From positions 1 to 34,871 of IMG/VR virus record IMGVR_UViG_3300030330_003718: DNA of 34,871 nucleotides; one strand, given 5' to 3'. The notes below the pieces were generated by a model, which saw nothing but the letters and a program-made list of their open reading frames with translations, was not told the DNA's origin and did no database searches. This document shows positions 1 to 34,871 of this stretch, piece after piece (position 1 is the first letter of the stretch; the number at the start of each line of letters is the position of its first letter). The DNA comes from a virus. Its lineage: Duplodnaviria; Caudoviricetes. The translations under genes were made by a program, and so were the position numbers.

Positions 1-93
1 CTGCTGTGCCTAGGGTCCTGCTGTGCCTAGGGTCCTGCTGTGCCCTAGGGTCCTGCTGTGCCTAGGGTCCTGCTGTGCCCTAGGGTCCTGCTG
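1..93. repeat. Tandem array of 17/18-bp units CTGCTGTGCC(C)TAGGGTC, 5 full copies plus a partial
   Basis: Units at 1-17, 18-34, 35-52, 53-69 and 70-87, each with a CCTAGG palindrome. The array runs into the window edge and is followed by GCTTGCGGCG x2 (93-112). Confidence 0.95.
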
Positions 94-122
94 CTTGCGG
101 CGGCTTGCGGCGGCTCATGTAA

Positions 123-135
123 ATTCAATAACTTA
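123..135 (+). promoter_or_regulatory. IHF-like binding site
   Basis: ATTCAATAACTTA has one mismatch to WATCAANNNNTTR and sits in an AT-rich spacer. Confidence 0.35.
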
Positions 136-160
136 GGCGACAAGTCCGAAAAAATCCGAA

Positions 161-204
161 ACAAACGGATTGGAAATTTTTTTTCCAAAAAGATCTCCGT
201 TTGT
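161..204. repeat. Nested inverted repeat (hairpin/cruciform) in AT-rich spacer
   Basis: ACAAACGGA (161-169) pairs with TCCGTTTGT (196-204). TTGGAAA (170-176) pairs with TTTCCAA (182-188). Confidence 0.8.
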
Positions 205-215
205 AATGAATCGAC

Positions 216-314
216 CGAGTAGCGAGGAACGAGGAGCGAGGAACGAGGAGCGAGGAACGAGGAGCGAGGAACGAGGAACGAGGAACGAGGAACGAGGAGC
301 GAGGAGCGAGGAGC
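216..314. repeat. Heptamer tandem array CGAGGA(A/G) x13 plus one degenerate copy
   Basis: Contiguous 7-bp units run 223-313, preceded by CGAGTAG at 216. Two more copies lie at 364-377. Confidence 0.95.
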
Positions 315-355
315 AAACGTTGACGACCGAGGACCGTCACCCGTACGGCTAGGGC

Positions 356-385
356 TTGACAGGCGAGGAGCGAGGAGCGTATAGT
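356..385 (+). promoter_or_regulatory. Sigma70-type early promoter
   Basis: TTGACA (356-361), 18-bp spacer, TATAGT (380-385), upstream of RBS GAGAGG (421-426) and ATG 431. Confidence 0.7.
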
Positions 386-430
386 GCCATCAGACACCAA
401 CCACGCGCGCAATGCGCCAAGAGAGGAAAC

Positions 431-715
431 ATGATTCAGCATTACGAATGGTGGCTGCGAGAGCCCAATGGAAATCTAGACTTCAGTGACAGCCTGCCGC
501 CTAGGTGGCTTGCCGAGGACGGCGATGTCATGCTGTGCTTCACGGTTTGGGTTGACGATCATGGGGTGAAGGAGCGCCACTACGCATACGTCGATCCCGA
601 GACCGGGGAGCTGCCCCGCACCTTTGAGGACTGCGACGGAGATTCCCGTTGGAACCCTGAATCGATACTGGTTCCAGACGAATACCACGACGAACTCAGG
701 AGGACCGAGCGATGA
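431..715 (+). CDS. Hypothetical early protein (acidic, 94 aa)
   Basis: Start moved to ATG 431 after GAGAGG. The stop overlaps the next ATG (ATGA). Confidence 0.75.
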   Translation: MIQHYEWWLREPNGNLDFSDSLPPRWLAEDGDVMLCFTVWVDDHGVKERHYAYVDPETGELPRTFEDCDGDSRWNPESILVPDEYHDELRRTER

Positions 716-921
716 AACCCAAATTCAAACCAGCAAACGACAAGCAAATCAAATCGCTGAGCGATAGCGTCGCAAGCCTCGAGCATTCAACGATGGTGCT
801 CGCCTTTGAACTGCAAGAGGAGCGCAGTAAGCAGGCTCTTTCTTTTATGGTGTTGGCTGTCCTGCAGTCCTGCGCCGATCTGATGAAAACCATGGGGGAG
901 ATTTACGATGAAGACGAATAG
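712..921 (+). CDS. Hypothetical protein
   Basis: AGGAGG upstream and ATGA coupling with the previous gene. Confidence 0.7.
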   Translation: MKPKFKPANDKQIKSLSDSVASLEHSTMVLAFELQEERSKQALSFMVLAVLQSCADLMKTMGEIYDEDE

Positions 922-1168
922 GCAGGCAATGCCCGATAAGATGACCTTTCAGAAGATCCAGACAGCCAGTCGCGACGACCTCGTGGCTTGGCTTCTGAGC
1001 ATTAATAACGACGCCAGTTTGTTGAATAACGCTGGCCACAAACCCCAGCCTCCTGGCTGGATTCTGCTCGAACTGTTCGCTTCTGGCGAGCAATGGTCCC
1101 TGACCATCGAGCAGCTTCGGGCCTTTGCCGAGTTTACCCTTTACTGGATGGATGGCGGCCATGATTAA
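908..1168 (+). CDS. Hypothetical protein
   Basis: GGGGAG upstream of ATG 908; part of an overlapping gene chain. Confidence 0.65.
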   Translation: MKTNRQAMPDKMTFQKIQTASRDDLVAWLLSINNDASLLNNAGHKPQPPGWILLELFASGEQWSLTIEQLRAFAEFTLYWMDGGHD

Positions 1169-1391
1169 CATCAAAACAGAGAAGGGCTTCGTCCGCTACT
1201 TGCTCGGAAAGAAGATCATCGGAATCGAGTTTTGCAGCGAGTGGGGCATGCCGGATAAGGTCATTCTTAAACTCGAGAACGGGAGCCACCTTCAGTTCTT
1301 TGCCCATGAGTCTGTATGTGATTACGGGGAGCCTCTCTGCCCTCATGTAGTGGTGTCATACTGGAAGGCAAAGGGGGCGAGCAATGGCTAA
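1161..1391 (+). CDS. Hypothetical protein (MINIKTEKG...)
   Basis: Start chosen at ATG 1161, which overlaps the end of the previous ORF. Confidence 0.65.
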   Translation: MINIKTEKGFVRYLLGKKIIGIEFCSEWGMPDKVILKLENGSHLQFFAHESVCDYGEPLCPHVVVSYWKAKGASNG

Positions 1392-1521
1392 TCAAGCACG
1401 ACCAGCGCCATGGCGGCGATGGACCCGTAACGATTTACACATGCGCGCCATGTATTGTTTCGCAGCAGGATTCGGCTCTGGTTTGATCTACGCTGCCATC
1501 ATCTGGAGTTTAACGCGATGA
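1384..1521 (+). CDS. Small membrane protein, 45 aa (not in ORF track)
   Basis: MANQARPAPWRRWTRNDLHMRAMYCFAAGFGSGLIYAAIIWSLTR. AGGGGG upstream, one C-terminal hydrophobic helix, overlaps both neighbours. Confidence 0.65.
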   Translation: MANQARPAPWRRWTRNDLHMRAMYCFAAGFGSGLIYAAIIWSLTR

Positions 1522-2195
1522 AGCCAGGAACCAAGAAGAAATACGGCAAAAAGAAGCAGGCAAGAGACAAGCAGATCTTGCGACGGTACATTCAACTGAT
1601 CGGGGAGACCGAGCAGGGGCAAGCAGGTATTACCCCAGATGACACACCAAGGTGGCACCATCTGATCGTTGCTCGATTGGCTGTGGAATTCCGCATGGAG
1701 CGCGCATACATCAAGAAGTGCATCAGGAGTGCAGCGACGAGGAGCACCAACGATCGCATGGTTTCTGCCATGACGGGTTGGATACCAGGAATCCAGATTG
1801 CATGGGGTGGCGACGATGCCATCGCAGCTGTTGATATCGACCCGGACGAAGCAGTCCGCAGACTGGTGGCTGAACTCGAGGGAAAGCCTAGGTCGGTGGG
1901 CGACATGCTGCCTACTGAACTGATTCTGCAGATCCAAGAGCACATGCCAGAAGGTGGGCGGATTACGATCCCGCCAAGACCACGCAGTGAAGACGATGGC
2001 ATCCGCATTCGGCGCATGATCCCGACCGAGGAGGTCATCCGCCAGGATGTGATGATGACATACGACCGAGTGAACAACAGCAGTCTTAGAGCCATTGGCG
2101 AGGCTTACGGAATCTCGCACGCACGCGTGGATACGATCTCGGTCGAGACATTGAAGAAAATTGCACAAACCTGCGGAAAAGGGGTTGACCTTTGA
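1518..2195 (+). CDS. Putative transcription regulator with C-terminal sigma70 region-4-like HTH
   Basis: C-terminus SLRAIGEAYGISHARVDTISVETLKKIA fits the region 4.2 HTH pattern. Start ATG 1518 after GGAG, with ATGA overlap. Confidence 0.65.
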   Translation: MKPGTKKKYGKKKQARDKQILRRYIQLIGETEQGQAGITPDDTPRWHHLIVARLAVEFRMERAYIKKCIRSAATRSTNDRMVSAMTGWIPGIQIAWGGDDAIAAVDIDPDEAVRRLVAELEGKPRSVGDMLPTELILQIQEHMPEGGRITIPPRPRSEDDGIRIRRMIPTEEVIRQDVMMTYDRVNNSSLRAIGEAYGISHARVDTISVETLKKIAQTCGKGVDL

Positions 2196-2235
2196 CGCAT
2201 AAGCCCCCCATTAAGGGCGGGAAAGGACACCAACC

Positions 2236-2442
2236 ATGCCAAGACTAGAAGACAAGACACTAAAGATCAGCGGCATTTATCAGTCGCAGCTTGGAGCACC
2301 TCGACGCATCAACGTTGAGTTGACCAGCGAGGACCTAGAGTACATCGAAGCTGTGCTGCATTACATGCAGGACGACGGAGAACCTACATGGGATGAGAAT
2401 GTGCAGCGCATTGCAGCTGCTGTTACGGAGGCGATGCGATGA
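2236..2442 (+). CDS. Hypothetical protein
   Basis: AAGGA upstream; coupled to the next gene. Confidence 0.7.
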   Translation: MPRLEDKTLKISGIYQSQLGAPRRINVELTSEDLEYIEAVLHYMQDDGEPTWDENVQRIAAAVTEAMR

Positions 2443-2678
2443 GCAACAACGATTACATGTACGCACCATTCTGCGCCAAATGCGGAACACAGGTAGGCGC
2501 TCCTCGCCTGGTTCCTGAAGACTACAAGCCAGTTCGTACGCTGTGCTTTACCTGTCCGGGTGATGCCAAGACTAAGCAAATGCCGCATGACGCTTCGGAG
2601 GATGCTGACCTCGAACGAGAAATGAATCAGTTTCCATTTGCCCCTGCGTTTGCCGATGAATGGGGGGATTTCCAGTGA
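2439..2678 (+). CDS. Small putative Zn-ribbon protein
   Basis: CAKC...CFTC pairs; GGAGG RBS. Confidence 0.65.
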   Translation: MSNNDYMYAPFCAKCGTQVGAPRLVPEDYKPVRTLCFTCPGDAKTKQMPHDASEDADLEREMNQFPFAPAFADEWGDFQ

Positions 2679-3088
2679 GATGCGACGACCTGCCGATCTT
2701 CCAGTGGAGCGATGGCACGAGCACCCCGCTCGAGGATTCACCGATCCCGACTGTTGCCCCAGATTACCCTGAGACAAACAGCACGACGGAGATGTTCGCC
2801 GAGTACCATCGACGAAACCCTGCTGTGTACCGTGCTCTGTTGACCTTGGCTCATGACCTGCGCCGAAGGGGCAGAAAGGGCTTTGGCATGAAGGGTTTGT
2901 TCGAGGTATTGCGCTGGCAGCATGCGCGCTTCAGCAGCGAGGACGAGCCGCTCAAGCTGAACAACCTATTCACATCATACTACTCGCGTCTGATGATGCA
3001 CAATGAACCTAGCCTGCGTGGCTTCTTTAAGCTGCGACGCATGGTCGATGACTTTGACCCAACCAAAATAGAAATGGAGATATCATGA
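2675..3088 (+). CDS. Conserved phage hypothetical protein
   Basis: NPAVY...FEVLRW...KLNNLFTSYYSRL...GFF resembles a widespread phage family. GTG 2675 (GTGA overlap) or ATG 2660 is the start. Confidence 0.7.
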   Translation: MRCDDLPIFQWSDGTSTPLEDSPIPTVAPDYPETNSTTEMFAEYHRRNPAVYRALLTLAHDLRRRGRKGFGMKGLFEVLRWQHARFSSEDEPLKLNNLFTSYYSRLMMHNEPSLRGFFKLRRMVDDFDPTKIEMEIS

Positions 3089-3318
3089 GTATTGTAGATC
3101 CGGCAGCTTGGAGCAGGCTGCAGCGCTTCATCGAAACAGCGAGGAAGTCCCTCGAGGCTGTCGAGGATGCGTTTGATGACACGATGGAGGCTGACGATGC
3201 CTCTACCCCTGCAGAGGCAGAGCAACTGCGTAGGGCTTCGGTTCGACTGGAGGCTGCAGGTGTTAATCTTTGTTACGAGGTCGGTGTGTTTTTGAAGAAG
3301 GAGGTGAGCAATGGATAG
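3085..3318 (+). CDS. Hypothetical helical protein
   Basis: GGAG RBS and ATGA coupling. Confidence 0.7.
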   Translation: MSIVDPAAWSRLQRFIETARKSLEAVEDAFDDTMEADDASTPAEAEQLRRASVRLEAAGVNLCYEVGVFLKKEVSNG

Positions 3319-4138
3319 CTATCATAGTCTTAATCCATTTACTGATGGTGTTAACTGGTCGTTCCTGGTGAAGGCTCACGCTGGTCTTGGTGGCTCCTGG
3401 TCACAAGCCTATCACGACACGTTCGTTGAGCGACCACAGCCTAATGATGCCATGCGCTTCGGAACCCTGGTCCACACCATGGTGCTCGAGCCTGACAGCA
3501 TGAACAGCGAGTTCGTCGTGGCCCCCGAGGGAATGAGCAAGCGCACCAAAGCATACAAAGCACTGGTCGAAACCAACCCGGACAAGATGGTGATCACACC
3601 TGACGATCTGCGCCGTGCTGGAGAAATGAAGGCAGCGCTCATGGCACAAGAGGAAGCAAAGCGCCTGCTCTGGATGACCGATGGTGCAAACGAACAGGTA
3701 GTACAGGAGGTGTTTAAGGTCGACGGACAGGACGTGCCAGTGCGCGCCAAGGTGGATCGGCAGTATTGGGACGATGACGGATCGCTCGTCGTTGTTGATC
3801 TCAAAACCACCAAGAACCCGAGTAAGGCTAAGTTCGTACGTTCGATTATGGACTTCGGATACTTGGGGCAGCTTGCGTTTTACGCTGACATGACCGGCGC
3901 AGCGCAGGCTAAGATCGTCGCAGTGCAAAGCGTTGCACCCTATCAGGTAACAGTGGTGAGTTTTGACACCGAAGCGATGCAGTACGGACGTGAACTCTAT
4001 AAGGACTTACTGATCGAGTATGCGCCGAAGAGAGCACAGGAGTTGGTCAACCCTGGTCCACACAATTGGCCACAGTGCGACCCTGTTGTACGGTTTACAA
4101 TCGACGACGTGCCACCATGGCACCGGAGGAAGAAGTGA
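3311..4138 (+). CDS. RecE/exonuclease VIII-like PD-(D/E)XK nuclease (DUF3799-type)
   Basis: AMRFGTLVHTMVLEP, RAKVDR, VDLKTT and YLGQLAFY motifs; GGAGG RBS. Confidence 0.85.
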   Translation: MDSYHSLNPFTDGVNWSFLVKAHAGLGGSWSQAYHDTFVERPQPNDAMRFGTLVHTMVLEPDSMNSEFVVAPEGMSKRTKAYKALVETNPDKMVITPDDLRRAGEMKAALMAQEEAKRLLWMTDGANEQVVQEVFKVDGQDVPVRAKVDRQYWDDDGSLVVVDLKTTKNPSKAKFVRSIMDFGYLGQLAFYADMTGAAQAKIVAVQSVAPYQVTVVSFDTEAMQYGRELYKDLLIEYAPKRAQELVNPGPHNWPQCDPVVRFTIDDVPPWHRRKK

Positions 4139-4848
4139 TGATGTATGTCAGTCCACAAAGCCACATGGAATTATGGGACAGCCTCTGCAAGACCGATCCC
4201 AAGCACACTCGAGGCTTTAGTACGAGGAGCGGCTTCAAGGGCACGACCATTGATGCGATGTGGCTCGTAAAACGCATGACCGAAACCTTCGGACCTGCTG
4301 GTAGTGGCTGGGGTTGGGATCAGAGCACACGGGAAGTGTCCGTACCCATGCCTGATGGTCAAATCGAGATGCTGGCAATCGCTATGGTTAAGATCTGGTG
4401 GTGGGACTCGTCTGCGAACGAGCGGCGCTACGTGCCAGAGCAGACCGGCTCAGCTCCTCTGGTCCTGAAGCGCAAGCGAGGACCATTGCTAGACGAGGAG
4501 GCACACAAGAAGGCTACCACCAACGCATTTTCGAAGGGGTGCAGCTACCTTGGGCTGGGCGCCGATGTGTTTATGGGTCAGTACGACGACAATCGATACG
4601 TCCAAGAGGTTTCTCGGCATTACGCAGAGAAGGAGCGAGCAGTTGTCGAAACACCGAAAGCCGCAAAGGCTACAGGCATGGAGCCAACGTACAGGGACGA
4701 CATACTGGACGCTGACACCGAAGCTGACCTGATCGTCATTGCAGAGTCGATCGGCAAGGACGGAAGTTTATCAGCAGCACAGAAGGCAAGCCTGCGTCAG
4801 CTGTGGGCAGAGCAGAAAACACGCATCGCAATGAACAGCGATGATTAA
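4138..4848 (+). CDS. Rad52/Rad22 (Sak-like) ssDNA annealing protein
   Basis: IDAMWLVKRMTETFGPAGSGWGW and EEAHKKATTNAFSKGCSYLGLGADVF motifs. It lies between the exonuclease and SSB with TGATG coupling. Confidence 0.75.
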   Translation: MMYVSPQSHMELWDSLCKTDPKHTRGFSTRSGFKGTTIDAMWLVKRMTETFGPAGSGWGWDQSTREVSVPMPDGQIEMLAIAMVKIWWWDSSANERRYVPEQTGSAPLVLKRKRGPLLDEEAHKKATTNAFSKGCSYLGLGADVFMGQYDDNRYVQEVSRHYAEKERAVVETPKAAKATGMEPTYRDDILDADTEADLIVIAESIGKDGSLSAAQKASLRQLWAEQKTRIAMNSDD

Positions 4849-4880
4849 AACAACCGCATAAAGCGGAAAGAGAGGGTGTA

Positions 4881-5282
4881 ATGGGTCTTAATAGGCAACA
4901 AATTCTGGGCAACTTGGGACGAGATCCCGAGGTGCGCCATACCAACAGCGGCACTGCAGTTGCCACGCTGAGGATCGGAGCATCCACCAGAGAGAAGGTG
5001 GACGGCGAATGGACTAGCGTCACCGAATGGTTCGACTGCGTGGTCTGGGGCAATCAGGCAGAGATCGCCGGAAAGCACTTGTCGAAAGGCGAGCAGGTGT
5101 ACATCGAAGGACGCACCAAGACGCGTCAGTACACCGACAAGGAAGGACAGGAGCGATACAAGACCGAGGTGCAGGTGGATCGCATGGAGTTTGCTGGTGG
5201 CAGTCGAAGCCAAAGTAACAACAATAAGCGCTCGCAATACGGCGAGCAACATTACGACCGAGGAGGGAACGTACCGTTTTGA
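4881..5282 (+). CDS. ssb: Single-stranded DNA-binding protein
   Basis: ILGNLGRDPEVR, TEWFDCVVWG, KGEQVYIEGR and RYKTEV motifs; ends in PF. Confidence 0.95.
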   Translation: MGLNRQQILGNLGRDPEVRHTNSGTAVATLRIGASTREKVDGEWTSVTEWFDCVVWGNQAEIAGKHLSKGEQVYIEGRTKTRQYTDKEGQERYKTEVQVDRMEFAGGSRSQSNNNKRSQYGEQHYDRGGNVPF

Positions 5283-5641
5283 ATCAGGAACAAAACACAG
5301 AAGAGCAGCTGACAGAAGAGCAGGACATAAAGCTAAAGGCAGCAGAAGAGACGGCAAACTTCTTGTCACAGATCGACAAGATGATTGACCACCACGCTGA
5401 CTGCTTGGCTTTGTTCACCGAGCAGAAGATGACCTGGTTGCAGCGAGCCTGCATGATCCGGGGAGTTGACGCAGTACGCACTAACGTAGGCTACGGCATG
5501 AGGCTTTACTGGGCGACTGTTGAGGGAGAGGTTGTGAGGGATGATGACGATGAGCCTATGAAGGAAATCGCCAGCCTAAACGACATCCTGTCTATTTCGC
5601 TACCTAAGCAGGACGCAGAGGTTAACGGTGCCGACACTTGA
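5279..5641 (+). CDS. Hypothetical protein
   Basis: TTG start overlaps the ssb stop and fills the gap to rusA. Confidence 0.65.
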   Translation: MNQEQNTEEQLTEEQDIKLKAAEETANFLSQIDKMIDHHADCLALFTEQKMTWLQRACMIRGVDAVRTNVGYGMRLYWATVEGEVVRDDDDEPMKEIASLNDILSISLPKQDAEVNGADT

Positions 5642-6038
5642 AGTCTTTGTGCCTGGCAAGCCCGTCCCTAAACAGAGCGCACGCTTTGGGCGGGGGCGGG
5701 CATACCAGAAGAAGCGGATCACCGACTATCATGCCTTGGTGGCTTCCGCTGTGCACAATGCTGTGGTTACCCAAACAGAAGACTTTGCAAAGATGGTAGG
5801 TCCAGTACGAGTCGAGATCGACGCATACTGGGAATGGCCAAAGCGCACTCGCAAGTCCCTGTCGTCAACCGTTGCGCCCAAGATCACACGTCCAGACAGC
5901 GACAACATCTGTAAGGCAGCGCTGGATGGGTGCTCGAGAGTGTGGGTTGATGATGCACAGGTTTGCGATTTGCGTATTCGCAAGTGGTACGCACCACAGG
6001 AACAAGTAGGAATTAGAATTAAAATCGAGGCAATATAA
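5628..6038 (+). CDS. rusA: RusA-family Holliday junction resolvase
   Basis: VPGKPVPKQSAR, RPDSDNICKAALDG and WVDDAQV catalytic motifs. Confidence 0.9.
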   Translation: MPTLEVFVPGKPVPKQSARFGRGRAYQKKRITDYHALVASAVHNAVVTQTEDFAKMVGPVRVEIDAYWEWPKRTRKSLSSTVAPKITRPDSDNICKAALDGCSRVWVDDAQVCDLRIRKWYAPQEQVGIRIKIEAI

Positions 6039-6850
6039 TGGCTTTCATGGACGAGGTAATGAAGCAGTTGGGCGGCAGAGAACCGGATCTCTCTGACCCG
6101 CAGAGGCAGCCACCACCTAGAAGGTGCGCTGCTTGTGGCGAGAGCGTCGTTTACGAGTGGAAGCGTATGGTTTCACGGCGACGCAAGGGATGGTGGGTCT
6201 TGTCTGAATGTGCAAGTTGCTCAGAACAAATCGCTTTGAGTAAGCACCTGGATGGCACTGACGAGTTGATAGCGTCAGCAAATATCCCCAGTATGTTTAT
6301 CGGTTACAAGACAGGACGCACTGTACCGTCACCGCTGCGAGATAACCTCTGTGTCGATAGTGATAATAGCCATGTGTACGACAGGTGTCTTACTTATGTG
6401 GCGCCTCGATGGATTGTGTTCGCAGGCAGGGTTGGAGTCGGCAAGACAACGTGGGCTACAACCCTGCTTTGCGACCTGATCGACGAAAGGCAAGCAGGCA
6501 AGAAGCCCATGTGGGTTACCGAGGCAGGCTTCTTTCGTAACGCTGATAACGCAGCAGCGACTAGCCATAGCGCCAGAGTCAGGGTCCTGCAGGATGCCAT
6601 CGATGCATCGTTCCTGCTGCTCGATGACGTGGGTGGTAACAGACGAGAGCTGTCGTCATGGCAAGGTGGTGCGATACGTGACCTGATCGACGCAAGGCAC
6701 AGCAACCACAAGCCAACGTTTATTACAACGAACTATAAGAGCTGGGATCGCCTCGCCGAGCGCTATGGTGAGCACATTGTCAGCAGGCTTATCGATGCAT
6801 CGAAGGGAATGCTGCTGATGGGCGGACCCGATAGGCGCTTAAAAAAGTGA
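6038..6850 (+). CDS. DnaC/IstB-like AAA+ ATPase (helicase loader)
   Basis: Walker A GRVGVGKT, Walker B LLLDDVG, then ITTN, SRL and GPDRR; N-terminal CxxC...CxxC. Confidence 0.88.
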   Translation: MAFMDEVMKQLGGREPDLSDPQRQPPPRRCAACGESVVYEWKRMVSRRRKGWWVLSECASCSEQIALSKHLDGTDELIASANIPSMFIGYKTGRTVPSPLRDNLCVDSDNSHVYDRCLTYVAPRWIVFAGRVGVGKTTWATTLLCDLIDERQAGKKPMWVTEAGFFRNADNAAATSHSARVRVLQDAIDASFLLLDDVGGNRRELSSWQGGAIRDLIDARHSNHKPTFITTNYKSWDRLAERYGEHIVSRLIDASKGMLLMGGPDRRLKK

Positions 6851-6874
6851 AGAGGGGGAACCACCCCCCCCTTC
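6841..6874 (-). terminator. Rho-independent terminator for the leftward (late) transcript
   Basis: On the minus strand, a GAAGGGGGGG/CCCCCTCTTC stem is followed by ACTTTTTT. Confidence 0.65.
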
Positions 6875-6939
6875 TAGACACCAACCATGGAAACCATGAC
6901 TGAGGTCATGTCCTAACATCGAACATACGGGAGCGGCAA

Positions 6940-7191
6940 GTGGGTTATCGTGCATGTAAACATTGCGGCGCTGCGCCAAGTTTGGTTGGTACTAACAGAG
7001 CGCTGACTCGGCGCTTGGTTGAGCTAGAAAAACAGATTGTTGAGCTAAGGCGAGAGCGCAACGAATACCGCAAGCAAGCACGGAAACTTACAAAGGAATT
7101 AGAACACAATGATGAGTGCCTCAAAAAGCTGCTCGACAAAATCGATCCCCTTGGAAAACGACCTAGCCGTCATGGCTTTCAACGAGATTGA
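6940..7191 (+). CDS. Hypothetical protein, CxxC plus coiled coil
   Basis: GGGAG RBS before GTG; heptad-like ELEKQIVELRRERNEY. Confidence 0.65.
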   Translation: MGYRACKHCGAAPSLVGTNRALTRRLVELEKQIVELRRERNEYRKQARKLTKELEHNDECLKKLLDKIDPLGKRPSRHGFQRD

Positions 7192-7318
7192 ACTCGAGGT
7201 CATGTTCGCACTGGTGCAAAACGCACTGACGATAGACATTAATGATCCCACAATGCAATGGGCTCAGCCTTATTTGATGGGTCTGTATGAGCGTTTAAAG
7301 GACACCGCTACCATTTAA
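7172..7318 (+). CDS. Hypothetical protein, ~48 aa
   Basis: Last + strand ORF. Start uncertain (7109 or 7172); overlaps the convergent gene by 11 bp. Confidence 0.45.
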   Translation: MAFNEIELEVMFALVQNALTIDINDPTMQWAQPYLMGLYERLKDTATI

Positions 7319-7586
7319 CTTTGTCAGCCCAGTAGGCTGCAGACATCTTGCCCTTCTTGATGTTCTTAGCATGACGCGCCTTAAAGCTGGCACGCTTCTT
7401 CTTCGTGGCTGCCGACTCGCCTTTCTTTGGCTTGCCAGCTGTCTTGGCACCTTGCTGTCCGAAGCGAATCAGCTTGGTCTTAGTGCCTTCTTTGGCGAGC
7501 ACAGCATGGCTTTTCTTCGGATGCTTTGGTGTTCGCTTGGGCTTATTGTAGCCAGAGAAGGTCTCCTTGCCTCTCTTGATTGCCAT
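7308..7586 (-). CDS. Small Lys-rich conserved phage protein
   Basis: IRFGQQG...KKRASFKARH...SAAYWADKVKW resembles a family I recall from aquatic phages; GAGGA RBS. Confidence 0.8.
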   Translation of the reverse strand: MAIKRGKETFSGYNKPKRTPKHPKKSHAVLAKEGTKTKLIRFGQQGAKTAGKPKKGESAATKKKRASFKARHAKNIKKGKMSAAYWADKVKW

Positions 7587-7595
7587 GAATAATCC

Positions 7596-7970
7596 TCATT
7601 TCCTGCGAGCATCGAGCGCGGCGTAGTGCTGGCGCATCTCGCTGAGCCCTGTTTCGACAGAAGCCCCTACCTTTTCGATCTTCTCGTTCACGTCATGCAG
7701 ACCCTGCACGGTATTGTCGAGGTTGTTGGTGACTCCCTGCAGTAACGTATCACGCTCCTGGTTGTACCTACTGACGACATCGTCATACCTGGTTCGTATG
7801 TCTTCTTCTTTCTTGTCGCAGCGGTCCTGCATCTCGCGCACCTGGTCCTGAAAAGACTGCACCATAATCTCGCGCTTCTGCGTTTCCTTGATGTACAGCC
7901 AAGCAACGAAAGCCGCCGATATACCCAGCGGTCCATAAGACTCGATAATGTTAACCCACGCTGGGTCCAT
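7596..7970 (-). CDS. Membrane protein with N-terminal TM helix and coiled coil (holin or i-spanin-like candidate)
   Basis: YGPLGISAAFVAWLYI hydrophobic segment followed by ~95 aa of predicted coiled coil. Confidence 0.65.
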   Translation of the reverse strand: MDPAWVNIIESYGPLGISAAFVAWLYIKETQKREIMVQSFQDQVREMQDRCDKKEEDIRTRYDDVVSRYNQERDTLLQGVTNNLDNTVQGLHDVNEKIEKVGASVETGLSEMRQHYAALDARRK

Positions 7971-7973
7971 GGC

Positions 7974-8093
7974 TTACTTTCGTTTATAGGAAGACTTTTT
8001 CTTGGTGCCAGTCTTACCGCTCATCTTCTTGTTTGTTTTCTTTTTGGGAGGACGCCCCCGCTTGCTTCCGTAAGTACCTTTACCCTGTGGCAT
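7974..8093 (-). CDS. 39-aa basic protein with AT-hook-like motif (not in ORF track)
   Basis: MPQGKGTYGSKRGRPPKKKTNKKMSGKTGTKKKSSYKRK; AGGAG upstream. Confidence 0.75.
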   Translation of the reverse strand: MPQGKGTYGSKRGRPPKKKTNKKMSGKTGTKKKSSYKRK

Positions 8094-8101
8094 CCCTACT
8101 C

Positions 8102-8269
8102 CTATCTGCGCGTCTTGCGCTTCTTTGCTGTCTTGGCTGACTTCTTAAAAGCCTTGGCCGTCGGTGCACCTTTGCTTCCAGGCTTACGCATTTTCTCGCC
8201 GCTACCTTTGGCGATGCGCTTACGCTTAGCGTGAATATTAGCGTACAAACCCTTTTTCTTTGCCGGCAT
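8102..8269 (-). CDS. 55-aa basic protein (not in ORF track)
   Basis: MPAKKKGLYANIHAKRKRIAKGSGEKMRKPGSKGAPTAKAFKKSAKTAKKRKTRR; TGATG coupling. Confidence 0.8.
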   Translation of the reverse strand: MPAKKKGLYANIHAKRKRIAKGSGEKMRKPGSKGAPTAKAFKKSAKTAKKRKTRR

Positions 8270-8430
8270 CAACGGCCTACTTTCTTCATGGCAGCTTTGT
8301 GCGCTGCCGTAAAAGTCTTACCAGAGAGCATCATTTTTTTCATTTCGCTCATATGTTTTTTTGTATGATGCGGAGCATGTCTTTTCAATGCGCTCTTTTG
8401 ACGCGCTGTTAACTGTTTTCTTTTTACCAA
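8269..8430 (-). CDS. 53-aa basic His/Met-rich protein (not in ORF track)
   Basis: TTG start after GGAGGT; MVKRKQLTARQKSALKRHAPHHTKKHMSEMKKMMLSGKTFTAAHKAAMKKVGR. Confidence 0.75.
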   Translation of the reverse strand: MVKRKQLTARQKSALKRHAPHHTKKHMSEMKKMMLSGKTFTAAHKAAMKKVGR

Positions 8431-8431
8431 A

Positions 8432-8665
8432 TCACCACCTCCACTTTAAACCTGCCGTTGCTTGCCAGTCTGCTTCTTGTCCCCATTCACCTGTTGCCAA
8501 TAGTCCCGCCGTAAGATCAAGCTTCTCATCAAGTCTGTGACGCATATCAGCAGCAGCACTCCACCTATCAGTGTTCCCACCGAGAGAAAGATCAAGGCCC
8601 CCGGATTCATCGTCCGCTAAACCTAGGATTTTGGCTGGTCGGATGAGGGGGCCGGGGAGTTTCCC
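8432..8665 (-). CDS. -1 frameshift extension of the holin-like gene: 77 codons, four beta-strands, YadA-anchor-like
   Basis: Open frame ...LPGPLIRPAKILGLADDESGGLDLSLGGNTDRWSAAADMRHRLDEKLDLTAGLLATGEWGQEADWQATAGLKWRW* has no start codon before ATG 8545 and is entered via G_GGA_AAC. Confidence 0.65.
   Translation of the reverse strand, partial: GKLPGPLIRPAKILGLADDESGGLDLSLGGNTDRWSAAADMRHRLDEKLDLTAGLLATGEWGQEADWQATAGLKWRW
8596..8665 (-). promoter_or_regulatory. Programmed -1 ribosomal frameshift signal (slippery heptamer plus stem-loop)
   Basis: GGGAAAC at 8665-8659 is in X_XXY_YYZ phase. After a 5-nt spacer, GGCCCCC (8653-8647) pairs with GGGGGCC (8602-8596), with inner TCATC/GATGA. Confidence 0.65.
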
Positions 8666-8862
8666 GATGCAGCCTCTACCGCAGCACGCTTCTGCTTCGC
8701 CACGTCTTCGAGGGAGATGCCCATCACACCGGCCACAGCGCCCAAGGAAGAAGCGATGATCGCCTCGGTAGGCAAGCTGGGAAAGAAGTGCTTAGCCAGG
8801 ATCGGCAGAACAGCAGCCAGAATGCTGAGCCACAGTTTGCGTGATTTCATCTTGTCGGACAT
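8623..8862 (-). CDS. Holin-like membrane protein, 79 aa
   Basis: KSRKLWLSILAAV start resembles SRKFW-type phage holins. Two hydrophobic segments, charged C-tail, AGGAG RBS. Confidence 0.7.
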   Translation of the reverse strand: MSDKMKSRKLWLSILAAVLPILAKHFFPSLPTEAIIASSLGAVAGVMGISLEDVAKQKRAAVEAASGNSPAPSSDQPKS

Positions 8863-8880
8863 GACAGCTCCTTGGGTTTA

Positions 8881-9273
8881 TTAACCTTTAAGTGCGGCGA
8901 TTAAATCCGCTTTCTTCATCTTCTTGTAGTTGCTCACACTGCGCTCCTTCGCATACTCGCGCAATGTAGAGACCGTCATCGAGTCCCAGTCGTGCTGTGG
9001 GGCAGCGGTCTTTTTAGGTGCAGCCTTCTTGGGCGCAGGCTTGTTGTATCCTGCAGCATCCAATGCCTCCTGCATGAGAATCTCAATGCCCTTTACAACG
9101 CCATCGAGCTTCGAAACCGTACCCAGCGACAAACAGTCAACACACTCTGCATGGTCCGCACTTGCTTCGGGCACAAGCAAAGCCACCTTGCTACCCACAA
9201 CAACGCGCTGACGAACATCAGCCGCCTGCCATTCCTTCTCGCCACTCTTAGTTACCACCACTAGCTTAAACAT
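8881..9273 (-). CDS. Protein with C-terminal Rho-N/HeH-like nucleic-acid-binding domain
   Basis: DSMTVSTLREYAKERSVSNYKKMKKADLIAAL after a KPAPKKAAPKK linker; GGGAG RBS. Confidence 0.75.
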   Translation of the reverse strand: MFKLVVVTKSGEKEWQAADVRQRVVVGSKVALLVPEASADHAECVDCLSLGTVSKLDGVVKGIEILMQEALDAAGYNKPAPKKAAPKKTAAPQHDWDSMTVSTLREYAKERSVSNYKKMKKADLIAALKG

Positions 9274-9282
9274 AACTGCTCC

Positions 9283-9582
9283 CTACTCGAACCAGACAAC
9301 ACTGTACGTGCCAGTGTTAGCCGCTGCGAAAACATAAATATTTGCACCTTGCCCGACAGCAAATTCCAACGAAGCACCAGGCTCAACTAGGACGCCCTTG
9401 GCTGTGCCGGAGCCACTACTGCCAACCCTGATGTTAATCGGACCCAGGTTACTGATGATGCAGTAAGTGCCTTTGACTTCCAGCTTCTCGAACGTGTTGT
9501 TCGGAGTTGTATCGTCGTCAATCGTTTGAGTGTCGGCATCCCAAACAAAGTTATTGCGCGCCAGTTTACTGTTGTAATCCAT
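9283..9582 (-). CDS. Hypothetical beta-rich (likely virion) protein
   Basis: Gap-filling ORF in the late operon. Confidence 0.7.
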   Translation of the reverse strand: MDYNSKLARNNFVWDADTQTIDDDTTPNNTFEKLEVKGTYCIISNLGPINIRVGSSGSGTAKGVLVEPGASLEFAVGQGANIYVFAAANTGTYSVVWFE

Positions 9583-9584
9583 CT

Positions 9585-9782
9585 TTACGGTTCCTCATTC
9601 CATTCAGGCTTTGCTACTTCTTTTAATGCCTGAGCATGTGTTAATTGCGTGCATCCAGTCGGTACTGGATCAAGTGCTATCTCTCGCTTTGTGATCCCCA
9701 GCGTATCGTCATTAGATGGCCTAACCCAGGGGGTTTCGGTGATTTCCTGCACTGTAGCCAGTGGACCTACATAATAAATCAT
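9585..9782 (-). CDS. Hypothetical protein
   Basis: ATGA coupling to the LamG gene. Confidence 0.65.
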   Translation of the reverse strand: MIYYVGPLATVQEITETPWVRPSNDDTLGITKREIALDPVPTGCTQLTHAQALKEVAKPEWNEEP

Positions 9783-10480
9783 GTGTGAACCGCCTTGCCC
9801 GCATAATAGTTACGGGCAACCTCATCGAATGACAGAGCCTTATTGTAAAGTCTTACATTGTTACATTTGCCATTAACGATCTGGCCACCATTATTACCAG
9901 AAGGGGGATACCAAGCACTACAAATAAAGCAGCCGTAATCACCGGCCAATGGCGCTGTATATGGGCCGCCTCCATCTGGATGCCCATTAAGATAAACAAT
10001 ACACATCCCTGATGTTGAGTCGGCAGACATAACTAGATGGTTCCACGACCCAGTTGTAATAGCGGTAGCCCCATAAACATTTACAGAGGCGGTACTCGTT
10101 GAGTTCCTTACTCGTGCCCATAACTGGTCTGATCCATTGTCCACAAGCAAGCTAATGGCGTCTTGAAATGTAGCATTCGACATAAAGATTACACGATCAC
10201 CAGCCGTAATAGCATCAAAATTAACCCACGCTTCAAGAGTATAGTCGGTCATGTCTTCTGTGATGGGTTTACTATTAAGGGTTCCGGTATGACCAAAGTC
10301 GCCAACGCCATCAAAGTCAGGCCAATCCCCTGCCGTCATCGCCAAGGTTGCGTCGTACGCTGCCTTGGGTGCGATATTGTACCATTTATTATTGGCGCTA
10401 TCCGCACTCAAAACTTCGTACCGAAGCACACCATTAGATGTAACCGGCGTACCACGCTTTAAACTTCTGCGCCTAGCCAT
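9779..10480 (-). CDS. LamG/concanavalin A-like lectin domain protein (likely tail or receptor binding)
   Basis: FDGVGD, YTLEAWVNF, GSWNHLV, VYLNG and NVRLYNKALSFDEV motifs. Start moved to ATG 10480. Confidence 0.85.
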   Translation of the reverse strand: MARRRSLKRGTPVTSNGVLRYEVLSADSANNKWYNIAPKAAYDATLAMTAGDWPDFDGVGDFGHTGTLNSKPITEDMTDYTLEAWVNFDAITAGDRVIFMSNATFQDAISLLVDNGSDQLWARVRNSTSTASVNVYGATAITTGSWNHLVMSADSTSGMCIVYLNGHPDGGGPYTAPLAGDYGCFICSAWYPPSGNNGGQIVNGKCNNVRLYNKALSFDEVARNYYAGKAVHT

Positions 10481-10859
10481 TCCAACGAGCCTTCCCAGGA
10501 CGGATGTCATAATGCACAAATGTATTATACAATCCAAGTCCACCAGGCGGAATATGCTTACTATCTACAAGCGATTCAATAACTTCATGCAGTTCTTCTG
10601 TTGAGCAACCCAGTGGTTTGAGATCGGCAGCAATGCCACTGAGGTGCTGGGAGTTCTTCGCACCCCCCACGCTTTCGTTGTGCTCTTGGCACCTGTAAGC
10701 AGAGTTGATCTTAAGGGGTACTCCAGCTGCGTTTCTAATCTTTTGCAACGCCCAGGCAAGATGGCGGGTGGCGTAAGCATTAGGTGGAGCACCAAGGCAT
10801 TTGCCGCACTTGCAGTAGAACTCGTTCGGTTTGAAGTTAGGTGGGTATCCAGCACTCAT
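10473..10859 (-). CDS. Peptidase M15A Zn peptidase (probable endolysin)
   Basis: EFYCKC, INSAYRC..HN..VGG, SQHLSGIAAD and FVHYDIR (H-x6-D...H). Confidence 0.9.
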   Translation of the reverse strand: MSAGYPPNFKPNEFYCKCGKCLGAPPNAYATRHLAWALQKIRNAAGVPLKINSAYRCQEHNESVGGAKNSQHLSGIAADLKPLGCSTEELHEVIESLVDSKHIPPGGLGLYNTFVHYDIRPGKARWNG

Positions 10860-13800
10860 CGCTTAACTTTCTCCATGCCCTTTAAGATTTTGATCTCGTC
10901 TGGAACCAACAACTCTGTAAATTTCTTAAGGGCCTCGGCGCGCTCATTTAAGTAATAGTCCTTAATCTCAGGCGGAAGGTTCTCATTAATGGCCACAAGC
11001 TCCATGTCTCTCTTCATGTCCGCAATAAACTTTGTGTTGTAGTGCTTCATAAACGAAACGTATTGGTCTGGTCGAAGCTTACCAAGCATTCGACCCATTG
11101 CTACTTTGATGGCATGTGCGCGGATAGGCATGGTTGCTCCGGGCATATCCTGAAAAGAACGTGGGTAGGAAGACCACTCACTTAATGGGTTAATTAAAGT
11201 GGTTGCCACTTCTGCACTCGCAGTCACTACGCCAGGGACAAATGGCGTAACGATAGACTTCATTAGATCCTCCGTATTCCTAAACGGACGATTAAACGCA
11301 TCTCTCCCTGTTGCCATCGCATTGACCGCCTGCTTAAGGGTAGCGTTGCCAACCATAAGATCGGCAAGCTTTTTCATTGATGGTTCCTCTCTGCGAAGCT
11401 CACGATAGTAGGCATCTAGCTCGTCTGGTCGACTGACCTTAATCAGTGAAGAGAAAACATAGCCCAGGTTGTTCACATAGGAGCGCGTTCCCGGCGAAAG
11501 AAACGTAGACCCCTCCCGCCCGACACCAGGGATATCGGGGTCGAATGCTGCACCCATCGACATGTGTTCTGGTAGCATTTGCCGACGGTAGTCCAGCGCC
11601 TCACCGCTTTGTGCTGACTTTCCAGCGTTTAGCATAAGACTACGGCGAGCCGCCATCGCCATTTCTCGGCTTGCTATTCTAGTAAGCGCTACAGGAGATG
11701 TTGTACGGATAGGCAGGCTTGTGCTGAGGCCCGTATGGTAGCCAAGACCTCTTTTAAAGAAGGGGAGGTCTTGCGCTTTCATCGCCCATGTCAGGAATGG
11801 CCCAAAGATGGTTCCATCAAACACACGAGCAAGCTTCAGCCAACCAGGAACTGCAGCATAATCAAAGTAGAGAGCATTGCCATAGCTAACAGCGCCTCTT
11901 GCCAGCAGGCTAGTTAAAGCGTTTGGACTAGGGGTTAAATCTCTTGATAGCGCTTTAAACGTTTCTGCCGTGTCAACGACGACTCCTTTGCCCTGTCGCC
12001 TGTCCAGGGGTGTTACCTTAAATTTGTTTTCTGAAAGCTTTTCGACGCGCCCCAGGGACCTCCCTGTAACTTGATCTGTAACGACAAAGTCATCACCGAT
12101 ACGAAGGTCGCCCATTGCTTGACGATACATACGCATCATCGCAAGCCCGTCGGTTTGCTTAAAGATTGAATCACCCCAGCGGTATGCGTCGACACCCATT
12201 CGAGACAACCGACGCGTCAAGCGAGCCCGTCTTGGCCATTCAAAAAGCATCATTGCCTGCTCGCCCAATCGGCTGAACCCACCAGTCTGCATGGCATCAT
12301 CAATAATAGTCGTGCCTTCGACATCAATCAGGGTTTTCTCAAATGCCCCTGTGCTCTCAAGGGAGCGCATGTCCTCTAGGTCTTGCAGAGTTTGGCGTCG
12401 CCTTTTGGGGCTCATTCCCTTTAAGCGCACTGCGAGTTTCGATGGATCGTCGGACAACTGGGCAACAGTCCAGGCTCGAGCCATCTCGTTCATCGTTTGC
12501 AAAGGCAGTGAACCATCGCGCACGCCTTTCGCAAGAACGTTACTAATAAAGTTGGTAATCATCGTAGCCGGGCGCAGCGCCGTAAGATTAATTTTTGAGG
12601 CAGCACTAATCCTGCGAATAATATTCATAAACGGGCCTGACTGCAGCAACTTATGGGTGTCGAGCGCCCACCCCACTGAGCCCTGCATGCCCTTGTCCAT
12701 CCAAATGTTTGTTGGCGTAGCTTCGTCAAATGTGCCTAAAAACTGTTTTCCTCCGGCATACTCAGTGGAAGATACTACTGGCTTACCACGGAGTATCCCT
12801 CCGCTCAGCACAGACCCTCCTGTCTGCGGGCGACCCTTGACTACCTTTGACGGGTCCAGTGTGCCATCCCACGCTGTATACGTTGTTTGGCCGTCGTCGA
12901 GTGCGCCGATGTTTCTTTGCAGATCGTCGAGAATCTGGCTTGGGCTTCCTGAGGAGTTCCTTCCTTTAAGATTTTCAGCAATGCGCTGCTGGAGCTGTGG
13001 AGCATTCTCCTGAATCCAGTTTAAAATGTACTTAAACCCCTGCTTTTCACCCGCTCCCGTTTTTAAGATTCCCGGCAGTCGCCCCGTGTAGGTAAAGAAA
13101 TCAAGAACACTGTTTAAATATGTATCACTGGTTGCCGGCGCTCTCCATGAGTCCAAAAGAGAGTTGCGGAGATCCGCCCCCTCTTTGCCAAAATGGTAAC
13201 CAGTCTCATCCAACGACCAGTCGTAAAGAGCCTCTTGCTGCAAGCGCATACTAAGGTCTCGACCGACTTCAGCAACGGCAGCCTCTCGATAAGATTTCAT
13301 CTTTTTCGGCGAGATCCCCAGCTTGCGCTGCGCCTCAGGCGTTTTAAGAATATGCAGCAACTCGTCGGCCAGATTGATCTTCGTATTGCCAATCTCAATC
13401 GTTGGCGCTCGAGTTCTAAAGACCTTCCCAGCGGCGCTCATCGTGCGGGGGTGGCCCATGTCATTAATAAGCGCCTCTACATCAACTGCAATTTGACGTT
13501 GCTGATCCGGCGATAACTTGCGCCACTCCTCACTGCCAATGGCTGCTTTAACCTTTGGCATGATCGCTTTGTTTAAAAATAGCTCTCGGAGCGCAGGTGC
13601 CCTTGCGAGCGACACCGACGCATCGCCAAATAAATGCTCAGCTAGTTGCTCTGCGATTAAGCGACGAGCAAAGTTGACTCCGCCTTTGCCACCAGGAGCG
13701 CTACTCAGATCAGCTTTCAGTTTATCCCACGAACTACCCAGCGATCCGCCTTTGCCGGTGGCAACCTTCCCCCCCTTGGCTCCTCCGAACCCAACTCCTG

Positions 13801-16800
13801 TTTCAGCGTATGCCCGAGCAAACTCGTTAACAGCGTCAATTACCGACCTAAGCTCCGGTGCTCCTAAGTTAGCGAGCGTTTGAATAACCGTCGCACCCTG
13901 CAGCCCTGGAGCATGGGTTGACTCTGTACTGGAAAGATCTTCAACGATCCTAGCTCCGGTCGGATTGTATCTTGCTACATAGCGCTCTGTTACAACTCTG
14001 CCGCCTTCAAGCGGCACCTCACCAAATCCAGCCGAAATCGCAGCCGCATATTCTTTCTCTAGAACTGTATTGTAGTTGTTCCGTAAGTCTCGTCGTTCTG
14101 CTTGCCTTGCCTCGAAATCTTTATTTAATTTTTCGTTCTTTGCTTTTAATTGCGCCGGACCCTCATCAAGGCGCGCCGCTTCTTCCGGGGTAAGTCTTGC
14201 CCCGGCTTCGGTTCTTCTAGGATCAGCGCCTTCATCGAAGTTCCCCCGACGCCTAGATGCTGCTTCATCTGCGGTAAATCGTGCTGCTTCTTGCTGGTAG
14301 CGATCGAATGCGCTCTTAAGCTCTGGTACTCGCTCGGCCCTGGCTCTGGCGATCCGCGCTCTTGCTTCGTCGTGCAGCGCCCTCATTTCATCAAGCTTCG
14401 CCTGTGCTTCAACTACCTTTTTGTCCTGAGCTGCCCTTGCGTCACCTTCAAGGTCGTCGGCAGCCCGGCTTAACTTTTGGACTTTAGCCTGCTGCTTGGC
14501 AATACGATCCCGGCCCGGCACACCGCGTCGGTAAGACCCTAGCCGCTCCCCATCCATGCCGATTTGTTTTATGCCTCTAGCATTGGCTTTAAGACCTGCT
14601 CCATCAAGCTTCTGGTCCATATCATCGAGATTGTTGGCGTACGTCTTAAGACGGTTTGTTGCCTGACGGGCAAGGGACTGAGCCTGCTTTGCATTTTCTG
14701 GAACGACATCCAAAATCAAGTCACCACGGGGCGGAAGATCGCCTTGGCGAGCACCCGCTGCTGCAGCCTCAGCACTCCTCTCACTAGCCGCTTTCGCTGC
14801 CGCTTCTGCTTCATTGCGCGCCTGTACAACCTTTTCGTCAGACAGTTTTGCTTCAAGTCTTGCTGCTGACTCTTCTTGCTTGGCTTCTCTTTTGGCTGCA
14901 CGCTTATTGATATTCGCCTTCTCTGCTTCCCAATCTGCTTTGTTTTTTGCTTGTGCCGCACGGACCTGCGCTCCGTCCGCAGCGCCATCAGCATCAATTC
15001 GACGCAGAATATCCTCTAAGCCGGTTTCCTTTAAGACACCCAGATCATCAAAAGTCTCAACTGCTGCTTTGGCGTATTCAACCTGGTAGACTTGCTTGCG
15101 TTGCGCCTCGAGCGCTTCAAGCTGCTTCTGCGCCGCTTTGAGGTCGGCGCGGCTGGCTAACCCCTGATCAACTTGCGTCGTCAGCTCTTCAATGACCTGC
15201 TGCATTCCCTTCCCTGGGTATGCCTCGTTGCCGCCTTCAATTTCTCTCGTGATTCTTTTGTATTCGTCGCTTGATTTTGCCATTGCGCGCAACTTCACCT
15301 GAACAGGTTCAATGGCTGCAATTTGATCTGCGAAATCCACGTCGAGTTTAAACTCTCTCGTAATTGCTCCCTGTATTAATCGGCGCAAACCAGCTTCCGC
15401 CATTTGAGCCTCGTTAATACCAGCATCAAACTGACGCAGCGACCACTGAGCATCAGGGTTTCTGTGGGCAACGTGATCGACAAATAACTGAAATGCGCCT
15501 GGTGCCTGAGCCTTAAATGCTTTTGCAAACTTTGTTGCTGAAGCAAGCGCTGCCGGTGTAGCAACTGCGCCAACAACTGCACCAGCAACAATCGACGCTG
15601 GGTCAGCGACACCCGCCCCTAGCAGTGCTCCCATTTTTGCTCGATTTACTACGCCAGCTAGTTTCTCTTTTGTTTGCAGTTTAGCCTCTGCCTTTAATGC
15701 CCCAGCAACATCATCGGAATTAACTCTGCTAACCGCTGCTTTGAGCTCAGCATCCATCAGATTCCAAAGTGTATTGTCGGCAAGGTTTGCGATCCTGTCG
15801 CGAATGGCTTGCATTGTTTTGCCAGACTTATCGGTAACCCACGATGCCTTTTGCTGCGCTGCATCAAGCGCAACCTTAAACTCGTCTGCTAAACCAGCCC
15901 TCTCCATGACCCGCAAAATTCCGGCTCGAGTCGCTCTGGCAGAAGACACAGCAGCCGTTGTTGCTGCTGACCATGCAACACCAGAAGCGCCCTTGATCAT
16001 ATTGGCAGCGGGCCCAAGCGCCGTAAACACGGTAGCTGCTGTCGAAATAGGGGCGCCTGCCATGTTCCGAGAAAATCGATTGGTAATTGCAGCCAGTGTG
16101 TTGTCACCGCCAGCGCCAACGCCAAACATTGCCCCGGTCGTTGCAAACGCTGCCGGACCTAACCCAATTGACTCGGCGTACCCCTGCGTCAAACTGGATG
16201 TAAATGTATCCATTCCCGACAGTTGCTGGTTTCGCCTTCCCATTTCTGCTGGTGACGGCAGCACCATGCCGGCCAAATAAGCTCCGCCGGCAACCAAGTC
16301 GGATAAATCCATATAGGCTGTGGTAGATACATCTAGGACCGGGTTAGAGTACTTTCTGGCAACGCGCTGATTGATATGGTCATCGTGTGCCGCAATGGCA
16401 TTTTGCATTCTAAGAAACGTTCTGTTTCCTAGTGTTTCGTCGTAGCTTTCGCCCTCATACAGTTCTGCAAACCTACTACGAGACAAATCTTCAACTTCTT
16501 TTGGTATGCCGGTGCCTGGCGAACCAAGCGCTCCAAGCATTGCCGTAGGCAGCGTATAGTTAGTTGCTTCCGATAGCTTGTTGCCCGATACACCATCAGC
16601 AAAAAGCCACATGGTGTCCATTACAGACCCAACAATACCTGCGGACACACCGCCAATCCGACCAAACATTAGTCCGGCATAACCAGTAAAAGCATTCGAT
16701 AGGCTATCGGGGGCATTATCTAGTTGTTTCTGCCACCAGTTACCGCCCCATTTATTGGTCATGGTGCGAGGCAAGCCAAGCTGACTGTAGGAGACACCAA

Positions 16801-17989
16801 GTTTCCTTGCAGTGTCCGCAACGGCTTGTTGGTGCTGCATTAGATCGTGCTCAAGTTGCGAGCCTTGCGATGCGACCAAGCCTTCTAATTCGACAAGTTG
16901 CGCTTGTAGGTCTTCAGGCTGCCCTTCTCGGTAATCACCTTCGCGTAGCGCTATCTTTATCTTGGTAATCCGATCCTGCCACTGAGAAACTTGAGCGTTA
17001 CTCTTATCAATCAAGTCTTGCCTGTTTCGCTCGCCAGACGAAATAAGGCTTTCAATAGCCGCAGAGCGCTCCTTGTGCGCCTGGTTTAGCTTTTGATAAG
17101 CTTGCTGCTGGTCCCTAAGGGCCCCTGCCGCTAACGCATTTGCAAGTTCCGCCTGTGCAGCTCTGCTTTCAAACTCCTTAGCCCGAGTTTCAACTTGCTG
17201 GTTTATCCTGTAGGCAACTTCCTCAGGATCGGTCTGGGCTTGCATAAGACTGCCTGGGGCTGCAACTGCACCTTCAACGTCAGCGGCAAGGTCCTGTTCT
17301 AGCTCCTGCTTAAGGACTTCAGGCTCAATAGATTGCTGCTGCTCTGGTTTAAGCACGGCGCTAAGTGGATCGTTTGGATCACCTGGCTTTCTAGATCGAG
17401 TCGCAGCGCGCAACCACATTATCTTTCGATCGTAATTTAAGTCACCGCCGCCAACTTCAGACTGTGGAAGCCACACACTGTTTTCAGGGATCGTGCTGAG
17501 ATCGTAAGTGCCAGTATCTGGAGGTGTGCGAAACCGAGGGGGAAGAGGGCTTGCTAAAGTCACCTTGGGATCGTCTAAATACACACCGCGCGCTTCAAGG
17601 TCGGCGCGCAGCTTTGCCAGCACCTCGGTCTCCTCAAAGCGATTCTTCTTGCCGCCTAAACGAGTTGCTTCATCAGCTATGTATTCAGCAATTGTCTTTC
17701 CGCTTGGATCAACTCCTCCTGCTACTGCTGGAGCGCGCTGTGGTTTCGGTGATGGCATTGCTGTTAACTGAGGTGCTGCCTCTCCAGGGTCTATTGCCCC
17801 CGGCTCTGTGTTGATTTGTGCCACTTCTGATGCAGCGCTTCTAAATTGGCGCAGCGTCAAACCGCCGTGTTTCTGTGTCGGCGATAACCCGTACCGCTCA
17901 ATGAACATATTAGCGGCTTCTGCTGTTCCGTACTGATCGACCAAATAATCGTAAGCGTCAGCTACTGTTGTTTCGCCTGTTAGTTCCAT
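10856..17989 (-). CDS. Giant internal virion/ejection protein, ~2377 aa
   Basis: Very long ORF at the position of podovirus ejection proteins, with coiled-coil and Gly/Ala hydrophobic segments. Start moved to ATG 17989 (GAGG RBS after TAATAG). Confidence 0.75.
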   Translation of the reverse strand: MELTGETTVADAYDYLVDQYGTAEAANMFIERYGLSPTQKHGGLTLRQFRSAASEVAQINTEPGAIDPGEAAPQLTAMPSPKPQRAPAVAGGVDPSGKTIAEYIADEATRLGGKKNRFEETEVLAKLRADLEARGVYLDDPKVTLASPLPPRFRTPPDTGTYDLSTIPENSVWLPQSEVGGGDLNYDRKIMWLRAATRSRKPGDPNDPLSAVLKPEQQQSIEPEVLKQELEQDLAADVEGAVAAPGSLMQAQTDPEEVAYRINQQVETRAKEFESRAAQAELANALAAGALRDQQQAYQKLNQAHKERSAAIESLISSGERNRQDLIDKSNAQVSQWQDRITKIKIALREGDYREGQPEDLQAQLVELEGLVASQGSQLEHDLMQHQQAVADTARKLGVSYSQLGLPRTMTNKWGGNWWQKQLDNAPDSLSNAFTGYAGLMFGRIGGVSAGIVGSVMDTMWLFADGVSGNKLSEATNYTLPTAMLGALGSPGTGIPKEVEDLSRSRFAELYEGESYDETLGNRTFLRMQNAIAAHDDHINQRVARKYSNPVLDVSTTAYMDLSDLVAGGAYLAGMVLPSPAEMGRRNQQLSGMDTFTSSLTQGYAESIGLGPAAFATTGAMFGVGAGGDNTLAAITNRFSRNMAGAPISTAATVFTALGPAANMIKGASGVAWSAATTAAVSSARATRAGILRVMERAGLADEFKVALDAAQQKASWVTDKSGKTMQAIRDRIANLADNTLWNLMDAELKAAVSRVNSDDVAGALKAEAKLQTKEKLAGVVNRAKMGALLGAGVADPASIVAGAVVGAVATPAALASATKFAKAFKAQAPGAFQLFVDHVAHRNPDAQWSLRQFDAGINEAQMAEAGLRRLIQGAITREFKLDVDFADQIAAIEPVQVKLRAMAKSSDEYKRITREIEGGNEAYPGKGMQQVIEELTTQVDQGLASRADLKAAQKQLEALEAQRKQVYQVEYAKAAVETFDDLGVLKETGLEDILRRIDADGAADGAQVRAAQAKNKADWEAEKANINKRAAKREAKQEESAARLEAKLSDEKVVQARNEAEAAAKAASERSAEAAAAGARQGDLPPRGDLILDVVPENAKQAQSLARQATNRLKTYANNLDDMDQKLDGAGLKANARGIKQIGMDGERLGSYRRGVPGRDRIAKQQAKVQKLSRAADDLEGDARAAQDKKVVEAQAKLDEMRALHDEARARIARARAERVPELKSAFDRYQQEAARFTADEAASRRRGNFDEGADPRRTEAGARLTPEEAARLDEGPAQLKAKNEKLNKDFEARQAERRDLRNNYNTVLEKEYAAAISAGFGEVPLEGGRVVTERYVARYNPTGARIVEDLSSTESTHAPGLQGATVIQTLANLGAPELRSVIDAVNEFARAYAETGVGFGGAKGGKVATGKGGSLGSSWDKLKADLSSAPGGKGGVNFARRLIAEQLAEHLFGDASVSLARAPALRELFLNKAIMPKVKAAIGSEEWRKLSPDQQRQIAVDVEALINDMGHPRTMSAAGKVFRTRAPTIEIGNTKINLADELLHILKTPEAQRKLGISPKKMKSYREAAVAEVGRDLSMRLQQEALYDWSLDETGYHFGKEGADLRNSLLDSWRAPATSDTYLNSVLDFFTYTGRLPGILKTGAGEKQGFKYILNWIQENAPQLQQRIAENLKGRNSSGSPSQILDDLQRNIGALDDGQTTYTAWDGTLDPSKVVKGRPQTGGSVLSGGILRGKPVVSSTEYAGGKQFLGTFDEATPTNIWMDKGMQGSVGWALDTHKLLQSGPFMNIIRRISAASKINLTALRPATMITNFISNVLAKGVRDGSLPLQTMNEMARAWTVAQLSDDPSKLAVRLKGMSPKRRRQTLQDLEDMRSLESTGAFEKTLIDVEGTTIIDDAMQTGGFSRLGEQAMMLFEWPRRARLTRRLSRMGVDAYRWGDSIFKQTDGLAMMRMYRQAMGDLRIGDDFVVTDQVTGRSLGRVEKLSENKFKVTPLDRRQGKGVVVDTAETFKALSRDLTPSPNALTSLLARGAVSYGNALYFDYAAVPGWLKLARVFDGTIFGPFLTWAMKAQDLPFFKRGLGYHTGLSTSLPIRTTSPVALTRIASREMAMAARRSLMLNAGKSAQSGEALDYRRQMLPEHMSMGAAFDPDIPGVGREGSTFLSPGTRSYVNNLGYVFSSLIKVSRPDELDAYYRELRREEPSMKKLADLMVGNATLKQAVNAMATGRDAFNRPFRNTEDLMKSIVTPFVPGVVTASAEVATTLINPLSEWSSYPRSFQDMPGATMPIRAHAIKVAMGRMLGKLRPDQYVSFMKHYNTKFIADMKRDMELVAINENLPPEIKDYYLNERAEALKKFTELLVPDEIKILKGMEKVKR

Positions 17990-18002
17990 CAGGGTGCCTC
18001 TA

Positions 18003-20522
18003 TTAGTCCTCAGGTAGTGGGTTGCGAGGTCTGCGACCTGAGCCACCACCAAGCCACCCTCCACTTTGCAGAGCCTTCGTAGCTTCGCCTATTTGCGCGT
18101 CGGTCACAGATATTGCCTTGTCTAATTCTTGAAGAAAAGCTTCCTGCTGCAATTGTCTTTGCACGCCCATGTTGTACAGTTGCTCTTGCTGGAGTTTGAG
18201 GTCTCTGTTTTGCGGAGCCATCAAATACGGATTAGCTAGTGCATTGCCTGCATCTTTAATTTGACGCTTAATTCCAGACATCTCTGATACTACTTGTGCC
18301 CGCAGCTTTAAAATTTCAGATTTGTTGACACCTGCGCTTTGCAGCATCGCCCGCTTATTAGCTGCGTTTATGCTTCTGTTTCCAAGGACAATGCGAGCCT
18401 TGCGGTAAGAATTCATGCTTTCGAGCTGAGCCAGACTAACCATGGTGCGCTGGTTAGCTATCTGGGCATCCTGTATCATATTTTGGTATTCATTGTACGC
18501 TTTCAGATTGCTCTGCTGAGCCTTCAAATCCAGCGACAAGCGGTTTCTCAGGTTTTTAGACTCCTGGTTAAATTTAGCCAGTGCCTCCATCCGCTTTCTT
18601 GTGTGTATCTTGACCGCTTCTCTTTGTGCTACTCCTGCTTGTTGGAACAGGTTTCTGGCGGCATTCACATAACTTGTACGCTGGGCAGCATGTCGCTTGT
18701 GGTGATCACCGCTGTAGAGGTCCCATAGAGACTCTGGCTTTGCGCCGCGCATTGCAGCCATTGTCAGCATTTGCGCCTGTGCTCGAAGGTTTTTTACTTC
18801 CTGTGGAGTTTCAAAATTTGCTGCAGCATCAAACTTAGGACCCTGCAAGTCTGCGACCGTAATCGTTCCCGCCTGCGTTGGTCCCTTAACGAGCGGAATC
18901 GTTCTTGTTTTGTTTGGACCCTTGCGCTCTTCAACGGTAACTGTCGCTCCAGGGTTTCTCCTTAGAACGTCCGTCGCCTCTCTTTCGACTTTTCCGGCAA
19001 GCGCACCTTTAGGATCGTCAACCTGGTTGTCTGCACTCGAGGTCTCGTCAGCAGCGGCACCGCCACCCCAGAACCCCTGGACAGCCTTAGAGGCCACATC
19101 AATTAAGCCTTGGACGTATTGAGGATTTACCTCAGCGTCGACCACGCCATCAACTTGCTCTGGTGTGTTGGCTTGCGGAAGAGGCCCCTCTGTGTTTGCC
19201 GGCACAGCCGCTGGCTTTACCTCTGCTGGTCCTGCAGACTCCCCGCCCTCAGGGGGCAGAGCGTCAAAAGTCAAAGGCATAGCAAACCTGCTGCCTGGTG
19301 CAAAACGGCCTCTTTTAAATTGCTCGACAACGTAACGCTGACCTTCTGCACTAAGAATACCGTCGGCACCCTCAAGCGTAACCTCAGGCGCTTCGTTGGC
19401 TTTCCCCTGTGTAACCAAAACTCTTAGCCTGCCGTTTGCAACCAGCTCGTCGATTAGTGCGGCTTTTTGCTCACGCTGGAGCAATTCTTCGACAATTCTT
19501 CTGTTTTCTTCGTCTGGGTCTTTGGCGGCTGGATTGTAAACTAGCGGTGACTGCATTGCTTCAGGTGTTGCCGCCTCTAGCGCCGCGTCTGGTGCATTTG
19601 CCTGAGCAGGAATTGCCGTTGTCGGTGTTGCATCATCAACTACAACAACCTTTTCTCCAGCTAAAGAGCCTCCTTCGGGTGCTGCTGCTACTGGTGCCGC
19701 TGCCGCAGGTGCAGGTGCTGCAGGTGCAGGTGCTGCTGCTGACCCCTGCCTTGCCTGTGCAAGAGCGTTAAGCTTTTCGAGCGCCATGTCTTTCTGTCTC
19801 GCTAGGCGCCCCACAACTTCCTGCGGCATAGCCTGGTCCGAGAAAAGCATTTGGTTTGTGGACTCTACCAACCGAACCAAGCTGTCGTAGTCATCGGGAA
19901 TCGGGGCGTCAGGCACTACGGGCGACCCTGTCCCTGTAACTTGACCTACTCGCTGCGCCGTTGAGTCTAGAGACAGGTCGCCGATAAGTGCATCAGTATC
20001 TCTAGTAAGATCGGCTAAATCCATCGCCTGCAGCGACGGTGCTTCATATGCCTGTGACTGCACAAGCCTTGAAGCGGGCCCGGCTTCCCTTCTCAGGATG
20101 TTTAAAGCCTCTGCGTCTGCCGCTGATAAATCAGAGGGGACGGGGCTACCCCTAGACACAATGCCCAAGTCTGACATTGTTTCGGCGGCACTGGAGGGAG
20201 TGGCGTCGTGCCCAGCTAAAGCCCGCTGCGCCTTTCCGTGCCCTATCAATCGCCCGGTCAGGTCGTGCTCTCCCAAATCGGCGATCATTAAATCGGTTTC
20301 AGCCCCTAGCTGATCGGCTAAAGTGGCATCTCCGCCTTCAATCGCCTGTAACAACTGCAGCATTTTTGCTAGCTTGTGCTCGCCTTTTTCGCCCTCGCGA
20401 TACCTGTCAACCAGGCTGCGTGACCCCGGCACATTAGCGGCGTGCAAACTCTCACGCGCCTGATGGCGCAACTGCTTTGCGGCGATAGCTCTTAAGGCTT
20501 CAAGTTCTGCTTCAGTAGCCAT
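18003..20522 (-). CDS. Putative internal virion/ejection protein, 839 aa
   Basis: Ala/Pro-rich linker and C-terminal Gln/Ala helical region; synteny. Confidence 0.7.
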   Translation of the reverse strand: MATEAELEALRAIAAKQLRHQARESLHAANVPGSRSLVDRYREGEKGEHKLAKMLQLLQAIEGGDATLADQLGAETDLMIADLGEHDLTGRLIGHGKAQRALAGHDATPSSAAETMSDLGIVSRGSPVPSDLSAADAEALNILRREAGPASRLVQSQAYEAPSLQAMDLADLTRDTDALIGDLSLDSTAQRVGQVTGTGSPVVPDAPIPDDYDSLVRLVESTNQMLFSDQAMPQEVVGRLARQKDMALEKLNALAQARQGSAAAPAPAAPAPAAAAPVAAAPEGGSLAGEKVVVVDDATPTTAIPAQANAPDAALEAATPEAMQSPLVYNPAAKDPDEENRRIVEELLQREQKAALIDELVANGRLRVLVTQGKANEAPEVTLEGADGILSAEGQRYVVEQFKRGRFAPGSRFAMPLTFDALPPEGGESAGPAEVKPAAVPANTEGPLPQANTPEQVDGVVDAEVNPQYVQGLIDVASKAVQGFWGGGAAADETSSADNQVDDPKGALAGKVEREATDVLRRNPGATVTVEERKGPNKTRTIPLVKGPTQAGTITVADLQGPKFDAAANFETPQEVKNLRAQAQMLTMAAMRGAKPESLWDLYSGDHHKRHAAQRTSYVNAARNLFQQAGVAQREAVKIHTRKRMEALAKFNQESKNLRNRLSLDLKAQQSNLKAYNEYQNMIQDAQIANQRTMVSLAQLESMNSYRKARIVLGNRSINAANKRAMLQSAGVNKSEILKLRAQVVSEMSGIKRQIKDAGNALANPYLMAPQNRDLKLQQEQLYNMGVQRQLQQEAFLQELDKAISVTDAQIGEATKALQSGGWLGGGSGRRPRNPLPED
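19705..19734. repeat. 15-bp direct repeat x2 encoding Ala-Pro linker
   Basis: GCAGGTGCAGGTGCT twice, encoding APAPAAPAPA. Confidence 0.8.
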
Positions 20523-20533
20523 CGTAAGTATCC

Positions 20534-20845
20534 TTATGGGGTCGGCTGAAGAGCCTGCAGGAGCACTTGCCTCGTTTCGTCGTCAAACGCCCCCATCAAC
20601 TGCTGAAGCTTTGAGGCAGGCATCCCAGCCAGCGTCTTCTGGAGCATCGCTTGCGTGCCTGCCTTCTGAGGAGAGAGCATCGACGCAATGCTCTCGCCGT
20701 CCCCGCCAAGCGGGAATTTGAGTGCGCCAATAGCAATTCCTTTAGGCACGTCATAAAGCAGTGTGTTAGCCCACTTGCTTTCAAGCTGCTTTCCGACGCT
20801 TGGTGCGTATTGTGCGGGCATGCCGCCATAACGAACGATTGCCAT
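20534..20845 (-). CDS. Hypothetical (putative internal virion) protein
   Basis: AGGAG RBS; position in the ejection cluster. Confidence 0.7.
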   Translation of the reverse strand: MAIVRYGGMPAQYAPSVGKQLESKWANTLLYDVPKGIAIGALKFPLGGDGESIASMLSPQKAGTQAMLQKTLAGMPASKLQQLMGAFDDETRQVLLQALQPTP

Positions 20846-20853
20846 GACTTCTC

Positions 20854-21582
20854 CTACGTTAAGTACTTCTGTGCTGCGACATTTGCCGCATTGTTATATG
20901 CTTCGTACTCTGGCGTTCCGGGGGCGTAAAGGTCACGCTTGCTTCGCAGGGCTTGCACATAGTCAGAGCTAAACGTGTATTGATTACGCATCATTTCAGC
21001 ATCAGTTGCTGCCTTGTCTGCAGCAGCAGCAGCAGCCTCAACATCTTGCTCCGCAAAACCAAGAGCCTGAGTTTCTCTCGCTAACTTCAGTTGCGCTAAT
21101 GCATCATTGATTTGCGAAGCGTACTCAGCAGCCTGTTTCTGCGCCAGAACGCCACCTTCTCGAGCCTGAGCGGATGCTGCACCAGAGGCTGTTAACCCGG
21201 CACTTCCAAGAGTCGCCAGCATTGCCGATGCAGGAACACCAATCGCAGATCGCATATTGTCAGTAATCATCTTTTGGAGTGCTTGCTTGGATGCAGCCGC
21301 TTGATCATACCCCTGAAGGACGCTCATGCGACCTGACTCCAGCTCGCCTTCAAGCTCTTGCTGTTGCTGCTGCGTGCCCGCAAGCGTTGACTGCTGCCTG
21401 CCGGATCCGCCTCCTGCTTTAGATCCCAAATAGCTACCAGCAGCGCCGCCTAGTCCAGCACCGATCTTAGCGCCCAGGGCCGTGCCGGCACCCGGTGCTA
21501 TAAATGACCCCGCAAGACCACCAATCGTTGCTCCAACGCCCGAACCTAAAGTTCCCCACCCAATTGTACTTCCTGCGCTCAT
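20854..21582 (-). CDS. Putative ejection protein with N-terminal glycine zipper
   Basis: GxxxG repeats in residues 1-60, followed by Ala/Gln helices. Confidence 0.7.
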   Translation of the reverse strand: MSAGSTIGWGTLGSGVGATIGGLAGSFIAPGAGTALGAKIGAGLGGAAGSYLGSKAGGGSGRQQSTLAGTQQQQQELEGELESGRMSVLQGYDQAAASKQALQKMITDNMRSAIGVPASAMLATLGSAGLTASGAASAQAREGGVLAQKQAAEYASQINDALAQLKLARETQALGFAEQDVEAAAAAADKAATDAEMMRNQYTFSSDYVQALRSKRDLYAPGTPEYEAYNNAANVAAQKYLT

Positions 21583-21587
21583 TGTTA

Positions 21588-23222
21588 CTACCTCGCTAGA
21601 TCCATCTTGCCGACAATATAAACATTAACCCCTGCCTGATTCCAGAACACATCGCCGGCTTTTGTTGTTGCCGCCGTAATATTTGCTGATCCACTCGGAT
21701 CCATAATGTTGTAAAACAAACGAACTTCGATAAACTGCTCAAGCCCCGCAGTCTTTGGCGCACCTTCCGCCGAGCCTGTGTTGACGGCATATGCTGCGTT
21801 TTGCCGGTCGTGCGTTGCATCGAAGTGCACCTGCTTGCCAAAGTAAACGGGTCGCCCCTGAACGGGCCAGCCCCTTCCGACTGTGCCAGTTTTGTAAACT
21901 AAAGGAACCGGATAAAGCTGCCCTTTCAAAAGGCTCCCAGCTCCTGTTCCCAAATTAAACGCAGAATAAGCGATCTGCTGATAGGTCTTTGTTTGGCTTC
22001 TGATTCCGGTCCCCATGCCAACACCGACCTGCAGGTTTCGCTGTGCTGCAGTCAGGCTTGTTGCATCAATATGGCGGATCGGATCAAACCCGACATCAAC
22101 AAGCACATGGTGAATCGTGCCGGGAAACGTAATCGGGATAATCGCCCTATCGAAGAACCAATACGCTGAAGGGCTGCCACCTGGGGCATTGTTTTCTTCC
22201 CAGTAAGTAGCGTTGGCTCCAGTGCAAATAGCATCAGTCTTCAGCAGGTTTACATTCCAACAGAAATAAGAGCTGTCCTGCGAAAGCTGTTCTTTGGGCT
22301 GTGCGAAGTTAGTTGGCGTTGAGTTGTGTGTATATCGATCAAAACGCCCTGCATGCAGTTGATCTTGAAACTTCTGATCGAGCGTCTCGATGTGCGTTTG
22401 CAGTCCAGTGGTTCCCTCTGCTCGAATCGTGGCTCCTGCTGCGGGAGCAGCCAGAGTTATGCTGTCGTTGTTACGGTTAATATAAGCCGCACCTGGGCTG
22501 TTCTGGGGATACGCATTACTGGCGTAACTAAGAGCGGTGTCTCGCTCTACAATCGGATGACTGAACACTAGTCGAAGAACAAGCGCATTATCCCCAGCCG
22601 TATCTGCAGATGTGTATTGCAACTGATAGATTGAATAGGGGTTAATATCGATATTTAGATCTCGCAGCATTTTGGGGTTACTGCGGTTAACTGTCTGAAT
22701 CAGTTCAGTCGTCTCTATCGACAGCGATGCAACAACCTCTTTGTCATTATCGCGCCCCTGAACGTTGTTTTTGGTAAGCACTGACAGTTCAATTTCGGCA
22801 GCGTTGTCGTGCGCGTTGGCTGAAGCGTAGCCAGCCGTTCCGCCTGTGTACTGAATCTTCTTAGATGTATTGGCGGTGTCGAACCCAAATGCGATTGCCT
22901 CAAGCAAAACCGTGGGTGTGTTTATGTCCGGCGAAACACCGTGAAATGGGTCAGCCGTGCTAAGCAGTGAACCGCCAACAATTGCAGGAAAGTATTCTTG
23001 AAGGGGCGGCAAGGAAAACCGCCATGTCAGTGGGGCTGCCGTTGTCCCTGTTGCCCTGTTAAGCGAAAACGTCATGCTAAATCTAGCACGTTTGTCTTGC
23101 CTTTGATCTACGTCGATGTTGCCGGACAAAGCAGTGGCTACTTTGGCTAAGTTGCCTTGCGTGTGTGCAACTTCGAGTTGAACGCCAAGTGGCAGTTTCT
23201 TGTCGTCGGTAATCTTAGCCAT
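21588..23222 (-). CDS. Putative tail/structural protein, 544 aa
   Basis: Beta-rich ORF between the nozzle and ejection genes. Confidence 0.65.
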   Translation of the reverse strand: MAKITDDKKLPLGVQLEVAHTQGNLAKVATALSGNIDVDQRQDKRARFSMTFSLNRATGTTAAPLTWRFSLPPLQEYFPAIVGGSLLSTADPFHGVSPDINTPTVLLEAIAFGFDTANTSKKIQYTGGTAGYASANAHDNAAEIELSVLTKNNVQGRDNDKEVVASLSIETTELIQTVNRSNPKMLRDLNIDINPYSIYQLQYTSADTAGDNALVLRLVFSHPIVERDTALSYASNAYPQNSPGAAYINRNNDSITLAAPAAGATIRAEGTTGLQTHIETLDQKFQDQLHAGRFDRYTHNSTPTNFAQPKEQLSQDSSYFCWNVNLLKTDAICTGANATYWEENNAPGGSPSAYWFFDRAIIPITFPGTIHHVLVDVGFDPIRHIDATSLTAAQRNLQVGVGMGTGIRSQTKTYQQIAYSAFNLGTGAGSLLKGQLYPVPLVYKTGTVGRGWPVQGRPVYFGKQVHFDATHDRQNAAYAVNTGSAEGAPKTAGLEQFIEVRLFYNIMDPSGSANITAATTKAGDVFWNQAGVNVYIVGKMDLAR

Positions 23223-24036
23223 GGATCGTTTCCTTGTAAGTCACGACGAATGTTGGATGACCCGGCATCTTTGTAAATGGCGTGCTAGCGTTCCACTCTG
23301 CGTCCGCACTAATGTTGTCTTCTTCAGCAAACGCCAATCGAAAGCGAACACGAGACAACTGGTGGATTGGGATGTTTAAATCATTGCGCTCCAGCACCCA
23401 GACATTTGCGCTGGAAGCCCCCGTCATGGACGACGGCAACGCTGGAAGCATGTCGTCAGTGGCAGCTACCTTTGGTGACATAAGTGGCACAAGCGCATAA
23501 GACGAATCATAGTCATGCAAATGAAACTCTTTTGAGTTGTATCGCCGATCTTCTGGCGTCGTTTGATTGTCCGTATCAATTAGCACTTGCAGTAAGCTGC
23601 GCTGCGATGAGTACTTAAACATCACAATGTTATACCAGTCGGAGTACATATCGATATGCACGGCAATCGAGTCTAGAATTATGGGGCGATCAAACACCGT
23701 GCTGCTCGTCCAAATCCCCGCATAGTCAACGGAAGGATTATACTGAGCAGCCGATGTCCGGCCCGGCTCAATACCCTTGGCCCTCCAGGTTGGCGACGTG
23801 TTGTCGCTAGATGCATAAAGCCAAGGGAACCCAGCAATCCCACCTGCAGCAGCCCCCACGTTGGTAATCATGTGCGACTTTAGCACCATCGTCTGCACGG
23901 AGCGCGATCTGGAGATATCATCGAGCGGAACATCGTTGGTGCGATCAATAACCTCGGTGACCGCCTTCTGAATACGATCCCCATCGATGGTACTACGATC
24001 GCTAAACTGCTCTCTGCTAATCTTACGGGTGCTCAT
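23215..24036 (-). CDS. Putative tail/structural protein, 273 aa
   Basis: Overlaps both neighbours and shares motifs with the 544-aa protein. Confidence 0.65.
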   Translation of the reverse strand: MSTRKISREQFSDRSTIDGDRIQKAVTEVIDRTNDVPLDDISRSRSVQTMVLKSHMITNVGAAAGGIAGFPWLYASSDNTSPTWRAKGIEPGRTSAAQYNPSVDYAGIWTSSTVFDRPIILDSIAVHIDMYSDWYNIVMFKYSSQRSLLQVLIDTDNQTTPEDRRYNSKEFHLHDYDSSYALVPLMSPKVAATDDMLPALPSSMTGASSANVWVLERNDLNIPIHQLSRVRFRLAFAEEDNISADAEWNASTPFTKMPGHPTFVVTYKETIHG

Positions 24037-24590
24037 ACTGCTACCTCAACGCCAACAGTGACGTTATTATGCGCCCTGCTCGTTTCATCCAAACAGCCTG
24101 TTGCAGTGCAATTTCCTGCAGCGCCTGCGTTATTGATAACAAACCCGTTTGCCTGGGCGTTGTAAAAGTAGCAGCCTACCGCTGAGATGTGACCATCGGC
24201 TTCGACGCTTATATAACTATCAGAGGCGGCGGACTGCTCATTCTCTTTCTTTACGATCGATGCGCCAATAAGAATTAGTTTGCCTGTTGCTGTTACGTTA
24301 ATGGCTGGCGTGTTTCCGTCGCAAATAAACGTGCCACCTCTAATAATAGCCGACCCCGATACAACGACCTGTGACCTGACGACAGCCCCTGGTGCCAAAT
24401 AAACTGTCCCGCGAATCTCTTTAAGACTAAAGCCCGTGCGTCTTCCAGCCCCTAAGAAGAAGCTGTTGTTTGCATTCTTTCGCTCTTGAACAGATTCTTC
24501 TTTAAAGATGACGTTGGAGCCCAGTGCATCTTTAATATCGAGTTGGTTTAGAGCCTCTCGCTGCTCAATTGAAGAAGTTGCGTTGCTCAT
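24033..24590 (-). CDS. Putative beta-helix tail protein
   Basis: GTVYLAPGAVVRSQVVVSG and repeated short hydrophobic strands. Confidence 0.55.
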   Translation of the reverse strand: MSNATSSIEQREALNQLDIKDALGSNVIFKEESVQERKNANNSFFLGAGRRTGFSLKEIRGTVYLAPGAVVRSQVVVSGSAIIRGGTFICDGNTPAINVTATGKLILIGASIVKKENEQSAASDSYISVEADGHISAVGCYFYNAQANGFVINNAGAAGNCTATGCLDETSRAHNNVTVGVEVAV

Positions 24591-27283
24591 CGCCCCTTCC
24601 TCCTACGGTTGCCGACCTCAAGCACGGTCATCTTCAAGCGGCTAAACGAAATGAAGTCAGCTTTGTCGTCGGCAAATCCGTAAATCATTGCCGCCAGTTG
24701 TGCCCCTCGGGCGCTCTGGCTGGTCGCAATCGTATTTAGCTCTGCACTATCGATCAGGTAAAGATCGGTTGCTGCTGCACCACCGCCGCTATACTTTGGC
24801 ACCGAATCTCCAGCATTCGCAAATATACGCTTTCCGCTGTTATACATGCGCTCTCTGACTGTTTCGATGTCCGCCGCCCGCTTGTTGGCTACAGTTGGTG
24901 ATGTGTAATCTGGGTACTGACCCGATCGCAACTTGTGGTCGCTTGATAAGAAGGTGTTGTAGAGCGACCCACCAGGAGAGCCGTGCGTTACAAGGTCTGC
25001 ATACAGCCCACGGGAGCGAATCTGAACTCCCTGATCCAAGCCGATCTGCCCAGTTCTTACGCCCCACTGAACACTCGTCGCCAGTCGATTGCTGTTGGTG
25101 CTGTTGGCTGTAGCGTATCGATGGATAGGCTCCCATACATACCCCACGATATCCTTGTAAGTCCCGCCGCCACCGAACGGATGGATACGAGCCTTACTAA
25201 CCGACAAGGTAGGCACCACGTCAATGTCGTCTGCTGCATAAAAGCGTAACAAGCAAAGAGGTATTCTCGTGCCGACCACTCGAGGGTCGGTGTTGCCCCC
25301 AAAGCTGCGGTAAATCTGCACAGAAGTTGGGCCCACAAGAAAGTCGAAATCACTATAAGGGGCGCTTTCGGCAAAGATTCCGACACTGCCTTCTAGGTCC
25401 CAGTCAGCATGAAACTGAAACACTAACTCCAAAGCATCCTTGGTTCCTGCTCCTGTGTCTGCGGGCCAGTACACCACAGTTGTACTGTCTCGAAGTGTTT
25501 CAAAGTCGACTTGGATCTCATAGCAAATCTTGCCGTTAGTGCGATCGTGAAAGATGCGCCGTGGCTCGTTTACATAGAAGCGATAATGATGATCTATGCT
25601 GCTGGAAGACGCAGGTGCCCGCTTTGCCGAGTACTTTCCCCAGCCATAACGTCGGTGATCTTCGGTTTTGCAACTACGATCCAGTGCCCCGCCTCGACCC
25701 AACTCTAGAAAGTGGAACGATGGAGGCTGTGCTGCAGGTGTTGCGCCCGTGAAGTTTGAGTCAATTAAACCGCCCATCAGGTAAACCGAACGCTCATCGG
25801 AGAGAATCTGCAGAGGAGCTATGGTCTGGTTGCGCTGGACGACACCCGAGGCTTGCACTGTACCCAGGGGCCAGACTGACCAGCCTTGCGTGCGAAACTG
25901 GTAAACAAGAATACAGTCCGAGTATGAGAGCATAAGCGACTGATGTACTCGATCATACGCAATTGTCGGCTTGCCGTGATGCCGGTAAATTATCGATGGC
26001 TGCTTATTCGCTCCACCGACACCTGATGCTGCGTAGTAGTTGCTTACCGGATCGACGATTCCGTCTTCCCAGAATGCGTGAATTGAGTCTGAAAGATCAG
26101 TAATCGCCTGATTGCCGCCGATTAAATGAGCCCCTCGGTGGCTAATCCAGCAAACGCCAAATGGCGTCTCGACCGTTGCTGCCTGCGAGATAGCGCCAAC
26201 TAGGTCGGACAGGCGTACATGGACTGCTGAAACTAAGGATGCTGATGCCGCACCAACATTTGTCGTTGGTCGCAGTTGCAGCAAATGAGTTGATTCCTCG
26301 GTGAAGCCAAACATTACACCATTGAACTGGGCGAGAGCTGTAAGGTTTGTATCTGTCTGTATGCTGATAAAGTTGCTGGCCTGAATTGAGCCCGGCTGAT
26401 TTACATCGCTGAAATAAATAACATTGCGAGTGCCGTAGACAATGCGACCTGCGACATACGTCACCGCATCCGGCCGAGGAAACTCTGATCGGTTTAAGTA
26501 GGTTGAGTCATCACCATTAATGCCTCGAGTTCCACCAATGGGGACACAAACACTGCCTTCGCTTTCGCCGGTTGCGTTGTTGTAACCCGTATAAGCGTTT
26601 GCAGTGCCGGTGTTGTTGCCGTTTGGGCCATATATCTTTCGCTGCTTTGCTTTCGATACATCGATGCCATGGTAAACCCATGTGCCAAGCGAACCGCCAG
26701 CGATGACAACACTATCCCCAACCTGCACAAAGGAGACAATCGCCCCTTCCGAAACGCTTGTGTAGCCGCGCTGGTCAAAGTTTCTGCGGCTTTCATAGAA
26801 CCCGTGAGCATGAGGTATGTCAGAATTCTCAAGGCAGCTCTGATTGGTTTTGGCAATCAGTGGCTCTTCCCACATCTCGGAAGTCGTAAGATCGTAAATG
26901 GTCATCGTAACGCACTCGGCAAACCCGCCGATGGTATTGTGCATATAGAGCGTCGCATCATAACCAGCCTGTGCAACAATCTGCGTAAGACTGCTCGTAT
27001 CCATAACCGTGCGAAACACAGACAGCACTTGCCGGTGCCCAAAGTTGCTTAGATAAACAAACGATCCCAGGTGCTCTTGGAATCCACCCGCTGGGTTTCC
27101 GCCAGGTGTCGATTGCATCGTCGTCGCATCGTTCTGTGTAACTTGACCAAAGCCGGGGCGAATCTGCAGTGTGATTTCCCTGTCAATGCGCCACATATTC
27201 GCTACCCATTCGCACCCCGACGGGTCCGTCAACTCAATGCCTGACTTGGGCATAATGTCGATTTCTGGGTAACGACTAGCCAT
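24587..27283 (-). CDS. Tail nozzle / tail tubular protein B-like
   Basis: 898 aa directly after the adaptor, with LQIRPGF, GRIVY..IYFSD and TPFGVCW motifs typical of nozzle beta-propellers. Confidence 0.7.
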   Translation of the reverse strand: MASRYPEIDIMPKSGIELTDPSGCEWVANMWRIDREITLQIRPGFGQVTQNDATTMQSTPGGNPAGGFQEHLGSFVYLSNFGHRQVLSVFRTVMDTSSLTQIVAQAGYDATLYMHNTIGGFAECVTMTIYDLTTSEMWEEPLIAKTNQSCLENSDIPHAHGFYESRRNFDQRGYTSVSEGAIVSFVQVGDSVVIAGGSLGTWVYHGIDVSKAKQRKIYGPNGNNTGTANAYTGYNNATGESEGSVCVPIGGTRGINGDDSTYLNRSEFPRPDAVTYVAGRIVYGTRNVIYFSDVNQPGSIQASNFISIQTDTNLTALAQFNGVMFGFTEESTHLLQLRPTTNVGAASASLVSAVHVRLSDLVGAISQAATVETPFGVCWISHRGAHLIGGNQAITDLSDSIHAFWEDGIVDPVSNYYAASGVGGANKQPSIIYRHHGKPTIAYDRVHQSLMLSYSDCILVYQFRTQGWSVWPLGTVQASGVVQRNQTIAPLQILSDERSVYLMGGLIDSNFTGATPAAQPPSFHFLELGRGGALDRSCKTEDHRRYGWGKYSAKRAPASSSSIDHHYRFYVNEPRRIFHDRTNGKICYEIQVDFETLRDSTTVVYWPADTGAGTKDALELVFQFHADWDLEGSVGIFAESAPYSDFDFLVGPTSVQIYRSFGGNTDPRVVGTRIPLCLLRFYAADDIDVVPTLSVSKARIHPFGGGGTYKDIVGYVWEPIHRYATANSTNSNRLATSVQWGVRTGQIGLDQGVQIRSRGLYADLVTHGSPGGSLYNTFLSSDHKLRSGQYPDYTSPTVANKRAADIETVRERMYNSGKRIFANAGDSVPKYSGGGAAATDLYLIDSAELNTIATSQSARGAQLAAMIYGFADDKADFISFSRLKMTVLEVGNRRRKGR

Positions 27284-27292
27284 TACTGGCTC

Positions 27293-28042
27293 CTAGAACA
27301 GTTGGGTTACTCGAACCTGGTTGCCACTATCGACAAGGCGTTGGTCCTGAAGGAATCGGACAAATCTTGCTTCCTGTAACTGAATCATGCCTTCGACTGG
27401 CTGAGAAACAATACCGTCTCGAATGGCGTAGCGTCTTGTTGCATACAAAACAATTAGCTCGTGGAACTGATCAAGGTCTCCGCCCTCAATGTTGTCAGTC
27501 CCCGTGCTAAAGTCAGTTACCGGGCGCGGAAAGTAATCAATAACGAAGTTCTCTGGGGGAGTGCCGGCAAATTGAAGCACATACTTATCAAGAGAATAGT
27601 TACGAACAGTCGACGAAAACGGTATTTGAGCATTGCTCGGCAGCGGAATGCATCGATCCTGGCGCTCGTTGGTACCGCTAACAATATAACTCAGGTTTAA
27701 GATCTGATCGATCGGTCCTGTCCTGAGTGTTCCACCGTGCAGCTTCGAGCCCATTAGCGGCGTATTGGCCACCTTCGCCGGGTAAAGAATGTCCTTATCG
27801 TTAAGATCCAGGCTGTCCCTGAAGGGTTTTGCGCTTGCTGGCTGGTCGCTGTAGGCGGTGCTGTCGGCCGCACTGAGGACTACGCTCTTCATCACTGTAG
27901 ACGGGCCAAGCACTCGAATCAGAGAGAACCAGTCCTTAATGCCAAACTGCAGGTACTGAACAACCTGTGCGTCCGTCAGAAAGGTGCCGTCAGGATCGTC
28001 AACGTAATCTCGAAACAGGTTCTTTGCGTCGGTAACAATCAC
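27293..28042 (-). CDS. Head-tail adaptor (tail tubular protein A-like)
   Basis: N-terminal FRDYVDD..FLTDAQVVQYL and C-terminal FHELIVLYA; follows the portal. Confidence 0.7.
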   Translation of the reverse strand: MIVTDAKNLFRDYVDDPDGTFLTDAQVVQYLQFGIKDWFSLIRVLGPSTVMKSVVLSAADSTAYSDQPASAKPFRDSLDLNDKDILYPAKVANTPLMGSKLHGGTLRTGPIDQILNLSYIVSGTNERQDRCIPLPSNAQIPFSSTVRNYSLDKYVLQFAGTPPENFVIDYFPRPVTDFSTGTDNIEGGDLDQFHELIVLYATRRYAIRDGIVSQPVEGMIQLQEARFVRFLQDQRLVDSGNQVRVTQLF

Positions 28043-29973
28043 GACCCCATCCCCATGTTGTTCCTCGGGTTGTAGTTTTCAAAGATTGCCGCCGACTGCT
28101 GGTTCTCGGCTCGAGTTGCCGCACCCTCAGCGGTTCCCCCTACCGACGTTCCCTGCGGCATTGTTTCACCTGGAATGTTCGGTATCGCCGGTCCTTCAGG
28201 AAGCATTGGATCAGGTTGCTGCTGTCGTGGATAAATTGGCTGTGCGAGTTGCTGCTCGACCTGCGGGTTGCCCTGAGCCAATACAGCCCGATATACCGCC
28301 AAGACCTGGCTTTGAGTTTCTGGGTCGATGTCTTGAAACTCTTCGGAAGCAACATATTCAGCAAAGACCTCCATCATTTCCTTGAGCGGATCCGTCGGCA
28401 GGATCTCAACCTGCGCGCCCTGCAGAACAGCCTCGAGCACGTCGAGTGCATGGTTGTAGAAGCGAACAGTCTGAGCAATCTGCTCATCCATGCCGAAGAA
28501 CCTAATTGCCCGTCGCGCCTCTTCTGGCGTTAACAGTTGCATCTGGAACATCTGCATAGCCCGCCGCTGACGATCCACCACGCTGCTCGCAAACAAAGTG
28601 CCTGCTTCTATAAAGATATCCGGCTCATCCGTAAGGTCGGTCTTCTTTACCTGCTTGTAGAACATGCCGCCGTCGATGCCGAACATCCGAACCATCATGC
28701 CCTTGGGGTAGTACTTCTTCACCAGCACCAGAATATGCTGAGCGATATCTACCGCACTATCGACAATGTTGTTCATCACGTCGGTTAGCTGACCACTGTC
28801 CTGCTGCACCAAGGCATTAATCGCAGCACCCGACTCAATGCCGGTTGTGCGCTTGCCCATTGAGGTCGAGTGAACGCTTGCCAAGTCCATGATCTCGCTA
28901 TGACAGCGAACCACGTTATCCATAACGAAACCTGGCAGTGGGTTGATACCAACAACTGAGGGTGGTGGCGCTGCTGGGTTATAACGGATCATTCCACCAG
29001 GTTCGTTGTTAATCGCTTCAACGCCCGAGTTAATCGGAACAAGCCACTGCAGGTTCCCCATCAGCTTTGTGTTCGCAACAATCGCTGACCGCTGAGCATT
29101 GTACTCGCGTTGTATCTGCATGAGGGGCTCGATGGCGCTCTTCCCGTGCAGTCTTCCGGGTAGATTGTGGTAAGACAAATGTACAATAGGCCATGGCCCA
29201 CTCGGGTCCCATTCTCCGTCACCAATCTTGTTTGAGAACAGTTCTTCGCCACCTGAGATAATCTTGTGGTTACCTGTCCGGTCCCAGTACTCGATGATCT
29301 CGTACATATCGAGATTCTCGTAGCTTTGCGCCGTATAGGTCCAGTTCGGCACCCGATAGATGTTATTGAACTCTACCGCTTTGTATTTCTCAGGATCGGA
29401 TTTCGGATACATCCGCTTAATGGCTTCTTTTGTGTGCTGAGAGCGGCGCATAATATACTCAGCATCTTCAAGCTTCGAGTTTCCTGGCTGGATGATTAGG
29501 TCGTAAGGCGACACCACCTTATGCTTAATCTTTTTCGATTGTTTGCAGAAGTAGGTGTGAATACCAACATTCCCGCAAACCAGCAGCCACTTCACCGCTT
29601 CGTTGTATACTCTTGTGACCTTGTTGCGATCCCACAGATACTGAACGACCGCTGCGTCAGCCTTCGCTTTAACCAAGTCGACCTTGGTTGGCGATGCTGG
29701 TCGGGCCGACACATGAGGTGTTGTCATCTCAAGCGTGGCTAGCAGTCGCTGGTAGATCGGAAGCAACAGGTTGATCGTCAGTCTCGTCATGCCTGGCTTG
29801 GTGGAGTCCACCCGCCATGATCCATCACGATACCGAGTGCCGTACTGCATGCCTTCGACGAATCGCCTGGCGGTATCCCAACTGTAGAGTTCGCCTACAA
29901 TGTAGTCGTCAGCATGCCTGACAAGCTCGTTAATGCGGCCCGGGTCGATTTTCTTGTAACTGTTATCACTCAC
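28039..29973 (-). CDS. Portal protein (podovirus/P22-like)
   Basis: LTINLLLP, VSPYD, GKSAIEPLMQIQREYN, PGGMIRY and ESGAAINAL motifs; 644 aa with Pro/Gln-rich tail. Confidence 0.85.
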   Translation of the reverse strand: MSDNSYKKIDPGRINELVRHADDYIVGELYSWDTARRFVEGMQYGTRYRDGSWRVDSTKPGMTRLTINLLLPIYQRLLATLEMTTPHVSARPASPTKVDLVKAKADAAVVQYLWDRNKVTRVYNEAVKWLLVCGNVGIHTYFCKQSKKIKHKVVSPYDLIIQPGNSKLEDAEYIMRRSQHTKEAIKRMYPKSDPEKYKAVEFNNIYRVPNWTYTAQSYENLDMYEIIEYWDRTGNHKIISGGEELFSNKIGDGEWDPSGPWPIVHLSYHNLPGRLHGKSAIEPLMQIQREYNAQRSAIVANTKLMGNLQWLVPINSGVEAINNEPGGMIRYNPAAPPPSVVGINPLPGFVMDNVVRCHSEIMDLASVHSTSMGKRTTGIESGAAINALVQQDSGQLTDVMNNIVDSAVDIAQHILVLVKKYYPKGMMVRMFGIDGGMFYKQVKKTDLTDEPDIFIEAGTLFASSVVDRQRRAMQMFQMQLLTPEEARRAIRFFGMDEQIAQTVRFYNHALDVLEAVLQGAQVEILPTDPLKEMMEVFAEYVASEEFQDIDPETQSQVLAVYRAVLAQGNPQVEQQLAQPIYPRQQQPDPMLPEGPAIPNIPGETMPQGTSVGGTAEGAATRAENQQSAAIFENYNPRNNMGMGS

Positions 29974-30137
29974 CCTAGACCGTCCTCACCTGTCATGTAT
30001 GTCGGCAGTTGGCTTGCAGCTTCTTGGTGTTGTCGCATCTCCCGCACACGCAGGACGCTCAGATAGATATTCCACCCTTGCGTCGCTGCGTAGGCGAGAC
30101 ATGCAATAGAAACACAAGCCTCAAGAAATATTGACAT
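29970..30137 (-). CDS. 55-aa protein with hydrophobic N-terminus (not in ORF track)
   Basis: MSIFLEACVSIACLAYAATQGWNIYLSVLRVREMRQHQEAASQLPTYMTGEDGLG. GGGGGA RBS; GTGA overlap with the portal start. Confidence 0.6.
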   Translation of the reverse strand: MSIFLEACVSIACLAYAATQGWNIYLSVLRVREMRQHQEAASQLPTYMTGEDGLG

Positions 30138-30143
30138 TGATAA

Positions 30144-30182
30144 TCCCCCCGGAGGTAGTGTGCGAAGCTACCCCCGAGGGAA
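30144..30182 (-). promoter_or_regulatory. 15-bp stem-loop after the capsid gene (no U-tract)
   Basis: UUCCCUCGGGGGUAG pairs with CUACCUCCGGGGGGA, including G-U pairs, around a 9-nt loop. Confidence 0.65.
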
Positions 30183-30190
30183 CTCAATCA

Positions 30191-31642
30191 TCAAGCCTTC
30201 TTGTACTTGATGCCCACGAGAGCACCAATCGAACGTGGCTTCTCACAAACCAGTTCGTAGTACTGCTTCCAGAAGCCCTCACGCTGATCCAGCAGGCGGC
30301 CCTGAGTGGCACCTGCAGTAGACCGGCTCTGCGTAATGATGTCACCGTTGTCGGTGAACACCTGGAACCCACCAGGACGCAACGTGTAGGTGTTAATCGT
30401 GTCTTTCTTAATGAAGTACATCACACCGAAGGGGCAACGCTTGGAAACCTTGAGAGGAATTCCATCGTCGAAAGCCAGATCGTAACCATGGCCACCCTGA
30501 GCATTCGTCTCACCAGGCAAGAACCGAATCTGCTCTTGGAACAGCTTGCGGTACTCGGCACGAGTAAAGCGGTGCATAATGACACAATCAATGTCTTCAG
30601 CACTTGCATCCTCAATACCGTCACGGATTAACTGCATGGACTCGAGGTCCAGGCTTGTACCCGAACTGTACTGACCGGCAGCAGCAGCAGCAGATGCACG
30701 GGGCATGCTGTAGCCAAACCCACGCAGCATGGTGTTGTTTAATGCGTCACGCGCATTGCTAAACGCACCATCGGAACTCTGCTCGAAAGCCAGGCTGTTG
30801 AGCCCATGGACTTCGTCGCCAGGCAAGCGAGCACCAGCGTTGCTGCACTCTTCGATAACCAAAGCGCTCGTTCCGTTGTCACCCAAAGCCCCAGCGTCAG
30901 CACTGTCAGGACCCTCACCAGCGTTAGAGGTCGACTCGATCGTCGCAGTCCCCTTAGCCGTGTCTACGGCAAGAATCTTAAAGACTGTTCCTGCTGCGTT
31001 GGGCGCACCACCAGTAGCGTCGCGCAGGTAGTACCAGTTGACAGCAGTGTCGCGTGCACAGTGAGCAATCTTGACATAAAACACTGTGCCGAGCGCAGCG
31101 TGCTCAGCGAGGCGCTCTGCCAACACGTTTGCACCGGAAACCTTGCGCTCGGTATGAGCAACGCCACCACCACCACCTGCGGTGCCTGCAGCAGCATCGA
31201 TCAAGAAGCCCCAAACGCGACGGCCCGTGAACATGTCACGCTCCATCTTGAAGCGCACGTCACGCTCCATTTCCTTCATTTCGCTGTACATAGCGCCGAT
31301 AAACGCAGCGTCAGAGCCACCAGCATTGCCCGGAGCAGAAGCCTCAGCTTTGCCGGTCACAGCAAACGATGCGTAAAGAGCCTTCGCCCCAACCACCAAT
31401 TCGAGGTAGTCTTGAGAGCCAGCAGCCGGGACAACCTGTGCTTCGGTCGTTCCGTAAACGATATTTGTGGTCTCGCTAATGCCAGCAGTGTGCAACGGAA
31501 TATGAACGTTGCTACCTGCCCACTCGTGCGGACCTTCTTCGAAGAGCTGATAAATCAACGCTTCACGGTTGAGCTGCTCACGAATCGGACCTTCGTACTG
31601 ATTCTTAAGCAGCTGTGAAATTGTAGTAGTAGATGCAGCCAT
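30191..31642 (-). CDS. Major capsid protein
   Basis: LKNQYEGPIREQLN N-terminus, DGIPLKVSKRCPFGVMYFI and YYELVCEKPRSIGAL C-terminal pattern; follows the scaffold; AAGGA RBS and double stop. Confidence 0.85.
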   Translation of the reverse strand: MAASTTTISQLLKNQYEGPIREQLNREALIYQLFEEGPHEWAGSNVHIPLHTAGISETTNIVYGTTEAQVVPAAGSQDYLELVVGAKALYASFAVTGKAEASAPGNAGGSDAAFIGAMYSEMKEMERDVRFKMERDMFTGRRVWGFLIDAAAGTAGGGGGVAHTERKVSGANVLAERLAEHAALGTVFYVKIAHCARDTAVNWYYLRDATGGAPNAAGTVFKILAVDTAKGTATIESTSNAGEGPDSADAGALGDNGTSALVIEECSNAGARLPGDEVHGLNSLAFEQSSDGAFSNARDALNNTMLRGFGYSMPRASAAAAAGQYSSGTSLDLESMQLIRDGIEDASAEDIDCVIMHRFTRAEYRKLFQEQIRFLPGETNAQGGHGYDLAFDDGIPLKVSKRCPFGVMYFIKKDTINTYTLRPGGFQVFTDNGDIITQSRSTAGATQGRLLDQREGFWKQYYELVCEKPRSIGALVGIKYKKA

Positions 31643-31653
31643 TTTATTTTTCC

Positions 31654-32520
31654 TTAGCGCCTACGTCCTCTTCCAAGTTGTTTGCGTAGGTCACGTAATG
31701 TTGTTCCCGCTTCAGGTGGCTTGATTTGGGATGTTACAGGCTTCGCCGTCGACCCACCGCCAACCGGCCGATCGGGAAGCACCTCTGTTGGGTCTGCTTC
31801 AGGCTCAGTCTTTTGACCGGGTCTTTGCATGCCCAAGCGTGCGAGAATCTTGTCTTCATAGTCTCGCTCCAGCTTGGCGTATTCCGCCGCAGCAGCTTTC
31901 ATGTCCGCTTTGGCGTCTTGGTCAAGCCGAGTTAACAAGAAGACTCGAGCAGCATCTGCATCGTTTACCTTCACTCCATTGAGTGCGGTGTCGATCCTGC
32001 CCTGAAATTCTTGCACCAGGCGCTGAACCTCTTGGTTGTGTGCAGAACTCGCAGCTTGATTTGCAGTTTGCTGAGCAGCTTGAAGTTGGTCCGCCAGATC
32101 TTTGATCAGCTTTGCCGACTCGTCGTGCTCATTCTCTGCAATGTAAGCCTCGATCTTCTCCATCAACGGATTAGGATCAGGTGCCTTTTGTTCCTGCGCT
32201 GTTTGCTCCGGTTGTGCGTTGATGCGCGCCTCTAACTCAGCAAGCCGCTGTTGCAGTGCCTCGTTCTGTGCTGATGCCTCTTTTCGCGCCTCGTTAACTT
32301 CCTTGAACCGATCGTATGGGATCGACTGCTCGGTCGTTGGAGTAGCCTCGGTGGCCGCCGGGCTCTCCGTTTGTGGCGCTTCGGCCTGTGGGGCTTCAGC
32401 ATTAGAAGTTGGTTCTGCAGCAGGTGTGCTGGAGACCGGGGCTTCAGTCGTAGCAGCAGGGGACGAGGCTGCAGGTACGTCCATATTTGCTTTGATTTCA
32501 GCCAGCTTAGGAAATCCCAT
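31654..32520 (-). CDS. Capsid scaffolding protein
   Basis: Ala/Pro/Glu N-tail, IPYDRFKEVNE motif, coiled coil and basic C-end; directly upstream of the capsid gene. Confidence 0.8.
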   Translation of the reverse strand: MGFPKLAEIKANMDVPAASSPAATTEAPVSSTPAAEPTSNAEAPQAEAPQTESPAATEATPTTEQSIPYDRFKEVNEARKEASAQNEALQQRLAELEARINAQPEQTAQEQKAPDPNPLMEKIEAYIAENEHDESAKLIKDLADQLQAAQQTANQAASSAHNQEVQRLVQEFQGRIDTALNGVKVNDADAARVFLLTRLDQDAKADMKAAAAEYAKLERDYEDKILARLGMQRPGQKTEPEADPTEVLPDRPVGGGSTAKPVTSQIKPPEAGTTLRDLRKQLGRGRRR

Positions 32521-32607
32521 GATAACGCTCCTGGGTTGCGAAGTTTACACACCAGTCCCGGGTCGGTGAGCCACCCATAGAGTCCTCGCGATTATTCTTT
32601 TGTTTGG

Positions 32608-34317
32608 TCAGAAGTCAAGCCCATCACCTAAAAGGTGGTCATGATTATTCGTCTGCCAGTGATCAGTCAGGGGTTTTTTAGTGCGTGCATCTAGCCCAGT
32701 CGACATCTCAAACTTAATATAATCTGCGTGCGTCTTCGGTACAAAGTCGGTGATTACTTTCTCGCGTACAGGAATCAATTGCTCGAGTCCTTCGAGCGCC
32801 AAGCAGGTAGCAAATATCATGTCGTCATGACAGCCTGGCGAGTGCTGTCCTTCGCCTTTGTCGTTGTAAGTAAATGTACTAATCTCGTTGATGAGCACCT
32901 GGGGAAGTTTTGTTAATCGCTCCTTGGCGACCATCTTACGCAGGCGCGTTGTTAGGATCGATCGATTGCTCGAGCTGGTATAGAATCCGAGTTTCTCGAT
33001 GTAGCGCTCTGCCATCTTATCGTAGACAAACCGCCGGTAAAGGTGGGGGTACTGCTCGATGCTCAGCTCTTCCTGCAGTGCAGCACCCACATTGTTAACC
33101 TCGACAACTGCGAGCGCTTGTCCGTATTTCTTTCCGAGTTCAATCACCTTGTTTGCAAACTCGTGGATCGGCAGTCGTTCATAGATCCAGGCAGCGATAC
33201 GCATGTTGTCTGTGTCTGTTGCGTTGATTACGCATGCAGCGCTGAAGTCACCCTCGCTCGAGCCCGAGGCGGTGTCGACTCCCATGACGTAGACGTTCCC
33301 AGGGAGCGGCTCCTCGATGTAATCGATTGTCTTATCGACTTCTTCTGGGATCCATTCACCATCGAAGAACATATCACCTGAGTGCAGGAAGGCATCTTGC
33401 GGTGTAGCGGGGTATTCTTGGCTAAATCGGTCCCATTCATCGTCACATTTCTGCGATAATGCCCATTTTAACCACCTAATTTGGCCGTTATCTAGCTTGT
33501 GCTCAGCGGCATATTTCTGCTCAAAATCGTCTAATTCACGCTCTACAATGGCCTGAACCTGGTCATCTAGCTTTAATGGCACCCCTTCATGGTCCAAATA
33601 CCCGGTCTTATCCTTGTCGATCCGGTAGGATTCGAGCGCAAACCACGGCAGAAACACCTTATGGTAACCACGGTTAGTCATCCACCAGTCGTAGAACTGG
33701 TTAAAAGAGTTGGCTGTCGTCTCAACGAAGGCAGCACCACGATCGGTGAGCGACTGCATGATGGTGGTAAAGACCAGGTGAGGCTTATCCCAGAATGCCA
33801 TCTCTGAGCAGTGCAGGTAATGGAGCGTTGTTCCCCGCAGTTTGTCGGGGGTGTTCGCCGTTGCGATGCGGATGTTGCCGGTATGCTTACGAAACACCAA
33901 CTCGGTCTTGGTAGAGTGCTTGGTTGGGAAGTAGTTCTTCATCCAATCCGGCAGGCACTCGTAATAATTCTTATAGATCGTAAAGATTCTTGCAGCGGCA
34001 TCATTCTCGTGGGCCAACACAATGGCGCGCTCGTTCTCGTTAAGCAGCACCTTCCAGAAGAAGTATGCGGCAACGAATGTAGTCACTCCTTCCTGGCGAG
34101 CCTTAAGAACACCGAGTCTATTGCGCCCGTTCTGGATGTCGCGCCAAATAATCTCCTGGGGCTCATTCCACTCGAACGGCACCAGGCGCGCTTTCTTGTC
34201 GACAATCTTCAGCACCTCTAGGCAGAAAAACCGAAAATCTTCCCGACAGTGGTTAATAAACGCAGTCTGGATCGGCGACAGCGAGTTTTTAACCTGGCGC
34301 TTGCGGCCTCTACTCAC
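32608..34317 (-). CDS. terL: Terminase large subunit
   Basis: Walker A LKARQEGVTT, Walker B LHCSE, coupling motif ETTAN, nuclease GVDTASG..DFSA and HDDMIFA. Confidence 0.93.
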   Translation of the reverse strand: MSRGRKRQVKNSLSPIQTAFINHCREDFRFFCLEVLKIVDKKARLVPFEWNEPQEIIWRDIQNGRNRLGVLKARQEGVTTFVAAYFFWKVLLNENERAIVLAHENDAAARIFTIYKNYYECLPDWMKNYFPTKHSTKTELVFRKHTGNIRIATANTPDKLRGTTLHYLHCSEMAFWDKPHLVFTTIMQSLTDRGAAFVETTANSFNQFYDWWMTNRGYHKVFLPWFALESYRIDKDKTGYLDHEGVPLKLDDQVQAIVERELDDFEQKYAAEHKLDNGQIRWLKWALSQKCDDEWDRFSQEYPATPQDAFLHSGDMFFDGEWIPEEVDKTIDYIEEPLPGNVYVMGVDTASGSSEGDFSAACVINATDTDNMRIAAWIYERLPIHEFANKVIELGKKYGQALAVVEVNNVGAALQEELSIEQYPHLYRRFVYDKMAERYIEKLGFYTSSSNRSILTTRLRKMVAKERLTKLPQVLINEISTFTYNDKGEGQHSPGCHDDMIFATCLALEGLEQLIPVREKVITDFVPKTHADYIKFEMSTGLDARTKKPLTDHWQTNNHDHLLGDGLDF

Positions 34318-34588
34318 CGTTGTTCACCAGCTTCAGCACCTTCTCAGGCAGCTTTGCAGCGAGGGAGTCGTCGACTTCGGAGGCATCGTTACGATCAAGC
34401 ATGGTCTCGAGCGACTGAATAGCCTTCAGTGCAACCTCAAGAGCCTTTGCGTTGGAGCTGTCCTCCATAGACCTATCGATGATCTCTAGCTTCATGCGGC
34501 GGATATCTTCGAGGGTCAGGTTCTCGACCTGCCGTCCTCTAATTGACTGAAGAATACCGTGCAGGTTGGGTCTGTTTGGGGCCGACAT
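34310..34588 (-). CDS. Putative terminase small subunit
   Basis: Small helical ORF overlapping the terL start; GGAGG RBS before ATG 34588. Called on synteny only. Confidence 0.5.
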   Translation of the reverse strand: MSAPNRPNLHGILQSIRGRQVENLTLEDIRRMKLEIIDRSMEDSSNAKALEVALKAIQSLETMLDRNDASEVDDSLAAKLPEKVLKLVNNGE

Positions 34589-34871
34589 TTGTCCTCCTAA
34601 GCCATCTTCGCATTTCTTCTTTAGCATACTCTACTGCGTCTCGAGCAACACCAAGGTCGCCTTCATGGTCCAACTTGGCTACATCTGACAAGTCAATCAT
34701 TTCCAGAATACAGGCCGCTACGGCTGCTCCATGCTCTTCGATTAAGTACCCTGTGCACTGCTCAACGAACCTGCGCTCGTAGGCATCCATGGTGTAGCCA
34801 CCCCAGTTGCCCATGCCCGAACTCGCCAGTCTGTGCTCGTGGGCCACTTCCTTTAACTCGAGGTGCAACTG
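34539..34871 (-). CDS. Hypothetical protein, probably 5'-truncated by the window edge
   Basis: The frame is open to the end of the window. Confidence 0.55.
   Translation of the reverse strand, partial: QLHLELKEVAHEHRLASSGMGNWGGYTMDAYERRFVEQCTGYLIEEHGAAVAACILEMIDLSDVAKLDHEGDLGVARDAVEYAKEEMRRWLRRTNVGPKQTQPARYSSVN

Follow-up and report, generated by a model that had tools for sequence, protein, structure and literature searches.

Our analysis of a 34,871-nucleotide stretch of DNA from an uncultured marine phage, hereafter the window, revealed a three-register locus on the minus strand (8432..8862, 431 bases), kept in dozens of relatives, from which three membrane proteins are probably made: product A, which is short and holin-like; product B, a frameshifted form of A with a predicted outer-membrane beta-anchor; and product C, which is small and read from an overlapping frame. 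A slippery site, an SD-like stimulator, an open -1 frame without a conserved start and a nested ORF under selection all emerge from the comparison of homologous sequences. Based on the conserved slippery site, the startless -1 frame and the nested frame, the three membrane proteins are likely lysis-related. As the best explanation we tentatively propose a three-product lysis locus in which the long form attacks the outer membrane, although we hold it at somewhat less than even confidence.

Product A is a 79-aa protein (8623..8862; minus strand, as for all features below) with two helices of moderate hydrophobicity, followed by a polar tail. An AAGGAG ribosome-binding site (8868..8873), read from the sequence, lies 5 nt 5' of its ATG. 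Helix 1 (residues 10-26; 8785..8835) has a Kyte-Doolittle (KD) 17-mer value of 1.76, and the Gly/Ala/Ser-rich helix 2 (residues 35-51; 8710..8760) has a value of 1.95. Re-reading the sequence confirmed the claim of the preliminary description that codons 67-68 carry G_GGA_AAC (8659..8665) in X_XXY_YYZ phase, the predicted -1 frameshift site. The -1 frame (8432..8665) is, as also described, open for 77 codons up to the TGA at 8434-8432, with the ATG at 8545 as its first ATG, GTG or TTG, and it fills the gap to the next ORF, which begins at 8430, one base past that stop. This extension would add a linker and four amphipathic beta-strands, giving a predicted 143-aa product B. Product C is a nested 54-aa ORF (8446..8610) in the +1 frame of the beta extension.

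Homologues of product A form 267 protein clusters at E<=0.001, and the family is widespread in marine metagenomes. The capsid, A and B proteins gave 0 matches among 50,697 phage records, and the sole match among species genomes (L186) was rejected as a chance match within another gene. None of products A, B and C reached the threshold in searches of Pfam, PHROG and NCBIfam. Two overlapping sets of loci, 45 found with the 79-aa protein and 80 kept with the -1 peptide (78 informative), were merged into 87 distinct sequences. An in-phase X_XXY_YYZ heptamer occurs at the same place in 45/45 loci of the first search and 78/78 informative loci of the second, and likewise in L178, L181 and L185, so the homologues have kept the heptamer. 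Its letters vary while the pattern is constant (GGGAAAC/G/A, AAAAAAG, CCCTTTG/A and AAACCCY), with five hexamer classes and 13 changes on a FastTree tree built from few alignment columns. The commonest form in the family is G_GGA_AAG, which we take to be the slippery site of lambda G/GT. The background of in-phase XXXYYYZ in 15 window genes is 26/7887 codon positions (0.33%), or about 4.5% per 14-codon window. One lineage (L081-L083) is an exception, keeping both frames without an in-phase heptamer. The conserved in-phase heptamer, together with the conserved startless -1 frame, gives computational backing to the proposed programmed -1 frameshift.

It is conceivable that no ribosomal shift takes place, and that the beta frame is started separately at a rare codon or arises through transcriptional slippage or an assembly error, as the lineage without a canonical heptamer and the frequent in-frame ATG about 9 codons past the site in the L163-like clade might suggest; we consider this the least probable of the alternatives discussed here. 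The ATG at 8545 is present in only 2/45 loci, and a substitution destroys it in contigs from runs X3 and X5, which rules out an independent start at this codon. Upstream of strand 1, 83/87 sequences have no ATG, and 64/87 have no ATG, GTG or TTG. Contigs cross the site without gaps in X1, X2 and X5 (X1 and X2 may be the window's own source), with no indel joining the two frames, which rules out an assembly indel. Furthermore, GGGAAAC and CCCTTTG contain no long homopolymer run, and a sheet started separately would have no export signal. No full-length in-frame fusion of A to the beta frame was found among 129 loci or in protein searches, which suggests that the short form, or a low ratio, is needed.

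Upstream of the heptamer, GGAGG or GAGG is located at a distance of 7-16 nt in 82/88 loci, with GAAGG in two and no such element in four. The Glu codon of this SD-like element is GAG in 81/84 cases, compared with 76/170 of the other Glu codons in the same genes; as the loci are related, these counts are not independent. In the window the element is AGAGG (8673..8677), 7 nt 5' of the slippery site, and it is the likely 5' stimulator; the preliminary description had noted it correctly but called it weak, yet of the two candidate stimulators the SD-like element is the conserved one. The opposite applies to the stem-loop 5 nt 3' of the heptamer (8596..8653), which folds in the window at -25.2 kcal/mol with a borderline z-score of -1.86 (13/200 shuffles fold as well) but is not kept in the family. 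The z-scores across 21 lineages range from -2.38 to +1.40 and no consensus base pair was detected 3' of the heptamer in 28 sequences, so that a family-wide 3' hairpin stimulator is ruled out. L011-L013 carry a strong hairpin of their own. In prokaryotic -1 signals a 3' structure is not always present, according to PMC4066793.

The beta extension was modelled with AlphaFold2 on a 38-homologue alignment, which predicted four strands (E20-30, E34-45, E49-60 and E66-75) with a mean pLDDT of 86; a second, distant member was modelled as a helix followed by four strands. Apolar and polar residues alternate strictly along the extension, with a lipid-facing pattern in all four strands, and the strand length of 10-12 residues resembles that of outer-membrane barrels. 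The C-terminal end (8435..8458) carries a BAM-type beta-signal (polar-x-G-x-x-hydrophobic-x-aromatic, as defined in PMC10945584); the full motif is present in 75/85 homologues, the G at -6 and the terminal aromatic residue are invariant (85/85), and conservation within the extension is highest in the last strand. These results agree with the earlier claim of four amphipathic strands that end in a BAM-type signal. The inward face bears conserved charged residues (D25, R42, D50, K74 and R76). The distance from helix 1 to strand 1 is only 58-76 residues, which is short for crossing the periplasm, and that from helix 2 to strand 1 is 34-54. No cleavable signal peptide was evident by eye on the long form.

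The likeness of this module to YadA-type anchors is structural and non-significant. Foldseek placed trimeric-autotransporter anchors at the top of both lists, with E-values of 0.016-0.26 (best 0.016 and 0.026) that fall below significance. In one VIA list AtaA was first (Z 6.4, rmsd 3.0, 62 aligned), and Hia scored Z 5.7 (rmsd 3.3, 57 aligned), both non-significant as Z is under 8. Another VIA list was headed by gasdermin/MACPF pores (Z 6.5-7.0), and gasdermin, MACPF and pilin folds scored on par with the trimeric-autotransporter anchors. The PF03895 YadA_anchor profile matched neither the window nor the 38 homologues nor the divergent members, and a six-frame search of the genome at E<=10 was likewise negative. 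Passenger families of the head or stalk type gave no match either, and a sequence search of the PDB gave nothing below E 2.6. The description of the module as a YadA-like anchor stands for the predicted four-strand architecture and the beta-signal, but on present matches not for family membership. One neighbour in the ESM Atlas, with a score of 0.94 and 135 shared features, was PF24653, a family of cyanophage OMPs that had no match in the genome.

Product A has several traits of class II holins: it is small, with two hydrophobic helices, an N-in/C-in charge pattern and a charged tail. Two to four K/R precede helix 1, the loop is net-negative without K/R, and the 15 residues after helix 2 contain three K/R, except for two in one lineage. 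This positive-inside N-in/C-in pattern was found in 22/22 lineages. In 6/7 lineages of the divergent clade, helix 2 has a KD 17-mer value of only 0.97-1.43. We describe product A as holin-like, with phrog_9987 (E 0.0019, in homologue L111) and the named ESM Atlas neighbours, which are holin-family clusters (0.81-0.83), as weak leads to a holin identity; the 79-aa protein of the window matched no curated holin family. An N-in/C-in hairpin, as judged by the charges, implies that the beta sheet begins in the cytoplasm. The charge distribution thus strengthens a caveat raised in the preliminary description, that the beta domain would face the cytoplasm, and counts against the simple spanin-like bridge put forward there.

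Product C was absent from that description. It is a single-pass membrane ORF in which a single, strongly hydrophobic segment is joined to a polar tail, and its frame is under selection in 21/22 lineages. The nearest profile was a weak match to a PHROG of unknown function (E 0.0009). Stop-codon readthrough was rejected only as a general route to the nested ORF, because 14/88 loci contain further stops before the hydrophobic segment; the other 74 still allow it.

The window encodes a Peptidase M15 endolysin (10473..10859; PF08291, E 6e-23; phrog_894 endolysin, E 3e-32) 1.6 kb upstream of the locus. It fell outside the set of ORFs whose 19-mer KD reaches 1.5, and no hydrophobic export segment was seen. 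An M15 endolysin is present inside the fetched flank in 50/94 locus rows and directly past the beta stop in 12 rows, which belong to the divergent clade, while in three of four genomes checked the endolysin lies 14-15 kb from the cassette and the fourth (55% complete) has none. The cassette stands just before the portal gene in 18/94 rows, often after the capsid gene; it shifts position, and small basic genes travel with it likewise. The portal of the phage is P22-like, and a gene of 2402 aa, for which we infer an ejection role, is typical of podovirus-like ejection proteins; neither a tape-measure nor a major-tail gene was identified in the window. A 124-aa protein (7596..7970) that combines an apolar segment at its N-terminus with a coiled coil, possibly a second lysis factor, has a tblastn match in 7/94 locus rows. 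It contains no nested lipoprotein; a candidate Rz1-like lipoprotein within this gene (ORF 7936-7688) was rejected, its frame being broken or altered in the five homologues listed. None of products A, B and C has a lipobox Cys lipoprotein signal, and a relaxed six-frame lipoprotein scan of the window gave eight matches, none of them a plausible gene, in a genome that is 93% complete (about 7% missing). The same scan recovered both lambda Rz1 and T7 18.7, and the earlier remark that no canonical Rz/Rz1 pair is present is borne out by it.

According to the lysis explanation that we favour, a minority of ribosomes would slip -1 and produce the 143-aa form at a fixed ratio to the abundant product A. 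Its extension is predicted to be a transmembrane beta-meander that is recognised by BAM and oligomerises, perhaps as a 12-strand trimer. The two helices would insert N-in/C-in with the sheet first held in the cytoplasm, which is the weakest step of the proposal. The holin lesion, together with removal of the wall by the endolysin, would let the sheet reach the outer membrane; alternatively, the marginal second helix may slip out of the membrane. Since the sheet would be released only at one of these events, its action would be timed to lysis. The long form would then connect the two membranes and contribute to breaking the outer one as a spanin substitute, and we speculate that product C serves to tune or trigger the lesion. 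Kongari et al. (2018, PMC6139136) note that the role of o-spanin could in principle fall to an outer-membrane protein. A more far-reaching reading, which we regard as doubtful, is that of a new class of phage outer-membrane disruptor, in which a holin is joined by a frameshift-rationed fusion of holin and barrel, relying on host BAM rather than on a lipid anchor, and by a nested single-pass partner. The cytoplasmic barrel would be harmless until the holin lesion exposes it, so that topology, and not the cell wall, would gate the attack on the outer membrane.

Several other functions were considered. The long form may be exported, with helix 1 as a signal anchor and helix 2 passing through, to form a small outer-membrane barrel that remodels the cell surface without a lysis role, e.g., by blocking superinfection like lambda Lom; we regard this as unlikely. 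Such a barrel would suit the beta-signal, the amphipathic strands, the PF24653 neighbour and the loose linkage to the endolysin, and phage-encoded outer-membrane barrels are common, with Lom reported as a receptor blocker in bioRxiv 10.64898/2026.10.24.761521. However, it leaves the fixed-ratio coupling to a holin-like gene without a clear purpose, the endolysin adjoins the cassette in the divergent clade, and the genome itself lacks a PF24653 match. Two singleton database proteins (P0003 and P0149) connect helix 1 straight to the sheet, which would favour this reading; they sit on contigs of 550 and 830 nt and may be deletions or misassemblies, and no viral locus matches P0003 over its full length at high identity. 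The sheet might otherwise stay on the cytoplasmic side and enter the inner membrane, forming a gasdermin-like beta-pore that would initiate or enlarge the holin lesion. The N-in/C-in charges, the conserved inward charges, which fit an open pore, and the gasdermin/MACPF hits heading one VIA list all point this way, but the Z-scores under 8 may reflect just a common sheet, the strands are of outer-membrane barrel length, and the invariant G at -6 and terminal aromatic residue are features of BAM recognition that a self-inserting pore would not need. We consider a beta-pore clearly improbable.

Less probable again is that the products are virion or ejection proteins that aid an envelope-spanning channel at infection, for which the position of the cassette, flanked by the capsid and portal genes or immediately ahead of the latter, the P22-like portal and the 2402-aa gene with its inferred ejection role could be cited. 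Capsids without lipid do not usually contain two-helix or single-pass membrane proteins, though, the position of the cassette is mobile, as is that of the small basic genes, and product A has holin leads. It is also conceivable, at a very low probability in our view, that the extension mimics a beta-signal: released to the periplasm, it would jam BamA and weaken the outer membrane without forming a barrel of its own. The strong conservation of the last strand would fit, and protein antibiotics that inhibit BAM through beta-signal mimicry exist (bioRxiv 10.64898/2026.09.25.754295). Nevertheless, the lipid-facing pattern of all four strands goes beyond the needs of a decoy, and BAM inhibition would probably be slow for lysis.

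If the lysis explanation is true, it would represent a new way for phages without classical spanins to break the host outer membrane, with an outer-membrane barrel replacing the o-spanin, which in the PMC6139136 survey is only proposed. In that survey about 13% of phages of Gram-negative hosts (91/677) had no recognisable spanin; how such phages cross the outer membrane is largely open, and the locus is a small, clonable candidate. Among tailed phages, programmed frameshifting would moreover reach beyond tail and capsid genes to one with a membrane or lysis role. In gene-caller output the beta frame appears only in truncated pieces, and therefore the family is largely invisible in databases; in the L163-like clade the callers use the in-frame ATG past the site. 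Our literature search, which covered a minority of subscription papers, found no paper describing this three-product frameshift design.

The frameshift signal resembles those of the dnaX/IS911 type, with an X_XXZ_ZZN heptamer and an upstream SD-like stimulator (PMC4066793), but the gene context differs and the family described here tolerates C_CCU_UUG and A_AAC_CCY. As in lambda G/GT, where the -1 shift yields a minor C-terminally extended form at a ratio of 30:1 according to PMC5009743, the shift would occur near the 3' end of a short gene and give a minor extended form at a fixed ratio. Unlike lambda G/GT, the shifted gene is a two-helix membrane protein and not a tail chaperone, and its extension is a predicted membrane-type beta-sheet with a nested third gene. 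The predicted C-terminal four-strand meander with a terminal beta-signal, preceded by a helix in the divergent clade, recalls the trimeric autotransporters (type Vc: YadA, Hia and AtaA). Trimeric autotransporter lumens are lined mostly by small residues, in contrast to the conserved charged inward face observed here; the extension further differs from these anchors in that it lacks a PF03895 match and a head or stalk passenger, shows no cleavable signal peptide by eye, and is presumably produced by frameshift from a phage membrane gene.

Like Lom and the cyanophage OMP (IPR056410/PF24653), product B would be a phage-encoded incomplete barrel completed by oligomerisation. IPR056410 is described as 6 strands x 2, and the surveyed phage barrels have 6-22 strands and an N-terminal signal peptide (bioRxiv 10.64898/2026.10.24.761521), as opposed to the four strands and the frameshift fusion to a membrane hairpin predicted here. 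By analogy alone, and not by sequence, product C can be likened to LambdaSo Lcc6 and the Mu releasin, small inner-membrane proteins of the single-pass type that are required in addition to holin and endolysin (bioRxiv 10.1101/2024.01.23.576932); Lcc6 is encoded apart from the lysis genes, whereas product C is nested in one. The locus would also parallel the two-component and unimolecular spanins (lambda Rz/Rz1 and T1 gp11), which combine an inner-membrane helix with outer-membrane attachment in a small late locus near the endolysin, and in which one gene can be embedded in the +1 frame of another (PMC6139136). According to that paper, all described spanins use an outer-membrane lipoprotein, and a beta-barrel outer anchor is raised there only as an untested possibility. 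In the present locus no lipoprotein was found, the outer anchor would be a beta-barrel, and the spanin nesting is inverted, with the helical membrane protein encoded inside the outer-membrane-type frame.

The basic observation of the preliminary description, a holin-like gene with an in-phase slippery site and an open -1 frame, was confirmed in the sequence. On the minus strand, the 79-aa ORF (8862-8623) carries the heptamer G_GGA_AAC in phase at codons 67-68 (8665-8659). The -1 frame is open for 77 codons, with its stop one base before the next ORF and ATG 8545 as its earliest start codon. Contigs from metagenome runs X1 and X2, which may be the source of the window, were identical and gap-free over the shift site; so, as to gaps, were two X5 contigs that differ by 4 and 20 substitutions. 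Because these contigs cross the site without a gap, an assembly indel, which had been flagged for checking, is unlikely. In X3 and X5 contigs, ATG 8545 was abolished by a substitution.

The 79-aa protein retrieved 44 viral loci, or 45 with the window. An in-phase XXXYYYZ site lies 7–10 codons past a fixed anchor in 45/45, and the -1 frame (73–80 codons) is complete in 44/45, the remaining one being cut by a contig end. An independent start at ATG 8545 had been named as evidence against frameshifting; that codon is retained in only 2 of the 45. When the -1 peptide served as query, the best 80 of 96 metagenome loci were kept, and the 78 informative ones among them all had the upstream two-helix gene and the heptamer, so that the predicted recurrence of heptamer and -1 ORF was borne out in both, overlapping, sets. 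Merged with seven more loci, these came to 129 loci, or 87 distinct sequences, which had the sites GGGAAAG (35), AAAAAAG (18), CCCTTTG (11), GGGAAAA (9), GGGAAAC (8), AAACCCC (3) and three singles; the background of in-phase XXXYYYZ was 26/7887 codon positions. On a FastTree tree (85 rows, few columns), 13 changes occurred among five site classes, fewer being forced by well-supported branches. As read from these alignments, varying letters within a constant pattern bear the mark of selection for slippage. A single lineage (L081-L083) retains both frames without an in-phase XXXYYYZ; a C-rich run lies within its frame overlap (~1690-1730), and its shift site is possibly non-canonical. In L111 (1366-1375) and L141, a 0-frame stop codon abuts the heptamer G_GGA_AAG in a shift-or-stop arrangement. 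Before strand 1, no ATG occurs in 83/87 loci and no ATG, GTG or TTG in 64/87; the clade of the distant member L163 often has an ATG about nine codons past the site, and there or at neighbouring codons gene callers place the start. We consider a real -1 frameshift highly probable and its absence the most improbable of the readings weighed here.

An upstream GGAGG or GAGG was found 7, 10, 13 or 16 bases 5' of the site in 82/88 loci. The Glu codon carrying this SD-like element is GAG in 81/84 cases versus 76/170 other Glu codons of the same genes, the loci being related. Upstream SD-like stimulators are known from bacterial -1 signals, in which 3' structure is sometimes absent (sections of PMC4066793). 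A 3' hairpin had also been proposed as a stimulator. The window stem-loop (-25.2 kcal/mol) was equalled by 13/200 shuffles, the 3' region of 21 lineages folded no better than shuffles (z -2.38 to +1.40), and RNAalifold returned zero consensus pairs for 28 sequences; a conserved stimulatory hairpin was thus not upheld. In the A_AAC_CCY lineage (L011:5208-5250, L012, L013), a long G+C hairpin with differing loops lies directly 3' of the site and may compensate for a weak slippery site.

AlphaFold2 predicted a four-strand meander for the window extension (pLDDT 86) and a helix plus four strands for L163 (pLDDT 81). Across 85 aligned homologues, alternate positions are near-wholly apolar, Trp occupies strand ends, and the opposite sheet face has conserved D, R and K. 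The C-terminal beta-signal consensus, as excerpted from PMC10945584, was matched in 75/85, and G at -6 with a terminal aromatic residue in 85/85. Foldseek ranked the trimeric autotransporter anchors of Hia, AtaA and YadA at the top for both models, yet with E 0.016-0.26. All VIA-align scores were Z < 8, AtaA being first for one model (Z 6.4, rmsd 3.0, 62 aligned) and gasdermin or MACPF pores for the other. Profile searches gave no Pfam YadA_anchor match. Based on the predicted strands, apolar/polar alternation, beta-signal and anchor-like structural ranks, the module looks like a small outer-membrane-type barrel subunit; of the proposed YadA-like anchor, the strands and terminal signal stand, while family membership is not established. 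We judge it likely that BAM handles the extension as a membrane sheet. No full-length in-frame fusion was found in the loci or in protein searches. In two singleton proteins, P0003 (91 aa) and P0149 (106 aa), the sheet follows helix 1 and helix 2 is missing; both are on contigs < 1 kb and are either real deletions or misassemblies.

In 22/22 lineages the short product shows one charge pattern: 2-4 K/R precede helix 1, the loop is net-negative and free of K/R, and three such residues (two in a single lineage) follow helix 2. The positive-inside rule assigns K/R-rich flanks to the cytoplasmic side, so both its ends and the start of the extension would face the cytoplasm, as the caveat of the preliminary description had anticipated for an N-in hairpin. 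With such placement, a plain spanin-like bridge made at synthesis would not be the natural reading. Helix 2 hydropathy (KD) is borderline for most divergent-clade lineages (0.97-1.43) versus 1.9-2.4 in the main clade, and helix 1 and strand 1 are spaced by 58-76 residues. The conserved BAM signal implies that the sheet would meet the outer membrane at some time. Most simply, it might arrive late, either through the holin lesion or once helix 2 is released from the membrane.

The preliminary interpretation, supported in part, is extended by a third gene that it lacked. A hydrophobic 54-aa ORF with an ATG start (8610-8446, minus) is nested in the short-gene frame past its stop, the +1 frame of the extension. 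Its predicted product is of single-pass membrane type, with a tail that is basic in the window but acidic and rich in Pro in the largest clade. The best 19-residue hydropathy (2.7 in the window, median 2.6) lies above synonymous recodings of the beta frame, with p<0.05 in 85/87 loci under genome codon usage, in 21/22 lineages when the ORF's own codons were permuted, and in 16/22 under T-rich capsid codon usage; 0/108 control windows in other genes reached 2.5. Its hydrophobicity is thus under selection in 21/22 lineages. At four-fold sites, the third-position T fraction is 0.50-0.54 for strands 1-2 versus 0.13-0.14 for strands 3-4. Additional stops precede the hydrophobic segment in 14/88 loci, 13 of which have an ATG after them. 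Starts are TTG in 51, ATG in 25, GTG in 11 and none in 1 of 88 loci. ATG and GTG alternate at one position in the divergent clade, behind an SD-like motif; in the largest clade translation is less certain because the TTG start lacks a clear SD. From sequence, we regard the nested gene as quite likely real.

The record is linear (34,871 bases, estimated 93% complete) and is contained in marine metagenome runs; a search of 50,697 phage records turned up no cultured relative. Genes identified were terminase, P22-like portal, major capsid protein, a 2402-aa gene and a Peptidase M15 endolysin (10859-10473, minus). The 2402-aa gene (18064-10856, minus), without a convincing Pfam or PHROG match, probably encodes an internal protein of the virion or an ejection protein. 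At the left end (~1-120), a short tandem repeat that translates as repeated VPRVLLC may belong to a terminal repeat or a packaging region, and a small hydrophobic ORF (50-70 aa) lies directly 3' of the capsid gene (30137-29970, minus; also L014, L031, L039, L081). The endolysin fell inside the fetched flank in 50/94 locus rows, some repeating a contig and many with short flanks; in 12 rows, of the divergent clade, it is immediately 3' of the beta stop. The cassette precedes the portal gene in 18 rows. Four genomes were checked, three with this layout and one with another: the endolysin-cassette distance is 14-15 kb in three, the fourth (55% complete) has no endolysin, and each has one module copy. 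A helix-plus-coiled-coil gene lies 5' of the cassette in the divergent clade. Genes with an N-terminal apolar segment and coiled coil occur near or directly before the cassette (window 7970-7596, minus; L171:675-1010, L163, L164, L173, L181); their charge pattern suggests N-out/C-in, and they may supply a second holin-like factor. Downstream of the cassette (window 8430-7308, minus, and most related loci) comes a variable series of short genes that are very rich in Lys/Arg (39-92 aa; phrog_7595, 16028, 31838); being cationic, their peptides might likewise act on the outer membrane.

Three leads make the short product a candidate holin: its anatomy, a single PHROG holin match obtained with a homologue (E 0.0019), and neighbours in the Atlas at 0.81-0.83. 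A relaxed lipoprotein scan that recovers lambda Rz1 and T7 18.7 gave eight window hits. Of the seven on the plus strand, five run antisense to late genes and two fall in the left-end repeat; the eighth is out of frame within the capsid gene. This agrees with the earlier remark that no canonical Rz/Rz1 pair is visible. An apparent lipobox nested in the 124-aa gene of the window (7970-7596) was rejected as not conserved. The complete relative G305 gave five raw hits. By our own judgement, as for all probabilities here, action of the whole cassette on the outer membrane at lysis is the leading but tentative reading. A barrel that remodels the surface is unlikely, and a beta-pore in the inner membrane, for which the cytoplasmic charge pattern speaks and against which the BAM signal does, rather less likely. 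A virion or ejection role is improbable, and jamming of BAM by the sheet very improbable. Of the spanin-like system first proposed, the observation holds and the frameshift very probably does; spanin membership is not supported, and the charges in 22/22 lineages disfavour a bridge at synthesis.

No published account of this three-product frameshift design was found in the literature searched. The frameshift review PMC5009743 covers lambda G/GT, and the word holin is absent from its first 300,000 characters; the available portions of PMC12819732 and PMC13704836 do not give this design. Frameshift, holin and spanin all go unmentioned in the accessible text of a 2026 survey on barrels from huge phages (10.64898/2026.10.24.761521); the barrels it covers have 6-22 strands and signal peptides, whereas the module here has four strands. 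Lcc6, as partly described in 10.1101/2024.01.23.576932, resembles the nested product by analogy only. Trimeric autotransporter anchors, as defined in an extract of 10.64898/2026.01.22.700529, top the Foldseek lists for the module without reaching significance, and no match to their Pfam family was obtained. In excerpts of Kongari et al. 2018 (PMC6139136), a lipoprotein is part of the spanin definition, 91/677 genomes had no spanin found, and an outer-membrane protein could serve as o-spanin. Although its membership in neither the spanins nor the YadA-anchor family was supported, the cassette may yet work like a spanin.
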